Positions 1 through 64,000 of a stretch of 64,000 nucleotides of DNA are shown here, piece after piece. The stretch is from positions 102,753 to 166,752 of the forward strand of contig OY970126.1 in the NCBI GenBank assembly GCA_963705915.1. Direction: 5' to 3'. Every line of letters starts with the position of its first letter. The stretch's first letter is position 1. This DNA is from an uncultured bacterium (GTDB taxonomy: Bacteria; Patescibacteriota; Minisyncoccia; UBA6257; 2-01-FULL-56-20). A program made the position numbers and the translations under genes. The notes below the pieces were generated by a model that worked only from the letters and a program-made list of their open reading frames with translations, did not search any database and was not told where the DNA came from.

Positions 1-171
1 GCGCGGGCCATCATACGCCTCGACTTCCGTGATCATGAGCGATATGGTTTTTGGCGCGATCTTTCCGTTGCGGCGCAAGGATATCCGCCGCACGATATAT
101 TTCCCGAGGAGCTCACGAGCAACCGTGAGTGTCGGCCGGTTGAAGAATTGGCGCGTCAATATCTTTTTCAT
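1..171 (-). CDS. mpg: DNA-3-methyladenine glycosylase (Mpg/AAG family), N-terminal part; gene continues beyond window start
   Basis: Minus-strand translation from ATG ~171: MKKILTRQFFNRPTLTVARELLGKYIVRR...ITEVEAYDGP matches the Mpg N-terminal consensus (FF.R....VAR.LLG..LVR, ETEAY.G). Divergent from nth. Not in ORF track because it is truncated at the window edge. Confidence 0.55.
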   Translation of the reverse strand, partial: MKKILTRQFFNRPTLTVARELLGKYIVRRISLRRNGKIAPKTISLMITEVEAYDGPR

Positions 172-211
172 AACTTTTTCATTATAATCAGTCGTAACCA
201 TTCTTCCCACT

Positions 212-874
212 ATGAATTCACCCAAAGATTTGCCCCGGCTCAAGAAACGGTGGCAGAAGATCTATAAAAAACTCAAAACGCTTTTCCCGCGGGCAAAAAT
301 TGCGCTCAACTTCGGCACCCCATGGGAGCTCCTCGTCGCGGTGCAGCTTTCCGCACAGTGCACGGATAAAAAAGTGAATGAGGTGACGCCGGTGTTGTTT
401 AAGAAATATAGAACCCTGAACGATTACGTGAAGGCATCAAAAACTGCAAAGGGCATCCGCGATTTTGAAAAGATGATCCATGCTTGCGGTTTCTATCGTG
501 CAAAGACAAAAAATATTTTAGCTGCTGCGAACTATATCCAGAAGAAATATCACGGCAAACTGCCGAAGACGATGGAAGAGATGATCAGGGTTCCTGGCGT
601 CGGTCGAAAGTCCGCAAATGTGATTTTGGGCAATGCCTATGGCGTGGTGGAGGGGATAGCGATCGACACGCATATGATCCGCCTCTCGAATGTCTTTGGT
701 CTCACCAAAGAAAAGGATCCGGTGAAGATCGAGCGTGATCTCATGGCGATCATCCCCCAAAAAGACTGGTTCAAGGCAACCTATATGATCATCAATTATG
801 GCCGTGCGTACTGCGTTGCGCGTCCGCACAAGCACGAACTCTGCCCACTCACGAAGGTGCTTGCTCGGGCCTAA
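212..874 (+). CDS. nth: endonuclease III (DNA-(apurinic or apyrimidinic site) lyase)
   Basis: HhH-GPD motif VPGVGRKSANVILGNAYG; C-terminal 4Fe-4S loop C-x6-C-x2-C-x5-C (CVARPHKHELCPL). Confidence 0.9.
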   Translation: MNSPKDLPRLKKRWQKIYKKLKTLFPRAKIALNFGTPWELLVAVQLSAQCTDKKVNEVTPVLFKKYRTLNDYVKASKTAKGIRDFEKMIHACGFYRAKTKNILAAANYIQKKYHGKLPKTMEEMIRVPGVGRKSANVILGNAYGVVEGIAIDTHMIRLSNVFGLTKEKDPVKIERDLMAIIPQKDWFKATYMIINYGRAYCVARPHKHELCPLTKVLARA

Positions 875-1050
875 AAATAAGGGTTCTTTATCCACATTGT
901 GAGCGGGGGCCACATGCTATACTTGATTGGTAAGTAATATTACAAAGAAGAGCCGTTTTCCGGTGAGGTCGGAAAGCGGTTTTTCTTTTAGGCGTAAGGT
1001 AAATAGAATGAGAACGTTGACTTTGTCATCAAAATTTTCAAAAATAAGGA

Positions 1051-2037
1051 ATGCCTTTTGAGCAAGCGCCCTCCCGGGAACACACTGATATGAAGGAGTC
1101 TTTTAGTAAGAGAATGAAAAGAAAGCTTAAAGTTTTAACATGGGCAGTTGCCTTGGGTGCGGAAAGTTATGTGGGGTATCATTCTGCGGTAAATCTTCAT
1201 GAAAAATTCAAGCAGGACACAGCGGAAGCCGAGCAGATCCAAAAACAGGCAGATGAAAAGGCTGAAAGATCCGAGATAGAGCATTTGCTGGAAGGGAAGT
1301 ATAAGCGGTTACTCACGCGCTATCATGAAAACGATATTGAAGATACTTTGATTTCTGCCGAAGAATTAAATGAGAAATACAACGAAAGAAAGAGTAGAGA
1401 TCAAGAAGGCATCGCAATCGACGCTATAGAAACTCACGATGGATTATTGCGACAGGAACAGGTTCAAGATGTGGTCGTCAATCTTCCGCAAAGTTGGACT
1501 ATCGGGAAAATTGAGTCGATTCATTTTCTTAAGGGGGTTGAAAAAGCAGATAAGGGGTATGCACCATCAGGAGTACTTGCTGACGAAACCCCCAACCCTG
1601 CAACCGGCGAATCCTCTATCAGGTTTTTTGGCTCAGCTAAAAATGAGTCTGTAGAGTATGTCATAGAAACTATCGATCACGAAGTGGCTCATGCCAACGA
1701 CTGGCAAAATCGGCCAGGGCTTTCCCTTGAAGAACGTTTAGCTTTTTGGACAAAAGTTTCTGATCGTTCTTTCGCCGCTGATCGCTATTACTCTTCCTAT
1801 GTAGAAGGTATTAAAGATAAAGATTTGGGAGCAGAAAATTATTATAAAACCATTGAATATTGGGCGGAAATATGTCAGGCATATTTTAATCATCCTGACG
1901 ATCTCGACGTCAATGATTTTCGATTGGTCGATCGTTTTGTTAAAAATGCTGACCCTGCATACAATTTGAGAGAAGCCGTAGCATCAAATCACGCTCTCGC
2001 GGAAGCGGTCCGCGAGGAGTCACGAGTAACGCCATGA
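1051..2037 (+). CDS. hypothetical membrane-anchored protein with HExxH metallopeptidase-like motif
   Basis: N-terminal hydrophobic segment (VLTWAVALGAESYV), charged coiled-coil-like region, C-terminal IDHEVAHAND (HExxH) followed by EYWAE; true start may be an internal Met (MKESF). Confidence 0.5.
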   Translation: MPFEQAPSREHTDMKESFSKRMKRKLKVLTWAVALGAESYVGYHSAVNLHEKFKQDTAEAEQIQKQADEKAERSEIEHLLEGKYKRLLTRYHENDIEDTLISAEELNEKYNERKSRDQEGIAIDAIETHDGLLRQEQVQDVVVNLPQSWTIGKIESIHFLKGVEKADKGYAPSGVLADETPNPATGESSIRFFGSAKNESVEYVIETIDHEVAHANDWQNRPGLSLEERLAFWTKVSDRSFAADRYYSSYVEGIKDKDLGAENYYKTIEYWAEICQAYFNHPDDLDVNDFRLVDRFVKNADPAYNLREAVASNHALAEAVREESRVTP

Positions 2038-2477
2038 TTATTTTGCATGTAAAAAAAGGAGGAAAAAACTGTGGGGTACTTGAATGCGATCGAGGATCGT
2101 TTCGCTTCACAAAGGAGAAGGCGCCAGAGTTCGAAGCCTTTTTGGAAGAGAGCCTTGCGAAAGGTATACCTTCTTACGCTGATCGTCGAGAAGGATTGAA
2201 TTCGCGATCTTTTATCGAAAAAAATGTGATAAAAAAAGAAGATGTTGAGCCATATTTGCTGAGGGATTTTCTACGACATAATGGATATATCGTTGAGGAA
2301 ATTCACCCGGAAATCGAACGGGAAATTCGAATGCTCATTGAAGAAGTGCCCGACGATAGCCCCGACAAGAAGCATGTATTGGAAAAGCTATCCGGGATGA
2401 CCCACCTCGAGCAAACTGCCATTCTTGAAGCGCTACGTGACGCAGATAAAGGGAAAGAAGAAGATTTGACAAATTAA
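2034..2477 (+). CDS. hypothetical acidic protein, translationally coupled to upstream HExxH gene
   Basis: ATGA stop/start overlap with 1051..2037; 147 aa, Glu/Asp-rich; no recognisable motif. Confidence 0.45.
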   Translation: MIILHVKKGGKNCGVLECDRGSFRFTKEKAPEFEAFLEESLAKGIPSYADRREGLNSRSFIEKNVIKKEDVEPYLLRDFLRHNGYIVEEIHPEIEREIRMLIEEVPDDSPDKKHVLEKLSGMTHLEQTAILEALRDADKGKEEDLTN

Positions 2478-2513
2478 GAAAAATGATGTATAAATGACCT
2501 CAGGGAGGATGAA

Positions 2514-2759
2514 ATGAAAAACGGGAAGAAACGCACGGCGGCTCTCGGCGTATTGCTTGTTTGCACGATCGCGTTGATTATTTTGTCGATGCGAGCTCCG
2601 AGCAGCTGGGGAGAAAAAACTAATGCGTTGATTTTCCTCGGCGCGTTTTGCGGAACCCTCGGCCTCGTTTGCTTTGCATGTTGGGCCATTGCGAAGGGGC
2701 AGCGCGGAAAGGCTCGACGGCGGGAAATATTGCCTGTGGATCTGAAGCAACCCTTTTAG
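2514..2759 (+). CDS. small membrane protein (2 predicted TM helices)
   Basis: 81 aa ORF with two hydrophobic stretches (LGVLLVCTIALIIL; IFLGAFCGTLGLVCFACWAIA). Confidence 0.35.
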   Translation: MKNGKKRTAALGVLLVCTIALIILSMRAPSSWGEKTNALIFLGAFCGTLGLVCFACWAIAKGQRGKARRREILPVDLKQPF

Positions 2760-2946
2760 TTCCACGTTCCGGCGACACTTCTTATAACCTCGGACAATTC
2801 GTCCGGGGTTTTTCTTTTGACCATTTTTTTCTTGGGGAGTATCATAAAAGAAAGTTTGCGTGAGTACCCCTTATGGCCCAAGCCCAAGGGGGATTACGTT
2901 GCATCGAGGGGGAATTATTAAATTTTTATTAAAAATATTTTGACAA

Positions 2947-4954
2947 ATGCCACAACTCGAACTTGTTTCAACCAATAAGCCCGCGGGGGACCAGCCGAAA
3001 GCGATCGCATCGCTTGTTTCGGGTTTGGAAAAGGGCATGCGCGACCAGACGCTGCTCGGCGTGACCGGCTCCGGAAAAACATTCACCATCGCGAATGTGA
3101 TCGCAGAGATTCCAGAAGCCGACGCTCGTGATCGCGCACAACAAGACGCTTGCCGCACAGCTCTGCAATGAGTTCCGCGAACTGTTCCCGAAAAACTCCG
3201 TCAACTATTTTGTCTCGTACTACGACTACTATCAGCCGGAGGCGTATATCCCGTCGAGCGATACCTATATCGACAAGGAGGCGCTGATCAACGATGAGAT
3301 CGACAAGCTGCGCCACGCGGCGACGACCGCGCTTCTCACGCGGCGCGATGTGATCATCGTGGCGTCGGTTTCGTGCATCTACGGTTTGGGCGCGCCGGAG
3401 GTGTATCGCGAAGAACATTTTCCATTTTAAAGTGGGCGACAAGATTGAGCGAAAGGAATTCTCGCGCAAACTTGTCGAGCTGCAATTCAGCCGCACGAAC
3501 AGCGGACCTCAAGCGTGGCACGTATCGCCTGCGCGGCGAGAATTGGGAGATCATGCCCGCGGACCGCGAGATCATCTACAACATTGAGGTTCTGAGCGGA
3601 ATCATCCGTCGCGATCTATGAAGTCGATCCGGTGATAGGATTCCAGCCGGGCAAGACGCCGCCGATCCCGGACATCATCTTTGCTCCGGCAAAACATTTC
3701 ATCACGGAAGCGCCGGAGCGCGAGCGGGCGATCGAAGAGATTCAAGAAGAATTGAAGGAACAGCTCGCAAAGTTTGATAAGGAGAAAAAATTTTTGGAAG
3801 CCGAGCGACTTGAACGCCGGACCAAGTTTGATCTCGCCATGATGCGCGAAGTGGGCTACTGCCACGGCATTGAAAACTATTCGCGCCATCTTTCCGGCCG
3901 CGCCGCGGGCGAGCCGCCGGCAACGCTTCTCGATTATTTCCCGCACACGGAAGATCGGCAAGCCGGATTTTCTCACGGTGATCGACGAATCGCACATGAC
4001 CGTGCCGCAGTTGCAGGGCATGTTCAACGGCGACGCGGCGCGCAAGAAGACGCTCGTTGAATATGGTTTTCGGCTGCCGTCAGCAATCGACAACCGGCCG
4101 TTGCGATTTGAGGAATTCGAAGCGCGGATCGGCCAGACGATTTATACATCCGCAACGCCGGGTCCGTACGAGCGCAAGGAGAGTGAGGCGCCGCGAGGGC
4201 AAACGGTCGAGCAGATCATCCGCCCGACCGGTCTCGTCGATCCAAAGATCACGATGCGCGCCGGCGCGTGGCCAGGTGGAAGATCTCATCCCGCGCATCG
4301 AGGAGCGCGTGGCAAAGAACGAGCGCGTGCTTGTGACGACGCTTACCAAGCGGATGGCGGAAGATCTCGCGCTCGTATCTCGAAGAGAAAAAAATAAAAG
4401 TGAACTATCTGCATAGCGATGTGAAGACGCTCGATCGTATCAAGATCCTGACCGAACTCCGCAAGGGGAAGATTGAAGTGCTGGTCGGCGTGAATCTTTT
4501 GCGCGAAGGGCTTGACCTGCCGGAGGTCTCGCTCGTCGCCATTTTGGATGCGGACAAAGAAGGATTTTTGCGGAGCGAAGTTTCGCTTATGCAGACGATC
4601 GGCCGCGCCGCGCGCAACGCGCAGGGCGAAGTGCTGATGTACGCCGATAATATCACGGGCTCCATCGAGCGCGCCGTAAAAGAAACCGACCGCCGCCGCA
4701 AGATCCAGGTTGCCTATAACAAAGAACACGGCATCACGCCCACGACGATCATCAAAAAGATTTCCGATATTTTGCCTAATGTGGACGAGATATTGAAGCT
4801 TGAGACGAAGCCGATTCCCAAGTCAAAGACCGCTCTGCAGAAGCTGATCGCCGAGAAGCAGCGCGAGATGCGCGAAGCGGCGAAAGCGCTCGACTTTGAA
4901 ATGGCTGCCATTTTGCGGGATGAAGTTAAAGAGTTGATGAAGCGACAAAAATAA
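2947..4954 (+). pseudogene. uvrB: uvrB (excinuclease ABC subunit B) disrupted by >=7 frameshifts
   Basis: UvrB-like sequence is recoverable only by hopping between frames: 2947-3110 ([17 protein letters not shown]), 3110-3430 ([15 protein letters not shown]...[10 protein letters not shown]...GLGAPEVY), 3431-3500 (KVGDKIERKEFSRKLVELQFSRTN), 3500-3620 (LKRGTYRLRGENWEIMPADREIIYNIE), 3620-3955 (EVDPVIG...FAPAKHFIT...[26 protein letters not shown]), 3955-4255 ([11 protein letters not shown]...[14 protein letters not shown]...YTSATPG), 4255-4375 ([27 protein letters not shown]), 4375-4954 (KVNYLHSD...[27 protein letters not shown]...UVR domain). Neighbouring long genes (uvrA, secA, dnaE) are intact. 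Confidence 0.85.
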
Positions 4955-4981
4955 AAACCGCCGATGATCTGGCGGTTTTGT
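4953..4981. terminator. intrinsic terminator hairpin (bidirectional) after uvrB
   Basis: aaaaaccgccgatgatctggcggtttt: GC stem flanked by A-run and T-run. Confidence 0.6.
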
Positions 4982-5005
4982 GGCAGGGTGAGCAAATTCT
5001 GGAAG

Positions 5006-5200
5006 TCAGGGGTTGCGCAGTTCGTTGTCTTCAGGTTCTTCGCGAGTCTGGTCGGCTTGCCCCGTTTTACCGGAGGGCGCAGGGGGAGTTTCTTTTTGCC
5101 GTTGCAGATCGTCCGTAATGCGATTGGATCCGGAAGGATGTCGCGTAGGACGATGCGGATGACTTGATGAACGATCGCTTGCAGAGAGAGCGTCAAACAT
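5006..5200 (-). CDS. hypothetical small disordered protein
   Basis: 64 aa ORF with AGGAG Shine-Dalgarno 8 nt upstream of ATG on minus strand; Ser/Pro/Arg-rich, no motif. Confidence 0.3.
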   Translation of the reverse strand: MFDALSASDRSSSHPHRPTRHPSGSNRITDDLQRQKETPPAPSGKTGQADQTREEPEDNELRNP

Positions 5201-5283
5201 GGCACGGGCTCCTTTCTACGGATTTCTTTCAATATTATATCTCATAATAATCGCAAGGTCAATTATGTTACAATGAACATTCC

Positions 5284-7062
5284 ATGGACCTCCTTTACTA
5301 TTACCTCAAGAAATATAAAAAGACACTTTCTCTCACGCTCGTCCTTGCGACGATCAACACCGCGTTTTCGCTCGTCGATCCGCAGGTGTTTCGTCTTATC
5401 ATCGACAACTATATCTCGCAGATCGGTTCGATCTCGCAAAGCGACTTTTTGCGCGGCGTAGGGCTTCTATTGCTGGCATCGGTAACCGCCGCATTCATAT
5501 CGCGCGTGGCAAAAAATTTCCAGCAATATTATGAGAACGTTGCGACCCAGCGGGTTGGCACCGACATGTATGCGGATAGCGTCGCACATTCTTTTTCGCT
5601 GCCCTACAGCATTTTTGAGGACCAGCGTTCCGGCGAGTTGCTCCAAAAACTGCAGAAGGCACGTATTGATACCCAGCAGCTCATGATCAGTTTTGTGGAT
5701 ATCATTTTCGTTTCGCTCGTCGGCATCGTGCTCGTTGTCCTTTACGCATTTTATGTCCACTGGCTCATAGGCCTTTTGTATCTCCTCATCATCCCAACGC
5801 TTGGCACGGTTACTTTTTTCTTAGGACGCAAAATTAAAACGATTCAGAAAACGATCGTCGTTGAATCCGCGAACCTTGCCGGATCAACAACCGAAACGCT
5901 CCGCAACGTCGAACTCGTGAAGAGTCTCGGCCTTGAAGACCAGGAGACGAAGCGCTTGAACGATGTGAATAACAAAGTGCTCGGCCTCGAACTCTCGAAG
6001 TTCAAAGTGATCCGTGGCTTGAGCTTTGGGCAAGGGACCGTCGTAAACGCGATGCGCGCGGCGATTCTTTTTGCGATGCTGTGGCTCATCTTCACGGACG
6101 CGATAACGCTTGGCGAGTTTCTCACGCTTTGGTTTTACTCCTTCTATATATTTTCGCCGCTCGGCGACATCAGTACCGTCGCTGCGCAATATCAAGAGGC
6201 GAAAGGCAGTTTGGAAAAATTGCAGGAAATTTTGGCGATTCCATCGGAAGTGAAGCCGACGAATGCCGTGCAGATCGACACATTGAAAACCATCGATTTT
6301 AAAAAAGTTTCCTTCCAATACCAGGAAGGCAATACTCCCGCCGTGAACGATATTTCATTCACCATCAAGAGCGGCGAGACCGTCGCGTTCGCGGGTTATT
6401 CCGGTTCGGGCAAGACGACACTCATTAAATTGCTCGTCGGACTCTATAGGCCTAATAAAGGCTCAATCGTTTTGAATGGGGTGGATGGGGCGAACGTCGA
6501 TTACGATGCGTTGCGGCGGAAAATCGGCTACGTTTCGCAGGAAACCCAGCTTTTTGCCGGAACGCTGCGCGAAAATTTGTTGTTTGTGAATCCTTCCGCG
6601 ACCGATGACGATTGCTGGGAGGCACTTGAAAGCGCTTCGGTGACCGACATCGCCCATCGCGGCGGCAAAGGACTCGATACGCGCATCGGCGAAGGCGGCA
6701 TAAAAATTTCCGGCGGCGAACGCCAGCGCCTCGCGATCGCGCGCGCGCTCGTCCGCAAGCCCGACCTCATTATCTTTGACGAAGCAACGTCGAGCCTTGA
6801 CTCGATCACAGAACGATCAATCACGGACACCATCAAAGATATCGCGCGTTCGCGTCCTGATCTTATCACCGTCATGATTGCGCACCGGCTTTCCACGATC
6901 TCCCACGCCGATATAATTTATGTTTTGCAAAAAGGAAACATCATTGAGCGTGGCTCACACGCAGAGCTTTTGCGCAACCGCGACGGGCTCTACTCGGCGC
7001 TGTGGAAAGAGCAAAGCGGTGCCGGGGAAGCTTGGGAAGCCTCGCCGGTTTTTGCGGGATAG
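5284..7062 (+). CDS. ABC transporter, fused permease/ATP-binding (type I exporter, MsbA-like)
   Basis: 6-TM N-terminal domain; Walker A GYSGSGKTT, signature ISGGERQRLAIARAL, Walker B LIIFDEATSSLD. Confidence 0.9.
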   Translation: MDLLYYYLKKYKKTLSLTLVLATINTAFSLVDPQVFRLIIDNYISQIGSISQSDFLRGVGLLLLASVTAAFISRVAKNFQQYYENVATQRVGTDMYADSVAHSFSLPYSIFEDQRSGELLQKLQKARIDTQQLMISFVDIIFVSLVGIVLVVLYAFYVHWLIGLLYLLIIPTLGTVTFFLGRKIKTIQKTIVVESANLAGSTTETLRNVELVKSLGLEDQETKRLNDVNNKVLGLELSKFKVIRGLSFGQGTVVNAMRAAILFAMLWLIFTDAITLGEFLTLWFYSFYIFSPLGDISTVAAQYQEAKGSLEKLQEILAIPSEVKPTNAVQIDTLKTIDFKKVSFQYQEGNTPAVNDISFTIKSGETVAFAGYSGSGKTTLIKLLVGLYRPNKGSIVLNGVDGANVDYDALRRKIGYVSQETQLFAGTLRENLLFVNPSATDDDCWEALESASVTDIAHRGGKGLDTRIGEGGIKISGGERQRLAIARALVRKPDLIIFDEATSSLDSITERSITDTIKDIARSRPDLITVMIAHRLSTISHADIIYVLQKGNIIERGSHAELLRNRDGLYSALWKEQSGAGEAWEASPVFAG

Positions 7063-7166
7063 ATTAAACTTTATCGTTTGATTATTTCATTAAAAAAAGA
7101 TAACATTGGTATACAACTGAAGACCGATAAACCCCCCTATGAGCCGAGCTCGGGGGAAAATTCGTT

Positions 7167-9725
7167 ATGGTCACAAACATGGCACACGATAAAATCATCA
7201 TCAAAGGTGCGCGGGAACACAATCTCAAGAACATCAACCTTGAGATTCCGCGCGACAAAATGGTTGTTTTCACCGGCCTTTCTGGTTCGGGAAAGTCGTC
7301 GCTCGCATTCGATACGATTTTTGCCGAGGGCCAGCGTCGCTACATTGAGTCATTATCTGCCTATGCGCGGCAGTTTTTGGGCCGTCTCGATAAGCCGGAC
7401 GTGGATGATATTGAGGGGCTATCGCCCGCGATTTCAATCGACCAAAAAAGCCATTCCTCCAATCCGCGTTCGACCGTTGCGACAATCACCGAGATTTATG
7501 ATTATCTCCGCGTGTTATTCGCGCGCGCCGGCAAGCCATTTTGTCCGACCTGCGGCCGCGAAATCAAAAAACTGACGAATGAAGAGATCGTTGACGTTGC
7601 GATTGATTTTGCAAAGCAGAACGACGTGGCGGCGGGAAAAAAGGGAAAGGGCGCCAGCAACAACCTTGTGATTCTCGCACCCGTCGTCCGCGGCAGAAAA
7701 GGGGAGTATTACCAGATGCTCTACGATTTTTTGAATGCAGGATTTTCTGAGGTCCGCGTCGACGGGAAATATCATTCGCTCCGCGAACGGGTTGAGTTGT
7801 CACGCTATAAGATCCACAACATCGACCTCGTCGTCGACCGCATCCCGGCCGGAATGAATTTTAAAGAAAAAGATAATCGCTTGCGCCTTGCAGAGGCTAT
7901 CGAACACGGCCTCAAATACGGTGAGGGCGTCGTTACAGTCATCACCGACAAAGAAGTTTCTTTATCGGCAAAGTTCACCTGCCCCCACGACGGATTCTCA
8001 TTCCCGGAAATTGAACCACGATTATTTTCGTTTAACAGCCCGTACGGCGCTTGTCCCGAGTGCCATGGCTTGGGCACGAAAGATTTATGGTCGGATGAAA
8101 TCTGTCCGGTCTGCGAAGGCAAGCGATTGCGGGTCGAAAGCCTGAACGTTCTCATCGACGGCAAAAATATCAATGGCGTCGTCGCATTTTCCATTGAGAA
8201 GGCATACGCTTTCTTTGACGGTATGAAATTCAAAAACGCCTCGCTCACCGAGGTTGCCGAAGCGCCGCTCCGAGAGATTAAATCCCGATTAAAATTCATG
8301 AGCGATGTCGGCCTGGAATATCTCACCCTCGACCGGAAAGCGGGGACATTGTCGGGCGGCGAAGCCCAGCGAATCCGCCTTGCCTCGCAAATCGGCTCGC
8401 GCCTTGTGGGTACGCTCTATATATTGGACGAGCCGACGATCGGCTTGCATCAGCGTGATAACGCAAAGCTCATTAAAACGCTCCAGGATTTGCGTGACCT
8501 TGGGAATACCATCATCGTCGTCGAACACGACGAAGATACGATCCGCGCCGGCGACTATCTGGTTGATATTGGCCCAGCTGCCGGCGTCCATGGCGGCAAC
8601 GTCGTGGCAAAAGGGCCGATCCCGGAAATATTCAAAGATACCAAGCAAAATTCGCTCACGCTCCAATATTTGCGCGGCAAACAATTCATCGAAATGCCCG
8701 ACACGCGTCGAAAGGTGGACAGCAAGCAAGAATACCTCAAAATCCGAGGAGCTCACGCGAATAATTTGAAGGATGTTGACGTTGATATTCCGTTGCGCCG
8801 CTTTACGGCGGTGACCGGCGTCTCAGGCTCCGGCAAGTCGAGTTTGGTATACGACGTGCTCTACAAAGCCGTTGCTGACAAGTTGAATAGGGCGACGTAC
8901 AAAGCCGGCGGATACAAATCCATCCTTGGTTTGGAATATATCAACCGGATTATCAACATCGATCAATCGGCGATCGGTCGCACGCCGCGATCGAATCCGG
9001 CTACGTATGTCGGCGCGTGGTCCCATATCCGCGATCTTTTTGCCTCAACCGAAGATGCGCGCGTGCGCGGATACAAACCGGGACGGTTCAGCTTCAACGT
9101 CCCCGGCGGCCGCTGCGAAAACTGCGAAGGCCACGGAACGATTGCGATCGAAATGCATTTCTTACCAACCGTGTATGTGACGTGTGACGTTTGCAAGGGC
9201 AAACGGTTCGACCGCGAAACGCTCGAAGTCGAATACAAAGGAAAAAATATTTTTCAGGTTTTACAGATGACCATCGAAGAGGCTGTGAAATTCTTTGATG
9301 ATATTCCGTGGCTTAAAGAAAAATTGAGCATTCTTGAAGAAGTCGGATTGGGATATTTGGAACTCGGCCAATCGGCGACAACCTTGTCCGGCGGCGAGGC
9401 GCAACGGATCAAACTTTCCGCCGAGCTCGGCAAGCGCGATACGCGCCGCACATTATATCTGCTCGACGAGCCGACAACGGGCTTGCATTTTGCGGACGTT
9501 GATCAGTTGATCAAAGTTTTGCAAAGACTCGTCGACCGCGGGAATACGATTGTCGTCATCGAACACAACCTTGACGTGATCAAAACGGCGGACTGGATCA
9601 TTGATCTCGGCCCCGAAGGGGGCGAGCGGGGTGGCACGATTATTGCAACGGGAACGCCGGAGCAGGTGGTGCGAAAAGCGGGGAGCTTCACCGGCCAATA
9701 TCTCCGAAAGGTGCTTGCCAAGTGA
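7167..9725 (+). CDS. uvrA: excinuclease ABC subunit A (UvrA), lacking the insertion domain
   Basis: [10 protein letters not shown], two ABC modules ([14 protein letters not shown] / [14 protein letters not shown]; [12 protein letters not shown] / [12 protein letters not shown]), Zn fingers. Only ~12 aa separate CPECHGLG and CPVCEGKRL, whereas canonical UvrA has an insertion domain of roughly 100 aa here. Confidence 0.9.
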
Positions 9726-9754
9726 TTGTGGACGCGATTTGATATCATAAAACT

Positions 9755-10033
9755 ATGCCTAAAATCGTTGATGGAAAAATCTACCACGAAGGCCAAAAAA
9801 TTGGCTGGATTGACGGTGAACATATCCGCGGCGAAAGCGGTAACAAACTCGGCTATTGGCAGGGTGATTTCATCTACAATGACGAAGGCCGCAAGATCGC
9901 GTATATAAAAGATGATGAGCTGCACTTTGAGAATGGCCAACCTTCGATTTCGCTTCAGCACATCAATGAAAAAATCGAAGGGACGTATCCGTTGAACGTA
10001 AAGTGCGCCGTTCACGCATTACTCGAAGATTGA
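9755..10033 (+). CDS. hypothetical short repeat protein (G-x-K-I-G/A-[WY]-I repeats, MORN-like)
   Basis: 92 aa: GQKIGWIDGEHIRGESGNKLGYWQGDFIYNDEGRKIAYIKDDELHFENGQ shows ~11-12 residue periodic repeats; sits between uvrA and uvrC. Confidence 0.4.
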   Translation: MPKIVDGKIYHEGQKIGWIDGEHIRGESGNKLGYWQGDFIYNDEGRKIAYIKDDELHFENGQPSISLQHINEKIEGTYPLNVKCAVHALLED

Positions 10034-10052
10034 TCGGGGCGGCGTAAAAACG

Positions 10053-11300
10053 ATGGTAAAAAACGATTACAAAAAATTACCCGACACGCCGGGCGTATAT
10101 ATGATGAAAAACGCCGAGGGCAAGATTTTATATGTTGGCAAGGCAGGTAACTTGCGCCGACGTGTTTCGAGTTATTTTGAACGGCCGCACGACGTGCGCA
10201 TCGAACGGCTCGTTTCAAAAATCCACACGATCGATTTTGAGCAAACCGACAGCGCCCTTGAAGCGCTTATTCTCGAAGCAGAACTCATCAAGAAACTTGA
10301 GCCACCGTTCAACGTGCGGGAGAAAGACGATAAAAGTTTTCTCTATGTCGAAATCGGCAAAGAGCGATTCCCGAGAGTGTTTTTGGTGCGTGGAAAAGAC
10401 GCGGAAACCGGCAGGCGCTACGGCCCTTTTACATCGGCCTCGAGCGCCCGTGAAGCGCTTCGTATTCTCCGGCGAATTTTTCCATGGAGCACCCATGATC
10501 CCGATACGATTGGAAAGTTCAAACGGCCCTGCTTTGATTACGAAGTCGGATTATGTCCCGGCACGTGCATCGGCGCCGTAACGCGCGAGGAATATATAAA
10601 AAATATCGACCGACTCAAATTATTCCTCGAGGGCAAAAAGAAAAGCGTTATCCGTTCATTCGAAGCCGATATGAAGGCGGCGAGCAAAGCGCTCGCGTTC
10701 GAGAAGGCGGAAAAACTGCGGCGGCAATTGTTTGCCCTCAGGCACATCCGCGACACGGCATTCATTTCCGATTCCGAAATCGTCGCCGGCTCCCATGGCG
10801 ATGGCCGCAGCGAAAAAGTGAATGGCGAGCCCTATCGCATCGAAGGCTATGACATATCGAATATTTCAGGCACCGACGCCGTCGGATCGATGGTGGTATT
10901 TGAGGACGGCAAGCCGAATAAAGATGAATATCGAAAATTTAAGATAAAAAGCATTTTCCAACCGAACGACGTCGGTATGCTCACCGAGGTTCTCACGCGA
11001 AGATTCTATCGACATGCGATCGGCGGCCGAGTAACTGCGGAAGCGTGGCGTCTGCCGGACCTTGTCTTAATTGACGGCGGCATCGCGCAGGCAAATGCCG
11101 CAAAAAAAGTTCTACTGCGCGCCGGCCTCAACGTTCCCATCCTCGGCATTGCGAAGGGCGCGGAACGCAAACGGAACGATATCATCGGCGCAATCCCCAA
11201 GGGTGTCACAAAAGAAACGCTCATCCACGTGCGGAACGAAGCGCACCGTTTTGCCATTGGATACCATAAAGCCCTCCGTAGCAGGAGAGCTTTGCGCTAG
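10053..11300 (+). CDS. uvrC: excinuclease ABC subunit C (UvrC), short form lacking C-terminal (HhH)2 domain
   Basis: GIY-YIG (GVYMMKNAEGKILYVGKAGNLRRRVSSYF), UvrB-interacting region (ALEALILEAELIKKLEPPFN), RNaseH-like endonuclease domain (GYDISNISGTDAVGSMVVFEDGKPNKDEYRKFKIK); ends ~415 aa with no HhH motifs. Confidence 0.8.
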   Translation: MVKNDYKKLPDTPGVYMMKNAEGKILYVGKAGNLRRRVSSYFERPHDVRIERLVSKIHTIDFEQTDSALEALILEAELIKKLEPPFNVREKDDKSFLYVEIGKERFPRVFLVRGKDAETGRRYGPFTSASSAREALRILRRIFPWSTHDPDTIGKFKRPCFDYEVGLCPGTCIGAVTREEYIKNIDRLKLFLEGKKKSVIRSFEADMKAASKALAFEKAEKLRRQLFALRHIRDTAFISDSEIVAGSHGDGRSEKVNGEPYRIEGYDISNISGTDAVGSMVVFEDGKPNKDEYRKFKIKSIFQPNDVGMLTEVLTRRFYRHAIGGRVTAEAWRLPDLVLIDGGIAQANAAKKVLLRAGLNVPILGIAKGAERKRNDIIGAIPKGVTKETLIHVRNEAHRFAIGYHKALRSRRALR

Positions 11301-11316
11301 CTGGTCCAGAATATAT

Positions 11317-11940
11317 TTAGTTCGAGATCGTGAAGGCCGGGCTTATGATTGACGGAAGATTATTGCCGTCAAATGACAGCCGGATTTTATAGGTTCCCGG
11401 CACAACTTCTTTTTTGAGCGGACTATAGCGAGAAAGGGAATATTCACGGGTATCCCAGGCATACGAAGTTTGGTCGGGTCCGGTTTGCGAAAGGATAACA
11501 CCGATGAACGCTCCCGTCTGCCCGTTGAGTAAATCAATCTCGCCGGTAATGTTTCCTGCATTGTCCCACGAAATGGGATTGGTGACTCCGATGACCCACT
11601 GGTCGTTTGTGACCGGTGTTATCAAATGAATGACGACTGGCGGTGCCGGGCGATTTGATCCGGCACCGTTGGGGGCTGTGCCCGGCGGGAGCGTGTTGCC
11701 GTTTGCACCGCCCGCGCTCGTAGTGTTTGCCGCAGTCGTTGTCACGGCCGAATTTTCTGCGGTTGCGGTTGAAGATGTGTTTGTCGTCCCGCCCGGAGTT
11801 TGTGATTGATTGGTAAGACTCCCGTGAACTAGAACAAGCACGATGATGACCGCGATGACCACGGCTGCGGCCACGACTTTGCTCGTATTGCTCATTTTGT
11901 CCATAATGAATCTTATACCATGAATGTCCGCGTTCGACAA
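11317..11940 (-). CDS. hypothetical secreted/membrane-anchored protein, Ser/Thr-rich
   Basis: N-terminal TM (VVAAAVVIAVIIVLVLV) then low-complexity T/S/A/N/G region; likely start at internal Met (MDKM/MSNTSK). Confidence 0.45.
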   Translation of the reverse strand: MSNADIHGIRFIMDKMSNTSKVVAAAVVIAVIIVLVLVHGSLTNQSQTPGGTTNTSSTATAENSAVTTTAANTTSAGGANGNTLPPGTAPNGAGSNRPAPPVVIHLITPVTNDQWVIGVTNPISWDNAGNITGEIDLLNGQTGAFIGVILSQTGPDQTSYAWDTREYSLSRYSPLKKEVVPGTYKIRLSFDGNNLPSIISPAFTISN

Positions 11941-12501
11941 TCAGTTTCGCCTACGTTGCGCCACGGTGGTATCGGCGTTTTGCCGACCGATACCATTTAC
12001 GGCATTGTAGGCTCCGTACTCAATAAAGAAAGCGTCCTGCGCATCTACAAGGTGCGGCGGAGGAATCCAAAAAAACCGATGATTGTTTTGGTCGGCTCAA
12101 TGAGTGACCTTGCGCGTTTCGGCATTGTCCTTTCACCAAAGATTAAAAAGGTATTAAAGAAAATTTGGCCCGGGGCGGTTAGCGTTGTGCTCGATATCGC
12201 TGCGCCATCCGCAAAAAAGAAGTTTTCATATCTCCATCGCGGCACCGGAACGCTCGCATTTCGCATGCCGAAACTAGCCTCGCTCCGCGCCCTCCTGCAA
12301 GAAACCGGTCCGCTCGTCGCGCCGAGCGCCAATTTCGAAGGGAGGCCATCAGCGAAGACCGTTCAAGAAGCAAAAAAATATTTCGGCGATACAGTCGATT
12401 TCTATGTAGATACCGGCCGTCGTAGTGCAAAGCCTTCAACGCTTATCAAAATTGAAAGGGACGGCATCGTGGTTCTCCGGCAGGGATCGGCAAAAGTATA
12501 A
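11920..12501 (+). CDS. tsaC: L-threonylcarbamoyladenylate synthase (TsaC/YrdC family)
   Basis: GVLPTDTIYGIVGS motif and overall YrdC-like length (193 aa). Confidence 0.75.
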   Translation: MNVRVRQSVSPTLRHGGIGVLPTDTIYGIVGSVLNKESVLRIYKVRRRNPKKPMIVLVGSMSDLARFGIVLSPKIKKVLKKIWPGAVSVVLDIAAPSAKKKFSYLHRGTGTLAFRMPKLASLRALLQETGPLVAPSANFEGRPSAKTVQEAKKYFGDTVDFYVDTGRRSAKPSTLIKIERDGIVVLRQGSAKV

Positions 12502-12527
12502 GCCAGAGGCCGTGATACAATAACAAT

Positions 12528-14204
12528 ATGCTTTCCGACGAGATCAAGCAATTTTTTCATGGCGACGTTGCAACCGACGGCGCGACGATCGAAAAATATA
12601 GCCGCGACTATTCGGTATTCAAAGTTCGCCCGCAAGTCATCGTTTTTCCCAAAGATATCGATGACATCAAGAATCTCGTCAAATTCGTCAACAAAAAAAA
12701 AGCTGCGGGCGAGAATATTTCGCTCACCGGGCGTTCGGCCGGCACCGACATGACCGGTGGGCCACTCAATCAGGGGATTATCGTTTCGTTCACCAAATAT
12801 TTTAACCACGTTCAAGAGATCCATGAGTCGACGAACAGCTCTGACGAGGCGTATGCCGTCGTCGAGCCCGGTGTCTATTTCCGTGATTTTGAAAAGCAAC
12901 TCATACCAAAAGGACTTTTGTATCCGGCCTACCCAGCTTCAAAGGATTTGTGCGCCCTCGGGGGGATGGTGAATAACAATTCCGGCGGCGAAAAGACGCT
13001 CGCTTATGGCAAGACGGAAAACTACGTCCGGGAGCTCGACGTTGTTTTGAGCGATGGCAATGAATGTACGGTGAAACCGCTTGAGGGTACGGCATTACGA
13101 GCAAAGCTCAACGAGCCAGGATTTGAAGGCGATATATACCGCAAATTATATGAGCTTATAGAGAATAATTACGAAATCATTAAAAAAGCCAAGCCGGATG
13201 TTTCAAAAAATTCCGCCGGATATTATCTTTGGAACGTGTGGGATAAGAAAACGTTTGACCTCACGCGCTTGCTCGTCGGTTCGCAGGGGACGCTTGCGCT
13301 CCTTGCAAAGGCAAAGCTCGGCCTCGTCCGCGCGAAAAACCATTCGCGCCTGTGCGTGATCTTCCTAAAAACGCTCGATCCCGTCGCCGATCTTGTCGTT
13401 GACGTTCTCAAGTTCCATCCCGAGAGTATCGAATCATACGACGACAAAACGATGGAGGTCGCAGTGAAGCTCTGGCGCCAAGTGCTCGGCTCGATGAAGG
13501 GAAATGTGTTCAAACTTGGATGGCAGTTTCTTCCGGAAATGTGGATGGTGCTTCGCGGTGGTATGCCGAAGATGATTATGCTTGTCGAACTCACTGGAGA
13601 CGACGAGAAAGCCTTGGTTGAAAAATTGAATCAACTTGCCGATGACGTGCGAGCATTTGCCAAAACTCATCCCGGCATTCAGGTGAATCCGCTTCGCAAC
13701 GAAAGCGACGAAGAAAAGTATTGGACGATTCGGCGCGAAAGTTTTGCGTTGCTCCACAATAATACGACCGGCAAAGATACGGCGCCCTTTATCGATGATT
13801 TCATCGTAAAGCCGGAATATCTCCCGGAATTTATGCCGAAATTGAATGCCATCCTCGATGCCTATAAAAAAGATCTCATCTATACCATCGCTGGTCATCC
13901 GGGCAACGGTAACTTCCATATTATTCCGCTCATGAATCTCAAAGATCCCCGCGTCCGCGCGCTCATTCCGGAAATCTCGGAAAAAGTGTATAAGCTTGTT
14001 TTCGAGTATCACGGCTCCATCACCGCCGAGCATAATGACGGCCTCATCCGCACGCCATACCTCGAAGAAATGTACGGCGAGAAAATCATCGAATTATTCC
14101 AGGAAGCGAAAAACATTTTCGACCCGCAGAACATCTTCAATCCTGGCAAAAAAGTTGGCGGCAGCCTGCAGTACAGCGTGGACCATATAACCGCGACGCA
14201 ATAA
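12528..14204 (+). CDS. FAD-binding oxidoreductase (FAD-linked oxidase, GlcD/D-lactate dehydrogenase-like)
   Basis: FAD_binding_4-like RSAGTDMTGGPLNQGIIVSF; C-terminal GSITAEHNDGLIRTPYLEEMYG. Confidence 0.75.
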   Translation: MLSDEIKQFFHGDVATDGATIEKYSRDYSVFKVRPQVIVFPKDIDDIKNLVKFVNKKKAAGENISLTGRSAGTDMTGGPLNQGIIVSFTKYFNHVQEIHESTNSSDEAYAVVEPGVYFRDFEKQLIPKGLLYPAYPASKDLCALGGMVNNNSGGEKTLAYGKTENYVRELDVVLSDGNECTVKPLEGTALRAKLNEPGFEGDIYRKLYELIENNYEIIKKAKPDVSKNSAGYYLWNVWDKKTFDLTRLLVGSQGTLALLAKAKLGLVRAKNHSRLCVIFLKTLDPVADLVVDVLKFHPESIESYDDKTMEVAVKLWRQVLGSMKGNVFKLGWQFLPEMWMVLRGGMPKMIMLVELTGDDEKALVEKLNQLADDVRAFAKTHPGIQVNPLRNESDEEKYWTIRRESFALLHNNTTGKDTAPFIDDFIVKPEYLPEFMPKLNAILDAYKKDLIYTIAGHPGNGNFHIIPLMNLKDPRVRALIPEISEKVYKLVFEYHGSITAEHNDGLIRTPYLEEMYGEKIIELFQEAKNIFDPQNIFNPGKKVGGSLQYSVDHITATQ

Positions 14205-14252
14205 ATGCGAATAATAAAAAAACACCCCCGACGCATTGTCGGGGGGTGGTGG

Positions 14253-14789
14253 TTATGCAACCTCGAGGATAGCTCTTGTTGAAGTCCTCGCTATCGTCGG
14301 GTTGGGGTTCCTCCAAACGATCTTTAGCGGATCGGCTCTCAAGATCCTCTTGATCTTTTCGCGCGCTGAACGGTGCCACGAGCTGGCGAGATCAAGCTTG
14401 AGGTATCGCTGCCAATGTATCAAGGCTTTCCGCGGCGCCCCGCTCATTTCATATGCCAACGCCAGGTTGTAGTGCGGGTCGGGGTAGTTTGGAGCGATGC
14501 GGATGGCTGCCTGGTATTCGGCGATTGCCGATGGCAGGTCGCCAAGGTCGTCGTAGGCATTCGCAAGGTTAAAGTGGGCCACGACGTGATTTGGATCAAT
14601 GGCAAGTGCTTTTTGATACTGATCACGCGCGGATTGAAAGTCCGAACGATCGTGGTATATCCTCCCAAGGTTGATGTTCGCACAAACGTGATTCGGATTG
14701 ATGGCAAGGATCTCTTTGTAGAGCTTGGCCGCCCCCAGGGGGTTCGACTCTTCAAGCGTAAGGGCCCGTTTCAAAAGTTCCGTGCTCAT
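14253..14789 (-). CDS. TPR repeat protein
   Basis: Repeated A..Y.KAL.I.PN....H.NLG motifs; ORF extends to 14900 but probable start is MSTELLKRAL (~14789). Confidence 0.7.
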   Translation of the reverse strand: MSTELLKRALTLEESNPLGAAKLYKEILAINPNHVCANINLGRIYHDRSDFQSARDQYQKALAIDPNHVVAHFNLANAYDDLGDLPSAIAEYQAAIRIAPNYPDPHYNLALAYEMSGAPRKALIHWQRYLKLDLASSWHRSAREKIKRILRADPLKIVWRNPNPTIARTSTRAILEVA

Positions 14790-14885
14790 TTCATGCTCCT
14801 GTGGTACGTTTTTGAAATTCCTGCCTGAACCATAGCACGAAATGTTTTTTAATGGTATCCTAATGAAAATTCTCGGATTTTTCCC

Positions 14886-16103
14886 ATGCGCCAGTCGCAA
14901 TTATTCACGAAAATCGAGCGGAACGCACCCAAGGACGAAACCACCAAAAACGCCCAGCTTCTCGTGCGCGCCGGGTTTGTGTCAAAGCTTATGGCTGGCG
15001 TTTATAGCTATCTGCCGCTCGGCTTGCGGGTGCTGAACAATATAGAGAACATCGTCCGAGAAGAAATGGACGCCGTCGGCGGGCAGGAGATTTCCATGGC
15101 GATCCTTCATCCAAAGAATATTTGGCAAACCACCGGCGGCTGGGACAAAATCGACGTCCTCTTTAAATTAAAGAGCCGGACCGACAAAGAATATGCCCTT
15201 GGTCAGAGCGAAGAAGAGGTGGTGACGCCGCTCGTCATGAAATATGTGAATACCTATAAGGATCTTCCGAAGGCGGTATATCAGATCAACTGGAAGTTCC
15301 GCGATGAGCTTCGTTCGAAATCCGGACTGCTTCGCGGGGTGGAATTTCTCATGAAAGACATGTACAGCTTCCATGCCGACCAGAGAGACTTCGAACGTTT
15401 TTATGCCGAAGTCAAAAAGGCGTACTTCAAGATCTATAAGAGACTTGGCCTCGTTGCAAAAGCCACGGAAGCGTCTGGCGGCGCGTTCACGGAAAAAATC
15501 TCCTATGAATTTATGGTACTCACCGATGCCGGCGAGGATGAAATACTCTATTGCGACGCGTGCGAATTTTGCGTAAACGTGGAAATCGCCAAAGAAAAGG
15601 AAGGGGACCAGTGTGACCGGTGCAGCAAAGGCAAGCTCGCAAAAGCAAAAGCCTCGGAGGTCGGTAACGTTTTTGATCTTGGCCAAAAGTTCACGAAGGA
15701 TTTCGACGTGACATTCACAGACGAGAACGGTGAAAAACAGTATCCGATTATGGGTTGCTACGGCATCGGCATTTCGCGTCTGATGGGCGTTATCGCGGAG
15801 AAATATAACGATGACAATGGACTGTTGTGGCCGGATGCCGTTGCGCCATTCAAAGTCCATCTCCTTGCCCTGAACGACGCCGACGGTACGCATATCTACA
15901 ACGCTTTACGCGAGAAAAATATTGATGTACTCTATGACGATAGACCGATCTCCGCAGGCGAAAAGTTCGCAGAAGCTGACCTCATCGGCATTCCGTGGCG
16001 CTTCGTCATAAGCCCGAAGACTGGCGAAGGCATGGTGGAGGTAAAAAAACGCGGCGAACAATCAACCAAAACGGTGAACCTTGCAGAAGCCCTCACATTC
16101 TAA
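14886..16103 (+). CDS. proS: proline--tRNA ligase, minimal bacterial type without editing (INS) domain
   Basis: N-terminus MRQSQLFTKIERNAPKDETTKNAQLLVRAGF is typical bacterial ProRS; class II motifs; anticodon-binding C-term; 405 aa so no INS domain. Confidence 0.8.
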   Translation: MRQSQLFTKIERNAPKDETTKNAQLLVRAGFVSKLMAGVYSYLPLGLRVLNNIENIVREEMDAVGGQEISMAILHPKNIWQTTGGWDKIDVLFKLKSRTDKEYALGQSEEEVVTPLVMKYVNTYKDLPKAVYQINWKFRDELRSKSGLLRGVEFLMKDMYSFHADQRDFERFYAEVKKAYFKIYKRLGLVAKATEASGGAFTEKISYEFMVLTDAGEDEILYCDACEFCVNVEIAKEKEGDQCDRCSKGKLAKAKASEVGNVFDLGQKFTKDFDVTFTDENGEKQYPIMGCYGIGISRLMGVIAEKYNDDNGLLWPDAVAPFKVHLLALNDADGTHIYNALREKNIDVLYDDRPISAGEKFAEADLIGIPWRFVISPKTGEGMVEVKKRGEQSTKTVNLAEALTF

Positions 16104-16105
16104 TG

Positions 16106-17146
16106 GCACTCTTCGATTCAATATTTAAAGATATCGGCATCGATCTTGGAACGGCTAATTCTCTCATCTACGTAAAAGGAAAAGGTATTTTAGTGAACGA
16201 GCCTTCGGTTGCCGCCATTAACACCAAGACAAATCATGTGCTCGCCGTTGGCGAGGATGCAAAAAAGATGCTTGGCCGAGTGCCGACGCATATCAATGTT
16301 GTTCGTCCGCTCGTGAACGGCGTGATCTCGGATTTTGAGATGACGGAAGAAATGCTTCGCCATTTACTCACGCGTCCAAAGACGAGCTCTATGGTTTCCT
16401 ATCGCCGCGCCATCCTCGCGATTCCTAATAACCTCACGGAAGTTGAACGAAAATCAGTGGAAGACGCGGCTTTAAATGCCGGTGTTTCCAAGGTTTATCT
16501 CGTGGAATCACCCACGGCTGCAGCGCTCGGAGCTGGTCTTCCGATCGAGCTTCCATCGGCCAGCCTTATTATCGATATCGGTGGCGGAACAACGGATATC
16601 GCCGTGATTTCAATGGGCGGTACCGTTGTCTCGCGAACGCTTAAAGTTGCCGGCGACCGATTCAACGAAGATATCATGCGCTTCGTCCGCGACGAATTCC
16701 ATCTCGCGATCGGTGAACCGACCGCTGAATTTGCAAAGATCGCCGTCGGTTCTGCTATGCCGCTTGATGAACGCATGGAAGTGCCGATCCGCGGCCGCGA
16801 CTTGAGCACGGGATTGCCGCTCGAGATCATTCTCAAAAATAATCACGTTCGTATGGCAATTTCAAAATCGCTTCGCCAGATTGTGGACAGCGTCCACGAA
16901 GTGATCGAAGAAACGCCGCCGGAACTTGCAGGCGATGTTCTGCGGCAGGGTATCATGCTTTGCGGCGGAGGGGCGCTCCTGCGCGGCCTTGATGAGCTTC
17001 TCGAAAAGGAGACGAACGTTGCGGTGCACGTGGCCGACGATCCGCTCACCTGCGTGGCGCGCGGTTTGGGCCAGATGGTGGACAATTTTGATGCGCATCG
17101 GGAGCTGCTTGATAACCCCCTGAAGCCGCTTTCGATCAACTTATAA
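16106..17146 (+). CDS. mreB: rod shape-determining protein MreB
   Basis: IGIDLGTANSLIYV...; actin-like ATPase motifs (DIGGGTTDIAVIS, LCGGGALLRGLD). ORF track start 15995 is read-through from proS; real start MALFDS. Confidence 0.9.
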   Translation, partial: ALFDSIFKDIGIDLGTANSLIYVKGKGILVNEPSVAAINTKTNHVLAVGEDAKKMLGRVPTHINVVRPLVNGVISDFEMTEEMLRHLLTRPKTSSMVSYRRAILAIPNNLTEVERKSVEDAALNAGVSKVYLVESPTAAALGAGLPIELPSASLIIDIGGGTTDIAVISMGGTVVSRTLKVAGDRFNEDIMRFVRDEFHLAIGEPTAEFAKIAVGSAMPLDERMEVPIRGRDLSTGLPLEIILKNNHVRMAISKSLRQIVDSVHEVIEETPPELAGDVLRQGIMLCGGGALLRGLDELLEKETNVAVHVADDPLTCVARGLGQMVDNFDAHRELLDNPLKPLSINL

Positions 17147-17162
17147 ATTTTTAAACTTTTCC

Positions 17163-17873
17163 GTGACCTACCGCCGGTCCCATCGATGGATTCTCGGAAT
17201 CCTCATTCTTGTGCTTGTTGGAGCGATTTTTTTTGCGCCGTCGTATGGATGGGAATTGCGCAGTTGGCTCGGTGAAAATCTTGGGTCGGGGAATGGCGCC
17301 GGCCAAGGTACATCCCTTGATGCGAGCACGTCTGCGCTCGCTGCACAGAACGCCGAGCTTGAAGCAGAGCTCGCGATGTATCAGACCGTCGCATCGCAAT
17401 TGCCCGTTGATTCGAGCAATGATATCCGCGCGATGGTCTATTCCCGATATCCGCTTAATTTTAAAAATGAGATTTTGGTAAACGCCGGTTCTGCGGACGG
17501 CGTGACGAGCGGCACGGCGGCGCTTTTTGAGGGCTTGCTCATCGGCCGCGTGATCCAGGTTTTTCCGCACGAATCGCTCATCCAAACTGTTTTTGATAGC
17601 GGTTTTGAGATGGCCGTACGGGTGAGCACGTCGAGTTATGACGGCCTTTTCGAGGGCGGCGCATATCCAAGCGTCGGATCGATAACAAAATCGGCGAACC
17701 TGTCGGTGGGTGATGTTGTTTATTCAGCTACTCCTGGCTTGCCCTACGGGATCCCGATCGGCACCGTGGCCGCCACGAGCACGTCGGCTGATAGTTTGTT
17801 CACGCAGGCTGCCGTCACATTTCCGTACGACATTGATCAAATTAAGACGGTATTCATCGCGCAAGGATCATGA
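17163..17873 (+). CDS. mreC: rod shape-determining protein MreC (putative)
   Basis: Position after mreB; N-terminal TM, coiled-coil (AELEAELAMYQ), beta-rich C-terminal region. Confidence 0.55.
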   Translation: MTYRRSHRWILGILILVLVGAIFFAPSYGWELRSWLGENLGSGNGAGQGTSLDASTSALAAQNAELEAELAMYQTVASQLPVDSSNDIRAMVYSRYPLNFKNEILVNAGSADGVTSGTAALFEGLLIGRVIQVFPHESLIQTVFDSGFEMAVRVSTSSYDGLFEGGAYPSVGSITKSANLSVGDVVYSATPGLPYGIPIGTVAATSTSADSLFTQAAVTFPYDIDQIKTVFIAQGS

Positions 17874-18304
17874 TGAGATTTATTTTGGCATGTCTGTTTC
17901 TCGCCCTCGCATTTGTGATGCAGTTTTGGTTCGCTTCGTTCGGCGTTTTTATCAATTTCATTTTCGCTGCGCTCATCGCCTTCGCATTCCTTTTTGATTT
18001 TTGGGATTTGCTTTTCTTCGTGCTCGCTGCGATTTTTGTGATTAACTGGCAGCCAGCATTCAGTTGGGAACTTTTCATCTTTGCCGCTGTGCCATTCGCG
18101 GCTTACATACTCCACAATTACACCACATGGGAAGCGTGGGTTGCGAACCTTGCAAGCATCGTACTTGGCTTGCTCATCCTTTATATTTCCATTGCACCGC
18201 GGCTATTCCTTGCGAACCTCAGCACGTTTTTTGTCGATCTCTTCGCATGTCTCATTTTCGGGAGCATTATATTTGGAGCGCTGAATAGGAGGGAAAATCG
18301 ATAA
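17870..18304 (+). CDS. mreD: MreD-like membrane protein
   Basis: Polytopic 144 aa hydrophobic protein overlapping mreC stop (ATGA), standard mreBCD order. Confidence 0.5.
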   Translation: MMRFILACLFLALAFVMQFWFASFGVFINFIFAALIAFAFLFDFWDLLFFVLAAIFVINWQPAFSWELFIFAAVPFAAYILHNYTTWEAWVANLASIVLGLLILYISIAPRLFLANLSTFFVDLFACLIFGSIIFGALNRRENR

Positions 18305-18333
18305 TGTGATAAAATGTCGGTACCAAAGATTTT

Positions 18334-20253
18334 ATGCCTCGCCGTAAAACAAAATATAACGAAATCGCTTTCGAGGATTCCTTGAGCGACGACTGGGGTC
18401 GCGACCTCACGATGGTCGAGGTGCCCCTCGGTAACCGGCCGCTCTGGGTTCTGGGGATTGTCCTCGGAGGCATCGCGCTTGTCATCCTCGGCCGCGTCGC
18501 GCTTTTGAATATCACGGGCAACGCCTACTTCACGGCGCGTGCCGCTTCGAACGTTGCACAGGAAAATGAAACGCCTGCGCCCCGCGGCATTATCTACGAT
18601 CGCGAAGGCGACGCGCTTGTTGAAAATAAAGCCGTCTTCGCGGCCTACCTTGATCCGCATCAATTCTTATCGGAAGATCCTGGACAGCAGGCGAGTACGA
18701 TGCAGGCGATCCAAACTATTTTCGGACTTTCATCAGACACCATATCTTCAATGCTCGACAACAGCGAAGCGCAGGACTTCGCTTCGCCGGTTGTTTTGAG
18801 TGACAGCCTTACCCAAACCGAACTCGTGAACCTTCAAGCGATAAATGCCAGTCAGCCGGCGATCGATTTAAAGAGCAGTTTTGAACGGATATATCCGAAC
18901 GGCCCCATCTTTTCATCGGTTGTGGGCTACATCGGCCATGTGACGCAAAGCGACCTGGAAAACGATCCAAATCTCACCGTGCAGGATCTTGTCGGCAAAG
19001 CAGGCATCGAAAAACAATACGATAGCACGCTCGAGGGCATTCCCGGCGTGAGCGTGCAGTTCACCAATGCGCAGGGGCAGGTTTTAAAAACCGAACAGCA
19101 ATCGAATGCTTCCATTGGCCAGTCCGTGACGCTCACCATTGACGGAGGTTTGCAGACGGCCCTTTATAACGATCTCGTGAGCGGACTTGCCTCGCTCGAC
19201 CGCACCGTCGGCCTTGGCCTCGCCATCAACCCGCAGAATGGACAAGTGCTTGCGATGGTGAACCTGCCCGGCTATGACAACAATGTTTTTTCAAATCCCG
19301 CGTCGAACACTGCGGAGATTGAGAATTTACTCACGTCTCCCGACGAACCGCTATTTGATCGCGTGGTCTCCGGCAATTACAATCCGGGGTCAACCATTAA
19401 GCCGCTCGACGCGGTTGCAGGACTCAAAGAAGGCGTGATCGATCCCAGTCGGGAAGTTTTTTCACCGGGATATTTGCTTGTGCCGGATCCGTATAACTCC
19501 TCAACGCCAACCCGCTATGCTGACTGGCGTTATCAAGGCTATGTGAATCTCGCCGCTGCACTTGCACAATCATCCGACGTCTACTTCTACCTCGTCGGCG
19601 GCGGGTCGCCGGTATCGACCCCAATGTTAAACGATCCGAGCGATTACGGCATCACGGGACTGGGCATCACCCAGCTCCATGATTGGTGGCAGACGTTTGG
19701 CCTCGGTAAGCCGACCGGCATCGATATGCCAGCGGAGGCGAGCGGATTTTTACCAACGCCGCAGTGGAAGCAGCAGAAGATGGGAACGCCGTGGCTCCTC
19801 GGTGATACGTATAACGTCTCAATTGGGCAGGGCGACTTGCTCCTCACGCCACTCCAACTCATGAGCTACATCGACGCGATCGCGAATGGCGGCACAATTT
19901 ATCGGCCATATTTGAATGCCAGCTCGACGCCGGTTGTTAATGAAGATTTAACATCTTTGCTGCCAGAAATTCAGGACGTCCAACAGGGAATGGTCGAAGG
20001 GGTAACTTCGCCGCTCGGCACGTCGTATACTTTGCATGACCTGCCGTTTCCGGTGTGCGCAAAAACTGGCAGTGCACAAGTGCACGACAATTCTCAGGAG
20101 AACGCGCTCTTCGTTGGCTACGCACCGTGCAACAATCCACAAATCGCATTGCTCATCCTTATCGAAAATTCAAAACAAGGCAGCTTGAATGCTGTGCCAA
20201 TCGCAAAACAAGTGCTTAATTGGTATTATGAAAATAGGATGACGCAACCATGA
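18334..20253 (+). CDS. mrdA: penicillin-binding protein 2 (peptidoglycan D,D-transpeptidase MrdA)
   Basis: N-terminal TM; SxxK (GSTIKP), SxN-like, KTGS(A) motif (CAKTGSAQ); downstream of mreBCD. Confidence 0.85.
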   Translation: MPRRKTKYNEIAFEDSLSDDWGRDLTMVEVPLGNRPLWVLGIVLGGIALVILGRVALLNITGNAYFTARAASNVAQENETPAPRGIIYDREGDALVENKAVFAAYLDPHQFLSEDPGQQASTMQAIQTIFGLSSDTISSMLDNSEAQDFASPVVLSDSLTQTELVNLQAINASQPAIDLKSSFERIYPNGPIFSSVVGYIGHVTQSDLENDPNLTVQDLVGKAGIEKQYDSTLEGIPGVSVQFTNAQGQVLKTEQQSNASIGQSVTLTIDGGLQTALYNDLVSGLASLDRTVGLGLAINPQNGQVLAMVNLPGYDNNVFSNPASNTAEIENLLTSPDEPLFDRVVSGNYNPGSTIKPLDAVAGLKEGVIDPSREVFSPGYLLVPDPYNSSTPTRYADWRYQGYVNLAAALAQSSDVYFYLVGGGSPVSTPMLNDPSDYGITGLGITQLHDWWQTFGLGKPTGIDMPAEASGFLPTPQWKQQKMGTPWLLGDTYNVSIGQGDLLLTPLQLMSYIDAIANGGTIYRPYLNASSTPVVNEDLTSLLPEIQDVQQGMVEGVTSPLGTSYTLHDLPFPVCAKTGSAQVHDNSQENALFVGYAPCNNPQIALLILIENSKQGSLNAVPIAKQVLNWYYENRMTQP

Positions 20254-21263
20254 GTGAACTACGACAGGACATTATATCGGGCGATTGGATGATCCTTGCC
20301 CCGGGGCGCGCAGAGCGACCGCAATTTTTGGACGTAAAAAAGAAGGCACGGAAACCATCGCCAAAAAGCACATGCCCATTTGAAAACCTGCAGGCGTCCG
20401 GCAACTGGCCGCCGATTTTGGTATATCCAGAGAAAAACCTTTTGAATGACAAATGGAAAATCGCCGTGATCCGTAACAAATACCCGGCGCTCATGCCGAG
20501 CAATGTCTGTTCGAAGCCCACGGCGCACGGGATGTATCACGGCATGACAGGAATCGGTGCGCACAATTTGATCATCACGCGTGATCACAATAAAAACTTC
20601 GCCGACCTTGATCGCGCAACGGCAGTGAAACTTTTTGAAATCATACAGGCATGCCACATGCTTGCCTCCCAGGACCAATGCGCAGAATATGTTTCATCAT
20701 TCTTCAACTGGGGACCGACCTCCGGCGCCTCAATCTGGCATCCGCACTATCAAGTGCTCGCATTACCCATGGTTCCGACGCACACCATCAATTCGCTCCG
20801 CGGCGCTCACCGCTATTTTGAACAACATCATCGGTGCGTCCGATGCGACATGATCAAAGATGAGAAAAAAGAGAAGGTTCGGGTGATCGAAGAAAATGCC
20901 CAGGCGATTGCCATCGCGCCATATGCTTCAAAGTCTCCGATGGAGGTTTCCATTATACCCAAAAAGCATTTGCCATCGTTCCGGGAGACACCACAGGCAA
21001 CGGTCGCCGGCGTGGCAACGCTTCTGCAATCGGTCATGAAACGCATCCGCCGCTATGCGAACGATCCGGACCTCAACTTCTTCGTGCATGACGCGCCGCT
21101 CACCCATGGCAATTACCGTAAGCGCGATTATCGCTATCATCACTGGCACGTCGAAGTGGTTCCTAAACTTTCAATTCCTGCCGGCTTTGAGCTTTCAACC
21201 TGGATCGATATCAACACCATCGACCCGGATCGTGCCGCAGCAATTTTGCGCGGAGAGCAATAG
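20250..21263 (+). CDS. galT: galactose-1-phosphate uridylyltransferase family protein (GalT-like HIT-superfamily nucleotidyltransferase)
   Basis: N-terminal Cys/His Zn site (STCPFENL) and HPHYQV active-site motif; ATGA overlap with mrdA. Confidence 0.65.
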   Translation: MSELRQDIISGDWMILAPGRAERPQFLDVKKKARKPSPKSTCPFENLQASGNWPPILVYPEKNLLNDKWKIAVIRNKYPALMPSNVCSKPTAHGMYHGMTGIGAHNLIITRDHNKNFADLDRATAVKLFEIIQACHMLASQDQCAEYVSSFFNWGPTSGASIWHPHYQVLALPMVPTHTINSLRGAHRYFEQHHRCVRCDMIKDEKKEKVRVIEENAQAIAIAPYASKSPMEVSIIPKKHLPSFRETPQATVAGVATLLQSVMKRIRRYANDPDLNFFVHDAPLTHGNYRKRDYRYHHWHVEVVPKLSIPAGFELSTWIDINTIDPDRAAAILRGEQ

Positions 21264-21279
21264 CCTGCGCCGGGGATTC

Positions 21280-21624
21280 ATGAAAAAAATATTACGATAT
21301 CGGACGGTAAGCGCGATTTCTTTTTTCTCGATCATACTTGTCCTCGGTGGCGGCATTTGGGCGATCGCAGCGCTTGCCGCAACAGGCAGTGGCCCGTTCA
21401 TTGTACACTTCGACGATCTGTCGGGGATAACATCCGTTGGTGGCCTTGCCCCCATCATCTTTATGGGCGTCATCGGTCTTATCGTCACCGTTATGAATTT
21501 TTTTATCGCGCTCGAGCTCGAGTCCCGCGACCGGTTTTTAGGGAAACTTACCGTTGCTGGGACGCTTATCTTTGCCGTCTTGCTTTTTATCGCCTTTGCG
21601 GCTATTATTAACGTCAATGTCTGA
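21280..21624 (+). CDS. small membrane protein (3 TM)
   Basis: MKKILRYRTVSAISFFSIILVLGGG...; hydrophobic. ORF track start 21055 lies inside galT in another frame. Confidence 0.4.
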   Translation: MKKILRYRTVSAISFFSIILVLGGGIWAIAALAATGSGPFIVHFDDLSGITSVGGLAPIIFMGVIGLIVTVMNFFIALELESRDRFLGKLTVAGTLIFAVLLFIAFAAIINVNV

Positions 21625-21919
21625 TTTTGCCATCATCCAAACCGGAGGAAAACAATACAAGGTTTCAGCCGGGCAAAAATTGAGAGTAGAGAAGCTTGAG
21701 CCGAAAGGCGACACGGCTTCATTCGACGTTTTGCTCCGTTCGACCGGCGGCAAGGTTGAAGTCGGCACGCCAACGCTTGCGAGCGCCGCTCAAGGCCGCT
21801 TCGTTGGCGACGTCCGCGGCGAAAAGAAGATCATTTTTAAATATCATTCGAAAACGCGTTTCCGCAAGAAGAAAGGACATCGCCAGGATTACACTGAAAT
21901 CGAAATTACGAAGATATAA
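21617..21919 (+). CDS. rplU: 50S ribosomal protein L21
   Basis: MSDFAIIQTGGKQYKVSAGQKLRVEKLE is the conserved bL21 N-terminus. Confidence 0.9.
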   Translation: MSDFAIIQTGGKQYKVSAGQKLRVEKLEPKGDTASFDVLLRSTGGKVEVGTPTLASAAQGRFVGDVRGEKKIIFKYHSKTRFRKKKGHRQDYTEIEITKI

Positions 21920-21950
21920 AAAGAGCTCCGCGAACGGGGCTCTTTTTATT
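21920..21950. terminator. intrinsic terminator between rplU and convergent DUF1761 gene
   Basis: aaaagagctccgcgaacggggctcttttt hairpin with T-run. Confidence 0.55.
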
Positions 21951-21966
21951 GCTATTTGTAAACCGA

Positions 21967-22389
21967 TTAGTGCCACGCGCCGAGGATCGCGCCCATAAGG
22001 CAGAGCCCGACGAGGTAGTAACACACGTTCAAAAGCCAGAGCGTCCAGGGTTTTCCTTCCCAGAGCGTTGGCGTGAGTGTGAGCGGCACCGCAAAACCGA
22101 GCCACATATAGAGCGCGATATGGATGCCGTACGTTGCCGTCCAGATCAAATAATGCGCTTCAGCGGAATTGATAAAAACGGCGAGCACCCAGCTCATAAG
22201 GAGGGCGCCGATCAGCATGAATACATACGACCCGCCCATACCCTTCGCTTTCATACCCTGCATCTTCGAATCACTCATGCCGTTCAATTTTGTCCACGCT
22301 TTTCCGAAGAGCGGGCCATACCACAAGCTTCCGAGGAGCATTTGCACGATCGCCGCAACGATCACAGCCCAATAATTAATAGCAATCAT
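21967..22389 (-). CDS. DUF1761-like membrane protein
   Basis: MIAINYWAVIVAAIVQMLLGSLWYGPLFGKAW... matches DUF1761 N-terminal pattern; 4 TM. Confidence 0.5.
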   Translation of the reverse strand: MIAINYWAVIVAAIVQMLLGSLWYGPLFGKAWTKLNGMSDSKMQGMKAKGMGGSYVFMLIGALLMSWVLAVFINSAEAHYLIWTATYGIHIALYMWLGFAVPLTLTPTLWEGKPWTLWLLNVCYYLVGLCLMGAILGAWH

Positions 22390-22487
22390 GGTTGTTGTAT
22401 TTTTTCGACCCTTTCATACAGTATAGCAATTTGCCTTCCTGTTCCGACTGGCTCTCGGCAGGTTTCAGGGCGTGGTAAAATTTCTCT

Positions 22488-23240
22488 ATGGCTAAATTAC
22501 TTGCGGCGAACTGGAAGGAAAATCCGAATTCGGAGAAAGCAGCGCTCGAACTCTTTCGGGCGGTGAGCCATGGTACTAGCGGCAAGCAACCTGCCATTAT
22601 TGTTTGTCCGCCATTTATCTATCTTGAGAAAATCGCTGATGAGTTTAAGCGATTAAGGGTGAAGAAAAATCTAGCGCTCGGCGCACAGGATGTTTTTTGG
22701 GAAGAACAAGGACCCTTCACGAGCGAAGTGGGGCCAAAAATGTTGAAATCGCTCAGTATGCGCTATGTGATCATTGGCCACTCCGAGCGTCGCCGATGGC
22801 TCCACGAAACCGACGCGATGGTGAATAAAAAAATAAAACTTGCGCTCAAGGATGGTCTTATCGTCATACTGTGTGTCGGCGAGTCGCTCGCGATACGAAG
22901 AAAAGGGGAGAACGTTGCAAAAGATTTTATTAAATCCCAATTAAAAAAAGATTTGGCTGGCGTCCTGCCTGAGAAGATAAAGAAGTCGGTCGTAATAGCT
23001 TACGAGCCCATCTGGGCCATTGGCACCGGGAAATCAGACAAGCCCGTGGACGCTGCACGAATCGCTGATTTCATTAAAAAAATGACGAAGACAAAAGTGC
23101 TCTATGGAGGGTCGGTTAATATCAAGAATATTCGTGATTTTGTACAATTAAGGGAGATTGATGGTGCGCTTGTCGGTGGCGCAAGCCTCAAAGCAAGTGA
23201 GTTCAAAAAAATGATAAAAGTCGTTGCAAAATTACCATAA
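22488..23240 (+). CDS. tpiA: triose-phosphate isomerase
   Basis: AANWKEN, IIGHSERR, CVGESL, YEPIWAIGTGKS motifs. Confidence 0.9.
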   Translation: MAKLLAANWKENPNSEKAALELFRAVSHGTSGKQPAIIVCPPFIYLEKIADEFKRLRVKKNLALGAQDVFWEEQGPFTSEVGPKMLKSLSMRYVIIGHSERRRWLHETDAMVNKKIKLALKDGLIVILCVGESLAIRRKGENVAKDFIKSQLKKDLAGVLPEKIKKSVVIAYEPIWAIGTGKSDKPVDAARIADFIKKMTKTKVLYGGSVNIKNIRDFVQLREIDGALVGGASLKASEFKKMIKVVAKLP

Positions 23241-23252
23241 CCTTTAATCGCT

Positions 23253-24008
23253 ATGGAAAAACAAAAACATTATTTCTGGTTCCTGTTGAACGTTCTCCTG
23301 GTCGTCATGATTCTTGTGGCTGTGTTTCTCGGTATACCGTTTGTCTCGGCAATGAAATCTTCATACGTGCCGGCACGGACGATGACGGTGAGTGCAGAAG
23401 GCCAAACCTCCGCAACCCCAGACCTTGCGGAAATTTCATTCTCGGTTGTCACACAAGGGACGAGTCCTCAAACGTTGAGCACAAACAATACATCAAAGAT
23501 GAATGCGGTATTGCAGTTCGTTGCGTCACAGGGCATTTCGGCGAGCGATACGGCAACGACCGGATACGATCTTGAACCGAATTATCAATACGACACAACG
23601 TCGCAGCGGCAGTACATCACCGGCTACACGCTCACGCAGACCGTGACCGTGAAAATCCACGACTTAACAAAAGTCGCCTCGGTGCTTGGCGGTCTTGCTC
23701 CGCTTGGCGTGAATGAGATCGGCGGCGTGAACTTCACTTTCAACGATCCGGAAGCGGCCCTTGCGCCGGCGCGTGCTGATGGTTTTGCAAAGGCAGAAGC
23801 AAAAGCTCAAGAGATGGCATCGGAAACCGGTGTTTCGCTCGGAGCGATCATCAATGTTTCGGAAAGCGGCACAACGCCTCCGCCGGGACCGATCTATAGC
23901 ATGGCAAGCGGTGGGGGTGCCGCAGTCGGCGAAGCTGTGCCACCAACCATCGAACCCGGCACGCAGGATCTCACGGACAACGTGACGATCACGTATGCGT
24001 TGCAGTAG
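23253..24008 (+). CDS. SIMPL domain (DUF541) secreted protein
   Basis: N-terminal TM/signal; TVSAEGQTSATPDLAEISFSV...YITGYTLTQTVTVKIHDL pattern of SIMPL/26-kDa periplasmic immunogenic protein family. Confidence 0.7.
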   Translation: MEKQKHYFWFLLNVLLVVMILVAVFLGIPFVSAMKSSYVPARTMTVSAEGQTSATPDLAEISFSVVTQGTSPQTLSTNNTSKMNAVLQFVASQGISASDTATTGYDLEPNYQYDTTSQRQYITGYTLTQTVTVKIHDLTKVASVLGGLAPLGVNEIGGVNFTFNDPEAALAPARADGFAKAEAKAQEMASETGVSLGAIINVSESGTTPPPGPIYSMASGGGAAVGEAVPPTIEPGTQDLTDNVTITYALQ

Positions 24009-24043
24009 CCAATCGGCGGTGCGGCTCGGAGCCTCAAGATGCC

Positions 24044-24658
24044 ATGAATAAAACCGACTGGAGAGCAATCCTCATTATTGGCGGTGGTGTTGGCCTGCTC
24101 ATTCAACCCATCCTTGCGAATAATATTCCGGCGGCCGACTTCTCGTATCTCACCCTCCCGTTTCGCATAGGAATATTTTTGTTCTTCTTGATCGCTGCCC
24201 CGGCCGCGCTTGCGCTCGCACGACTGCTCTCCCGTTGGATCAAAGGGCTCTACCAGTTCGCCCAGTTCGCAGCCGTTGGCACGTTGAATAGCTTCATCGA
24301 TGTCGGCGTGTTCAACTTGGAAACATTCCTCCTTGGCACTTCGCTCATCAGCAATACGCTCTTCGCCGCATTCAAAGCAATCTCATTCCTTTGCGCCACA
24401 ACGAACAGTTTCGTGTGGAATAAACATTGGACGTTCGGCTCGCGTGATAAAGCAAGCGCAAAAGAACTTGGAGGTTTTTACGGCGTGGCCGTCGTCGGAT
24501 GGGTTTTGAATGTCACCGCGGCAACCATCGTGAAAGCGATGGGGCCCGTCGACTCACATGTCTGGGTAAACATCGTCGCGCCGTTTGCCGGGATCATCGT
24601 CTCGTTTGCGTGGAACTTTGTGGGGTATAAGTATTGGGTGTTCAAGAAGAAAGATTAA
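24044..24658 (+). CDS. GtrA-family membrane protein
   Basis: FAQFAAVGTLNSFIDVGVF...FVWNKHWTFGS: GtrA signature (WN..W.F). Confidence 0.65.
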   Translation: MNKTDWRAILIIGGGVGLLIQPILANNIPAADFSYLTLPFRIGIFLFFLIAAPAALALARLLSRWIKGLYQFAQFAAVGTLNSFIDVGVFNLETFLLGTSLISNTLFAAFKAISFLCATTNSFVWNKHWTFGSRDKASAKELGGFYGVAVVGWVLNVTAATIVKAMGPVDSHVWVNIVAPFAGIIVSFAWNFVGYKYWVFKKKD

Positions 24659-25606
24659 TTGTATAAAGGTTGTATGGAAAATCCAATAAAAAACGGGGAA
24701 GCGGTTGAGCACGATCAAGAAGCATTAGTAGAAAAAATTTACGACGAGGTATCGGTCCAAAAGAAAAAAGATCCAGCCAATCCCGAAAAAGAAACTCCCT
24801 TGCTTGAAGGCGTTGCCCCTGAGCGAGTGAAGCGTGTCATTCAAGAGTCCTTGGCACGGATGGACAGTTTTATCGAAGCCGCAGATCGGGATGAAGCGAC
24901 CGGGTTGAAGATTGATAAAGAAACCGCAGAAAAAATCGGAGCAATTTGGATTTATTCAGGCGTGGGAACCTACGATCTCCCTTACAAGCCAAATGATAAT
25001 CCACGTCTCCGTAAGTCTTTTATGGCGGGAACGAATCGTGAGCGCATTGACCATACGGTTCTTCTTGCAAGACGTATTGCGGAAGCGCGCAGCGGTAAAC
25101 GGCTACCGCTCAAAAAGGGTGGATCAAAAGAGGAGCGAAAAGCATATACGGAGGCCATGAAGGAAATGATGGCGGAATTTGCTCCCTATATTGTCTTCGG
25201 TGGCCATGAAAATGAGAATCAGGACATCGAAGAAGTCTTGGAGCGTGATGGCATCATCATCCCGCAGGAGAAAGTGAGTATCATTCGCCGGAAGGACGGC
25301 GAGAAAATGTACTCCACGGCAGATCAGGTTGAACATTTCATTTCTCCCGAAGAAGTCAGAGACAAAGAAGTCGCATTCGTCTCGAACGATATTCATTTAA
25401 ATAGGATTCTCCTCATCCTTAAAAAAATAATCGAGAAATATCCTGACCACCTTCCGCAGGGAAAGCCGGTCCATCTATTTCCGACGCCAACGATGCCGAG
25501 TGGCCGCGAAGAGTTCAAGTATATGGAGGCTTCAAATATCATCCGTTACATCTATGATTTCAAACGGGCGGCCGAAGAGCCATATCCATATACCCTCGAA
25601 AGATAA
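24659..25606 (+). CDS. hypothetical protein (possible DUF218/YdcF-like)
   Basis: VSNDIHLNRIL resembles the VTS..H..RA motif of DUF218; otherwise unassigned. Confidence 0.35.
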   Translation: MYKGCMENPIKNGEAVEHDQEALVEKIYDEVSVQKKKDPANPEKETPLLEGVAPERVKRVIQESLARMDSFIEAADRDEATGLKIDKETAEKIGAIWIYSGVGTYDLPYKPNDNPRLRKSFMAGTNRERIDHTVLLARRIAEARSGKRLPLKKGGSKEERKAYTEAMKEMMAEFAPYIVFGGHENENQDIEEVLERDGIIIPQEKVSIIRRKDGEKMYSTADQVEHFISPEEVRDKEVAFVSNDIHLNRILLILKKIIEKYPDHLPQGKPVHLFPTPTMPSGREEFKYMEASNIIRYIYDFKRAAEEPYPYTLER

Positions 25607-25627
25607 TAAAAAAGCCCAGAGCGCCTC

Positions 25628-25656
25628 TTGCAATTTTACGAGAACCCTGCTATAAT
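25628..25656 (+). promoter_or_regulatory. sigma70-consensus promoter TTGCAA-17-TATAAT
   Basis: ttgcaa ttttacgagaaccctgc tataat read directly; no CDS follows before a terminator ~90 nt downstream. Confidence 0.5.
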
Positions 25657-25662
25657 GACCTA

Positions 25663-25750
25663 CGAATGAGTGTGAGTGTGCTTAATTATTTATGAGGCAC
25701 ACGCCCTCTGTTCTATTTGGCCAAAAACCCCGCAAGGGGTTTTTGGTTTA
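25663..25750 (+). ncRNA. candidate small RNA (promoter to intrinsic terminator, ~88 nt) containing 9-codon micro-ORF MSVSVLNYL
   Basis: Consensus promoter upstream; internal hairpin gtgtgc/gcacac; terminator ccaaaaaccccgcaaggggtttttgg at 25721-25746. Confidence 0.35.
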
Positions 25751-25830
25751 TAGCGCCCTGCTTGCTATACTGATAGCGGAGCAGCTAGAGAGCACTCGTT
25801 CAACACAAATAGAACTGGAGGTCACCATAG

Positions 25831-25889
25831 CCGCTCCGCCCAGCACTTTTTGATGCCGTGCGAAAGAGTTCTGAGCGGAGCGGCCTTTT
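25831..25889 (+). terminator. long-stem hairpin plus T-run (second terminator-like element upstream of murB)
   Basis: gccgctccgc ... gcggagcggc stem (10 bp) with ~30 nt loop followed by ctttttatt. Confidence 0.4.
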
Positions 25890-25910
25890 TATTCTATCTA
25901 TCTATAATCA

Positions 25911-26885
25911 ATGACCAAGCGATTTCAGGAAAACGTTTCATTGGCTCCCTACAGCCATTACAAAATCGGCGGCCCCGCGCGATATTTTTTTAACGCAAAA
26001 ACGGAAAAAGATATCGTGTGGGCGATTAAAGAAGCAAAAAAGCTCAAGCTCAAGATTTTTATTTTAGCCGGTGGCACCAATATTCTCATCGGCGATAAAG
26101 GTTTTAACGGATTGGTTTTGCGACCAGATATACAAATAATCAAGGCAAAGGGGACAACGCTCACCGTGGGCGCTGGCGCGCACATGGAGGACGTCCTCAA
26201 TTTTGCGGTAAAAAAATCGCTGTCCGGGCTTGAATGGGCTGGTGGCTTGCCGGGAACGCTCGGCGGCGCGATCCGTGGTAACGCCGGATGTTTTGGCGGT
26301 GAGATTAAAGACAATGTGGTTTCGGTGCGGAGTTTGGACACGAAGACCATGAAAATAAAAAAGCTCTCGCTGAAGGATTGTAAATTTTCATATCGCGACA
26401 GCATCTTCAAGCAAAAAAATGGAACCGAAGTCGTGCTTGACGCCACGCTCCGGCTTGCAAAAGGGGATAAGAAAAAAATCCTCGCGAGCATAAAGGAAAA
26501 AATTGCGCATCGCGTCAAGCATCATCCACTTGAACATCCGAACATCGGGAGCACATTCAAGAATGTGCCGTTATGGATGATTCATAAAAAGGGCAGCAAG
26601 GAATACCATACGGCGCTCGCAAACGCCCGCCTTGTTTGGAACGGTTCAGAGTTTTCCGTGAAGATGGATCCGTTTCCTGTGATTTCGGCAGCCAAGCTCA
26701 TCAGCGAGTCAGGTTTGCGCGGTGTGAGTTTCGGCGGCGCGATGATCTCGCCAAAGCATCCGAATTTCATTGTGAACGTCCTTGAGGCTAACGCCCAGGA
26801 CGTGCAGACGCTCATCGAGCTCGCCAAAGCGGAAGTCGGGAGGCGATTTGGTGTAGAATTAGAAGAGGAGGTGCAAGTGCTCTAG
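25911..26885 (+). CDS. murB: UDP-N-acetylenolpyruvoylglucosamine reductase
   Basis: FAD-binding FILAGGTNILIGDKGFNGLVL; GLEWAGGLPGTLGGAIRGNAGCFGGEI. Confidence 0.9.
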   Translation: MTKRFQENVSLAPYSHYKIGGPARYFFNAKTEKDIVWAIKEAKKLKLKIFILAGGTNILIGDKGFNGLVLRPDIQIIKAKGTTLTVGAGAHMEDVLNFAVKKSLSGLEWAGGLPGTLGGAIRGNAGCFGGEIKDNVVSVRSLDTKTMKIKKLSLKDCKFSYRDSIFKQKNGTEVVLDATLRLAKGDKKKILASIKEKIAHRVKHHPLEHPNIGSTFKNVPLWMIHKKGSKEYHTALANARLVWNGSEFSVKMDPFPVISAAKLISESGLRGVSFGGAMISPKHPNFIVNVLEANAQDVQTLIELAKAEVGRRFGVELEEEVQVL

Positions 26886-26944
26886 ACCTCGTCCAGTCTA
26901 CGTTGTCGAACAACACAGGTTGGGGGTAAACCATAATAACCATA

Positions 26945-27265
26945 ATGAAAATAACTATCACAAAGGCGAGTGACCTTACGCCGTCACTGTCGATTTACAT
27001 CGAAACCAAGTTTGGCAGCCTTGCAAAGTACGTTAAAAAATTTGACGAAAAGGGCGAAGCGGAAATCTGGCTCGAAGTTTCCCGCACGTCGCAGCATCAT
27101 CGGAAAGGAGAGGTGTTCAAAGCCGCTGCAGATCTTCGCTTGCCCAAAAAAATTTTGCGTGCAGAAGAATATGCCGATGATATTCGCGTTGCGATTGATC
27201 GCGCGCGCAACACGTTGCGATTAGAAATTGAAAAATACAAAACGAAACGCGAGCGACAATCGTAA
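26945..27265 (+). CDS. hpf: ribosome hibernation promoting factor (HPF/RaiA, short form)
   Basis: MKITITKASDLTPSLSIYIETKFGSLAKYVKKFD...AAADLRL...: sigma54-modulation/S30AE family pattern. Confidence 0.8.
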   Translation: MKITITKASDLTPSLSIYIETKFGSLAKYVKKFDEKGEAEIWLEVSRTSQHHRKGEVFKAAADLRLPKKILRAEEYADDIRVAIDRARNTLRLEIEKYKTKRERQS

Positions 27266-27592
27266 GTTATCCACAGCAAGGGCGAAGTGCGATTCTATAT
27301 ACTGAAAGTATAGAACTTTCGAACTGCGAGGCCGCGTGCCCGGTTCGAAACATAATTGGGGTGGTCGGCAACCCAAAAAAAAGAAAATAAAAACTGCTAT
27401 GGCAAAGAAAAAGCGGAAAGCGGCGAAGAAGAAGACCACAAAGCGGAAAGCAAAGAAGAGCCGCCGCAGATAGCATCGATTGTCACAAAATGCTTCGGAG
27501 CAATCCGGGGCATTTTTGTTTGCGGGCGAACGTCGCCGATCGGGCCGGAAGCCACTTTTCGGAATCGTTTAAATGATTTATAATAATGGCCT

Positions 27593-30289
27593 ATGTTTGA
27601 TTCACTAAAGAAGGTTTTTGGAGGGAATCATGTGGCTGCTTTCCAAAGGAAAGTGGATGAAATTAGCGCCCTCGAGCCGGAAATTGCAAAGCTTTCTGAC
27701 GACCAAATAAAAGAGCGAAGCCTCAAATTAAAGGAGGGGATTTCGGGCGGTTCTACGCCTACTGTTGATACGGACAGCGTCACGGAAGAGGTTCGCGATC
27801 CGAACGACTCGCTTGATAGCATCCTTCCAGAAGCATTTGCCCTCGCGCGCGAAGCCGCGCGGCGAACGCTTGGCCAGCGGCCGTTCGACGTGCAGCTCAT
27901 GGGTGGCGTCGCGCTTCACGAGGGGTCGGTTGCCGAAATGATGACTGGTGAAGGAAAAACACTCGCGGCGGTTGCGCCGACGTATCTTAATGCGCTCACC
28001 GGGAAAGGCGTGCATGTCGTGACCGTGAACGAATATCTTGCGCGACGCGACGCAGTATGGATGGGACAAGTGTATCGCGCGCTCGGTTTGAGTGTCGCGT
28101 GCATCGTTCCCGGCGCGGCATTTTTGTACGACCCCGAATGGAAAATTCCGGAAGACGCCGAGAAGCTTGCGGAAAAAGCCGTTGACGTCACGGGAAGTTT
28201 TTTGGTTCAGCAGGATTTCTTGCGGCCGGTGAATCGGCGCGAAGCCTATCAGGCAGATATCACCTATGGCACGAACCACGAATTTGGTTTTGATTACCTG
28301 CGCGATAATTTGGCCTATAGCATTGAAGGTCAGGTTCAGCGCGGGCACCACTACGCGATCATCGATGAAGTCGACAGTATTTTGATTGACGAAGCGCGTA
28401 CGCCGCTTATCATCGCTGCGCCGGACATGCAGTCAAGCGATTTTTATAAGACCTTCGCGCGCGTGGCGGCAAACTTGGTAAAAGAAGAGGATTACGATGT
28501 TGATGAAAAGCGGAAGACCGTTGCCATCACCGACGCCGGTGTTGAGAAGGTTGAAAAAATGGTCGGTGTGCAAAATATTTACGCGCCGGAAAACATCCGC
28601 CTTGTGCACTACCTGGAAGAGAGCGTAAAGGCTCATGCGTTGTTCCATCGCGACCGCGATTACGTGGTAAAAAACGACGAAGTGATCATCGTCGACGAAT
28701 TCACCGGCCGGATGCTCCTCGGCCGCCGCTATCAGGCCGGACTCCATCAGGCGATCGAGGCAAAGGAAGGCGTGAAAGTGAAAGACGAATCTCGCACATA
28801 CGGCAAAATTTCCATCCAAAACTATTTCCGCATGTACGAAAAAATCGCCGGCATGACGGGAACCGCCCAGACATCAGCCGAAGAATTTTATAAAGTCTAC
28901 GAACTCGACGTGGAAAGCATTCCGCCGAACCGTCCGCTCGCACGAAAAGATTTGAATGACCTCATCTATAAGAACCTTGGCGCGAAGGTTCAGGCGATTG
29001 TAAAAGAAGTCCGTGACCGTCAGCAAAAAGGGCAGCCGGTGCTCCTTGGTACTACGTCAATTGCCAAGAACGAAATCATCTCAGCCGCGCTTGCGCAGGC
29101 GAACGTCAAGCATGAGGTATTGAACGCAAAAAATAACGAGCGTGAAGGTGCGATCATCGCGCAAGCCGGCAAGCCGGGAGCCGTCACGGTTGCAACGAAC
29201 GTCGCCGGCCGCGGCGTCGACATTTTGCTTGGCGGCAATCCGCCGACACCGGAAGAAGCTGAGAAAGTCCGCGCGCTTGGTGGTTTACACGTGATCGGCA
29301 CCGACCGGCACGAAGCCCGCCGCATCGACAATCAGCTCCGCGGCCGCGCCGGGCGCCAAGGCGACCCGGGATCTTCGCAGTTTTTCCTTTCACTCGAAGA
29401 TGATTTGCTCCGCATTTTCGGCGGCGACCGGATCAAGGGCCTCATGGAACGCTTTGACCTGCCGGAAGACCAGCCGATTGAGTTCGGCATGGTTACCAAA
29501 GCGGTTGCACAGGCGCAGGAAAAAGTTGAAGGAGCGAACTTCGATCTCCGCAAACACCTGCTCGACTACGACGACGTTTTAAACAAACAGCGCGGCGCAA
29601 TTTATAAGAAGAGGCAGGAGTGGCTCGGCATACTTGATAAGAACGACCTCGCCCAAGCAATCGCCGACGCCGCGCTTGCGCACTTTGAGGTAGCGCTCGC
29701 GCCCCGCCTTGCAGAAGAGAGTGTTGAGGGGCAGCCCATCGGGAAAGAGGCGGTTATAAAAGCCTTTCACGATGCCCAAATCACACTCAACCCGGAAAAC
29801 GATTTTGAGAAATCTATCACCATGCAGAGTGAAAAAGTTGCCGAGCATCCGCTCGCAAAAAATAATCTGCTTGGCATTCTCGACATGCTGTGGATGACGA
29901 ATCTCGAAGACCTCGAGGCGCTTCAGGAGTCCGTTGGCTTGCGCGCCTATGGCCAACGCGACCCGCTCGTTGAATACCGCCAAGAAGCAAGCCGGCTTTT
30001 CAAAGCGTTTTGGAGCAATTTCGATGGATGGGTATTTGCGAATATGTTTAAGTTGGTAAATACGACGGCAGTGAACACTTCGCCGACAAGTGGTGGCGTG
30101 ATCAATATCCAGGCCCCAGCCAGTGTTAGCACGGCAGGAAAAGCAGATGAAAAAATTGGGCGCAATGAGCCCTGTCCGTGTGGTAGCGGCAAGAAATGGA
30201 AGAAGTGCGGACTTTTGAACACGCCTGAGCACCAAAAAAATATGGCGCAACGGGCGTCAAAACCAAAACACGAAGTGATAGGAGGATAA
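27593..30289 (+). CDS. secA: preprotein translocase subunit SecA
   Basis: DEAD-motor motifs (MMTGEGKTL, IIDEVDSILIDEARTPLII), C-terminal Zn-binding CPCGSGKKWKKCG. Confidence 0.95.
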   Translation: MFDSLKKVFGGNHVAAFQRKVDEISALEPEIAKLSDDQIKERSLKLKEGISGGSTPTVDTDSVTEEVRDPNDSLDSILPEAFALAREAARRTLGQRPFDVQLMGGVALHEGSVAEMMTGEGKTLAAVAPTYLNALTGKGVHVVTVNEYLARRDAVWMGQVYRALGLSVACIVPGAAFLYDPEWKIPEDAEKLAEKAVDVTGSFLVQQDFLRPVNRREAYQADITYGTNHEFGFDYLRDNLAYSIEGQVQRGHHYAIIDEVDSILIDEARTPLIIAAPDMQSSDFYKTFARVAANLVKEEDYDVDEKRKTVAITDAGVEKVEKMVGVQNIYAPENIRLVHYLEESVKAHALFHRDRDYVVKNDEVIIVDEFTGRMLLGRRYQAGLHQAIEAKEGVKVKDESRTYGKISIQNYFRMYEKIAGMTGTAQTSAEEFYKVYELDVESIPPNRPLARKDLNDLIYKNLGAKVQAIVKEVRDRQQKGQPVLLGTTSIAKNEIISAALAQANVKHEVLNAKNNEREGAIIAQAGKPGAVTVATNVAGRGVDILLGGNPPTPEEAEKVRALGGLHVIGTDRHEARRIDNQLRGRAGRQGDPGSSQFFLSLEDDLLRIFGGDRIKGLMERFDLPEDQPIEFGMVTKAVAQAQEKVEGANFDLRKHLLDYDDVLNKQRGAIYKKRQEWLGILDKNDLAQAIADAALAHFEVALAPRLAEESVEGQPIGKEAVIKAFHDAQITLNPENDFEKSITMQSEKVAEHPLAKNNLLGILDMLWMTNLEDLEALQESVGLRAYGQRDPLVEYRQEASRLFKAFWSNFDGWVFANMFKLVNTTAVNTSPTSGGVINIQAPASVSTAGKADEKIGRNEPCPCGSGKKWKKCGLLNTPEHQKNMAQRASKPKHEVIGG

Positions 30290-30461
30290 CGATTGCATAA
30301 CATGTGCATCTGATTCAGGGTTGGATTTTCTCATCGCAAAAATTCCTTATAAAACAAGGATCTCAAAAATTATCCACAGGGTGTGGAAAAGAAGTCTGAA
30401 TTTTTGACGAAACATAGCGGGAAACTATATCGTTATAAGAACGTGTTGGCTAAAAACCAAC

Positions 30462-31070
30462 ATGACAACCCCTCCTAACAAAATTCAGATCTATTCGTAT
30501 TTATTTATGGAACTCAAAATAAGCAAAGGAGACCGGCTAACCCAGCTTGCCATCAAGATGAGAAAAGGGGATCGGCGTGCAGCTTCAGAGCTCTATGACG
30601 ATCTTATGCCCAAAGTATTCGGGTTTCTTTTCACGCGTACCGGCAAGCGCGAGATCGCTGAAGATTTATCGCAGGACATCTTCGTGAAGCTTGTGCAAAA
30701 GGTAGATAGCTTCGATGAAAAGCGAGGCAAGTTCACGGTTTGGTTTTGGCAGATGGTCCGCCACGTACTCATCGATCACTATCGCGAAAAAAAGGAAACG
30801 CCATTCTCCGCATTTGAGGAAGAAACCGTAGCGACGATGGCCGTGGAGGAACTCCCGGACTTCGACCATAAATTGCGCTACGAAAAATTGAAAATATTCT
30901 TAACAACGCTTACCGACGAGGAACGTCAGCTTTTCGAGCTTCGCTACGTGGCTGAAATGCCGTACAAAGAAATCGCGACGATGCTTGAACGCTCAGAGGG
31001 GTCGCTCCGTGTCGCCGTGCTGCGGGTGAAAGAAAAGATTAAAAAAGAGTTTGAAGTTCAACGAGCATAA
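30462..31070 (+). CDS. RNA polymerase sigma factor, ECF/sigma-70 family
   Basis: Region 2 (DLSQDIFVKLVQK...FTVWFWQMVRHVLIDHYR) and region 4 HTH (YKEIATMLERSEGSLRVAVLRVKEKI). Confidence 0.8.
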   Translation: MTTPPNKIQIYSYLFMELKISKGDRLTQLAIKMRKGDRRAASELYDDLMPKVFGFLFTRTGKREIAEDLSQDIFVKLVQKVDSFDEKRGKFTVWFWQMVRHVLIDHYREKKETPFSAFEEETVATMAVEELPDFDHKLRYEKLKIFLTTLTDEERQLFELRYVAEMPYKEIATMLERSEGSLRVAVLRVKEKIKKEFEVQRA

Positions 31071-31097
31071 CACGAAAGCGCTTTTAAAAAATTTTTA

Positions 31098-31910
31098 ATG
31101 AATCCAGATCTGGATAAAACCATGAAAAACGATTTAAAAAAAATAGTATATCCATCCGAACAATTCACCCAAAAGGCAAAGGGGCGGTTTTTGGCAACGT
31201 TTGACGCAAAGCACGGAACGCGGCCTCAACCAGCCGGTCACCGGATGACGGCATGGGCCAAGGCATTCATCGTCATTGGGGCGCTCGCGGCAGTGATGGT
31301 GAGTGTTTCGGCATATGCCGACACCGCGAATGTAGCCGCCGACAACCCACTCTATCCATTCAAGCGATTGAGTGAAAATGTCCGTCTTGCGCTCACCCCA
31401 AAAAATGAACAGGCGCAGGTTGAGGCAAGCCTTGCGGTGCGACGCGCGAATGAGATCGCCGACCTTTCAACGCGTAAGCCGACAAGCACGATCATTGCAA
31501 GCCTCTCCAGCGATTTTCAAAACGACGTGAGCAGCTCGCTCGGTGATCTTGGCGCCGAAAACGACGGGAATGTTTCTTTGAGTAGCAACGCCACCGCGAC
31601 ACCGTCGCCAACTGCTGCACGGATACCCGCGGCCGTTTCTCCTCATGCCACGTCAACGAGTGCCACGGCCATACCGACGCCCACCATCCGCACCCTCGGT
31701 ACCGGCTCGCTTTCCTGTGATGAGATCACGTCGATTTTGTCGGGATCGCTTGCGGCGCGTGTACAGATTTCGAGTAATGCCTCGCTTCTCGCACGGCTTG
31801 AGGGCCGTTGTGGCGAGATCGATAGCGCGCGGGTGAGCGCAACGTCTTCCTTCCAGGCACGCATTCCGGTTCCGATCCATCCGACGCCAACGTTGAAGTC
31901 GTTGCTCTAG
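31098..31910 (+). CDS. putative anti-sigma factor / membrane protein downstream of ECF sigma
   Basis: Single TM (AFIVIGALAAVMVSVSAYA), extracytoplasmic Ser/Thr/Ala-rich C-terminus; position immediately after sigma gene. Confidence 0.4.
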   Translation: MNPDLDKTMKNDLKKIVYPSEQFTQKAKGRFLATFDAKHGTRPQPAGHRMTAWAKAFIVIGALAAVMVSVSAYADTANVAADNPLYPFKRLSENVRLALTPKNEQAQVEASLAVRRANEIADLSTRKPTSTIIASLSSDFQNDVSSSLGDLGAENDGNVSLSSNATATPSPTAARIPAAVSPHATSTSATAIPTPTIRTLGTGSLSCDEITSILSGSLAARVQISSNASLLARLEGRCGEIDSARVSATSSFQARIPVPIHPTPTLKSLL

Positions 31911-31929
31911 TATGTGATATTGTAGACAA

Positions 31930-32259
31930 ATGACTATTGATGAATTTCAGAAAGCCGATTTGCGCGTCGGCACTATTCTTGGGGCCGAACGCATCGAAGG
32001 TTCGGAGAAATTATTGAAGTTGCACATCGACCTCGGCGACGCCGAAGGTGGTCCACGGCAAATTATTTCCGGGATTGCCAAATACTATACGCCGGAACAG
32101 CTTATCGGAAGGCAGGTTGTCGTCATTGCAAATCTCGACCCTCGCATGATGATGGGCCTTGAAAGCCGAGGTATGCTGCTTGCCGCACACGGGCAAGATG
32201 GCGTGCCCATTATTCTGAATCCTGATTCGTCAGTTCCTGCGGGATCGAAGATTTCTTAA
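31930..32259 (+). CDS. csaA: tRNA-binding protein (CsaA/Trbp111, EMAP-like OB fold)
   Basis: FQKADLRVGTILGAERIEGSEKLLKLHIDLGD..PRQIISGIAKYYTPEQLIGRQVVVIANL matches tRNA_bind domain. Confidence 0.8.
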   Translation: MTIDEFQKADLRVGTILGAERIEGSEKLLKLHIDLGDAEGGPRQIISGIAKYYTPEQLIGRQVVVIANLDPRMMMGLESRGMLLAAHGQDGVPIILNPDSSVPAGSKIS

Positions 32260-32817
32260 TTGTGCAGGGGATATGCTACAATAACTTTCATGAAAAAAAC
32301 TATACTCGTCGTTGTGTTTGTCGCGGTCGCGGCCGGCGTTATCGGCCTTGGGGCGTGGTACAGTAATCAAATTTCAGCGCAGAGCAATCAGTCGGCGGTC
32401 GATCAAGGCGCTGCAGCCCAAGAAACCCAATCACAAGCCATGCAAAATCTTAACATTATCGACACCGTCGTTGGCACGGGAACTGTCGCTGAGCCGGGAG
32501 ATACCTTGAGCGTCCTTTACACAGGCAAGCTCGATAACGGAACCGTCTTCGATGCTTCATCGCTTCACGGCAACCAACCGTTTTCATTCACGCTTGGCGT
32601 GCAGCAGGTCATCCAAGGATGGGATCTCGGCCTCGTTGGTATGAAAGTCGGCGGTACCCGTGAGCTCACAATTCCTCCAGAACTTGCCTACGGTGATCAG
32701 TCACCATCTGCTTCGATCCCGCCAAATTCGACGCTTCACTTCACCATCCAATTGCTTTCTGTTTCGACGAGCTCTGCCTCGAGCAGTTCCGGCGAAACCG
32801 TGAACATCGGCCAATAA
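32260..32817 (+). CDS. FKBP-type peptidyl-prolyl cis-trans isomerase (secreted)
   Basis: GDTLSVLYTGKLDNGTVFDAS...QVIQGWDLGLVGMKVGGTRELTIPPELAYG; probable start MKKTIL at ~32290 with signal/TM. Confidence 0.85.
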   Translation: MCRGYATITFMKKTILVVVFVAVAAGVIGLGAWYSNQISAQSNQSAVDQGAAAQETQSQAMQNLNIIDTVVGTGTVAEPGDTLSVLYTGKLDNGTVFDASSLHGNQPFSFTLGVQQVIQGWDLGLVGMKVGGTRELTIPPELAYGDQSPSASIPPNSTLHFTIQLLSVSTSSASSSSGETVNIGQ

Positions 32818-32933
32818 TTGGAAGTCTGCCTTGTGGATAACAGCAACGGCATGCAAAAAACCCAGAAAAATCTGGGTTTTTTGAGCTTCATTTTTTAATA
32901 AAGTTTTAATGTACCGCTTGCTATGATGGAGGC

Positions 32934-33605
32934 ATGCGAGCACTTTTAGTTGAAGACGAACAAAAAATGGCGAGCTTTATCATGACCGGTTTGAAGACCG
33001 AACATTTTGCGAGTGATTGGACGGACAACGCAGAAAAAGCACTTTTTTGGGCAAAGACCAATCCGTACGATGTCGGCGTCATCGATATCAACCTTGGCAA
33101 GGGAGGCAATGGTCTTGATGTCTGCAAAGCGATCCGAGTAAGCGGGAAAAAGTTTCCGATTATCATGCTCTCGGTCATCAACGATACGCCGACGAAAGTT
33201 GAGGCGCTTAATCTTGGCGCCGATGATTATCTCGTAAAACCTTTTGCCATGACCGAGCTCACCGCCCGAATTCGGGCACTCATGCGGCGTGAGAAGAGCA
33301 TTGTTGGGCCGGTGATGAAAATTGCCGATCTCGAAATGGATACGCTTGCCCATAGCGTGAAGCGCGCCGGCAAATCGGTGGCGCTCAATAAAAAAGAATT
33401 CGCACTCCTCGAATATCTTATGCGGAATGAAGGAACGACGCTCACGCGCGGTATGATTCTCGAACACGTCTGGGATATGAACGTCGATCCATTCACAAAT
33501 ACCGTCGATGTCCACATCCGATTTCTACGTGCAAAAGTTGACGAAGGGCATAAAAGAAAATTGGTAAAAACAGTTCACGGCTACGGTTACAAAATCGAGG
33601 GATAG
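32934..33605 (+). CDS. response regulator transcription factor (OmpR family), orphan
   Basis: REC domain (LLVEDE...D...K) plus winged-helix Trans_reg_C (LVKTVHGYGYKI); no histidine kinase adjacent. Confidence 0.85.
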   Translation: MRALLVEDEQKMASFIMTGLKTEHFASDWTDNAEKALFWAKTNPYDVGVIDINLGKGGNGLDVCKAIRVSGKKFPIIMLSVINDTPTKVEALNLGADDYLVKPFAMTELTARIRALMRREKSIVGPVMKIADLEMDTLAHSVKRAGKSVALNKKEFALLEYLMRNEGTTLTRGMILEHVWDMNVDPFTNTVDVHIRFLRAKVDEGHKRKLVKTVHGYGYKIEG

Positions 33606-33621
33606 ATGATATTATGGAGAA

Positions 33622-36075
33622 ATGCGCTCACCAACCGAAAAACATTTTGTCCCAACCATCTTTGTTGTTCTCGGCGCGACCGGGGACTTGATGACAAAAA
33701 AGATTGTTCCTGCACTTTTCCAACTTCACGAAAAAAAGGCGCTGCCGCCCCATTTTAAATTTCTGGGTGTCTCGCGGCGAGATTGGACCGACGAAGATCT
33801 TCGCCGGCACATTGAAGCAATTTTGAGCGTGAAAGCTCCGCATGCTTCGCGTGCATCTATCGAATCATTTTTAAAACTCGCCATCTATCATAAGCTCACA
33901 TTCCAATCTCGCGAGGATTATAGTGGGCTGAAAGACGCATTGCATAAAATCGACGACGAGAAAGGCATGTGTTCAAATAAGCTTCTCTATTTATCGGTGC
34001 CGCCGCAATTCTATGGAGAAATTCTCGATAACATCAAACGGGCCGGGCTGCACGAAGAATGCATGCCCCACAGCGAGGGCGAAGGATGGACGCGGGTCGT
34101 TATTGAAAAGCCTTTTGGCAATAATGAAAAAAGCGCCAAGGCGCTCGACGAAAAAATCGCAAAGATTTTTAATGAAGACCAAATTTATCGCGTAGACCAT
34201 TATCTCGCAAAGGAAACGTTCCAAAATATTCTTGCGTTCCGGTTCTACAACGATCTTTTTGAGAATGGCTGGGGGAAGAAATTGATTGAGGCCGTCTATC
34301 TGCGAGGTCTAGAAAATATCGGGGTGGAGGATCGCGGACCTTTTTATGATCCGCTCGGTGCTCTCCGCGATGTTGGACAAAATCACATGCTTCAGATGGC
34401 TGCCCTCATTGCGATGGAACAGCCTGAGAATCTGGACGCCGAAGCGATCCGCGCCAAACGTGCAGAGATTTTAAAAAAACTGAAACCGCTTTCGACCGAT
34501 GAGGTGGCCGCACAGACGTTTCGTGCCCAATACGAAGGCTATGGATCAATCAAAGGCGTGGCACCGAATTCTCAGACGGAAACCTATTTCCGCGTGCGAT
34601 TTGGGTTTGACGATCCAAATTGGGAAGGCGTGACATTTGTAATGGAAGCCGGAAAACGACTGATTGATCCCCGCGAACATCGCGAAGTCACGGAAATCGA
34701 AGTCGTATTCCGCCATCCGCAGCCATGTCTCTGCCCGCCGGGAAACCATTATCGTGATCGCGTTGTTTTTCAGCAGGATCCTCAGGAAGGCATTTTCATC
34801 CATTTCTTTGCCAAAAAGCCGGGATTCACTATGCAAATTGAAGAACGGACATTTGAGTTCGATCTCCGCCGCCATAACACGGGCGGCCGAAGTAGTGAGC
34901 GTGAAGAAAATAAAGCCCAGTACACGCAAGAGTATGAAAAACTTCTCCTCGATTGCATGCAAGGCGACCAGACATTATTCATTTCAAGCGAAGAAGTTGC
35001 CGCAATGTGGCGTTTTATCGATCCCATTGAAACAGGATGGCAAAAAGGACTCGTGCCTCTGCGGCGCTATGTTCCGGATGGCCCTGCCGTTACCGTTGAA
35101 GCGGCCGTCATCGATGAGCCGCACGCAAACGCCAAGCTTCCAAGAGAAATCGGGATATTTGGCCTCGGTAAGATGGGTGCGAATGTGGCGCGTGAGCTTC
35201 GGGACAAGGGTTGGCGAGTAGTCGTTTCGAACCGGTCGCCAGGATCGATCGATGAAATGAAAACCGAAGGCTTCGAAACGGCATATTCCTCAAAAGAACT
35301 TGTCGGCCGCCTTAAGGCGCCGCGGATCATTTGGCTCATGATCACGGCAGGCAAGGGCGTCGATGAATTTCTCTTTGGCCGCGATGGGAAGGGTGGCCTT
35401 GTGAGCCAACTTCGCAAAGGCGACATCGTGATTGATGCCGGCAATTCTTTTTATGAGGATACCGTGCGTCGCGCGAAAATCCTTGCACGCAAAAATATCC
35501 ACTTCATGGACGTTGGTTTTTCGGGTGGCCCTTCCGGCGCGCGCCACGGCGGATCGCTTATGATCGGCGGTGAACGTAAATTATTTGAAAATCTCGAGCC
35601 GTTATTCAGGGACCTTTCGGTGCCTGGCGGTTATTCCTATTTCGGTACTGCGGGCGCAGGCCATTTTGTGAAGATGGTCCATAACGGCATTGAATATGGC
35701 ATGATGCAATCGATCGCCGAGGGTTTCGCGCTCATGAAGAAATCGCCCTTCAAACTTGATCTCCAAAAAATCGCGAACGTGTATAACCGCGGCAGCGTCA
35801 TTGAGTCGCGCCTCATCGGTTGGCTCGAGGACGCATACAAGATATACGGCAAAGATCTTGTCGGAGTCTCGGGCTCGGTTGCCTACACCGGAGAAGGCGA
35901 GTGGACGGTAACAACGGGCAAAAAAATGAAGATGAAACTTCCCGCAATCGAAGATGCGTTCCGTTTCCGCGTTCGCTCAAAGCAGTCGCCGACCTATATG
36001 GGTAAAATTCTTTCCGCGTTGCGCAACCGATTTGGCGGGCATTCCATCGAAGGTCAGAAGAATCAGAAAAAGTAG
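33622..36075 (+). CDS. zwf-gnd: fusion protein: glucose-6-phosphate 1-dehydrogenase (N) + 6-phosphogluconate dehydrogenase, decarboxylating-like (C)
   Basis: N ~500 aa: VLGATGDLMTKK, RVDHYLAKETFQNILAFRF, G6PD C-domain. C ~300 aa: Rossmann IGIFGLGKMGANVAREL, GFSGGPSGARHGGSLMIGGE, AGHFVKMVHNGIEYGMMQSIAEGFALM. Single uninterrupted 817-aa ORF. Confidence 0.8.
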   Translation: MRSPTEKHFVPTIFVVLGATGDLMTKKIVPALFQLHEKKALPPHFKFLGVSRRDWTDEDLRRHIEAILSVKAPHASRASIESFLKLAIYHKLTFQSREDYSGLKDALHKIDDEKGMCSNKLLYLSVPPQFYGEILDNIKRAGLHEECMPHSEGEGWTRVVIEKPFGNNEKSAKALDEKIAKIFNEDQIYRVDHYLAKETFQNILAFRFYNDLFENGWGKKLIEAVYLRGLENIGVEDRGPFYDPLGALRDVGQNHMLQMAALIAMEQPENLDAEAIRAKRAEILKKLKPLSTDEVAAQTFRAQYEGYGSIKGVAPNSQTETYFRVRFGFDDPNWEGVTFVMEAGKRLIDPREHREVTEIEVVFRHPQPCLCPPGNHYRDRVVFQQDPQEGIFIHFFAKKPGFTMQIEERTFEFDLRRHNTGGRSSEREENKAQYTQEYEKLLLDCMQGDQTLFISSEEVAAMWRFIDPIETGWQKGLVPLRRYVPDGPAVTVEAAVIDEPHANAKLPREIGIFGLGKMGANVARELRDKGWRVVVSNRSPGSIDEMKTEGFETAYSSKELVGRLKAPRIIWLMITAGKGVDEFLFGRDGKGGLVSQLRKGDIVIDAGNSFYEDTVRRAKILARKNIHFMDVGFSGGPSGARHGGSLMIGGERKLFENLEPLFRDLSVPGGYSYFGTAGAGHFVKMVHNGIEYGMMQSIAEGFALMKKSPFKLDLQKIANVYNRGSVIESRLIGWLEDAYKIYGKDLVGVSGSVAYTGEGEWTVTTGKKMKMKLPAIEDAFRFRVRSKQSPTYMGKILSALRNRFGGHSIEGQKNQKK

Positions 36076-36126
36076 TTTCGAGCTATCCAGAATCAAAGCA
36101 TGCCCCAATGAAGTATAATAAAGGGT

Positions 36127-37098
36127 ATGCTTCCGGACGACATTAAAAATTACGCAAAACAGTTCGATTACGAGCCGATCGTCGAGAACTCAAAGAAGCT
36201 GAAGAAATTCAGCAAATTTGTGGTTGCTGGCATGGGCGGATCACACCTCGCCGCCGATATTATTAAGTCCTGGCATCCGGAACTCGATCTCGTTATCTGG
36301 CACAATTATGGTCTGCCGAAACTTCATGAAAAAGATATTAAAGACCGCTTGATTATTTTGAGTTCATATTCTGGGAACACTGAGGAGACGATCGATGCCT
36401 TAAACACCGCGAAGGCCAAGCACTTGAATGTTGCCGTTGTCGCTGCGCGAGGAAAGTTGATTAAGCTCGCGCAAAGCTTGAAGGTGCCCTATGTGCAAAT
36501 GCCGGATTTTCATATGCAGCCACGCATGGCGACCGGCCTCAGCCTAAAGGCACTTCTTGCGCTTATGGGTGAGCGGGTATGGCTTTCAGAAGCCAAGATG
36601 CTTGGCACATTGCTTCATCCATCACGGGAAGAACTTCGGGGCCGCGACCTGGCGAAGCGCCTCCACGGCACGGTTCCGATAATCTATGCATCGGTGCGCA
36701 ATATGGCAATCGCCCAGAATTGGAAAATAAAAATGAACGAAACCGGCAAAGTTCCGGCGTTCTGGAATGTCGTTCCCGAGATGAATCACAATGAAATGAC
36801 GGGATTCGATGCCAAAGACAAGACAACATCTCTTTCGCGCCATTTTCATTTTGTATTTTTGAAAGACGCCGATGACGATCGCCGCATTATTAGACGGATG
36901 AATGTGATGGAGAAATTATTCCGCGACAGGGGATTTAAGACAGAAATCGTTTTGCTCCAAGGCAAAAATGCGTTGCACAAAATTTTTAACGGTCTGATCC
37001 TTGCCGACTGGACAGCATTCCATAGTGCCAAACTTTACACCGTCGATCCCGAACAGGTGCCGATGGTTGAGGAGTTTAAGAAGCTGATTGGGAGATAG
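36127..37098 (+). CDS. bifunctional phosphoglucose/phosphomannose isomerase (SIS domain, archaeal-type PGI/PMI)
   Basis: SIS motif FVVAGMGGSHLAADIIK; ~320 aa family size; follows pentose-phosphate fusion gene. Confidence 0.65.
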   Translation: MLPDDIKNYAKQFDYEPIVENSKKLKKFSKFVVAGMGGSHLAADIIKSWHPELDLVIWHNYGLPKLHEKDIKDRLIILSSYSGNTEETIDALNTAKAKHLNVAVVAARGKLIKLAQSLKVPYVQMPDFHMQPRMATGLSLKALLALMGERVWLSEAKMLGTLLHPSREELRGRDLAKRLHGTVPIIYASVRNMAIAQNWKIKMNETGKVPAFWNVVPEMNHNEMTGFDAKDKTTSLSRHFHFVFLKDADDDRRIIRRMNVMEKLFRDRGFKTEIVLLQGKNALHKIFNGLILADWTAFHSAKLYTVDPEQVPMVEEFKKLIGR

Positions 37099-37134
37099 GA
37101 GGGTTAATGCCGTCCGTGATATAATAACGGGACT

Positions 37135-37821
37135 ATGTCCACAAAACTTTCGCGTTCCAAGCTCGAACTTTTCATTGATTGCCCGCAATGTTTTTGGCTC
37201 GATATGAAACAGGGGGTGAAACGCCCGTCCGGGCCGCCGTTCACGCTCAATAATGCGGTGGACTATTTACTCAAAGAGGAATTCGACGTTCATCGTGAAA
37301 AAAAGACGCGGCATCCGGTGATGGAAAAATATGAGATTGATGCGTTGCCGTTCCAGCATGAAAAATTAAACACGTGGCGCCATAACTTTACAGGCGTCCA
37401 GTTTGAACACAAACCGACCGGATTTCTCGTCTACGGCGCCGTCGATGATCTTTGGGTAAATCCAGACGGCGAAATCAGCGTCGTGGATTATAAGGCGACG
37501 GGGGCAAAAGAACACAAAATTTATGATTCGTATCGCAGGCAGATGGAAATTTATCAGTGGCTTCTTCGCCAGAACGGATTTGATGTTTCGCCGATCGGCT
37601 ATTTCGTTTTCGCTCGCGTGAACAAAGGCGATGGATTCGGCAATGGCAATGCGGCGCTTGCGTTCGATATGTTCATTGAGCCGCTCCACGGTGATGATTC
37701 TTGGATTGAGAAGGCATTGAGTTCGGCTAAAAAAACATTTGACATGACGACGGCGCCGGAAGCGACGCCGACCTGTGATTATTGTTCTTACCGGAAAGCT
37801 GCAGCCCGGGTTGGTTCCTGA
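37135..37821 (+). CDS. PD-(D/E)xK nuclease superfamily protein, Cas4/RecB-like with 4-Cys cluster
   Basis: N-terminal C..C (CPQCFW), core GAVDDLWVNPDGEISVVDYKAT (D...D-x-K), QxxxY (MEIYQWL), C-terminal C..C (CDYCSY). Confidence 0.55.
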   Translation: MSTKLSRSKLELFIDCPQCFWLDMKQGVKRPSGPPFTLNNAVDYLLKEEFDVHREKKTRHPVMEKYEIDALPFQHEKLNTWRHNFTGVQFEHKPTGFLVYGAVDDLWVNPDGEISVVDYKATGAKEHKIYDSYRRQMEIYQWLLRQNGFDVSPIGYFVFARVNKGDGFGNGNAALAFDMFIEPLHGDDSWIEKALSSAKKTFDMTTAPEATPTCDYCSYRKAAARVGS

Positions 37822-37870
37822 TGTTGCAAAGTTCGAGAAAGTATGTATAATAATTAGTCAGGAGGGCGCT

Positions 37871-38146
37871 ATGGCTTCGTCGCCGAGTAAGGTTCAGAGA
37901 GTTGTGATTTGTTTTGTGAGTTTCGGGGTGCTGCCGCTGTTGGCGCTGTTCATGGTGCCGCATGTCTTTAACGGCATCCAGGAAGTTACCGGCTGGGACA
38001 GCAATCTCTTCTACCGCGCCTTTTGGAGTTTTTTGATCGGGGCGGTATTGCTTTGTGCCGGTCTTGGAGTCTTGCTGCGTCAGTGGCTGCTGAAGCAGTG
38101 CGAACCAAATCATCGGGAACATCCCGAGACGAATATGGCACGATGA
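37871..38146 (+). CDS. small membrane protein (2 TM)
   Basis: MASSPSKVQRVVICFVSFGVLPLLALFMVP...; ORF track start 37775 overlaps upstream gene. Confidence 0.35.
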   Translation: MASSPSKVQRVVICFVSFGVLPLLALFMVPHVFNGIQEVTGWDSNLFYRAFWSFLIGAVLLCAGLGVLLRQWLLKQCEPNHREHPETNMAR

Positions 38147-38161
38147 GTGGAAAGTTTTGTG

Positions 38162-38193
38162 AGGCCGGGATGCGTTGCGTCTCGGCCTTTTTA
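38162..38193 (+). terminator. intrinsic terminator
   Basis: aggccggga...tctcggcct followed by ttttt. Confidence 0.5.
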
Positions 38194-38227
38194 ATTAGTT
38201 TTAACCCCGAACCTCTATAATGAATAC

Positions 38228-38560
38228 ATGCCGTTGATTTCGAAGTTCAAACCGCTCCATTGGACGAGCCACGCAAAAGCAAAGATGATCCATTATCGTC
38301 TGAGCCCGGCGCGAGTACGGCGCGTGCTCCATTCGCCGAAGCGCACCGAAGAGGGCATTGCACCGCGCACGGTTGCCGTGATGCAACCGGCGTCGATGAA
38401 GAAAGCAAACATGTGGACGCAGGAAATTTGGGTGATGTTTCAGGATTCGCCAAGGGAGCGCACCGTGATCAGCGCGTGGCGATATCCTGGCGTCACAAAG
38501 CCGCGTGGCGAGATCCAATCTTTTATGAAAAAAGAATATCGGGAATTTATGGCTAGTTGA
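38228..38560 (+). CDS. hypothetical protein, DUF4258-like (possible RelE/ParE-fold toxin-like)
   Basis: HAKAKMIHYRLSPARVRRVLHSPKRTEEG resembles the HAKER-M..R.IS...V..VL motif of DUF4258; tentative. Confidence 0.3.
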   Translation: MPLISKFKPLHWTSHAKAKMIHYRLSPARVRRVLHSPKRTEEGIAPRTVAVMQPASMKKANMWTQEIWVMFQDSPRERTVISAWRYPGVTKPRGEIQSFMKKEYREFMAS

Positions 38561-38621
38561 CAAGCAGCATAAAATATGCAAAAATATAGACAGAGTACTT
38601 CTCCTCAGTTGTGGAAGGAAT

Positions 38622-38813
38622 TTGGGAGGGACTATGATAGGTTCACGAAAGATTGTCGAGATGCCGAGAAAACAGGAAGGGCAACCGAAAGGGGTTGAAC
38701 TTACGGAAGTGATCTGGCGCGAAGCCGTTGATTTCCGGGTGAGACTCCTTGAAGAAGTTGTGAATACGGTTTTCCGGCGCGGTGAAATTCGACTCGTCCC
38801 TCCCAGGTTCTAA
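38622..38813 (+). CDS. hypothetical small protein
   Basis: 63 aa ORF following DUF4258-like gene; no motif. Confidence 0.25.
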   Translation: MGGTMIGSRKIVEMPRKQEGQPKGVELTEVIWREAVDFRVRLLEEVVNTVFRRGEIRLVPPRF

Positions 38814-38857
38814 CAGGGTAGTCGCCGTTCGCGCAAGCGGGCGGCTTTTTTTGTTGA

Positions 38858-39334
38858 TTGATAATTCCCGAGTATTTTGTTGTAATAACCTACATGATCC
38901 TCATAAGCCCCGCGTTTGATAATGACACCGTTATCCCTAAAAAATATACGTGTGATGGCGGCGACATCAACCCTGAACTACAAATCCAAAACGTGCCTCA
39001 CGGCACGAAAAGTTTGGCGCTTATCGTGCACGACCCCGATGCCCCGATGAAAGGTGGATTTACCCATTGGGTGGTTTGGAATATCGATCCGGAAACGAGC
39101 GTCATCAAAGAAGAAAGCGTGCCGCCGGACGCCATCGAAGGACGTAACGGCGCCGGCCGCATCGGCTACATGGGGCCGTGCCCACCGTCGGGAATGCATC
39201 ACTACCATTTCCAGTTGTATGCGTTGAATGCAAAACTCAATTTGCCCGCAACCTCTTCTCTCGGTGAGATAGAGGCGCAAATCGATGGCCATTTGATTTC
39301 ACAGACCGATCTTGTTGGGCTTTACGAGAGATAG
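38858..39334 (+). CDS. YbhB/YbcL family Raf-kinase-inhibitor-like (PEBP) protein
   Basis: DNDTVIPKKYTCDGGDINPELQIQNVPHGTKSLALIVHDPDAP...GFTHWVVWNI...YMGPCPPSGMHHY. Confidence 0.8.
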   Translation: MIIPEYFVVITYMILISPAFDNDTVIPKKYTCDGGDINPELQIQNVPHGTKSLALIVHDPDAPMKGGFTHWVVWNIDPETSVIKEESVPPDAIEGRNGAGRIGYMGPCPPSGMHHYHFQLYALNAKLNLPATSSLGEIEAQIDGHLISQTDLVGLYER

Positions 39335-39391
39335 CCCACGTTTGTGAAATTGCCTTCATGGAGGAGCGGTATCCTATGATATAATGATGGT

Positions 39392-39742
39392 ATGGAGTCG
39401 AATGGATCTGCGACGATATTGCGATGGGGGTTGGCATTCGTTTTCTTCTATGCAGCGATTGCGGCCTTGCTCAATCCTTCAGCGTGGATTCCCTTCATTC
39501 CCGGATTCATCGGAACGATCATGTCCGTCAGATTGTTTCTTGCCATATTCTCGATCTATCAATTAACACTCGCCGTCCTGCTCTTCACCGGAAAAGAGTT
39601 ATGGCTCGCGTCGCTCCTCGCGACAATCACGTTTGTCGGAATCGTTGTCGCTAATTATCAAGTGATCGACATCACATTCCGGGATATCGGCCTCGCATTC
39701 GCTTCGCTTGCTCTATTCCAAACTACGCGACATAATACATAA
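39392..39742 (+). CDS. membrane protein (DoxX-like, 4 TM)
   Basis: 116 aa hydrophobic protein. Confidence 0.4.
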   Translation: MESNGSATILRWGLAFVFFYAAIAALLNPSAWIPFIPGFIGTIMSVRLFLAIFSIYQLTLAVLLFTGKELWLASLLATITFVGIVVANYQVIDITFRDIGLAFASLALFQTTRHNT

Positions 39743-39745
39743 TCT

Positions 39746-40381
39746 ATGAACTTTTTCGATAATACTTCAGCCTTGCCGTTCCCCGGCGAACTCACCGAGC
39801 GCGACCGTTCCAAAGACGATCGTGAACTTATTGAACTTTTCCTCAAAGGAAACGACGTGGGGTTCTCGGTTCTTCTCGATCGCCACATGCCAATGGTGTA
39901 TCGTTTTGTATATCGCTATCTGCATAATACCGACGACGCGAGCGATGTGACTCAGGAAACATTTATCCGCGCCTGGAAGCACATCAAAAAATTCGATACC
40001 GCACGAAGCTTTAAAACGTGGATCCTTGCCATCGCGAAGAATGCATCACTCGATTTTATAAAAAAGAAAAAACCAATTCTTTTCTCACAGATTGAAGCGA
40101 CGGATATGGATTTGGATATCGCCCTTGCTCCGCACCTTGAAAATGCCGTGGGCGAACTGCCCGATGCCATGTTCGACAGAATGAGCGAAGCAAAGATGCT
40201 CGATGCGACGCTCGCCAAATTGCCGATACCATATCGCGTCGTGCTCACCCTCCGCTATAACGAACATCTTAAATTCCGTGAAATTGCGGAAATTCTCGAT
40301 GAGCCTATTGATACCGTGAAGAGCAAGCATCGACGTGGTTTAATGCACCTCCGTAAGCTTTTGCCAGAAACGCTTGCGTAA
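39746..40381 (+). CDS. RNA polymerase sigma factor, ECF family (second copy)
   Basis: Region 2 DASDVTQETFIRAWKHIKKFD..SFKTWILAIAKN; region 4 LPIPYRVVLTLRYNEHLKFREIAEILDEPIDTVKSKHRRGL. Confidence 0.8.
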   Translation: MNFFDNTSALPFPGELTERDRSKDDRELIELFLKGNDVGFSVLLDRHMPMVYRFVYRYLHNTDDASDVTQETFIRAWKHIKKFDTARSFKTWILAIAKNASLDFIKKKKPILFSQIEATDMDLDIALAPHLENAVGELPDAMFDRMSEAKMLDATLAKLPIPYRVVLTLRYNEHLKFREIAEILDEPIDTVKSKHRRGLMHLRKLLPETLA

Positions 40382-40446
40382 CCGTGACGGGTGGGCCTTG
40401 CGGGCCGCACCAAAAAGCACGATAAAATCGTATATTTGGCAAAGCC

Positions 40447-40875
40447 ATGCACAGTTTCGATAGCAAAAAGTATGGGAAATTGATTGAAAAATCAGAGACA
40501 CCGGCCCCGCCGGCTGATTTGGCGCAAAAAACCCTCCTCGCGATCGTGTTGCGGCAAAGGAAGATTTTGATGGGTAAGCTCATTGGGCTTGGCCTCGTGT
40601 TCGCGGCTTCGCTTGCGATGGTCGTGACGCAGCTCGTGACCGCGACGTCCCAACTTGGACAGTCGGGCTTCTGGACATTTGGATCGCTTTTCTTTTCAGA
40701 TTTCGGCGTGGCCATCACGAACCTTCCTGATATGGTTATGTCTCTTTTTGAGTCATTCCCGATTTTATCGGTCGGCCTCGCGATCGGCGGCCTCGCAATT
40801 GCCATCTGGTCGTTCGCAGGTTTTATCGACGATGCCAATGTATTGCGCGCAAGCCGGTCGCTCTTGCTCGAATAA
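40447..40875 (+). CDS. putative anti-sigma factor membrane protein
   Basis: Follows ECF sigma; cytoplasmic N-term then 3 TM helices. Confidence 0.4.
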   Translation: MHSFDSKKYGKLIEKSETPAPPADLAQKTLLAIVLRQRKILMGKLIGLGLVFAASLAMVVTQLVTATSQLGQSGFWTFGSLFFSDFGVAITNLPDMVMSLFESFPILSVGLAIGGLAIAIWSFAGFIDDANVLRASRSLLLE

Positions 40876-40887
40876 CTTCTGTTTGCC

Positions 40888-41406
40888 ATGAACGATATTT
40901 CCCATTCAAAAAAGATGAACGCGATTTTAATTATTCTCGGTAGCATCGCCGTCGTTTTTGTTGTCTTTGCCCTCGGCGTTTACGTTGGATATCGGAAGGC
41001 TATCTTTGCATCAGGGCGCAGCGATAATTACTATCGGGACTTTTTGGGGGGCACACCGCCGGCGGGGGTGATGGGATTCACGAGCGGCATGCCTGGAGAC
41101 ACCCATGGCGTCATCGGCACCGTCATTGATATTGGCAGTTCGAGCGTTGTCGTCGAAGATGCCAACAGCGATGAAGAGTCGGTGGTCATTTCTTCCGGGA
41201 CGGTTATCCGGATGCAGAACGAAACGATTGGTATCGACGGTTTCACGACGGGCGAAGGCATTGTTGTGATCGGCGAACCCAATGACAGCGGCCAGATCGA
41301 AGCGCACTTTGTGAGGGTTTTCCCTGCGACGTCATCGTTTCCGGCATCTCCGCCTGTGACGCCGATGTCGAATACGTCGAATGAAGTCATTATCCAAACC
41401 TTATAA
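40888..41406 (+). CDS. DUF5666-like secreted protein
   Basis: N-terminal TM; SSSVVVEDANSDEESVVISSGTVIRMQNETIGIDGFTTGEGIVVIGEPNDSGQIEAHFVRVFP pattern; paralog at 45296. Confidence 0.45.
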   Translation: MNDISHSKKMNAILIILGSIAVVFVVFALGVYVGYRKAIFASGRSDNYYRDFLGGTPPAGVMGFTSGMPGDTHGVIGTVIDIGSSSVVVEDANSDEESVVISSGTVIRMQNETIGIDGFTTGEGIVVIGEPNDSGQIEAHFVRVFPATSSFPASPPVTPMSNTSNEVIIQTL

Positions 41407-41412
41407 CCATTT

Positions 41413-43257
41413 ATGTTTAAAAAATTCACACAAGCAATGCGGGCACATAAAGTCATCACGGCCATCATCATTATCGTTGTCGTCGTTGGAGGGTATTATT
41501 GGTACAAATCAGCGCAGGGTTCGAATACGGTGACGAGCTATGTGGTTCAGCAGGCTTCGCTCGGAACCGTTATTGCGTCTGTCTCAGGAAGCGGGCAGGT
41601 GCAGTCGTTGGCTTCGATTCCGGTGAAGAATCAGGGCTCGGGTAATGGTAATGTGACGCAGATTTACGTGACGGTCGGTCAGCATGTCAGCGCGGGACAG
41701 TTGCTCGTGCAAGTTGATCCGACGAACGAACAGAAAGCGCTCGAATCAGCACAGCTTAATATGCAGTCCGCGAATATTTCGCTTGAGAAACTGCAAGAAG
41801 CTCCGGCAACGACAACGCTCCAGCAGGACGAAGATGCGGTGACGCAGGCGTCGACGTCGATTGCCACCGATTACCAGTCAGGCTACGACTCCCTTGGCAG
41901 CCTTTTCGTCGATCTGCAAAATGTGATGACAGGACTCCAGAATTTTGTTCTTGGCAACAACGTGAATAAAATTCAAAACGATCCGAATGCATTCGTAAGC
42001 CTTTTGCCGGCATACCTTCAACCTTCGGCCCAACCGTATGCCACCAATGTCCAATCGACGTATAACGCCGCGACGGCAGCGTATAGCCAGAACTTAGCCG
42101 ACTATCAGGCCCTCTCGAGAAATTCAAGCTCATCATCGCTCGATGCTTTGTTTTCAGAAACCGCGAACACCACGAAGGCGGTGAGTAATGCGGTGATCGC
42201 ATCAAAGGACCTCATCACCTATATCGTGGACAGCTATCCGAGTTCGTCGAGTACGAAGCCGTTGCCATCAATTGTGAATAGTGACCAGACAAATTTCTCC
42301 ACGTATACGCAGACGATTACGAACGACATTACGAATATCACCAATGCCCAAAACACCATCGCAAACGACGAGATTTCCCTCAACGAGAAGGAAGAAGCAC
42401 TGACATCGCTCGAAGCCGGTCCCGACCCGCTCGACGTGCAGTCCCAGCAAATTTCAATCCAGAGCTCGCAGATGTCGCTCCAGACGGCGGAGCAGAATCT
42501 CGCCGATGATTCCATCCGGGCACCAGTGTCGGGAACGGTGTCTGCTATCGGTGCCGTTGTCGGAACACCGATTGCATCTTCTGCAGTGACACTTGTTGCG
42601 GATGGCGAAGTTGCTCAGGTGACGTTGAATGAGGTTGATGCTGCAAAAGTAAATCTTGGCGACCAAGCCACACTCACCTTCGATGCTTTGCCCAATCTTT
42701 CGATCGCAGGGCAGGTGGTGGAACTCGATCCGGTGGGCACAGTGAGCCAGGGCGTTGTGAATTATAACGCGCAGGTGAGTTTCACTAATACTTCAACGAG
42801 CACGCTGCAAGTTAAACCGGGGATGAGTGTGACCGCGAATATTGTGACTCAGGCTGACCAGAATGTTATTACTGTTCCGAATTCGGCGATTGTAACGGAG
42901 GGTGGTTCGAGTTATGTACTTGAACCTGCGACGCCGCTTTCCGCAGCCGATCTTTCTACGGCGAGCGCAGCTAGCGGTATCCAATTGCCCCAAGGCACAA
43001 AGATGGTTCCGGTGACGGTGGGCCTTTCGAATGATACGGTGACTGAAATTACGTCTGGCGTGAATGCGGGCGATCAAGTCATCACACAGACCATTCATTC
43101 ATCCGGAAGTTCAAGCGGAGGTACAAGCGCCGGAGGTACAAGCGCTCTCCGTGCATTAGGAGGCGGAGCTGGTGGAGCGGTTTTTGGAGGCGGAGCTGGT
43201 GGTGGCTTTGGCGGAGGCGCGGTGCGCACTGGCGCAGGGGCTGGTGCGGCGAGATAA
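41413..43257 (+). CDS. efflux transporter periplasmic adaptor subunit (HlyD/MacA family) with Gly-rich C-terminal tail
   Basis: N-terminal TM, biotinyl/lipoyl-like hairpin motifs (ASIPVKNQG..VTQIYVTVGQHVSAGQLLVQVDP; IRAPVSGTVSAIGAVVGT), long coiled coil, beta-barrel; tail GGGAGGAVFGGGAGGGFGGG. Confidence 0.8.
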   Translation: MFKKFTQAMRAHKVITAIIIIVVVVGGYYWYKSAQGSNTVTSYVVQQASLGTVIASVSGSGQVQSLASIPVKNQGSGNGNVTQIYVTVGQHVSAGQLLVQVDPTNEQKALESAQLNMQSANISLEKLQEAPATTTLQQDEDAVTQASTSIATDYQSGYDSLGSLFVDLQNVMTGLQNFVLGNNVNKIQNDPNAFVSLLPAYLQPSAQPYATNVQSTYNAATAAYSQNLADYQALSRNSSSSSLDALFSETANTTKAVSNAVIASKDLITYIVDSYPSSSSTKPLPSIVNSDQTNFSTYTQTITNDITNITNAQNTIANDEISLNEKEEALTSLEAGPDPLDVQSQQISIQSSQMSLQTAEQNLADDSIRAPVSGTVSAIGAVVGTPIASSAVTLVADGEVAQVTLNEVDAAKVNLGDQATLTFDALPNLSIAGQVVELDPVGTVSQGVVNYNAQVSFTNTSTSTLQVKPGMSVTANIVTQADQNVITVPNSAIVTEGGSSYVLEPATPLSAADLSTASAASGIQLPQGTKMVPVTVGLSNDTVTEITSGVNAGDQVITQTIHSSGSSSGGTSAGGTSALRALGGGAGGAVFGGGAGGGFGGGAVRTGAGAGAAR

Positions 43258-43268
43258 TCGATTACGCT

Positions 43269-44012
43269 ATGAAGAAAGACATCATTCAATGCACGGATAT
43301 CAAAAAGGTATATAACACGGGCGGCATAGAGACCGTGGTCCTTAAAGGGATCACGTTCTCCGTTGCGGAGGGCGATTTCGTCGCCATCATGGGGCCATCC
43401 GGATCAGGTAAGTCGACGCTCATGCACATCATCGGCGCGCTCGACACGCCTACGTCAGGAAAATATATGCTCGACGGCAAGGATGTTTCGAAATTATCCG
43501 ACGATGAACTTGCCGACATCCGCCGGGAAAAAATCGGATTTGTATTTCAGTCGTTTAATTTGTTGCCGCGCACGACCGTGCTTCGCAACGTGGAATTGCC
43601 GCTCATTTATGAAGGTACCGAGAAAGAAAAACGGGAACGGATTGCAAAGAAAGCCCTCACCGATTCGGCATTCCCAGAAGCCTTTTGGTTTCATCATTCG
43701 AATCAGCTTTCTGGCGGCATGATGCAGCGCGTTGCCATTGCGCGATCGCTCGTCAACAACCCCGCACTCATTCTTGCCGATGAGCCCACGGGAAACCTCG
43801 ACTCGCGGACCGGTGAAATCGTCCTGCATACCTTTCAGTCACTCAATATGAAGCACGGCAAAACTATAGTCCTCATTACGCACGAGCTATACGTCGCCGA
43901 ACACGCCAATCGGATCATCCATATTTTAGATGGCAACATCGTGAAAGAAGAGACGAATCATCATAAGCGTATTGCAAAAAATGAACCGGCGCAGGCTGCG
44001 CTTACGATTTAG
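43269..44012 (+). CDS. ABC transporter ATP-binding protein (MacB/LolD-like)
   Basis: Walker [11 protein letters not shown]-loop, signature [15 protein letters not shown], Walker [12 protein letters not shown]. Confidence 0.9.
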
Positions 44013-44023
44013 TTTTTAACACT

Positions 44024-45271
44024 ATGACCACGCAGGATCTATTTGAAGAAACCTATAGTGCGGTAACCGTCAACAAGGTACGGTCCGGTCTTACGATGCT
44101 TGGCATTGTGATTGGCATCGCGTCAGTGATCGCCATGGTTTCGATTGGGCAGGGGACGCAGGCTACGATTTCTGCAAGTATCAATTCATTAGGGGCAAAC
44201 CTCATCATCGTGACGCCGGGAGCGCAACGCGCCATCGGGTCAACGGTGAGCGCCGGCCTTGGCAGCTCACACACGCTCACGCCAGATGACGCAGACGCGA
44301 TAGCGACGCAAGTGCAAAATGTTGAGGCGGTTGCCCCGTCCGTTACTGCCCGCGAACAGGTAGTTTATGAAGGAGAAAATACCAACGTGAGCGTTCTTGG
44401 AACGGTGTCGAGTTATCCGCAGGTTCGCAATGTACAGATTGCTCAAGGGTCATTTATTAGCGATACCGATAACACCGATGCAAACCGGGTCGCGGTCATT
44501 GGTCCAACAGTTCTTCAAAGTCTATGGAATCCGAGCGGCAACGCAACGGCGACGCCTGACCAGGCGATTGGGCAAACGATCCGTATCGACGGCGATGATT
44601 TCACGGTCATCGGCGTCACAGTCTCCAAAGGTGGCAGTGGATTTACGAATCAAGACAACATGATCTATGTGCCGCTTTTGACGGCGCAGCGATACTTCAC
44701 GGGCGATACGTCATATGTGACAGAAGTGGACATCGAAGCGGCAACGCAGCAATCAATGACGCAAGTCCAGAACGACATCACCAATCTCTTGCTCGAGCGC
44801 CATAACATCGCCGATCCAACCGAGGCGGACTTTACCGTTTTGAACCAAGCGGACATTGTGCAAACCGCTTCAAGCGTTACGAATACCTTCACGCTACTCC
44901 TCGCTTCCATTGCTGCGATATCGCTCCTCGTGGGCGGCATCGGTATTATGAATATGATGCTCACGACAGTCACTGAGCGCACGCGCGAGATTGGCTTGAG
45001 GAAGGCAATTGGCGCAAAGAAAGGCGACATCACATTGCAATTCCTCGGCGAGTCGGTGATGCTCACCTTCACTGGCGGCCTGATCGGCGTTGTGCTCGGA
45101 TGGCTCATCTCCGTTGGCATATCTACATTTGCAGGCATATCGACAACAGTTTCCATTCCCTATGTCCTTCTCGCTTTCGGTGTGTCTGCGGCGATCGGCA
45201 TTATTTTCGGTTATTACCCTGCAAAGCGTGCGGCCTCCCTTAGTCCCATTGAAGCTTTGCGCTATGAATAA
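44024..45271 (+). CDS. ABC transporter permease (FtsX/MacB family)
   Basis: N-terminal TM, large periplasmic domain, C-terminal 3 TM with FtsX-like GIGIMNMMLTTVTERTREIGLRKAIGA. Confidence 0.85.
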   Translation: MTTQDLFEETYSAVTVNKVRSGLTMLGIVIGIASVIAMVSIGQGTQATISASINSLGANLIIVTPGAQRAIGSTVSAGLGSSHTLTPDDADAIATQVQNVEAVAPSVTAREQVVYEGENTNVSVLGTVSSYPQVRNVQIAQGSFISDTDNTDANRVAVIGPTVLQSLWNPSGNATATPDQAIGQTIRIDGDDFTVIGVTVSKGGSGFTNQDNMIYVPLLTAQRYFTGDTSYVTEVDIEAATQQSMTQVQNDITNLLLERHNIADPTEADFTVLNQADIVQTASSVTNTFTLLLASIAAISLLVGGIGIMNMMLTTVTERTREIGLRKAIGAKKGDITLQFLGESVMLTFTGGLIGVVLGWLISVGISTFAGISTTVSIPYVLLAFGVSAAIGIIFGYYPAKRAASLSPIEALRYE

Positions 45272-45295
45272 AGGTCAAAAAAATAAAATAAAAAT

Positions 45296-45763
45296 ATGAG
45301 AAAAATTTGGGTAGTCGTCATTGCGGTCGTGTGCGCGGGCGTATTCTTCTATGTTGGGATGGTGTACGGAAAAAATACCGCATCGTCTTCATCTGCTGGC
45401 CGAGGCGGCAGTTTCGCGTTCTCTTCGTCCACACGGGCCGGATTCGGCGCGCGCGGGGGGACAGGAACCGGAGGGACGGGAGGCGTCGTGACAGGCCAAG
45501 TTATTTCAACGAACGCCGACAGTATGACCGTGCAACTCGCGAATGGCAATTCACAGGTGGTGTTTTTCTCGAGTTCAACGGACATAGAAAAACCGTCACC
45601 GGTTCCAGCGAGCGAGCTTACTGACGGGACAGAGGTGATTGTGACAGGCTCATCGAATTCAGATGGGAGTGTCACGGCGCAGATGATCCAGGTTCGGCCG
45701 GCGGGTATGGGCGGATTCTTTGGAGGTGGTGGATCTGGGAGCGCATCATCATCAAGCCAGTAG
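45296..45763 (+). CDS. DUF5666-like secreted protein, Gly-rich
   Basis: Signal/TM, Gly-rich linker, MTVQLANGNSQVVFFSSSTDIEK...GTEVIVTGSSNSDGSVTAQMIQVRP parallels 40888 ORF. Confidence 0.45.
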   Translation: MRKIWVVVIAVVCAGVFFYVGMVYGKNTASSSSAGRGGSFAFSSSTRAGFGARGGTGTGGTGGVVTGQVISTNADSMTVQLANGNSQVVFFSSSTDIEKPSPVPASELTDGTEVIVTGSSNSDGSVTAQMIQVRPAGMGGFFGGGGSGSASSSSQ

Positions 45764-47204
45764 CGAAATAAAAATTCCTGCATATGCAGGAATTTTTATC
45801 TGCCGTTTCAGATACGATTACGGGCGAAAACATCATGATTCCTGTGGTTTATGCACACTTCGCGAAAGGATATCAAAAAAAGGCTATATAATTAAACCAA
45901 AGGCGAGTTCCTGCCATTTTTTCGGTGTTCGGACACTCACCATGCCGACCCAAAAAGCGATTAAAAAAAAATCTACGAGAGAGAAGGGGCGAGCATCTGC
46001 ATCGCGTCGTACTTTGCGTAGTCCGCTCCGTAGCAGGGCTAAAACTTCCCAAAAACCCGTTCGACGAAAAATCCCTGCGCGACTCACAAAAACAGCTCGC
46101 CGCACGATGCTTCTCCAGGCCATTCGAGAGGCGCGTGCCAAACGAGCGTTGCGTGAGAAAGGCGAAGAGCGTCCGATCCATCCGCATGAGCTGCGCCGGC
46201 ACGAAGAGAATCCGATCATCGAGCCGCGAAAACATAATTTTTGGGAGATGAAAGCAACGTTCAATCCTGGCGCGATCTACGCCGATAAACGGGTGCATCT
46301 TTTGTATCGTGCAATCGGTGGGGATGATATTTCGGTCCTGGGTTATGCATCCAGCGAGGATGGCGTAACGATCAGCGAGCGACTCAACGAGCCCGCATAC
46401 ATACCAAGCCATATCATAAAAAAGACGGAGGCGATGCGTGCCAGTGCTCCGCCGGTGGCGTATCTTTCGGGTGGTGGATGGAATGGTGGTTGCGAAGACC
46501 CACGGCTCACTATGATTGATGACCGTGTCTATCTGACTTACACGGCGTTCGATGGCTGGGGTTCGGTTCGCATTGCACTATCCTCGATCGGTGTCGAGGA
46601 TTTTTTGCGAAAGGCATGGCGTTGGAAAAATCCGGCGCTCATTTCACCGCCGGGCGAAATCCATAAAAATTGGATGCTTTTCCCGGAAAAAATTCACGGC
46701 AAATTTGCTTTGCTTCATAGCATCTCGCCGCACATTCTGGTCGATTATTTCGATTCCCTTCACGAGCTTGAAGAGTCTCGGCGCACCATCCGGAGTGTTC
46801 GCGAGATGGTTCCAAATCTGGGGCGATGGGATAGCTTTGTGCGCGGAGCCGGACCGCCGCCAATGAAGACGAGGCTCGGATGGTTGCTTTTTTATCACGC
46901 CATCGACGCTCGCGACCCCGGTCGCTATAAGGTGGGCGCTATGGTGCTCGATAGCGATGATCCGACCAAAATTCTATATCGTTCACAGAGCCCGGTGCTT
47001 GAACCCGAAATGGAATATGAAAACAACGGCATCGCCTCTGGTATTGTTTATTCCTGTGGGGCCGTTGTGAAAGATGGTACACTGTATCTTTATTATGGAG
47101 GAAGCGACAGTGTATCGTGTGTAGCGACGGCGAACCTCGACCAGTTCCTGGAAGATCTCAAAAAATACGGAACACCAAAACTTGTACTTCATGCCAACCG
47201 TTAA
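45720..47204 (+). CDS. GH130-like (DUF377/Glyco_hydro_130 beta-propeller) protein with highly basic N-terminal extension
   Basis: ENPIIEPRKHNFWEMKATFNPGAIYADKRVHLLYRAIGGDDISVLGYASSEDGVTI...GCEDPRLTMIDDRVYLTYTAFDG; N-terminal ~100 aa Lys/Arg-rich (KKKSTREKGRASASRRTLRSPLRSRAKTSQKPVRRKIPARLTKTARR); likely true start near 45942. Confidence 0.5.
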   Translation: MEVVDLGAHHHQASSEIKIPAYAGIFICRFRYDYGRKHHDSCGLCTLRERISKKGYIIKPKASSCHFFGVRTLTMPTQKAIKKKSTREKGRASASRRTLRSPLRSRAKTSQKPVRRKIPARLTKTARRTMLLQAIREARAKRALREKGEERPIHPHELRRHEENPIIEPRKHNFWEMKATFNPGAIYADKRVHLLYRAIGGDDISVLGYASSEDGVTISERLNEPAYIPSHIIKKTEAMRASAPPVAYLSGGGWNGGCEDPRLTMIDDRVYLTYTAFDGWGSVRIALSSIGVEDFLRKAWRWKNPALISPPGEIHKNWMLFPEKIHGKFALLHSISPHILVDYFDSLHELEESRRTIRSVREMVPNLGRWDSFVRGAGPPPMKTRLGWLLFYHAIDARDPGRYKVGAMVLDSDDPTKILYRSQSPVLEPEMEYENNGIASGIVYSCGAVVKDGTLYLYYGGSDSVSCVATANLDQFLEDLKKYGTPKLVLHANR

Positions 47205-55655: not shown

Positions 55656-55765
55656 CCCGGTTTTCCTTATATACTAAATTACCCGACCCCTCTTGGTCTA
55701 TGGTGCCAAAACTAGACTGCTGGGGGAAATGGATTCGAATCCAAGGAATCGGTTACAATTAAGGT

Positions 55766-57214
55766 ATGCTCGAAGACATTCTCGCTGACCGCCGCAAGAA
55801 GCTCGATACCCTCAAAAAGGCTGGCATCGATCCGTATCCTGCCCATGTAAAGCGCAGCTTTTCGGTTGGGCACGCGCTCGACCATTTTGATGAGCTCGAA
55901 AAGAGCCGCGAAGGCATCTCGCTTGTCGGTCGCGTGCGGAGCTTGCGCGACCAGGGGAAGATTATGTTTGCCGACCTTGAAGACGGCAAGGGAAAGATTC
56001 AGGTGGTCTTTAGGGGAGAGGACATCAAAGATTTGGATTTCTGGCGCAAGGTGATCGACCTCGGCGATTTCATTTCGGTCACGGGCCCGCTCTTCATCAC
56101 AAAGCGTGGCGAGCGGAGCATCGAAGTCCATCACATCCAGATGGCTTCGAAGGCGCTCTATCCGTTGCCCGACAAGTGGGAGGGACTTGAGGATATCGAA
56201 GCGCGACTTCGCGAGCGGTATCTCGACCTCATTGCGCATCCAGAAATCAAAGATCTTTTCATTAAGAAAGCTATTTTCTGGACGAGCGTCCGGGAGTTTT
56301 TGGAAACCGAAGGATTTTTGGAAGTCGAAACGAGCGTACTCGAATCGATGGCCGGCGGCGCCGAGGCAGAGCCATTCGTCACGCATCACAACGCGCTCGA
56401 TACGGAATTCTATCTTCGTATCTCGCTTGAGCTGCAGCTCAAGAAACTCGTCACGGGCGGCTTTGAAAAAATATTCGAGATCGGACGCGTATTCCGCAAT
56501 GAAGGTATCGATCGCGAGCACCTCCAGGATTTCACCTTCATGGAATGCTATTGGGCCTACCACGATTACCGCGACATGATGGAACTCATGCAGAGGATGT
56601 ATAAGTTCGTCATCGAAAAAACGATGGGTAGTTTGCGGACGGCTTCGCTCGGTTTCCATATAGACTGGGAAAAACCCTGGCCCGAAATCGATTACGTAAA
56701 GATTTTCAAAAAAGAGAACGGCTTTGATCCGCTCGAAGCGACGCATGAGCAGTTGTTCAAGCGGGCAAAGGATCTCGGCCTCGCGCCCGAAAAGGGATTG
56801 CAGAAAGGACGCCTCATCGACCTTGTGTATAAAAAGACGGTGCGGCCGAAGCTCATCGAGCCATGTTTCCTGGTTGGCCATCCGCTCATCGTCTCGCCGC
56901 TTTCAAAAGCGTCGCGTGAAAATCCGGAGATCGCCGAACGGTTCCAGATTGTGGCATGCGGGAGCGAACTGGGCAACGGCTATTCCGAGCTCAATGATCC
57001 GCAAGACCAGCGACAGCGGTTTGAAGCCCAGATGGATTTGAGGAAGAAAGGGGACAACGAAGCGATGCAGCTCGATGAAGATTTTTTGAAAGCGCTCGAA
57101 TACGGCATGCCGCCGACCGCCGGTTTTGGCATGTCGGAACGGGTATTCGCCATTCTCATGGATAAACCCGTGCGCGAGACGGTGTTCTTCCCGCTCATGC
57201 GACCCAAGAAATAA
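55766..57214 (+). CDS. lysS: lysine--tRNA ligase (class II)
   Basis: N-terminal OB anticodon domain, class II motifs (FMECYWAYHDYRDMMEL; GMPPTAGFGMSERVFAIL). Confidence 0.95.
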   Translation: MLEDILADRRKKLDTLKKAGIDPYPAHVKRSFSVGHALDHFDELEKSREGISLVGRVRSLRDQGKIMFADLEDGKGKIQVVFRGEDIKDLDFWRKVIDLGDFISVTGPLFITKRGERSIEVHHIQMASKALYPLPDKWEGLEDIEARLRERYLDLIAHPEIKDLFIKKAIFWTSVREFLETEGFLEVETSVLESMAGGAEAEPFVTHHNALDTEFYLRISLELQLKKLVTGGFEKIFEIGRVFRNEGIDREHLQDFTFMECYWAYHDYRDMMELMQRMYKFVIEKTMGSLRTASLGFHIDWEKPWPEIDYVKIFKKENGFDPLEATHEQLFKRAKDLGLAPEKGLQKGRLIDLVYKKTVRPKLIEPCFLVGHPLIVSPLSKASRENPEIAERFQIVACGSELGNGYSELNDPQDQRQRFEAQMDLRKKGDNEAMQLDEDFLKALEYGMPPTAGFGMSERVFAILMDKPVRETVFFPLMRPKK

Positions 57215-57265
57215 AAAAACACCACCGAGGTTCCTGGTGGTGTGCTTAAGATTACGATCGCTGGA

Positions 57266-57565
57266 TTAACTCGCGTTACGGAGCGGTCTTTCTGCACCGG
57301 AAGCGGGTGATAGTTCCTGGGGGTAAAATGCTTTTTTGAGGATTTCTGCTCTCGAGGCGAGCATCTCATTGAATTGTCGAAGTGTTTCCCTTCGGAAGCT
57401 GTCTTCTGCGCCGATATCTTTCTGGTGCGCAGTCACTGCCTCTTCGAACGTTTTATACTTATGGGCGCGCAGGTCCTGCTCAAAGCACGAGAAAATGTTC
57501 TGTGCGTTTCTTTTCGCCGAAGCCATATCGTTTTTGTCCATTGGTCTGGAGTAGCCCAAGGTCAT
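57266..57565 (-). CDS. hypothetical small protein downstream of dnaE
   Basis: 99 aa; GGGAGGA SD 4 nt upstream of ATG on minus strand. Confidence 0.45.
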   Translation of the reverse strand: MTLGYSRPMDKNDMASAKRNAQNIFSCFEQDLRAHKYKTFEEAVTAHQKDIGAEDSFRRETLRQFNEMLASRAEILKKAFYPQELSPASGAERPLRNAS

Positions 57566-57630
57566 GATGTCCTCCCGTAGCGTTTACGATTAAGTTACTC
57601 CGCTGTTTATAGCGCAAAATGCCGGGAAAA

Positions 57631-60600
57631 TCAAGCCTCTTCCAGCTTTTTTGCTTTCTCGCAAATCATTTTAAGCTCGCCGTCGCGTCGCGAAATTTTT
57701 CCTTCAACAACAACAACGGCATTTTCCGTCCAGGCCGATGCCGTTTTTTCGAGAACGCTGTTGAACACCACAATCTCCATCGGCTGTTGGGCAAGATCCT
57801 CGATCGTCACAAACATCATGGGTTGGCCGCTCTTTGTGAATATCTTATGGATTTTCGAAACAAGGCCAGCGGTGCGGACCAGTTTTTTCTCATCATGGAT
57901 GGCGGCAAGCTCAGCGATGGGTTTCGCCTGATAGTGCTTGATCATATCGGCGTGCGCGGTCATCGGATGGTCGGAAATGAAGAACCCGATCAGTTCTTTT
58001 TCCCAGGCAAGCTTTTCTCCCGGCGCCGCCGGCGCCGTCGGCTTTAGCTTGAGATTAAATTTTGGCGTCGCATCGCCAAAAAGAGAATTCGATCCGTTCA
58101 TGGCGCCCCCGCGCTTCATGGCGGTTGCGAATTTGAGGATTTCATCGATGTTTTCGAGCGCTTGTTTCCGCTCAACGCCAAGCGAGTCCAACGCGCCGCT
58201 CTTCACTAAACTTTCGATGGATTTTTTATTGAGATCCTTGTGTTGGTTTCGCGTGAGAAACTCTTCGAAGTTTTTGAACGGACCATTGCGCGTGCGTTCT
58301 TCGATGATCGCCCGGGTGATTTCCGAGCCGACATTTTTGATCGCAAGCAATCCAAAACGAATCTTGTCGCCTTCGGGCGCAAAATTGATATAGCTGCTGT
58401 TGATATCCGGGGGTAAGATGGTGAGGCCGGATATTTTTGCTTCTTGGATAAGAAATGAAATTCGCTCGATGTCGTTCATTTCGGCATTGAGAAGCGCGGC
58501 CATGAACTCTTCCGGATAGTTGGCTTTGAGATAGGCGGTCCGATATGCGGTTGTTGCGTAGCAGGCGCTGTGCGCTTTGTTGAATCCGTAGCGGGCAAAT
58601 GGTTCGATGAGCGCCCATGCCTTTTCAGCCGTCTTTTCAGGAATATTATTCTTGAGCGCGCCCTTCACAAACTTTTCCTCTTGCTCGTTAAGAAGTGTTT
58701 TGATTTTTTTGGCGACGGCTTTGATGAGAAGATAGCCTTCGCCGCGGGTGAGGCCCGCAAGCTTCGTGGCAAGATCCATCACCTGTTCCTGATATACGAT
58801 GACGCCGTACGTCGTTTTGAGCGTTTCCTCCATCACGGGATGGACGTACGTTATTTTTTCCTGTCCGTGTTTGCGCTTGATATAGCTCGGAATAAGTTCC
58901 ATCGGGCCTGGGCGGAACAAGGCGACGAGCGCGATCAGGTCTTCGAGGCCGGTCGGTTTCAGGTCTTTCATATAGCGGCGCATGCCGGAACTTTCGAATT
59001 GAAAAACGCCAGTCGTGTCGCCGCGCTGGAGTAATGCAAACGTCTTCGGATCGTCGAGCGGTATAGAAGAAATGTCGAGCTGCACGCCGTGAAGGTCTTT
59101 GATAATCCGGACGGCGTCTTCGATGATGCTCAGGTTTTTGAGCCCAAGGAAATCGATTTTAAGAAGACCGAGATCTTCGATGGCATGCATCTCGAACTGG
59201 GTGATCGTCGTGTCTTTTTCTTGCGGTGCAAATTGGATGGGTACCCGTTCAACGAGTTGATCTTTTGCGATCACCGTTGCGCACGCATGGACCGAAGCGT
59301 GGCGTGCGACGCCCTCAAGATGTCGGGCGGTGTCAATCAGCCGTTTCGCTTCGGGGTTCGTTTCGTAAATCGTTTTAAGTTCCTGCACCTTTTCCAAGCA
59401 TTCATCGAGCCATCCTTCTTTCATGCCTTGCGTTGGGTTGAAGGGGATGAGCTTTGCGATCTGATCGCAGAAGGCATAGGAATATCCCATCGCACGGCCG
59501 GCATCGCGGATGGCAGCGCGGGCCGCCATCGTTCCGAACGTTATAATGCGCGCAACGCGGTCTTCGCCGTATTTTTCGCGGGCATACGCGAGCACTTCGT
59601 CCCGACGGGTGTCGGCGAAGTCGATGTCGATATCGGGCATCTGTATACGTTCGGGGTTGAGGAACCGCTCGAAGAGCAGATTGTAGCGCAGGGGATCAAT
59701 ATCGGTGATTCTAAGGATATAGGAAACCAAGCTGCCCGCAGCCGATCCTCGGCCGGGTCCGACGGCAATGCCGTGCGCTTTCGCCCAGTTGACGAGGTCT
59801 TGTACGATAAGAAAATAATCGGCAAAGCCTGTTTTCTCGATGACGCCGAGTTCGTAGTCCAGTCGTTTTGTAATCTCCGGATCCTCGCTGCCTTTTGGAA
59901 AGCGGAGCGGCAATCGTTCGTCGACGAGTTCGCGAAGATATGCATTGGCTGTCTTTCCGTCTGGTTTTGGAAAATCGGGGAGCAGCGTTTTGCCAAGTTC
60001 CAGCTCAACGTTACACCGCTCGGCAATTTCAGCAGTCCGCGCAATGGCGGCTTCGCCGCCAGGAATGCTCGCAAATTTTTCCGCCATCGCCGCGGGCGAC
60101 AGCACGGAAAAATCGTCTTCTTTCATGCTCATCCGATCATCGTCGGAAAGCCGGTTGCCGGTTTGCACGGCAAGGAGAACGTCGTGATAGTCGCGATCTT
60201 CAGATCGTAGATAGTGGCTGTCCTGCGTTGCGACGAGTGGTATGCCGGTTTCCTCGGAAAGTTTTATGAGCAGAGGCTCGACTTTTTCCGAGTCCGCCAC
60301 GTTCGGGTGTTTTTGCAGTTCCAAGAAATAATTTCCTTTGCCAAAGATTTCTTGATAGTCGAGTGCGCATTTTTTTGCCTCTTCGTATTTACCGGCGAGA
60401 AGGCAGCTCGCAATTTCGCCGCCGAGACATGCGGAAAGGGCGATCAAGCCCTCATGATGTTCGCGGAGCAAATCTTTGTCGACGCGGGGACGGTAATAAA
60501 ATCCTTCAAGATGGGCCTTCGAAACAAGTTTTATCAAATTTTTCCAGCCAACCTGATTTTCTGCGAGCAGGATGAGATGGTAATAACGTTCGTTCGATTC

Positions 60601-60837
60601 TTTTGAAAAGCGATCTCGCGGCGCAACGTAGGTCTCAACACCCAAGATGGGTTTGATGCCATTCTTTTTCGCCGCCTTATAAAATTCAACAGCGCCATAG
60701 AGGACGCCGTGATCGGTGACTGCAATCGAATCCATTCCGAGCTCTTTTGTCCGCTCTACGAGCGCATCAATTTTGGTGAGCCCGTCGAGCAGGGAATAAT
60801 GCGAATGCGTATGAAGATGGGTAAATTTGGTTGGCAT
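57631..60837 (-). CDS. dnaE: DNA polymerase III subunit alpha
   Basis: PHP domain HLHTHSHYSLLDG, palm/fingers motifs, OB fold; 1068 aa. Confidence 0.95.
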   Translation of the reverse strand: MPTKFTHLHTHSHYSLLDGLTKIDALVERTKELGMDSIAVTDHGVLYGAVEFYKAAKKNGIKPILGVETYVAPRDRFSKESNERYYHLILLAENQVGWKNLIKLVSKAHLEGFYYRPRVDKDLLREHHEGLIALSACLGGEIASCLLAGKYEEAKKCALDYQEIFGKGNYFLELQKHPNVADSEKVEPLLIKLSEETGIPLVATQDSHYLRSEDRDYHDVLLAVQTGNRLSDDDRMSMKEDDFSVLSPAAMAEKFASIPGGEAAIARTAEIAERCNVELELGKTLLPDFPKPDGKTANAYLRELVDERLPLRFPKGSEDPEITKRLDYELGVIEKTGFADYFLIVQDLVNWAKAHGIAVGPGRGSAAGSLVSYILRITDIDPLRYNLLFERFLNPERIQMPDIDIDFADTRRDEVLAYAREKYGEDRVARIITFGTMAARAAIRDAGRAMGYSYAFCDQIAKLIPFNPTQGMKEGWLDECLEKVQELKTIYETNPEAKRLIDTARHLEGVARHASVHACATVIAKDQLVERVPIQFAPQEKDTTITQFEMHAIEDLGLLKIDFLGLKNLSIIEDAVRIIKDLHGVQLDISSIPLDDPKTFALLQRGDTTGVFQFESSGMRRYMKDLKPTGLEDLIALVALFRPGPMELIPSYIKRKHGQEKITYVHPVMEETLKTTYGVIVYQEQVMDLATKLAGLTRGEGYLLIKAVAKKIKTLLNEQEEKFVKGALKNNIPEKTAEKAWALIEPFARYGFNKAHSACYATTAYRTAYLKANYPEEFMAALLNAEMNDIERISFLIQEAKISGLTILPPDINSSYINFAPEGDKIRFGLLAIKNVGSEITRAIIEERTRNGPFKNFEEFLTRNQHKDLNKKSIESLVKSGALDSLGVERKQALENIDEILKFATAMKRGGAMNGSNSLFGDATPKFNLKLKPTAPAAPGEKLAWEKELIGFFISDHPMTAHADMIKHYQAKPIAELAAIHDEKKLVRTAGLVSKIHKIFTKSGQPMMFVTIEDLAQQPMEIVVFNSVLEKTASAWTENAVVVVEGKISRRDGELKMICEKAKKLEEA

Positions 60838-60939
60838 AGTTCTTTCAGGCCTTTCGGCCGTCGTTGCCCCCGCAAGCGAGGATGCAGAACGTTGAAAATT
60901 CCTTTACATTTTACTATAGCTCTATAATATATGAAAGTC

Positions 60940-61011
60940 GCCGGAGTAGCTCAATGGCAGAGCAGCGCTTTTGTAAAGCGAAGGTTGGAGGTTCGACTCC
61001 TCTCTCCGGCT
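60940..61011 (+). tRNA. tRNA-Thr (anticodon TGT)
   Basis: Hand-folded cloverleaf: acceptor gccggag/ctccggc, D stem gctc/gagc, anticodon loop tttgtaa, T arm ggagg-ttcgact-cctct; one G-A mismatch at 27-43. Confidence 0.75.
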
Positions 61012-61075
61012 CATGGATAGCGCCGTCGCTGTTTTTTTAATCAATTTTTAATCTTGCGTTGTTATACTGGGTTGA

Positions 61076-61660
61076 ATGATAGAAAGGTCCGTACTTTCAG
61101 GCTTGTATAAAGATCGTCAAAAATCAATGCAAGAAATTGCAGATTTTTTAGGTTGCTCGTTGCACCAAGTCGTTTTTTGGATGAAAAAATATGGTATCAA
61201 GGCTCGAAGTCGTAGCGAGGCCATCTATATAAAAAATAACCCCAACGGCGATCCGTTCAGCGTCGATCTTTCAAGCGATCCAGAAAAAATGAAACTCCTT
61301 GGATTAGGTATCGGACTTTATTGGGGTGAAGGAACAAAAGCAAGCAAGGGATCAATTCGGCTAGGTAACACAGATCCGAAACTTATTAAAACTTTTATAG
61401 AGTTTCTTGAGAAGATATTTCATATCAAAAGAGATAAGCTAAAGTTTGGATTGCAGTTATTTACTGACATCACTATTAACGAAGCGCTGGACTTTTGGAC
61501 CAAAAAACTTAATATACAAAGGAGCCAAATCAACAAGCCAGTAATTACAAAGTCTGGTTCGTTGGGTACTTATCGAAAGAAGAGCCAATACGGCGTACTG
61601 ACGGTTATGTATCACAACAAAAAGCTCAGAGACATTCTGATGGGTTTATTGCCGATGTAG
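61076..61660 (+). CDS. HTH + LAGLIDADG-like homing-endonuclease-family protein
   Basis: N-terminal HTH (MQEIADFLGCSLHQVVFWMKKYGIK); LLGLGIGLYWGEGTKASKGSIRLGNTD...LIKTFIEFLEKIF aligns to single-motif LAGLIDADG (helix + GxG + beta) proteins; stop codon overlaps 5' end of intron-containing tRNA. Confidence 0.45.
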   Translation: MIERSVLSGLYKDRQKSMQEIADFLGCSLHQVVFWMKKYGIKARSRSEAIYIKNNPNGDPFSVDLSSDPEKMKLLGLGIGLYWGEGTKASKGSIRLGNTDPKLIKTFIEFLEKIFHIKRDKLKFGLQLFTDITINEALDFWTKKLNIQRSQINKPVITKSGSLGTYRKKSQYGVLTVMYHNKKLRDILMGLLPM

Positions 61661-61917
61661 CTCAGTTGGTAGAGCAACTCCATGGTAGACCGAGAGGTCG
61701 TGCCCACGATTAAGGAAACTTATTCGTGAATCCCGAATTACGGTCAAAGACCTTCGCGGGTTAAGACCGTGGCGAGTGCATATTCGCCCGAACGACTGAC
61801 AAGGGGCGCTACGCTGCAAACAGTATGCGCAAGATACAGTCTAATCCTCATATAAGATGTTCGAAGTTGAGGTATCAATGAAGGAGTAGGTCGCCGGTTC
61901 AAATCCGGCCATCGGCT
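61651..61917 (+). tRNA. tRNA-Thr (anticodon GGT) interrupted by a ~194-nt group I intron after position 36
   Basis: Exon 1 61651-61686 (acceptor gccgatg, D arm gctc-agttggta-gagc, ac stem actcc, loop atggt); exon 2 61881-61917 (aa, ggagt, aggtc, T arm gccgg-ttcaaat-ccggc, catcggc, t). Exons assemble into a perfect 73-nt cloverleaf. Confidence 0.7.
61687..61880 (+). ncRNA. group I intron (small, Azoarcus/IC3-like) in tRNA anticodon loop
   Basis: 5' exon ends in U, intron ends in G; internal segments resemble group I core (cggtcaaagacc; gcgggttaag; gactgac...acagtc P7-like pairing; caagatacagtctaa). Confidence 0.55.
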
Positions 61918-61958
61918 CAAGGTTGATTTTTTCTGCCGGGCATAGTACGATATTCCCC

Positions 61959-62138
61959 ATGGCTAAAGTAAAACGAGCCGATCGGTTGATCACTCTGCGC
62001 TGCTCCGTTTGCAAGCGGCGTAATTACTATACGAACAAAAACAAGAAAGTTGTTGAGCGTAAAATTGAATTGCAAAAGTTCTGCAACTGGTGCCGTGCAA
62101 AAACCCTCCACAAAGAGGCTCGCATCACCGGAAAGTAA
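61959..62138 (+). CDS. rpmG: 50S ribosomal protein L33
   Basis: MAKVKRADRLITLRCSVCKRRNYYTNKNKKVVERKIELQKFCNWCRAKTLHKEARI (Zn-ribbon C..C...C..C). Confidence 0.9.
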   Translation: MAKVKRADRLITLRCSVCKRRNYYTNKNKKVVERKIELQKFCNWCRAKTLHKEARITGK

Positions 62139-62181
62139 AAAATTGCGCTCCGCCTCAAAACGGGGCACAATTTTTAGGTAG

Positions 62182-62255
62182 GGGAGCTTAGTTAAATGGT
62201 ATAACTGCGGTCTCCAAAACCGCCGTCGGAGGTCCGATTCCTCCAGCTCCCGCCA
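62182..62255 (+). tRNA. tRNA-Trp (anticodon CCA), CCA end encoded
   Basis: gggagct/agctccc acceptor, D stem gtta/taac, anticodon stem gcggt/accgc with loop ctccaaa, T arm ggagg-tccgatt-cctcc. Confidence 0.85.
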
Positions 62256-62296
62256 ATACACATCGCTCGCGAAAGCCGGAATGCTACACTAAAAGT

Positions 62297-63832
62297 ATGA
62301 AAAAGATAGGCATTTGGGTGGCCGTGATAGCGTTCATCGTAGTTTTCCCTCATAGCTTTATTGCAAACGCGCAGAATGTTCCGCCGCCAACGGTGCCGAC
62401 GGGAGTTTCTGCATACATCACCCAAGCAGGACAAGTATATGTTTCCTGGAATCCAGCCTCGAGCACCATCGGGATCGAAGGATATTATCTTTATCGCGAC
62501 GGACAAGAAATTGCGAACACGCCCGGTTTGCTTTTTTATACCGACAATGCGCCGGCCGGTAGTCACACCTACAGCGTGAGCGCTTACGATTCGGAAGGCA
62601 ACACCTCGGGGCAGTCTGCGCCGTCCCAGGTTATAACCCTTGTGCAAGACCAACCGCCGACCGCTCCCACGAACATCACGTTCATTCCGTCGTCTTCGTC
62701 GGTAGCTTTTTCTTGGGATGCTGCCACGGATAACATTGCGGTCATCGGCTACTACATCTATCGCAACGGCCAAAAATTAATTCTGCAGAATGCGATCACC
62801 GGCACAAGCTTCACCGATACCGGACTTGCAACAGGCTACACCTATAGCTATCAAATCGGAGCGTACAACGCGCAAGGGTACATCACGCGATCAGCGCCGA
62901 TAAACGTGACAACAATTTTTGACATAACGCCGCCGTCGGCGCCAAGCAACGTGACAGCAAAAGCGATTTCATCTTCTGAGATAGACCTTTCCTGGCATCC
63001 CGCAACGGACAATATTGCCGTTGTGAATTATGCCGTATATAGAAATAGTCAGCTGCTCGGTTATGTAAACGGCACGAGTACAACCTACGCTGACACAGGG
63101 TTGTCGGCTAACACCTTATATTCATATCAAATTCAGTCGGTTGATGAAGTTGGCAATGTTTCCACGTTGAGCATCCCGCCAGCAACCGCATCGACGCAGC
63201 CGCAGGATCTCACGCCGCCATCGATCCCATCGAATATCCAATATGTTTCGCCCTCGACTTCAGAGATCGATCTTTCGTGGCATTCCTCAACCGACAACGT
63301 CGGTGTCGCCGGATATTATATCTATCGAGACGGAAACGAAATTGGGAGTACGGCCTCTACAACCTATGCCGACACCGGCCTTGCAACCGACACAACCTAT
63401 CAATATGCCATAAAGGCATACGATGCTGCAGGAAATATTTCCCCGCAGCAATCGATTGGCGCGACAACGCTCATCAATAATCCCGTGGCGCCGATGCAGA
63501 CGAGCACGCCGCCGCAAGTGCCGCCATCTTCTCCGCCGCCAAGTACGCCTCCGTATTCACCACCGTCAACGCCGCCGCAAACGCCGATGTTCACGTTCAC
63601 AACCGGACTTTACTTCGGCATGCGTGGGGCGAATATAGTTGATTTACAAACGGTGCTTATAGCACAAGGCGACCTTGGCTCGCAATATGCAACCGGCTAC
63701 TTTGGCTTACTCACGCAGGCGGGGGTCCAGAAGTTCCAATGTTCGAAAGGCATCGTTTGTTCGGGGAGTCCCTACACGAACGGCTATGGTTCCGTTGGCC
63801 CCCGCACGCGGGCCGCGTTGAACTCGCTCTAA
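62297..63832 (+). CDS. secreted cell-wall protein: signal peptide, 4 fibronectin type III-like repeats, Pro-rich linker, C-terminal peptidoglycan-binding (PG_binding_1-like) domain
   Basis: Four repeats with (Y)Y(L/I)YR(D/N)GQ and TSY/TYxY motifs; PPQVPPSSPPPSTPPYSPPSTPPQTP linker; C-term DLQTVLIAQGDLG...GYFGLLTQAGVQKFQ. Confidence 0.7.
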   Translation: MKKIGIWVAVIAFIVVFPHSFIANAQNVPPPTVPTGVSAYITQAGQVYVSWNPASSTIGIEGYYLYRDGQEIANTPGLLFYTDNAPAGSHTYSVSAYDSEGNTSGQSAPSQVITLVQDQPPTAPTNITFIPSSSSVAFSWDAATDNIAVIGYYIYRNGQKLILQNAITGTSFTDTGLATGYTYSYQIGAYNAQGYITRSAPINVTTIFDITPPSAPSNVTAKAISSSEIDLSWHPATDNIAVVNYAVYRNSQLLGYVNGTSTTYADTGLSANTLYSYQIQSVDEVGNVSTLSIPPATASTQPQDLTPPSIPSNIQYVSPSTSEIDLSWHSSTDNVGVAGYYIYRDGNEIGSTASTTYADTGLATDTTYQYAIKAYDAAGNISPQQSIGATTLINNPVAPMQTSTPPQVPPSSPPPSTPPYSPPSTPPQTPMFTFTTGLYFGMRGANIVDLQTVLIAQGDLGSQYATGYFGLLTQAGVQKFQCSKGIVCSGSPYTNGYGSVGPRTRAALNSL

Positions 63833-63844
63833 ATAACCGCCGGG

Positions 63845-63872
63845 TTGACATTTATTCTGGTTCGGCTATACT
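63845..63872 (+). promoter_or_regulatory. consensus promoter TTGACA-16-TATACT
   Basis: ttgaca tttattctggttcggc tatact; followed by ~100 nt with hairpins and an intrinsic terminator, no long ORF. Confidence 0.5.
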
Positions 63873-63971
63873 GCTATCAATTCCAATGACGCATGGGTTG
63901 TGGCTCAAGCCGAGAGGCTTGGATCGCATAAATCCCGGCCGAGGATAATCAAATAGCTTTGATTATTGTCG

Positions 63972-63997
63972 TAGCGCCTTTGGAAAGGCGTTTTTTA
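63972..63997 (+). terminator. intrinsic terminator
   Basis: agcgcctttggaaaggcgtttttt. Confidence 0.6.
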
Positions 63998-64000
63998 TTA

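Follow-up and report, generated by a model that had tools for sequence, protein, structure and literature searches.

The gene at positions 33622..36075 of the + strand encodes, in one reading frame, a complete glucose-6-phosphate dehydrogenase (Zwf, residues 15-483) followed by a complete short-chain 6-phosphogluconate dehydrogenase (Gnd, residues 509-810). The gene lies in a 64-kb stretch of DNA, all of which was analysed and which is called the window here. Judged from its sequence, the 817-aa product is very likely a true two-function enzyme that serves the oxidative pentose phosphate pathway, in which Zwf would catalyze step 1 and Gnd step 3. The ORF has no internal stop codons, and an identical protein (P0001) is present in NCBI/ENA on an 827-kb contig. 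The Pfam domains occur in the order G6PD_N, G6PD_C, NAD_binding_2 and 6PGD, and the Pfam and NCBIfam matches agree with the initial annotation, which described one continuous polypeptide made of Zwf and a short-form Gnd. The motifs that it quoted are all in place: GATGDL (18-23), RVDHYLAKE (190-198), IGIFGLGKMGANVAREL (510-526), GFSGGPSGARHGGSLMIGGE (632-651) and HFVKMVHNGIEYGMM (681-695). The parts of the gene are as follows.

33622..36075, +, zwf-gnd fusion gene: single 817-aa ORF, ATG start, end coordinate including the stop codon
33664..34227, +, G6PD N-terminal NADP-binding Rossmann domain: residues 15-202, Pfam PF00479 G6PD_N, E 6.6e-56
34231..35070, +, G6PD C-terminal beta+alpha domain: residues 204-483, Pfam PF02781 G6PD_C, E 3.5e-71
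35110..35142, +, Ala-rich linker between the enzymes, variable in sequence and length: about residues 497-507
35146..35619, +, 6PGDH NAD(P)-binding domain: residues 509-666, Pfam PF03446 NAD_binding_2, E 3.8e-40
35230..35238, +, Asn537-Arg538-Ser539, the beta2-alpha2 turn governing NADP+ specificity: from the alignment
35659..35988, +, 6PGDH all-helical domain, single copy: residues 680-789, Pfam PF00393 6PGD, E 1e-17

The two enzyme modules

Conservation was assessed in the best 120 database matches, taken at the level of 90%-identity clusters from NCBI, JGI, ENA and Logan assemblies. These proteins are 56-100% identical to the fusion, have 781-844 aa and all contain the same four domains. 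Across all 120, the Zwf motifs GxTGDL, RR, EKPFG, DHYLxKE and GQNH and the Gnd motifs GLGKMG, NR, SGG, HFVKMVHNGIEYG and GEGEWT are invariant or nearly so.

The Zwf half scores 420.4 bits against the NCBIfam model TIGR00871 (zwf), which has an equivalog cutoff of 400.6. In addition to GATGDL, its N-terminal domain has R52-R53 and EKPFG (162-166), and the catalytic His255 sits in GQNH (252-255), which is invariant. The RVDHYLAKE block, located just upstream of the G6PD_C domain, corresponds to the RIDHYLGKE nonapeptide that contains the substrate Lys; the Gly at position 196 is replaced by Ala in 102 of the 120 fusions, and the D, H, Y, K and E residues are invariant. These motif blocks align with the same blocks in PDB entries 9emm and 8fuy, the first of which matches the Zwf half at 2e-78. 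A Foldseek search with the AF2 model found the L. mesenteroides and human G6PDs at TM scores of 0.86-0.87 (target-normalised), with 0.87 for the L. mesenteroides enzyme.

The Gnd half is of the short form, as the match to the Pfam 6PGD domain covers only profile positions 1-116 of 290. It matches two models end to end (residues 509-810), TIGR00872 gnd_rel (320.0 bits, cutoff 297.2) and NF007161 (328.2 bits, cutoff 271), and it is far under the cutoffs of the long-form models TIGR00873 and NF006765. The NAD(P)-binding domain contains GLGKMG (514-519) and SGG (634-636), both invariant, and the catalytic block HFVKMVHNGIEYG (681-693) provides Lys684, His687, Asn688 and Glu691. These four residues, together with S634-G635-G636 and H681, are invariant in all 120 fusions. 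In the PDB, the fused Gnd is nearest to the short-chain 6PGDHs 8ihe, 6vpb and 4e21, and their catalytic block (KMVHNGIEY type) aligns with that of the fusion.

The turn after strand beta2 bears on the cofactor. Asn537-Arg538 occurs in every one of the 120 fusions and aligns with the NR(L/T) of the long-chain NADP+ enzymes 2w8z/4gwg; the same position is Asp in the short-chain NAD+-type enzymes 8ihe/4e21. In this beta2-alpha2 triplet, Asn-Arg-Thr is the NADP+ signature (PMC8900737). The name of the TIGR00872 family states NAD+ dependence, which goes with an Asp after beta2, and the Gnd half does not have this Asp. We predict from the motif that the Gnd half prefers NADP+; if so, the "NAD(+)-dependent" label that some sources attach to these proteins is probably wrong.

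The AF2 model of the fusion has a mean pLDDT of 89.3 with both halves confident, and disorder is restricted to the linker (pLDDT < 50 at residues 501-504). The pTM of 0.66 suggests that no fixed pose of the two halves relative to each other is predicted. The C-terminal LSALRNRFGGH tail of Gnd is conserved, and it is free because the fusion joins at the Gnd N-terminus. G6PDs are dimers or tetramers. For short-chain 6PGDHs, tetramerisation with a swap of the C-terminal helix is reported to be required (PMC8900737). The two oligomer types that would thus be combined in one chain were counted against the bifunctional reading. From the known assemblies, one would expect a core formed by a Gnd tetramer, with Zwf dimers attached to it.

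Distribution and gene neighbourhood

The initial annotation proposed that relatives be searched for the same fusion, and it occurs in at least 120 of the 90%-identity clusters and in about a dozen of the 50%-identity ones. The latter, about 12 further fused representatives that are 38-51% identical to the present protein, emerged when the 50%-identity clusters were searched exhaustively; Woesebacteria, Microgenomates, Minisyncoccia and Patescibacteria are among their source names, and Paceibacterota is also among the homolog names. A Woesebacteria protein, QQR63809.1, is encoded on a 929-kb contig of a closed genome. The fusion is very likely an inherited and selected feature of Patescibacteria/CPR (Paceibacteria/Minisyncoccia, Woesebacteria and others). 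The gene was previously called unusual, which is correct in comparison with textbook bacteria; however, it is not so in Paceibacteria and their relatives, where the fusion is the common state.

Other arrangements also exist. For example, in a related CPR genome (a Moraniibacteriota locus, L002), zwf ends in a stop codon and gnd follows after a gap of 12 nt, with gene order and frame as in the fusion; this is plausibly an unfused state. Among the matches listed in a scan of genome contigs, which are mostly distant standalone zwf loci, the fusion is present only in L001 (full) and L003 (partial). Matches to residues ~11-810 in other phyla were considered as further fusions and rejected; these loci consist of separate ORFs, mostly with a short gnd upstream of zwf. 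A re-rooted NJ tree of the Gnd halves, which has no support values, suggests one CPR clade with a few standalone sequences nested in it. The equivalent tree of the Zwf halves, also re-rooted and with no support values, suggests that 35 standalone Zwf sequences are interleaved with the fused ones.

The immediate surroundings of the gene contain three features of interest.

32854..32883, +, strong terminator-like hairpin, 13-bp stem followed by a T run: from the terminator scan
32934..33605, +, OmpR-type response regulator: Pfam Response_reg and Trans_reg_C, 16 nt upstream of the fusion
36127..37098, +, bifunctional phosphoglucose/phosphomannose isomerase (PGI/PMI), SIS type: Pfam bact-PGI_C 4.4e-38, 51 nt downstream of the fusion

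The downstream gene agrees with the earlier statement that a PGI/PMI gene follows the fusion; the NCBIfam PGI/PMI families are its top match, yet it is under their cutoffs. This adjacency is kept in relatives at 76% and 57% identity and absent in one at 65%. The response regulator is probably the first gene of the transcription unit of the fusion, and the same gene also precedes the fusion in another locus (L081). The hairpin would mark the upstream boundary of this putative operon, and no comparable + strand terminator was found between 32934 and 37821. The promoter/terminator scan as a whole gave no enrichment over shuffles, and this 13-bp hairpin is the only element from it that was taken seriously. 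GH130 mannoside phosphorylases are also located near the fusion gene.

Alternative explanations and the likely benefit of the fusion

One could ask if zwf and gnd were joined artificially, i.e., by a stop codon lost or an indel introduced in assembly or sequencing. The Moraniibacteriota locus shows how little this would take, as there a single substitution could merge the two genes, and uvrB in the same window has several apparent frameshifts. However, at least 120 distinct 90%-identity clusters from independent projects have the same uninterrupted fusion, and divergent lineages in the 50%-identity clusters are also fused. The junction itself gives the same answer. The earlier estimate of its location (~35130, residue ~503) falls within the variable linker, which has low sequence conservation and spans 12-33 residues between the flanking conserved positions in the 120 homologs. 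The linker region has neither a stop codon nor an in-frame start from which an intact separate Gnd could be translated, and it contains no remnant of a gnd N-terminus. Residues 508-510 (K/R-E-I), directly before the Rossmann strand, are conserved as part of a single chain. The conservation of the fusion across independent assemblies rules out an artefact, the probability of which we consider negligible. The local assembly quality is imperfect, uvrB (2947-4954) being riddled with apparent frameshifts, which may reflect either a pseudogene or indel errors; the junction is not affected because the fusion is conserved independently. It is also very improbable that one half has been repurposed, with the Gnd-like half acting as a beta-hydroxyacid dehydrogenase on another substrate or the Zwf half being regulatory or inactive. 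Short-chain 6PGDHs are members of the beta-hydroxyacid dehydrogenase superfamily, and the Gnd half has weaker matches to tartronate semialdehyde reductase and HIBADH models. However, these other families reach at most 80 bits, far under cutoff, compared with 320-328 bits, above the cutoffs, for the 6PGDH models. Furthermore, all of the 6PGDH and G6PD catalytic residues are invariant family-wide, which would not be expected of a degenerate or regulatory domain.

The initial annotation suggested that the fusion channels NADPH production, and this part of it was not supported. The idea is mechanistically awkward, as the lactone made by Zwf has to be hydrolysed before Gnd can act and the protein has no lactonase domain (no match to the Glucosamine_iso/6PGL domain PF01182). 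As steps 1 and 3 are not consecutive, channelling of a direct product is not possible in the fusion; strict channelling is unlikely because the lactone is not the Gnd substrate. A more elaborate version would have the intermediate pass directly between the sites, possibly dispensing with 6-phosphogluconolactonase if hydrolysis took place near the Gnd site or at the domain interface. In its favor, the linker is short, CPR genomes are small and often without accessory enzymes, and no lactonase gene was found beside the fusion in three relatives. In the window, Pfam searches of the substantial ORFs gave no match to lactonase families, even at E<=1 for unannotated ORFs, which bears out the earlier observation that no lactonase is nearby. 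However, the protein has no additional domain or conserved insert able to serve as a hydrolase, and the AF2 model has a disordered linker and no confident arrangement of the domains (pTM 0.66). A lactonase may well exist elsewhere in the genome, as the view here is of 64 kb only. In addition, 6-phosphoglucono-delta-lactone hydrolyses spontaneously (PMC3148214, introduction), and for this reason no special mechanism is required in a pathway that lacks a lactonase. Taken together, a channelling machine of this type is unlikely, and the likeliest reading is that the fusion keeps the two NADPH-producing steps co-localised and obligatorily co-expressed at 1:1.

Under this co-expression reading, the protein would consist of two independently folding catalytic modules with a short flexible linker, about 10-30 residues long, between them. 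The NADP+-dependent Zwf module would oxidise glucose-6-phosphate (G6P) to 6-phosphoglucono-delta-lactone, which would be hydrolysed either spontaneously or by a lactonase encoded elsewhere. The tethered Gnd module would then convert 6-phosphogluconate to ribulose-5-phosphate by oxidative decarboxylation, for an overall yield of 2 NADPH per G6P. The adjacent PGI/PMI probably supplies G6P from fructose-6-P or mannose-6-P. The gain from the fusion would most likely come from fixed co-expression and proximity in a very small genome rather than from tunnelling of an intermediate.

CPR/Patescibacteria have tiny genomes and a patchy central metabolism; many of them retain both of the NADPH-producing dehydrogenases of the oxidative pentose phosphate pathway, and do so in a single gene. 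Automated annotation labels only one half of these proteins, either as "glucose-6-phosphate dehydrogenase" or as "phosphogluconate dehydrogenase (NAD(+)-dependent)". Consequently, pathway reconstructions can miss step 1 or step 3, probably with the wrong cofactor as well. A more ambitious proposal, which we regard as unlikely, is that the fusion defines a lactonase-independent module with the whole oxidative branch on one polypeptide in minimal-genome symbionts. If true, the lactone would be hydrolysed locally, spontaneously or with the help of the protein, and then captured; the fusion, PGI/PMI and GH130 would together turn scavenged hexoses into pentoses and NADPH by a compact route; and the NADP+-type short-chain 6PGDH would represent a subclass new to biochemistry. 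A natural single-chain enzyme that makes 2 NADPH per G6P could also serve cofactor-regeneration biocatalysis.

Comparison with known systems

The initial annotation gave the G6PD-6PGL protein of Plasmodium as the known fusion, which is one such case, although the statement omits other prior art. The G6PD::6PGL proteins (Plasmodium GluPho, Giardia, Trichomonas and metazoan H6PD) also join G6PD to a partner from the oxidative pentose phosphate pathway, and coupling of NADPH-producing steps is the rationale given for them. However, their partner is the lactonase, so that steps 1 and 2 are consecutive and a real hand-over of product is possible, whereas the CPR partner catalyzes step 3. A G6PD-6PGD fusion, one of the cases omitted, was described in Phaeodactylum tricornutum by Stover et al. 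2011 (PMC3148214). It likewise has enzymes 1 and 3 in one reading frame and skips the lactonase, but it is eukaryotic, is confined to one species and its close relatives, and has a disputed gene model. Short-chain 6PGDHs are reported in a review to be confined to prokaryotes (PMC8900737), and so, the 6PGD partner in the diatom is presumably long-chain. The diatom and CPR fusions are likely of independent origin.

The stand-alone short-chain 6PGDHs (8ihe Gnd2, 6vpb from G. diazotrophicus, 4e21 from Geobacter and 6xeq from G. oxydans) have the same ~300-aa architecture as the fused Gnd and share with it the unduplicated helical domain, the catalytic block and the C-terminal RxxFGGH tail. They differ in several respects. 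An Asp follows beta2 in 8ihe, 6vpb and 4e21, the three of these four structures whose alignments were compared, and 6vpb has an NAD+-preferring Asp-Arg-Asp motif, whereas the fused Gnd has Asn-Arg-Ser. Ahead of the catalytic helix, these enzymes contain ~10-20 inserted residues that are absent from the fused Gnd, and only the latter is tethered to Zwf at its N-terminus. Separate zwf and short gnd genes are neighbours in Chloroflexota, Dormibacterota, Binatia, Chlorobiales, Nitrolancea and other loci. Outside the CPR, these pairs are mostly in the reversed order, with gnd upstream of zwf; therefore, the mere loss of a stop codon could not turn pairs of this order into the fusion.

Literature searches found no biochemical characterisation of any member of the Zwf-Gnd fusions. 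A fused G6pd-Pgd form in CPR/DPANN has already been recorded in one sentence of an automated fusion/fission screen (PMC11237513), without domain anatomy, cofactor, linker, neighbourhood or biochemistry. It has the same two enzymes in one ORF and recurs in candidate-phyla genomes, and the present gene almost certainly belongs to this set. In conclusion, with the fusion already on record and two textbook enzymes as its modules, the conceptual advance is modest; the Zwf-Gnd protein is an ordinary possession of its clade and not a new type of system.

The fused gene and its conservation

The zwf-gnd gene is one ORF that opens with ATG and runs for 817 codons with no internal stops, and Pfam recognizes four domains in its product.

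33622..36075, + strand: zwf-gnd fusion gene
residues 15-202: G6PD_N
residues 204-483: G6PD_C
residues 509-666: NAD_binding_2
residues 680-789: 6PGD (profile positions 1-116 of 290 only, as expected of a short-chain 6PGDH)

Both halves score above NCBIfam equivalog/subfamily cutoffs (TIGR00871, zwf, 420.4 versus 400.6; TIGR00872, gnd_rel, 320.0 versus 297.2; NF007161, 328.2 versus 271), and the long-chain gnd models score far under theirs. These results confirm the initial annotation, which described a single ORF joining Zwf to a short Gnd, and all of the motifs that it quoted are found where it placed them. GC3 differs modestly between the Zwf half (0.49) and the Gnd half (0.59).

The homolog set consisted of the 120 clusters at 90% identity listed by a word-indexed protein search. 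All 120 have the same domain order (781-844 aa, 56-100% identity); they come from NCBI, JGI, ENA and Logan assemblies, and the named members are Candidatus Paceibacterota, Minisyncoccia or Patescibacteria. An identical protein is already deposited in NCBI/ENA. When representatives of clusters at 50% identity were scanned exhaustively with HMMER, about 12 more full-length fusions came up at 38-51% identity; the hits below them are Zwf (~450-520 aa) or short Gnd (~300 aa) proteins that stand alone. According to cluster look-ups, some of these divergent fusions are named Woesebacteria/Microgenomates (for example, QQR63809.1, on a 929-kb contig) and others Minisyncoccia or Patescibacteria.

The merging of two genes by a sequencing error is excluded, because the same fusion, which the initial annotation had proposed looking for in relatives, recurs in 120 of 120 listed clusters and in the dozen or so divergent representatives, that is, across independent assemblies and divergent lineages. 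The conserved fusion is real and is a typical feature of CPR lineages, Paceibacteria among them.

The uvrB gene in the window (2947-4954, + strand) is in at least five pieces in differing reading frames, which include the following.

2947-3171, + strand: piece with the GSGKT Walker A motif
3128-3430, + strand: uvrB piece
3870-4397, + strand: piece with the 'VIDESH...' stretch
4400-4954, + strand: piece with the Helicase_C/UvrB/UVR domains

The uvrA (7167-9725) and uvrC (10053-11300) genes are intact. The broken uvrB is either a decaying pseudogene or the product of local assembly indel errors, and its frameshifts leave the exclusion of an artefact in the fusion standing.

Modules, junction and cofactor

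Several motifs are invariant or nearly so in the 120 fusions. In the Zwf half they are G18-x-T-G-D-L, R52-R53, E162-K-P-F-G, D192-H-Y-L-(A/G)-K-E and G252-Q-N-H255, and in the Gnd half G514-L-G-K-M-G, N537-R538, S634-G-G, H681-F-V-K-M-V-H-N-G-I-E-Y-G, G757-E-G-E-W-T and the C-terminal tail L-S-A-L-R-N-(R/Q)-F-G-G-H. The linker, Ala-rich, weakly conserved and 12 to 33 residues long in this set, lies between E493-A494 (last conserved Zwf helix) and K508-E509-I510, directly ahead of the first Gnd Rossmann strand. An AlphaFold2 model built on the 120-sequence alignment has a mean pLDDT of 89.3; residues 501-504 are the sole low-confidence stretch at the junction, and the internal loops 150-152 and 420-424 are also low. 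The model points to two well-folded modules whose mutual orientation is without a confident prediction (pTM 0.66). Foldseek matched the N module to the L. mesenteroides, human and trypanosomatid G6PDs (TM ~0.87 per target) and found no PDB chain spanning both modules. The only in-frame ATG, GTG or TTG codons near the junction are at V478, within the Zwf domain, and at M518/V522, within the GxGxxG motif, so the Gnd half cannot arise as an intact separate protein and the fusion is, judged by its start codons, obligatory.

The solved structures nearest to the C half are the short-chain 6PGDHs 8ihe, 6vpb, 4e21 and 6xeq. In the displayed alignments, 8ihe, 6vpb and 4e21 have an Asp after strand beta2, whereas the fusion has an Asn, and Asn-Arg-(Ser/His/Asn/Thr) is present at this place in the fusion and all 120 relatives. 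Aligned directly, N537-R538-S539 corresponds to N-R-L of the G. stearothermophilus 6PGDH and N-R-T of the human enzyme. A structural review of 6PGDH states that Asn32-Arg33-Thr34 bind the 2'-phosphate and set NADP+ specificity, an Asp at the Asn position excludes this phosphate, and the G. diazotrophicus enzyme (6vpb), which has Asp-Arg-Asp, prefers NAD+ (PMC8900737). Because Asn-Arg aligns with the NADP+ triplet, we infer that the Gnd half prefers NADP+.

In the Zwf half, beta2 is followed by the conserved pair R52-R53, and an Arg at that position of G6PDs is linked with NADP+ use. The fusion is probably a bifunctional NADP+-dependent enzyme.

Homologs of ~800 aa are labelled by one half, as 'glucose-6-phosphate dehydrogenase', '6-phosphogluconate dehydrogenase' or, in some sources, 'phosphogluconate dehydrogenase (NAD(+)-dependent, decarboxylating)'. 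With such names, automated pathway calls may overlook one step. The cofactor label contradicts the invariant Asn-Arg and, if the Gnd half prefers NADP+, would be a carry-over from the family name.

Gene neighbourhood

The features of the window considered here are as follows.

32854-32883: terminator with a 13-bp stem, ahead of the response regulator
32934..33605: OmpR-type response regulator, 16 nt upstream of the fusion
36127..37098: SIS-type bifunctional PGI/PMI, 51 nt downstream of the fusion
37135..37821: PD-(D/E)XK nuclease-family gene, next after PGI/PMI
22488..23240: triosephosphate isomerase
45720-47204 and 47182-49119, + strand: tandem GH130 (beta-mannoside phosphorylase family) genes

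Co-transcription of the four genes from the response regulator to the nuclease-family gene is plausible but unproven, since a terminator precedes them and none comparable was found among them. Among three relatives, the one at 76% identity (L081) has exactly the order response regulator, fusion, PGI; in the one at 57% the fusion, PGI and two GH130 genes follow one another directly, and in the one at 65% the fusion has no PGI neighbour. Together, GH130 and PGI/PMI hint that mannosides could be turned, by way of Man-6-P/Fru-6-P, into G6P for the oxidative pentose phosphate branch. The initial annotation was right that a PGI/PMI gene follows and, as far as the window's ORFs go, that no lactonase (PF01182, PF10282, PF08450) is evident; nor did these ORFs show a transketolase, transaldolase, Rpi or Rpe.

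On the contig of the P0115 homolog (JGI 3300056388), a class I ribonucleotide reductase (NrdA/NrdB-like) lies divergently just upstream of the fusion and is a possible consumer of NADPH-derived reducing power. Elsewhere in the window, a 340-aa SIR2_2-domain protein (54633-55655, - strand) adjoins a 389-aa ORF (55712-56881, - strand) that has no family matches and is probably spurious, because it overlaps a class II aminoacyl-tRNA synthetase gene on the opposite strand (55766-57214, + strand). A 328-aa ORF (1051-2037, + strand) has no Pfam match, and its HExxH-type motif, 'IDHEVAHAND', suggests an unclassified zinc metallopeptidase-like protein.

Function, origin and known fusions

Both modules look catalytically competent, and for that reason the fusion would most likely turn G6P into ribulose-5-P, yielding 2 NADPH. 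Lactone hydrolysis (step 2) falls between the fused activities and the protein has no hydrolase domain, so module 2 cannot use what module 1 makes as its substrate; hydrolysis of the delta-lactone does occur spontaneously (PMC3148214, introduction). The direct channelling put forward in the initial annotation finds no support in the anatomy, with its disordered linker and a pTM of 0.66, and is a minority hypothesis. The best-supported purpose is stoichiometric co-expression and co-localisation, which the fusion would enforce, in a minimal genome, on the two dehydrogenases that generate NADPH. Short-chain 6PGDHs are reported to be tetramers that swap C-terminal helices (PMC8900737), and the free Gnd C-terminus would be compatible with such an assembly.

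A Candidatus Moraniibacteriota MAG (L002, JALVQA010000001.1, 7965-10328) has separate genes for Zwf (480 aa) and a short Gnd (302 aa) in the order and frame of the fusion, with a stop codon and 12 nt between them, and this pair is plausibly an unfused counterpart. After beta2, the Gnd of this pair reads Phe-Asp-Pro-Asp, which is NAD+-like, rather than Asn-Arg; a standalone Patescibacteria gnd (L004) has the NR motif. Outside CPR, among the loci listed, many phyla have a short gnd directly upstream of zwf as separate ORFs, the order opposite to that of the fusion. These ~300-aa gnd genes (L006, L010, L022, L053, L070, L078 and others) carry the labels Chloroflexota, Dormibacterota, Binatia, Chlorobiales, Nitrolancea and delta-proteobacterium. 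NJ trees, which have no support values, group the Gnd halves of every fusion in one clade against those phyla, a few standalone sequences being nested in it; in the Zwf tree, 35 standalone Zwf are interleaved with fused ones. One early fusion with later fissions and several independent fusions are both possible.

A full fused homolog (L001, CAYIQM010000003.1, 1-2430; 809 aa, 47% identity) is in a MAG labelled 'uncultured Gammaproteobacteria bacterium', which may reflect a binning/taxonomy error or transfer outside CPR. Another fusion with this Gnd family (P0235, 735 aa) has a classical phosphoglucose isomerase at residues 64-430 (PF00342) and a short-chain 6PGDH at residues 442-713, and P0228 has a weak 6PGL-like N-terminus before G6PD.

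The Zwf-Gnd fusion, two textbook modules, is already on record, noted computationally, and a literature search of incomplete coverage yielded neither biochemical nor structural work on it. To this record the analysis adds that a short-chain Gnd carries an NADP+-type motif and that the fusion is obligatory, together with the linker anatomy, the recurrent PGI/PMI (and GH130) neighbourhood and one caveat: channelling between steps 1 and 3 would require the hydrolysis that lies between them. The initial annotation named the Plasmodium G6PD-6PGL protein as the known fusion, which is incomplete, as Stover et al. (2011) reported a G6PD-6PGD fusion in Phaeodactylum tricornutum (PMC3148214).

Follow-up and report, generated by a model that had tools for sequence, protein, structure and literature searches.

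In the window, by which we mean the whole 64-kb stretch of DNA that was analysed, the gene for tRNA-Thr(GGU) is split after tRNA position 36 by an insert of 194 nt (Table 1). It had been proposed from the letters of the sequence that two half-tRNA segments assemble into a 73-nt cloverleaf, and that the insert follows an exonic U and ends in G. Both proposals are borne out, with U61686 just before the insert and G61880 as its last base. When spliced, the exons GCCGATGTAGCTCAGTTGGTAGAGCAACTCCATGGT (36 nt) and AAGGAGTAGGTCGCCGGTTCAAATCCGGCCATCGGCT (37 nt) give a 73-nt tRNA-Thr(GGU) with a perfect cloverleaf as its minimum-energy fold (-31.7 kcal/mol, z = -4.1); for the fold of the unspliced precursor as a whole, z = -4.8. 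The intron-aware mode of ARAGORN provides an independent call, in which tRNA-Thr(ggt) is split at 36-37 by an intron of 194 nt ('atggt-Intron-aagga'). The exon boundaries are exact because an uninterrupted tRNA-Thr(GGU) in L222, a close relative whose L33 protein is 85% identical to that of the window, matches the joined exons at 73/73 positions. As a control for chance, the window was shuffled 100 times, and the exon-anchored pattern matched none of the shuffled versions. Neither the Rfam tRNA model nor ARAGORN with default settings picked up the gene, and the latter found no second tRNA-Thr(GGU) within the window.

Upstream of the tRNA lies an open reading frame (ORF, 61076-61660) for a free-standing HTH-LAGLIDADG protein, with a stop codon that falls within the 5′ part of the tRNA. 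The closest named homologs of this protein and of the L33 protein of the window are found in Ca. Paceibacterota/Patescibacteria.

Table 1. Features of the split tRNA-Thr(GGU) gene, in window positions
Feature	Positions	Strand	Evidence and remarks
5′ exon of tRNA-Thr(GGU), tRNA positions 1-36, 3′ end = anticodon GGU	61651..61686	+	Fold, ARAGORN, intron-less ortholog L222
Intron, group I-type, 194 nt, Patescibacteria tRNA-Thr(GGU) 36/37 'divergent' class	61687..61880	+	Covariation fold, model R1, ARAGORN
P1: exon G34 G35 U36 (61684-61686) with guide GCC (61702-61704); U61686-G61702 is the splice-site wobble	61684..61704	+	U-G in 106/109 and G-C in 107-109/109 sequences
P2 hairpin, L2 = GAAA (61715-61718)	61705..61728	+	9/9 pairs with compensatory changes; L2 type follows P8 type
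P3 5′ strand CCC, partner 61803-61805	61732..61734	+	98.8% paired; C-G to U-A double changes at 3/3 pairs
P4 (61740-61745 with 61765-61770), J4/5 AAA (61746-61748)	61740..61770	+	P4 100% paired, nearly invariant
P5 (61749-61752 with 61759-61762), J5/4 AA (61763-61764)	within 61740..61770	+	P5 91% paired, 3/4 pairs covary
P6 hairpin GGCGA/UCGCC	61771..61788	+	93.9% paired; 4/5 pairs covary
P7 5′ strand A[C]GACUG, bulged C61793, preceded by J6/7 (61789-61791)	61792..61798	+	100% paired, invariant
P3 3′ strand GGG, preceded by J7/3 ACAA (61799-61802)	61803..61805	+	
P8 with asymmetric internal loop (GCGC-UAC...UAU-GCGC), like the 11-nt GAAA-tetraloop receptor	61806..61830	+	4/4 outer pairs covary
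J8/7 AAGAUA (61831-61836), P7 3′ strand CAGUCU (61837-61842)	61831..61842	+	Columns invariant or nearly so
P9.0 (61844-61845 with 61878-61879) around P9 (61846-61850 with 61868-61872), UAUAA/GAAGU internal loop	61844..61879	+	P9.0 97.7% paired, types AU/GC/UA/CG (51/49 and 53/44 splits); P9 98.5% paired, 5/5 pairs covary
Omega G, terminal guanosine at the 3′ splice site	61880..61880	+	Invariant column G204, fixed in relatives by the search pattern; G61880 placed independently by ARAGORN and the L222 ortholog
3′ exon of tRNA-Thr(GGU), positions 37-73 including discriminator U	61881..61917	+	Fold, ARAGORN, L222

Comparative structure of the intron

The structure of the insert was addressed by comparison. 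An exon-anchored scan of species-level genomes, which placed hardly any constraint on the insert, with four P7 bases (AGTC of the 3′ strand) and the terminal G fixed, listed at least 119 loci, and 109 among the 119 loci listed belong to one insert family, present in at least 109 species-level genomes that are mostly Patescibacteria. We aligned the window copy with the 108 others (alignment A1, 109 sequences; 177-220 nt in this sample) and tested a hand-drawn P1-P9 fold. Base pairs are formed in 94.0% of cells, compared with 29-44% when the partners are slid, while the covariation score is 0.443 versus at most 0.105, and double (compensatory) changes occur in 39/56 pairs. None of 500 shuffles attains any of the observed measures, although, with related sequences in the alignment, this outcome cannot be read as a probability, and sliding the partners gives the fairer control. 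The covarying helices are P2, P3, P5, P6, P8, P9.0, and P9; P4 and P7 are invariant and therefore uninformative in this respect. The hairpin that extends P1 (61687-61701, GACC-GAGA-GGUC) covaries as well, yet is missing in some relatives (73% paired). A single-sequence minimum-energy helix joining 61729-61737 with 61753-61762, which would replace P3, P4, and P5, was discarded, being paired on the alignment at 64.9% compared with 64.7% when shuffled. The sequence-only reading had named the lack of a P1-P9 fold as grounds for giving up the intron, and had quoted segments reminiscent of a group I core; the fold is there, and the segments are real, mapping to J4/5-P5, P4′, P7, and J8/7-P7′.

Several hallmarks of group I introns come together in this fold: a U-G wobble in P1, a terminal G accompanied by P9.0, a P3-P8 core with its P3/P7 pseudoknot and P4-P6 domain, and conserved junctions (an A-rich J4/5, J6/7, and J8/7) alongside a P7 in which a bulged base adjoins a G-C pair. 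The junction and P7 columns A70, A71, C113-A115, G118-G122, and A156-C165 are invariant or nearly so and are probably functional. A tertiary contact is indicated by the coupling of L2 to P8, where an L2 GAAA loop accompanies a receptor-like P8 loop in 56/62 sequences, and other GNRA loops in L2 accompany a plain P8 helix in 38/39. At the same time, the architecture is sparse. P3 has only 3 bp, all covarying, and the position that follows is part of P8; P5 is limited to 3-4 bp; and L9 lacks a GNRA sequence. These three features make for an unusually stripped-down ribozyme, which may require high Mg2+ or a helper.

An insert of this kind is not new to Patescibacteria. 'Divergent group I introns' in their tRNA-Thr genes were described by Castelle et al. 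(2018), as cited in Nakagawa et al. (2026; PMC13011429), and Table 1 of the latter lists tRNA-Thr(GGU) introns at 36/37 in three complete Patescibacteria genomes, which RF00028 misses and tFind detects (tFind/gpI_bact_tRNA model, bioRxiv 10.1101/2020.01.27.920355). The window intron is a member of this class. It shares the host tRNA, the site, a similar size, and the RF00028 miss, with no substantive difference, and it aligns with 108 class members, including that of CP011209.1 (L022, a complete Ca. Wolfebacteria genome), with a highly conserved core. An Rfam scan had been suggested as a check on the intron, and Rfam Intron_gpI (RF00028) gave no match to the window intron at the gathering score nor at E ≤ 10, and matched 0/7 relatives from its family. 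Taken literally, this outcome speaks against a group I intron; after the comparative analysis and a literature check we rejected it as a refutation, since the class is known to escape RF00028. The view of host and position as uncommon finds no support. Position 36/37 is among the classical sites for introns in bacterial tRNAs; Nakagawa et al. (2026) list it for tRNA-Arg and had already tabulated the Thr(GGU) introns, and the exon-anchored scan places tRNA-Thr(GGU) 36/37 introns in at least 119 species-representative genomes.

With a probability of about 0.88, then, 61687-61880 is a compact group I-type intron at 36/37 of tRNA-Thr(GGU) that belongs to an already reported divergent family. The original proposal of a 194-nt group I-type intron at this site stands on the covariation fold, the L222 ortholog, the L2-P8 coupling, the ARAGORN call, and a score of 204 bits against the family model R1, whose seed includes the window copy. 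The mechanism by which the intron would be removed can be outlined by analogy with standard group I chemistry. In contrast to the exon boundaries, the family, the secondary structure, and the L2-P8 coupling, which the data show directly, catalysis and its independence of protein are inferred. In the precursor, anticodon bases G34 G35 U36 would pair with the GCC guide in the intron to form P1, with the wobble at U61686-G61702, while the anticodon stem ACUCC/GGAGU would hold the two exons together. Free guanosine would be bound at the P7 pair G61794-C61841, presumably the analogue of Tetrahymena G264-C311, and would attack 3′ of U61686. The terminal G61880, placed by P9.0, would next occupy the guanosine site, allowing U36 to be ligated to A37 and the loop AUGGUAA to be restored. 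Throughout, docking of the L2 GAAA on the receptor-like loop of P8 would brace the P3-P8 core. Published splicing assays cover the Asn and Asp introns only, not the Thr class (Nakagawa et al., 2026).

The adjacent LAGLIDADG gene

The protein encoded by the upstream ORF has a LAGLIDADG fold in which the motif helix ends in a conserved acidic residue, and its gene lies outside any intron or intein. Free-standing homing endonucleases are known beside intron-bearing genes, as with F-CphI at cyanophage psbA, and here too a nuclease-fold gene adjoins the interrupted gene and both are patchily distributed. One reading is 'collaborative homing', with the intron and its neighbouring gene moving together as a single mobile unit: the nuclease would cut uninterrupted tRNA-Thr(GGU) near 36/37 and repair would copy the intron in. 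Among very close relatives with identical exons, both the intron and the ORF come and go, and remnants of the ORF are found at the same spot. In addition, the DNA encoding the anticodon stem-loop is palindromic, centred 1-2 nt away from the site of insertion, and would be a fitting target for a LAGLIDADG protein with a single domain, which presumably works as a homodimer.

The distribution of the two elements, in contrast, gives no statistical association. The 68 metagenome loci anchored on the ORF divide into 38 with the intron (56%) and 30 without, while the ORF-lacking lineages close to the window, anchored on L33, carry the intron in about 4/8; with the intron in roughly 50% whether or not the ORF is present, an association between the two is unsupported. 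Intact ORFs stand beside uninterrupted tRNAs, 9 of which have the CCATGGTAAGG core seen in intron-bearing alleles, and distances between ORFs are largely intermixed with respect to intron state (II 0.41, NN 0.43, IN 0.43). Unlike known pairs of free-standing homing endonuclease and intron, the two show no co-occurrence, and the ORF family tracks the tRNA gene rather than the intron: it always adjoins tRNA-Thr(GGU), intron present or not, and a paralog adjoins an intron-less tRNA-Trp. A further pattern, that the ACTCC...GGAGT stem is never uninterrupted in ORF-bearing genomes (0/30), was dropped as evidence because 9/30 uninterrupted genes share the CCATGGTAAGG core, and some stems (TTTCC, TTCCC) are seen with as well as without the intron; ACTCC is simply the stem that the window's clade has. 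On balance, it is unlikely that the intron and the gene move as one unit. The same grade applies to the more specific proposal that the ORF is an active homing endonuclease directed at uninterrupted tRNA-Thr(GGU) stem-loop DNA, with the intron serving as passenger and immunity, in a two-part unit that predates entry of the nuclease gene into the intron. If true, the homing reading would account for the coming and going of the intron among near-identical relatives, and would contradict the published view that tRNA introns of this kind are essentially immobile for want of a nuclease gene.

LAGLIDADG proteins also act as maturases for some organellar group I introns. The minimal core of the window intron, with its 3-bp P3 and short P5, and a LAGLIDADG-fold gene directly upstream favour the idea that the group I fold is present but splicing in the cell depends on protein, with the neighbouring protein as a candidate maturase. 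Against this, among the intron-bearing genome loci for which 650 nt or more of upstream sequence is available, 48 have no such gene nearby and 8 retain nothing but remnants of it, and four intron-bearing lineages among the close relatives have no ORF in the loci recovered. The same protein family also lies beside an intron-less tRNA-Thr in 30/68 loci. We consider this dependence quite unlikely.

Relation to other introns and significance

Group IC3 introns are found in the anticodon loops of bacterial tRNAs, at 36/37 in Azoarcus tRNA-Ile CAU and Agrobacterium tRNA-Arg CCU and at 34/35 in cyanobacterial tRNA-Leu UAA. In Azoarcus, the L9 GNRA loop docks on P5 and P3 is about 6 bp long. The window intron resembles this group in its anticodon-loop site, a P1 formed on anticodon bases, the L2 GAAA/P8 receptor combination, the lack of P2.1 and P5abc, and a length of about 200 nt, so that a canonical IC3 intron of the Azoarcus/Anabaena type has to be considered, all the more as it shares the 36/37 site and a 3-bp P1. 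L2-P8 docking is the IC3 trait that we find here; a GNRA loop in L9, a P3 of about 6 bp, and recognition by RF00028 are absent. Instead of the GNRA-capped P9 hairpin of IC3, the window intron family carries a UAUAA/GAAR internal loop in P9.

A direct comparison is offered by IC3-like introns that occupy the same tRNA and site but belong to a different intron lineage, found in alphaproteobacterial and SAR116 metagenome-assembled genomes (MAGs; loci L009, L016, L028, L029, L039, L070, L080, L106, L115, and L124). Their J8/7 is AAGGGAU, whereas that of the window intron is AAGAUAC, and RF00028 detects 8/10 of the IC3-like tRNA-Thr introns from proteobacterial MAGs. The R1 model matches these mostly RF00028-positive introns at 19-50 bits, scores that are partly due to the shared bases among the 17 tRNA exon nucleotides that R1 includes. 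RF00028-positive phage introns, which have no tRNA exons, reach 10-30 bits against R1 and E-values as low as 1e-12, and RF00028-positive introns overall are matched at E of 1e-12 to 1e-3, where the E-values are rough. At the level of profiles, the family is thereby linked to accepted group I introns. In phage introns from IMG/VR contigs (L001, L004), P7, J7/3, and J8/7 are nearly the same as in the window (AACGACUR-A-AAGG ... AAGAUAYAGUC), while their hosts are protein-coding genes and most exceed the window intron in length, with RF00028 matches that span about 230-430 nt. A relative of 194 nt lies in a phage transglycosylase-like gene (L003) and scores 82 bits against R1. In the published phylogeny, no Patescibacteria tRNA intron is put in subgroup IC, and the Thr introns form a long branch inside the IA clade (Nakagawa et al., 2026). 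Given the blank RF00028 result, the 3-bp P3, the phage-like P7 and J8/7, and the IA-clade placement, the label Azoarcus-like does not hold as it was given, although the architecture is partly similar, and assignment to canonical IC3 is improbable. A dead tRNA, in which the insert would be a decaying relic that is never removed, is hardly credible: standard annotation tools do miss the gene, but its exons match a functional-looking ortholog with 100% identity, selection has acted on the RNA fold as seen from compensatory changes across 109 genomes or more, and the window holds no other tRNA-Thr(GGU).

What is added here to a known class is a covariation-tested P1-P9 map, the L2-P8 coupling, a family breadth of at least 109 species-level genomes, and presence and absence of the intron among close relatives. 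As a group I architecture, the family ranks with the smallest in nature. With its structure now mapped by comparison and a clear tertiary signal linking L2 and P8, it would be a reasonable candidate for a minimal ribozyme, conditional on self-splicing being demonstrated. For annotation, a genome of this kind would be scored as lacking an essential tRNA because default tRNA finders and Rfam miss the gene. The presence and absence of the intron with identical exons, together with a LAGLIDADG family that abuts the tRNA, bear on the mobility of tRNA introns in Patescibacteria.

The interrupted tRNA-Thr(GGU) gene

The tRNA-Thr(GGU) gene is split by a 194-nt insert between tRNA positions 36 and 37, a real feature that the sequence-only reading had located correctly. 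Default ARAGORN and the Rfam tRNA model both miss this gene in the window; in its intron-aware mode, ARAGORN places a 194-nt intron at 36-37 of a tRNA-Thr(ggt), at the coordinates first proposed. The joined exons fold into a perfect cloverleaf (-31.7 kcal/mol, z = -4.1), with GGU as the anticodon in the loop AUGGUAA. The strongest check on the exon boundaries comes from L222, a close relative with 85% identity to the window in ribosomal protein L33, which shares the neighbourhood dnaE / tRNA-Thr(UGU) / tRNA-Thr(GGU) / rpmG / tRNA-Trp. Here, tRNA-Thr(GGU) is uninterrupted, and the joined window exons equal it at 73/73 positions.

A separate tRNA gene in the window, called as tRNA-Leu(tag) at 52604-52677 on the minus strand, is not a normal tRNA-Leu. 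It is just 74 nt long and lacks the long variable arm, a C-A mismatch closes its anticodon stem, and C occupies position 37; an alternative drawing gives a 9-nt loop, CUUUAGCAA.

A group I-type intron

For the insert itself, the earlier reading had proposed a group I intron, with a scan by the curated Rfam model Intron_gpI (RF00028) as the check and lack of a match counting against it. No match was obtained at gathering score over the window, and none at E <= 10 over 61500-62100, so the decision fell to comparative evidence. Relatives were sought in one genome per GTDB species with a search pattern resting on exon sequence of the tRNA (TAGAGC-N7-TGGT ... GAA-N6-RGTC-N4-GTTCRAWTC). Within the insert it fixes just AGTC and the terminal G, five bases in all, and it gave 0 chance matches in shuffled windows. 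At least 119 loci were recovered. Among the matches listed, at least 109 (108 distinct sequences) carry a window-type insert of 177-220 nt, in Wolfe-, Jorgensen-, Kaiser-, Yanofsky-, Taylor-, Nomura-, Vogel-, Lipton-, Uhr-, Buchanan-, Doudna-, Andersen- and Moraniibacteria, Saccharibacteria, Peribacteria, Gracilibacteria and Minisyncoccia, with other labels on a few bins; RF00028 recognises 0/7 of those tested. A different, Azoarcus-like insert lies at the very same 36/37 site in at least 10 loci from alphaproteobacterial, SAR116, Rhodobacterales and Rickettsiales MAGs (L009, L016, L028, L029, L039, L070, L080, L106, L115, L124), and RF00028 recognises 8/10 of these. One site is thus occupied by two intron lineages.

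A group I fold, hand-drawn for the window copy, was tested on a MAFFT alignment of 109 window-type introns that was fitted to no structure. Every variable helix shows covariation (see table), as do 4/5 pairs of the anticodon stem, while P4 and P7, because they are invariant, are uninformative either way. Standard pairs fill 94.0% of cells, compared with 29-44% when partners are slid by 1-3 columns; under the same displacement the covariation score falls from 0.443 to at most 0.105, and pairs changed on both sides from 39/56 to 21-31 of 53-56. None of 500 shuffles attains any observed pairing or covariation measure. A minimum-energy single-sequence helix in the P3-P5 region was rejected on the same alignment, being 64.9% paired versus 64.7% when shuffled, with double changes not in excess.

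Features of the split tRNA gene, the hand-drawn intron fold and the ORF paralogs
Feature	Position	Strand	Details
5′ exon of tRNA-Thr(GGU)	61651-61686	+	GCCGATGTAGCTCAGTTGGTAGAGCAACTCCATGGT
3′ exon of tRNA-Thr(GGU)	61881-61917	+	AAGGAGTAGGTCGCCGGTTCAAATCCGGCCATCGGCT
P1	61702-61704 (GCC)	+	exon GGU with GCC, plus extension hairpin
P2	61715-61718 (L2)	+	L2 = GAAA; 9/9 pairs covary
P3		+	CCC with GGG, 3 bp; 3/3 pairs covary
P4, J4/5, P5, P6		+	J4/5 AAA; P5 3/4 and P6 4/5 pairs covary; P4 invariant
P7		+	A[C]GACUG with CAGUCU; invariant, four bases fixed by search pattern
P8, then J8/7	61806-61830 (P8)	+	P8 4/4 pairs covary; J8/7 AAGAUA
P9.0 and P9		+	P9.0 2/2 and P9 5/5 pairs covary
Terminal G	61880	+	
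ORF paralog, L209	2732-3412		overlaps 5′ end of tRNA-Trp (3399-3470)
ORF paralog, L226	2723-3415		overlaps 5′ end of tRNA-Trp (3406-3477)

Across window-type introns, the kind of tetraloop in L2 also varies in step with the shape of P8. GAAA in L2 occurs with an asymmetric-loop P8 (GC-UAA/UAC...UAUGC), resembling the 11-nt GAAA receptor, in 56/62 sequences, and other GNRA loops (GCAA, GUAA, GCGA, GUGA and similar) with a plain continuous P8 in 38/39; because the sequences are related, these counts do not represent independent events, but both states recur in several named lineages. The window copy has GAAA and the receptor-like P8. Such joint change is the classical tetraloop-receptor pattern in group I introns.

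R1, a covariance model derived from the alignment (E-values rough), finds no second copy of the intron in the window. It scores RF00028-positive IC3-like Thr introns at 19-50 bits, partly through shared exons (R1 contains 17 tRNA exon nucleotides), RF00028-positive phage introns on IMG/VR contigs L001 and L004 at 10-30 bits, and a 194-nt relative in viral locus L003 at 82 bits. Because phage introns have no tRNA exons, the L001 and L004 scores rest on the intron core. A pattern of the window intron's P7, J7-3 and J8-7 segments alone retrieved 8 viral loci, 7 of which resemble group I cores. From the relatives, the covariation-backed P1-P9 fold, the L2-P8 coupling and the R1 matches together, we therefore identify the insert as a group I-type intron, as first proposed. 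By the established group I mechanism, the U-G wobble would be attacked by guanosine, the terminal G would then take guanosine's place, and the exons, kept together by the anticodon stem, would be ligated. Splicing may depend on a helper, since the core is unusually small, with a P3 of 3 bp, a P5 of 3-4 bp and an L9 that is not GNRA.

Two viral loci merit separate description. The L003 relative (IMGVR_UViG_3300015613_000310, 5926-6119), which Rfam does not find, lies inside a phage ORF that without the 194 nt reads through in frame as transglycosylase-like sequence, which suggests that the intron family also inhabits phage protein-coding genes. In L001 (IMGVR_UViG_3300034096_001425; 12 kb covered), group I introns are packed unusually densely: 14 separate RF00028 matches exceed the gathering score, all on one strand, at intervals of 300-450 nt across about 9 kb; identical sequence occurs in L006-L008.

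Intron turnover and the neighbouring LAGLIDADG ORF

Intron state could be read in nine lineages near the window, as defined by L33. The intron is present in five (window, P0130, P0134, P0143, P0150), and in four (P0121, P0126, P0129, P0137) tRNA-Thr(GGU) is uninterrupted, its sequence matching that of the exons; the intron has thus been gained or lost recently and repeatedly. Across close lineages (L33 80-93% identical to that of the window; intron-bearing loci L214, L220, L226, L228; intron-less loci L208, L209, L210, L222), exon sequences either match fully or show 1-6 base differences. Genes in the short dnaE-rpmG interval (NUDIX, Vut_1, methyltransferases, epimerase) also vary by lineage, which makes this interval a turnover hot spot.

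Directly upstream of the split gene, ORF 61076-61660 encodes a free-standing HTH-LAGLIDADG protein of 194 aa (elsewhere annotated from a later start as 177 aa). Its TAG stop sits at tRNA positions 8-10, and the codons for the conserved C-terminal LLPM* lie in the tRNA acceptor stem. Among the matches listed, 39 intron-anchored genome loci have a full-length family copy directly upstream on the same strand, 8 have remnants alone, and 48 lack the family with at least 650 nt of upstream sequence. When anchored on the ORF instead, tRNA-Thr(GGU) lies at its end in 68/68 metagenome loci with enough downstream DNA, 38 with the intron and 30 without. A homing partnership of ORF and intron is not supported and seems unlikely, given these 30 intron-less loci and an intron about equally frequent without the ORF in the window's close relatives; by ORF distances, too, intron states are largely intermixed. 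In L209 and L226, and also in L227 and L208, rpmG is followed by a paralog of roughly 226-230 aa (about 30-34% identity, weak HTH_23) that runs 10-14 nt into the 5′ end of an intron-less tRNA-Trp(CCA), and so ending inside a tRNA gene is not specific to tRNA-Thr; the window has no such paralog ahead of its tRNA-Trp (62182-62255). Judged by these arrangements, the ORF family follows tRNA genes, not the intron. We found no description of an HTH-LAGLIDADG family abutting tRNA genes in the searchable literature.

Relation to described introns

Introns at tRNA-Thr(GGU) 36/37 have been tabulated for three complete Patescibacteria genomes (Nakagawa et al., PMC13011429), and the window intron is therefore an additional member of an already described class. 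The 'divergent group I introns' of Patescibacteria, a term credited to Castelle et al. 2018 (in PMC13011429), escape RF00028 and are found by tFind's model (PMC13011429; tFind bioRxiv 10.1101/2020.01.27.920355). Splicing assays covered just Asn and Asp introns, and 36/37 is a well-characterised site for tRNA-Arg (PMC13011429). With this tabulation and at least 109 window-type loci, host and position, which the sequence-only reading had called uncommon, are not so in this phylum. Its description of the intron as Azoarcus-like is only partly apt: RF00028 separates the two types (0/7 versus 8/10), and Patescibacteria Thr introns lie on a long branch in the IA clade, with IC assigned to no Patescibacteria tRNA intron (PMC13011429). 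As a member of a class already reported, the intron is of modest interest.

Follow-up and report, generated by a model that had tools for sequence, protein, structure and literature searches.

A candidate free-standing homing endonuclease gene in the 5' leader of an intron-split tRNA-Thr(GGU) gene of Patescibacteria

The window analyzed here, a stretch of 64,000 nucleotides from an uncultured bacterium of the Patescibacteriota, contains a 194-aa open reading frame (ORF; 61076..61660, + strand) that combines a helix-turn-helix (HTH) with a LAGLIDADG-like domain and runs into the downstream tRNA-Thr(GGU) gene. We propose that it is a free-standing homing endonuclease gene (HEG) lodged in the 5' leader of this tRNA gene and dragging along the ORF-less intron that splits it, a reading to which we give a probability of roughly 55%. 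Such a gene would probably spread both itself and the adjoining protein-less group I intron by gene conversion. The proposal builds on the anatomy of the gene, the similarity of its modeled fold, its conservation, its constant abutment on a tRNA, its patchy presence among syntenic relatives and its statistical link to the intron, all of which were observed in the analysis.

The ORF opens with an ATG at 61076 and closes with a TAG at 61658-61660, which also forms nt 8-10 of the tRNA; its assignment as a putative HEG draws on the ORF list, homologues, an alignment, a fold model and dN/dS. A database search returned 1677 homologues of the window ORF, the family has relatives in 308 GTDB species genomes, and mean column identity is 69% in an alignment of 42 homologues. 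Synonymous sites are saturated, pN ranges from 0.2 to 0.28, and dN/dS is 0.06-0.18 where calculable. The ORF is thus a functional gene under strong conservation and not a chance frame, and the earlier note, which had read these 194 codons as a real gene, was right to do so. The opposite view, that the ORF is spurious or non-coding and simply happens to overlap the tRNA leader, has nothing in its favor beyond the absent curated family assignment; it is already refuted by conservation (the number of homologues and a dN/dS of at most 0.18), the confident two-domain fold of the predicted model also speaks against it, and we consider its probability negligible. The family is large and without a name, belongs to Patescibacteria, and its members are now annotated as "hypothetical proteins."

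The N-terminal part of the protein (aa 1-54; 61076..61237, +) is a helical HTH DNA-binding module, in agreement with the earlier reading. HTH_23 matches the window protein at E=0.012 and 33 of 42 family members, the best at 9e-7, and a match to PHROG "HNH endonuclease" families (E=1e-7) is confined to aa 4-50. The C-terminal part (about aa 66-194; 61271..61657, +) is predicted to be a LAGLIDADG-like alpha/beta domain. Its LAGLIDADG-type motif, LLGLGIGLYWGEG (aa 74-86; 61295..61333, +), includes eight residues that are invariant in 42 sequences (G76, G78, G80, Y82, W83, G84, E85 and G86) and falls largely on a model helix (aa 69-85) that is rich in small residues and ends at E85. In the model, this glutamate occupies the C-terminal end of the helix as a putative metal-binding acid, and paralogues keep the motif glutamate within C-E-G or G-E-G.

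The single LAGLIDADG motif of the earlier note is therefore borne out by the invariance of its acid and by the helix that ends there, but not by any profile at its curated cut-off. LAGLIDADG_3, whose match spans aa 79-114, reaches 13.4 bits on the window protein against a cut-off of 22.5 (E=0.098), so that the profile check proposed in that note stayed below threshold; across the family, it matches 16/42 members at E≤1 (best 0.012) and 0/42 at the cut-off. For the window protein, no LAGLIDADG sequence profile (Pfam LAGLIDADG_1, _2 or _3, or NCBIfam) exceeded its curated cut-off, and the single NCBIfam match, also sub-threshold, was to an RFC small-subunit family (PRK04132). In the model, four strands (93-98, 123-129, 152-158 and 174-180) have helices packed against them in the order alpha-beta-alpha-beta-alpha-beta-beta-alpha, which differs from the textbook LAGLIDADG order of alpha-beta-beta-alpha-beta-beta-alpha. 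Sequence searches of the PDB, with the single protein and with a profile, retrieved HTH proteins and one chance nanobody match and nothing else, and Foldseek against the PDB gave nothing at E≤0.001, its top matches being unrelated alpha/beta folds. WhiA, a non-catalytic regulator that joins LAGLIDADG and HTH, scores level with true nucleases against the window protein, and the WhiA profile did not match it. PADLOC gave a weak match to the HTH alone, so no membership in a defense system is suggested.

We found the ORF directly 5' of tRNA-Thr(GGU), on the same strand, at 81 non-redundant loci. In 52 cases the first tRNA nucleotide precedes the last base of the stop codon by exactly 9 nt, the same overlap as in the window. 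That the stop overlaps the start of the tRNA had been noticed before and is real, but the coordinates are corrected here: the tRNA begins at 61651 and shares 10 nt with the ORF. Paralogues adjoin other tRNAs with the same geometry, namely tRNA-Trp (10 loci), tRNA-Thr(UGU) (5), tRNA-Thr(CGU) (1) and an intron-containing type-II tRNA (1). The ORF-tRNA geometry recurs at five or more different tRNA genes. For two relatives that are only 31-32% identical to the window ORF, P0182 and P0270, the distance to the downstream tRNA-Thr(GGU) is 28 and 36 nt. The tRNA-Trp, tRNA-Thr(UGU) and tRNA-Thr(CGU) genes beside paralogues are intron-less with intact bodies, and tRNA-Thr(GGU) itself is intron-less at 26/79 ORF-bearing loci called by ARAGORN (three duplicates included) and at about a quarter of the 81-locus set. 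The conserved partner of the gene is therefore the tRNA 5' end, not the intron. At seven loci (L010, L019, L035, L054, L071, L072 and L077), the first 10-14 tRNA nt recur in degenerate form at the end of the ORF, with the true tRNA located 15-117 nt downstream of this copy. An insertion inside the tRNA would be marked by a repeat of its first 10 nt ahead of the ORF; we found none in the window.

An extended -10-like element (61060..61068, +), with TG at 61060-61061 and TATACT at 61063-61068, was recognized by reading the sequence and by its enrichment across homologous loci. It stops 7 nt ahead of the ATG and is followed by no Shine-Dalgarno sequence. Among 72 homologous loci, 49 have a TAnnnT hexamer that stops 5-9 nt short of the start codon (25 of them by exactly 6 nt), 29 have a TG-extended -10-like hexamer and just 3 have an SD-like sequence. 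It is this positional enrichment across homologues that argues for a promoter; a generic sigma-70 two-hexamer scan called none before the ORF, and the window ORF contains no -10-like hexamer ending 5-10 nt before tRNA +1. Since the extended -10 element is so near the ATG and no Shine-Dalgarno intervenes, the ORF mRNA is probably leaderless and at the same time serves as the 5' leader of the tRNA. Transcription from the extended -10 promoter would begin at or beside the AUG, giving a leaderless mRNA; translation would end at the UAG made by tRNA nt 8-10, and RNase P would then release the tRNA from the ORF-tRNA precursor. We propose that, owing to this release, the insertion would cost the host little.

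Upstream of this element lie tRNA-Thr(UGU) (60940..61012, +; ARAGORN, Rfam tRNA 66.5 bits) and, after it, a terminator-like hairpin with a T-run (61015-61034; terminator scan). The 5' exon of tRNA-Thr(GGU) (nt 1-36; 61651..61686, +), whose first 10 nt lie in the ORF, was delimited from the sequence, with aragorn -i and by comparison with L004 and L128, whose orthologous tRNA is intron-less. It is followed by a 194-nt ORF-less group I intron at anticodon-loop position 36/37 (61687..61880, +) and by the 3' exon (61881..61918, +; aragorn -i). The ORF terminates within the 5' exon, 36 bp short of the intron, and the gene is free-standing, outside the intron, as first described. The identification of the intron as group I also held up: a U before the 5' splice site and a terminal omega-G are present in 65/65 related introns, and P1-P9 were assigned, with compensatory changes in P1, P2, P5, P6, P8 and P9 and with P3, P4 and P7 invariant, so that the class is supported by comparative sequence evidence. 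Rfam RF00028 did not match the intron, even at E≤10 on 301 nt, and default ARAGORN misses the split tRNA-Thr(GGU). Such tool misses have already been reported for this tRNA-Thr intron type, termed "divergent group I intron" (PMC13011429). Two loci, L017 and L082, were considered as carriers of intron-encoded ORF copies, a third stage of collaborative homing, and rejected; there the ORF simply runs on past the 5' exon and enters the intron in a different frame. Downstream of the split tRNA are rpmG (ribosomal protein L33; 61959..62138, +), a conserved neighbor (ORF list; Ribosomal_L33 Pfam; same position in L003 and L004), and tRNA-Trp(CCA) (62182..62255, +; ARAGORN), which an ORF paralogue adjoins in other genomes and none adjoins in the window.

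The gene is accessory, because syntenic relatives lack it: L134, L166, L128 and L088 retain the order dnaE, tRNA-Thr(UGU), tRNA-Thr(GGU) with the ORF absent. In an unbiased metagenome sample of tRNA-Thr(GGU) loci, drawn regardless of ORF or intron, about 20% carried the ORF. The corrected table for this sample gives 18 loci with both intron and ORF, 17 with the intron and no ORF, 1 with the ORF and no intron and 56 with neither; the intron is present at 18/19 ORF-bearing loci versus 17/73 ORF-less ones (Fisher p=2e-8 on the uncorrected table, for loci that are not phylogenetically independent). The ORF is thus strongly enriched beside the intron, and on this co-occurrence the idea that the gene mobilizes the intron or the tRNA locus survives, although the gene also sits beside intron-less tRNAs. 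The 26/79 intron-less loci nonetheless go formally against the earlier note, which had named presence of the gene regardless of the intron as an outcome that would refute its reading.

On the intron tree, ORF-bearing and ORF-less loci are interleaved. At L171, only a 28-aa C-terminal stub of the ORF is left; beyond this stub, a search ahead of the tRNA at ORF-less loci (18 with the intron and 61 without it) found no ORF remnants, a result that fits gain as well as loss. Identity to the window spans a narrow 52-67% for the ORF and a wide 35-90% for L33 (rho 0.41). In distant hosts we saw no near-identical ORF copies, and the ORF tree has large clades that track the host tRNA type. Saturated dS, the lack of near-identical distant copies and clades sorted by tRNA type would also fit long vertical retention of a useful gene. 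A clean filled-versus-empty pair of near-identical genomes was not found. L116 and L138 were rejected as such a pair, since their 91% downstream identity comes from a serine-recombinase element that both carry, in opposite orientations; L196 was rejected as a partner, being truncated within the ORF, and neither candidate pair defines the left boundary.

From these observations we infer nuclease activity, dimerization, transcript structure, RNase P release, a cleavage site and gene conversion. With one LAGLIDADG-like nuclease domain, the product would have to work as a homodimer, and the N-terminal HTH would add DNA contacts. The protein would cut tRNA-Thr(GGU) loci without the gene, repair from an ORF-bearing copy would bring the ORF into the cut locus, and the ORF-less group I intron would be copied along, which amounts to intronless homing together with trans mobilization of the intron. 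As the intron is only 36 bp from the ORF, co-conversion would be almost unavoidable. Homing by free-standing endonucleases is an established pathway, as is trans or collaborative homing (PMC3984707, PMC2790892). A broader version, which we advance tentatively, is that Patescibacteria harbor a family of LAGLIDADG-type HEGs for which tRNA 5' leaders serve as a safe harbor, with the tRNA-Thr(GGU) lineage acting as the mobility engine of the ORF-less "divergent" intron. Each gene would be transcribed from the tRNA promoter as a leaderless mRNA, terminate at the universally conserved tRNA U8-A9-R10 and be stripped from the precursor by RNase P.

Fixing the target of the enzyme turns the free-standing HEG reading into a sub-variant, strict collaborative homing, which we find doubtful. 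The enzyme would cut intron-less tRNA-Thr(GGU) genes in the anticodon arm, at the site where the intron inserts; presence of the intron would protect the host allele, and ORF and intron would spread as partners. In keeping with this, among alleles with a TCC-type stem in the metagenome sample, the intron is present at 18/19 ORF-bearing versus 17/73 ORF-less loci; in the GTDB set, the intron is present at 64/69 ORF-bearing loci with TCC-type stems, and 20/25 ORF-bearing intron-less alleles carry other anticodon stems. The anticodon arm is also an inverted repeat, which would suit a homodimeric enzyme, and F-CphI with psbA and mobE with I-TevIII provide precedents (PMC3984707, PMC2790892, PMC6083498). 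However, paralogues stand beside intron-less tRNA-Trp, tRNA-Thr(UGU) and tRNA-Thr(CGU) genes with intact bodies, and the family as a whole therefore cannot depend on the intron for immunity. L004 and L149 pair the ORF with an intact CTCC-type intron-less tRNA-Thr(GGU) of the same anticodon arm and would be self-targets if the enzyme cut inside the tRNA body, which also counts against the main reading. Moreover, that the intron is restricted to TCC stems may result from its own P1 pairing, and the ORF-intron association is confounded by phylogeny.

Somewhat less probable still is a domesticated DNA-binding protein, that is, a WhiA-like regulator with an HTH and a degenerate LAGLIDADG domain, for example of the tRNA-rpmG-tRNA-Trp region, which would benefit the host and no longer be mobile. 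Against it, the gene is missing from most relatives of the same synteny, the motif glutamate is invariant in the family, and the domain order is opposite to that of WhiA; paralogues each at a different tRNA gene, a truncated stub and duplicated tRNA 5' ends look like element turnover, not a regulon. A maturase, which the earlier note also raised, would aid the folding and splicing of the divergent intron in tRNA-Thr(GGU). In its favor, LAGLIDADG maturases occur in organelles, the intron is divergent enough to be missed by Rfam, and the ORF is enriched beside intron-containing alleles. Yet 17/35 intron-containing loci have no ORF, which makes an obligate maturase role unlikely, and the ORF-less loci are nested among ORF-bearing ones on the intron tree. 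The gene and its paralogues also occur at intron-less tRNAs (26/79 loci for the former), the intron core is complete from P1 to P9 and supported by covariation, and Patescibacteria tRNA introns of other kinds self-splice in vitro (PMC13011429). We regard a maturase as very improbable.

The reading that we prefer, a free-standing HEG that carries its neighboring intron along, can be set beside several known systems. One is SegB, a free-standing homing endonuclease from the tRNA cluster of T4. Two further phage endonucleases of the free-standing kind, mobE (td intron) and F-CphI (psbA intron), are associated with "intronless," "trans" or "collaborative" homing (PMC3984707, PMC2790892, PMC6083498, PMC2988022). 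Like the free-standing HEGs of phages, the window gene lies outside any intron or intein and beside a conserved target gene, is accessory and patchy, and has an ORF-less intron near enough for co-conversion. It differs from them in nuclease family, being LAGLIDADG-like and not GIY-YIG, HNH or EndoVII-like, and in host, residing in a cellular, reduced Patescibacteria genome whereas mobE, F-CphI and SegB reside in phages. Unlike them, it fills the tRNA 5' leader exactly, is apparently leaderless and has its stop inside the tRNA, and its cleavage and homing are predictions.

Among LAGLIDADG proteins, the single-motif homodimers I-CreI, I-CeuI, I-MsoI, I-CvuI and I-Vdi141I lack an HTH and are encoded within introns of rRNA genes, either group I or archaeal; compared with I-CreI-type homodimers, the model of the window protein differs in strand connectivity, and its sequence similarity falls below profile thresholds. 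The TliVMA intein, PI-PfuI, I-DmoI and I-Tsp061I are two-domain monomers or intein inserts, whereas the window protein has one domain plus an HTH and is free-standing. WhiA (DUF199), a Gram-positive core gene product, carries its HTH at the C-terminus, after two degenerate LAGLIDADG domains that lack catalytic acids; the window protein differs in its one domain, invariant E85, N-terminal HTH and patchy distribution. Intron-encoded endonucleases of tRNA introns include LAGLIDADG proteins in cyanobacterial tRNA-Arg(CCU), HNH proteins in Patescibacteria tRNA-Asn and PD-(D/E)XK proteins in tRNA-fMet (PMC13011429), and the reference list of PMC3984707 gives Bonocora & Shub 2001 for bacterial tRNA-intron endonucleases. 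They share with the window gene a homing-type nuclease gene tied to a tRNA gene with a group I intron, but they are encoded inside the intron, whereas the window gene lies outside it, 36 bp upstream, and its family also occurs at intron-less tRNAs.

Most Patescibacteria tRNA group I introns encode no homing endonuclease, and their horizontal transfer was concluded to be limited (PMC13011429); the tRNA-Thr intron, which encodes no endonuclease, is for that reason currently regarded as poorly mobile. A free-standing endonuclease gene 36 bp upstream offers a concrete, testable route for its movement, and the locus, cellular and not from a phage, would be a candidate case of trans or collaborative homing, a proposed route of mobile-intron assembly. 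The geometry of the gene is unusual, with a probable leaderless start at the promoter, a stop codon within the tRNA body and, probably, RNase P as the means of release, and it raises the question of how translation and tRNA maturation share one transcript. It is also relevant to annotation, since these "hypothetical proteins" sit beside tRNAs that standard tools miss. If active, the family would consist of compact tRNA-gene-specific meganucleases with an accessory HTH. If the proposal is true, the tRNA 5' leader would join self-splicing introns and inteins as a third way of being phenotypically neutral.

The 194-aa ORF reported at 61076-61660 in the earlier note was confirmed on the + strand of the ORF listing, from an ATG at 61076 to a TAG at 61658-61660. 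As that note had observed, its stop codon falls within the next tRNA: the ORF overlaps a split tRNA-Thr(GGU) (61651-61918, +) by 10 nt, the stop codon forming tRNA nucleotides 8-10 (U8-A9-G10). Sequence reading and ARAGORN with introns allowed place the 5' exon at 61651-61686, a 194-nt intron between tRNA positions 36 and 37 at 61687-61880, and the 3' exon at 61881-61918 (all +). The gene thus does lie outside the group I intron, which sits 36 bp beyond the ORF. Default ARAGORN called the flanking tRNA-Thr(UGU) (60940-61012, +) and tRNA-Trp (62182-62255, +) and missed the split tRNA; the Rfam group I intron model RF00028 and tRNA model both miss 61651-61918 as well, so that the genome would be annotated without a tRNA-Thr(GGU). 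In relatives, ARAGORN with introns often misplaced the splice site and called Arg(gcg), His(gtg) or His(atg). Downstream of tRNA-Trp, the window encodes a secreted-looking, repetitive-looking 511-aa protein (62297-63832) that is unrelated to the ORF finding; in the counterpart from locus L001, Pfam recognises fn3 and, weakly, PG_binding_1.

An Rfam search of a 301-nt slice gave no group I intron match up to E<=10. A recent survey reports "divergent group I introns", likewise missed, at 36/37 of Patescibacteria tRNA-Thr(GGU) (PMC13011429; the tool behind it is described in bioRxiv 10.1101/2020.01.27.920355). P1-P9 could be assigned on the window intron, with compensatory changes in P1, P2, P5, P6, P8 and P9, while P3, P4 and P7 are invariant among 63 distinct intron sequences. 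All 65 related introns follow a U that ends the 5' exon and themselves end in G.

The N-terminal helix-turn-helix was borne out by a weak HTH_23 match (E=0.012) and by a helical head at aa 1-54 in an AlphaFold2 model built from a 42-sequence alignment (mean pLDDT 90.7). PHROG families labelled HNH endonuclease match the ORF at E=1e-7 within aa 4-50 only, identifying the head as a module common to phage homing-type nucleases. The proposed LAGLIDADG assignment was supported by the predicted fold but not by profiles. LAGLIDADG_3 matched aa 79-114 weakly (E=0.098, below the cut-off); another weak match was to the NCBIfam replication factor C small-subunit family PRK04132 (E=0.049). When the 42 family members were scanned one by one, LAGLIDADG_3 was the sole recurring non-HTH family (16/42, best E=0.012), and none reached the cut-off for membership of a curated LAGLIDADG family. 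In the model, the head is followed by an alpha/beta domain whose first helix (69-85) bears LLGLGIGLYWGEG and ends at E85; G76, G78, G80, Y82, W83, G84, E85, G86 and K88 are invariant in the alignment. The predicted structure thus supports a LAGLIDADG-like fold that retains the motif acid. Among homologue pairs, synonymous sites are saturated with pN of 0.2-0.28, and dN/dS is 0.06-0.18 where estimable: the ORF product is a functional protein. A spurious ORF was considered and is excluded.

Searches recovered 1677 homologues at E<=1e-3, nearly all of them Patescibacteria proteins without a name. Among GTDB species genomes, 308 contain relatives, and a profile search of cluster representatives returned 1957 clusters at E<=1e-10. 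Some representatives are long proteins with only the HTH module, repeated 5-14 times; P0127 (821 aa), P0136 and P0139, for example, are tandem copies of the ~45-aa module found at the ORF N-terminus. Most of the 1677 homologues lie on contigs of just about 0.8-3 kb, and assemblies may often break at the ORF locus.

In every readable genomic context of the family, a tRNA gene lies immediately downstream. At 81 non-redundant homologue loci the ORF is directly 5' of tRNA-Thr(GGU) and shares its strand. In 52 of these, the first tRNA nucleotide precedes the end of the stop codon by exactly 9 nt; in five the tRNA was not called automatically, and the other loci with a called tRNA have offsets of -37 to +117 nt. 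Two homologues with just 31-32% identity to the window ORF, P0182 and P0270, sit 28 and 36 nt 5' of tRNA-Thr(GGU). Some ORF C-termini (LADVAQR, AEIAQW) are tRNA sequence read in another frame. In seven loci (L010, L019, L035, L054, L071, L072 and L077), the ORF closes with a degenerate version of the tRNA's first 10-14 nucleotides, and the genuine tRNA follows 15-117 nt downstream, showing that ORF and tRNA 5' end were rearranged together as one unit.

More distant paralogues with the same geometry abut other tRNAs: tRNA-Trp(CCA) (L001 4109-4783, L028 4012-4692, L120, L170, L157, L128, L036, L102 and L070), tRNA-Thr(UGU) (L130, L147, L096, L193 and L113), tRNA-Thr(CGU) (L205 538-1173) and an intron-containing type-II tRNA (L093 2085-2705). 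The tRNA-Trp(CCA) paralogues are about 212-226 aa long, HTH plus LAGLIDADG-like with a C-E-G motif, and their stop codon is mostly at tRNA nucleotides 8-10; no paralogue abuts the tRNA-Trp of the window (62182-62255). ARAGORN calls the L093 tRNA Ser(tga), and its group I intron (189 nt) looks canonical.

The gene is an accessory one: it is missing from four relatives that have the same synteny as the window, with dnaE on the minus strand, then tRNA-Thr(UGU), then tRNA-Thr(GGU). The inter-tRNA spacer is 39 nt in L134 (no intron) and 96 nt in L166 (intron present); it holds an NAD-dependent epimerase or decarboxylase-like gene in L128 (no intron) and a NUDIX-type gene in L088. L128 and the window share an identical tRNA-Thr(UGU), and the L128 tRNA-Thr(GGU) differs by 1 nucleotide from the window's spliced tRNA. 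The spacer is a variable slot that carries other cargo in ORF-less relatives. A search of ORF-less loci for remnants found only L171, where just the last 28 codons persist directly upstream of an intron-containing tRNA. Identity to the window is 52-67% for the ORF and 35-90% for ribosomal protein L33, the conserved downstream neighbour, in the same loci (Spearman 0.41), and close hosts can have ORFs more divergent than those of distant hosts (L075, dnaE 73.5% and ORF 52%; L021, L33 42% and ORF 61%).

A serine-recombinase-type gene lies just 3' of tRNA-Thr(GGU) in L116 (about 6058-7148) and L138 (about 8355-9827); the two copies are 91% identical and inverted on otherwise unrelated contigs, so this is probably an integrative element using tRNA-Thr(GGU). 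Lone or duplicated tRNA-Thr(GGU) 3' halves beside unrelated sequence (L125 5289-5399, L144, L161 and L163) resemble att-site scars left where elements inserted into the tRNA 3' end.

We further investigated how the gene might be expressed. In the window, there is a terminator-like hairpin after the upstream tRNA, and a TG (61060-61061) with TATACT (61063-61068) lies 7 nt before the ATG, with no Shine-Dalgarno sequence between TATACT and the ATG. Of 72 homologous loci, 49 have a -10-like hexamer ending 5-9 nt ahead of the start codon (exactly 6 nt in 25); the hexamer has a TG extension in 29, and an SD-like sequence occurs in just 3 loci; the close hexamer and the rarity of SD-like sequences argue for a leaderless mRNA. 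At the ORF 3' end, -10-like hexamers suitably spaced from tRNA +1 are nearly absent (2/52 loci). The exception is a subset of about 12/52 ORF-bearing loci, to which the window does not belong, where conserved R-D-I-L codons form an extended -10 (TGATATAAT or TGATATACT) ending 12 nt before the tRNA, which may be an internal tRNA promoter within the coding sequence. In ORF-less loci, -10-like hexamers peak 8-9 nt before +1. For the window, transcription of the tRNA would run through the ORF, so that the ORF mRNA serves as the leader on the tRNA's 5' side. RNase P, cutting at +1, would free the tRNA and at the same time strip the mRNA of its stop codon and the two codons before it.

ARAGORN called an adjacent tRNA-Thr(GGU) at 79 ORF-bearing loci (a list still containing three duplicates), 53 with the intron and 26 without. 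The gene is thus present whether or not the intron is, an outcome that the earlier note had named among those that would refute its reading. For an unbiased sample, metagenome contigs were scanned for the tRNA 3' exon (120 loci) and those with sufficient upstream sequence were scored. The ORF was present in 19 and absent from 16 intron-containing loci, and present in 2 and absent from 55 intron-less loci (Fisher p=2e-8 for this raw table, the loci being phylogenetically non-independent). Removing L113 and L130, whose ORF is a tRNA-Thr(UGU) paralogue, gives 18 and 17 with the intron, and 1 and 56 without. In GTDB ORF-bearing loci, the intron is restricted to alleles with a TCC-type anticodon stem (64/65), and intron-less alleles mostly have non-TCC stems. 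On the intron tree, ORF-less loci are repeatedly nested among ORF-bearing ones, including L166 inside the window's own clade and the ORF-less/ORF-bearing neighbours L102/L117-L103, L184-L203, L160-L009, L187-L087 and L108-L071; the ORF tree requires at least 7 changes of intron state. Altogether, this shows that ORF and intron are associated yet separable.

The best-supported reading is a putative free-standing LAGLIDADG-type homing endonuclease gene settled in a tRNA 5' leader. Its product would cleave ORF-less alleles, and repair from ORF-bearing alleles would spread the gene; with a donor carrying both elements, the intron, 36 bp away, would nearly always be copied along. Homing would account for the strong association, for ORF-less introns interleaved among ORF-bearing loci through ORF loss, and for the many alleles with neither element. 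In phages, free-standing, trans and collaborative forms of homing are well established (PMC3984707, PMC2790892, PMC6083498). One candidate target is the 5' junction of promoter and tRNA, which is interrupted by the ORF itself; this option fits the paralogues at intron-less tRNAs. Another is the anticodon arm, where the intron is inserted, an option that agrees with the TCC-stem pattern. The separability of ORF and intron speaks against a maturase, which the earlier note had suggested; a domesticated WhiA-like regulator is a further rival.

Neither intron paper (PMC13011429, bioRxiv 10.1101/2020.01.27.920355) mentions the upstream gene, and full-text literature searching found no other description of it. 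The proposal that the gene mobilises the intron or the tRNA locus is partly supported: the gene's link is to the tRNA 5' end, not to the intron, yet as a driver of the intron's spread it is the most plausible candidate. Genes of this kind make up a large family, new and without annotation, that is free-standing, LAGLIDADG-like and marked by an unusual tRNA-leader geometry that recurs; we infer its nuclease activity, its target site and the processing of its transcripts.
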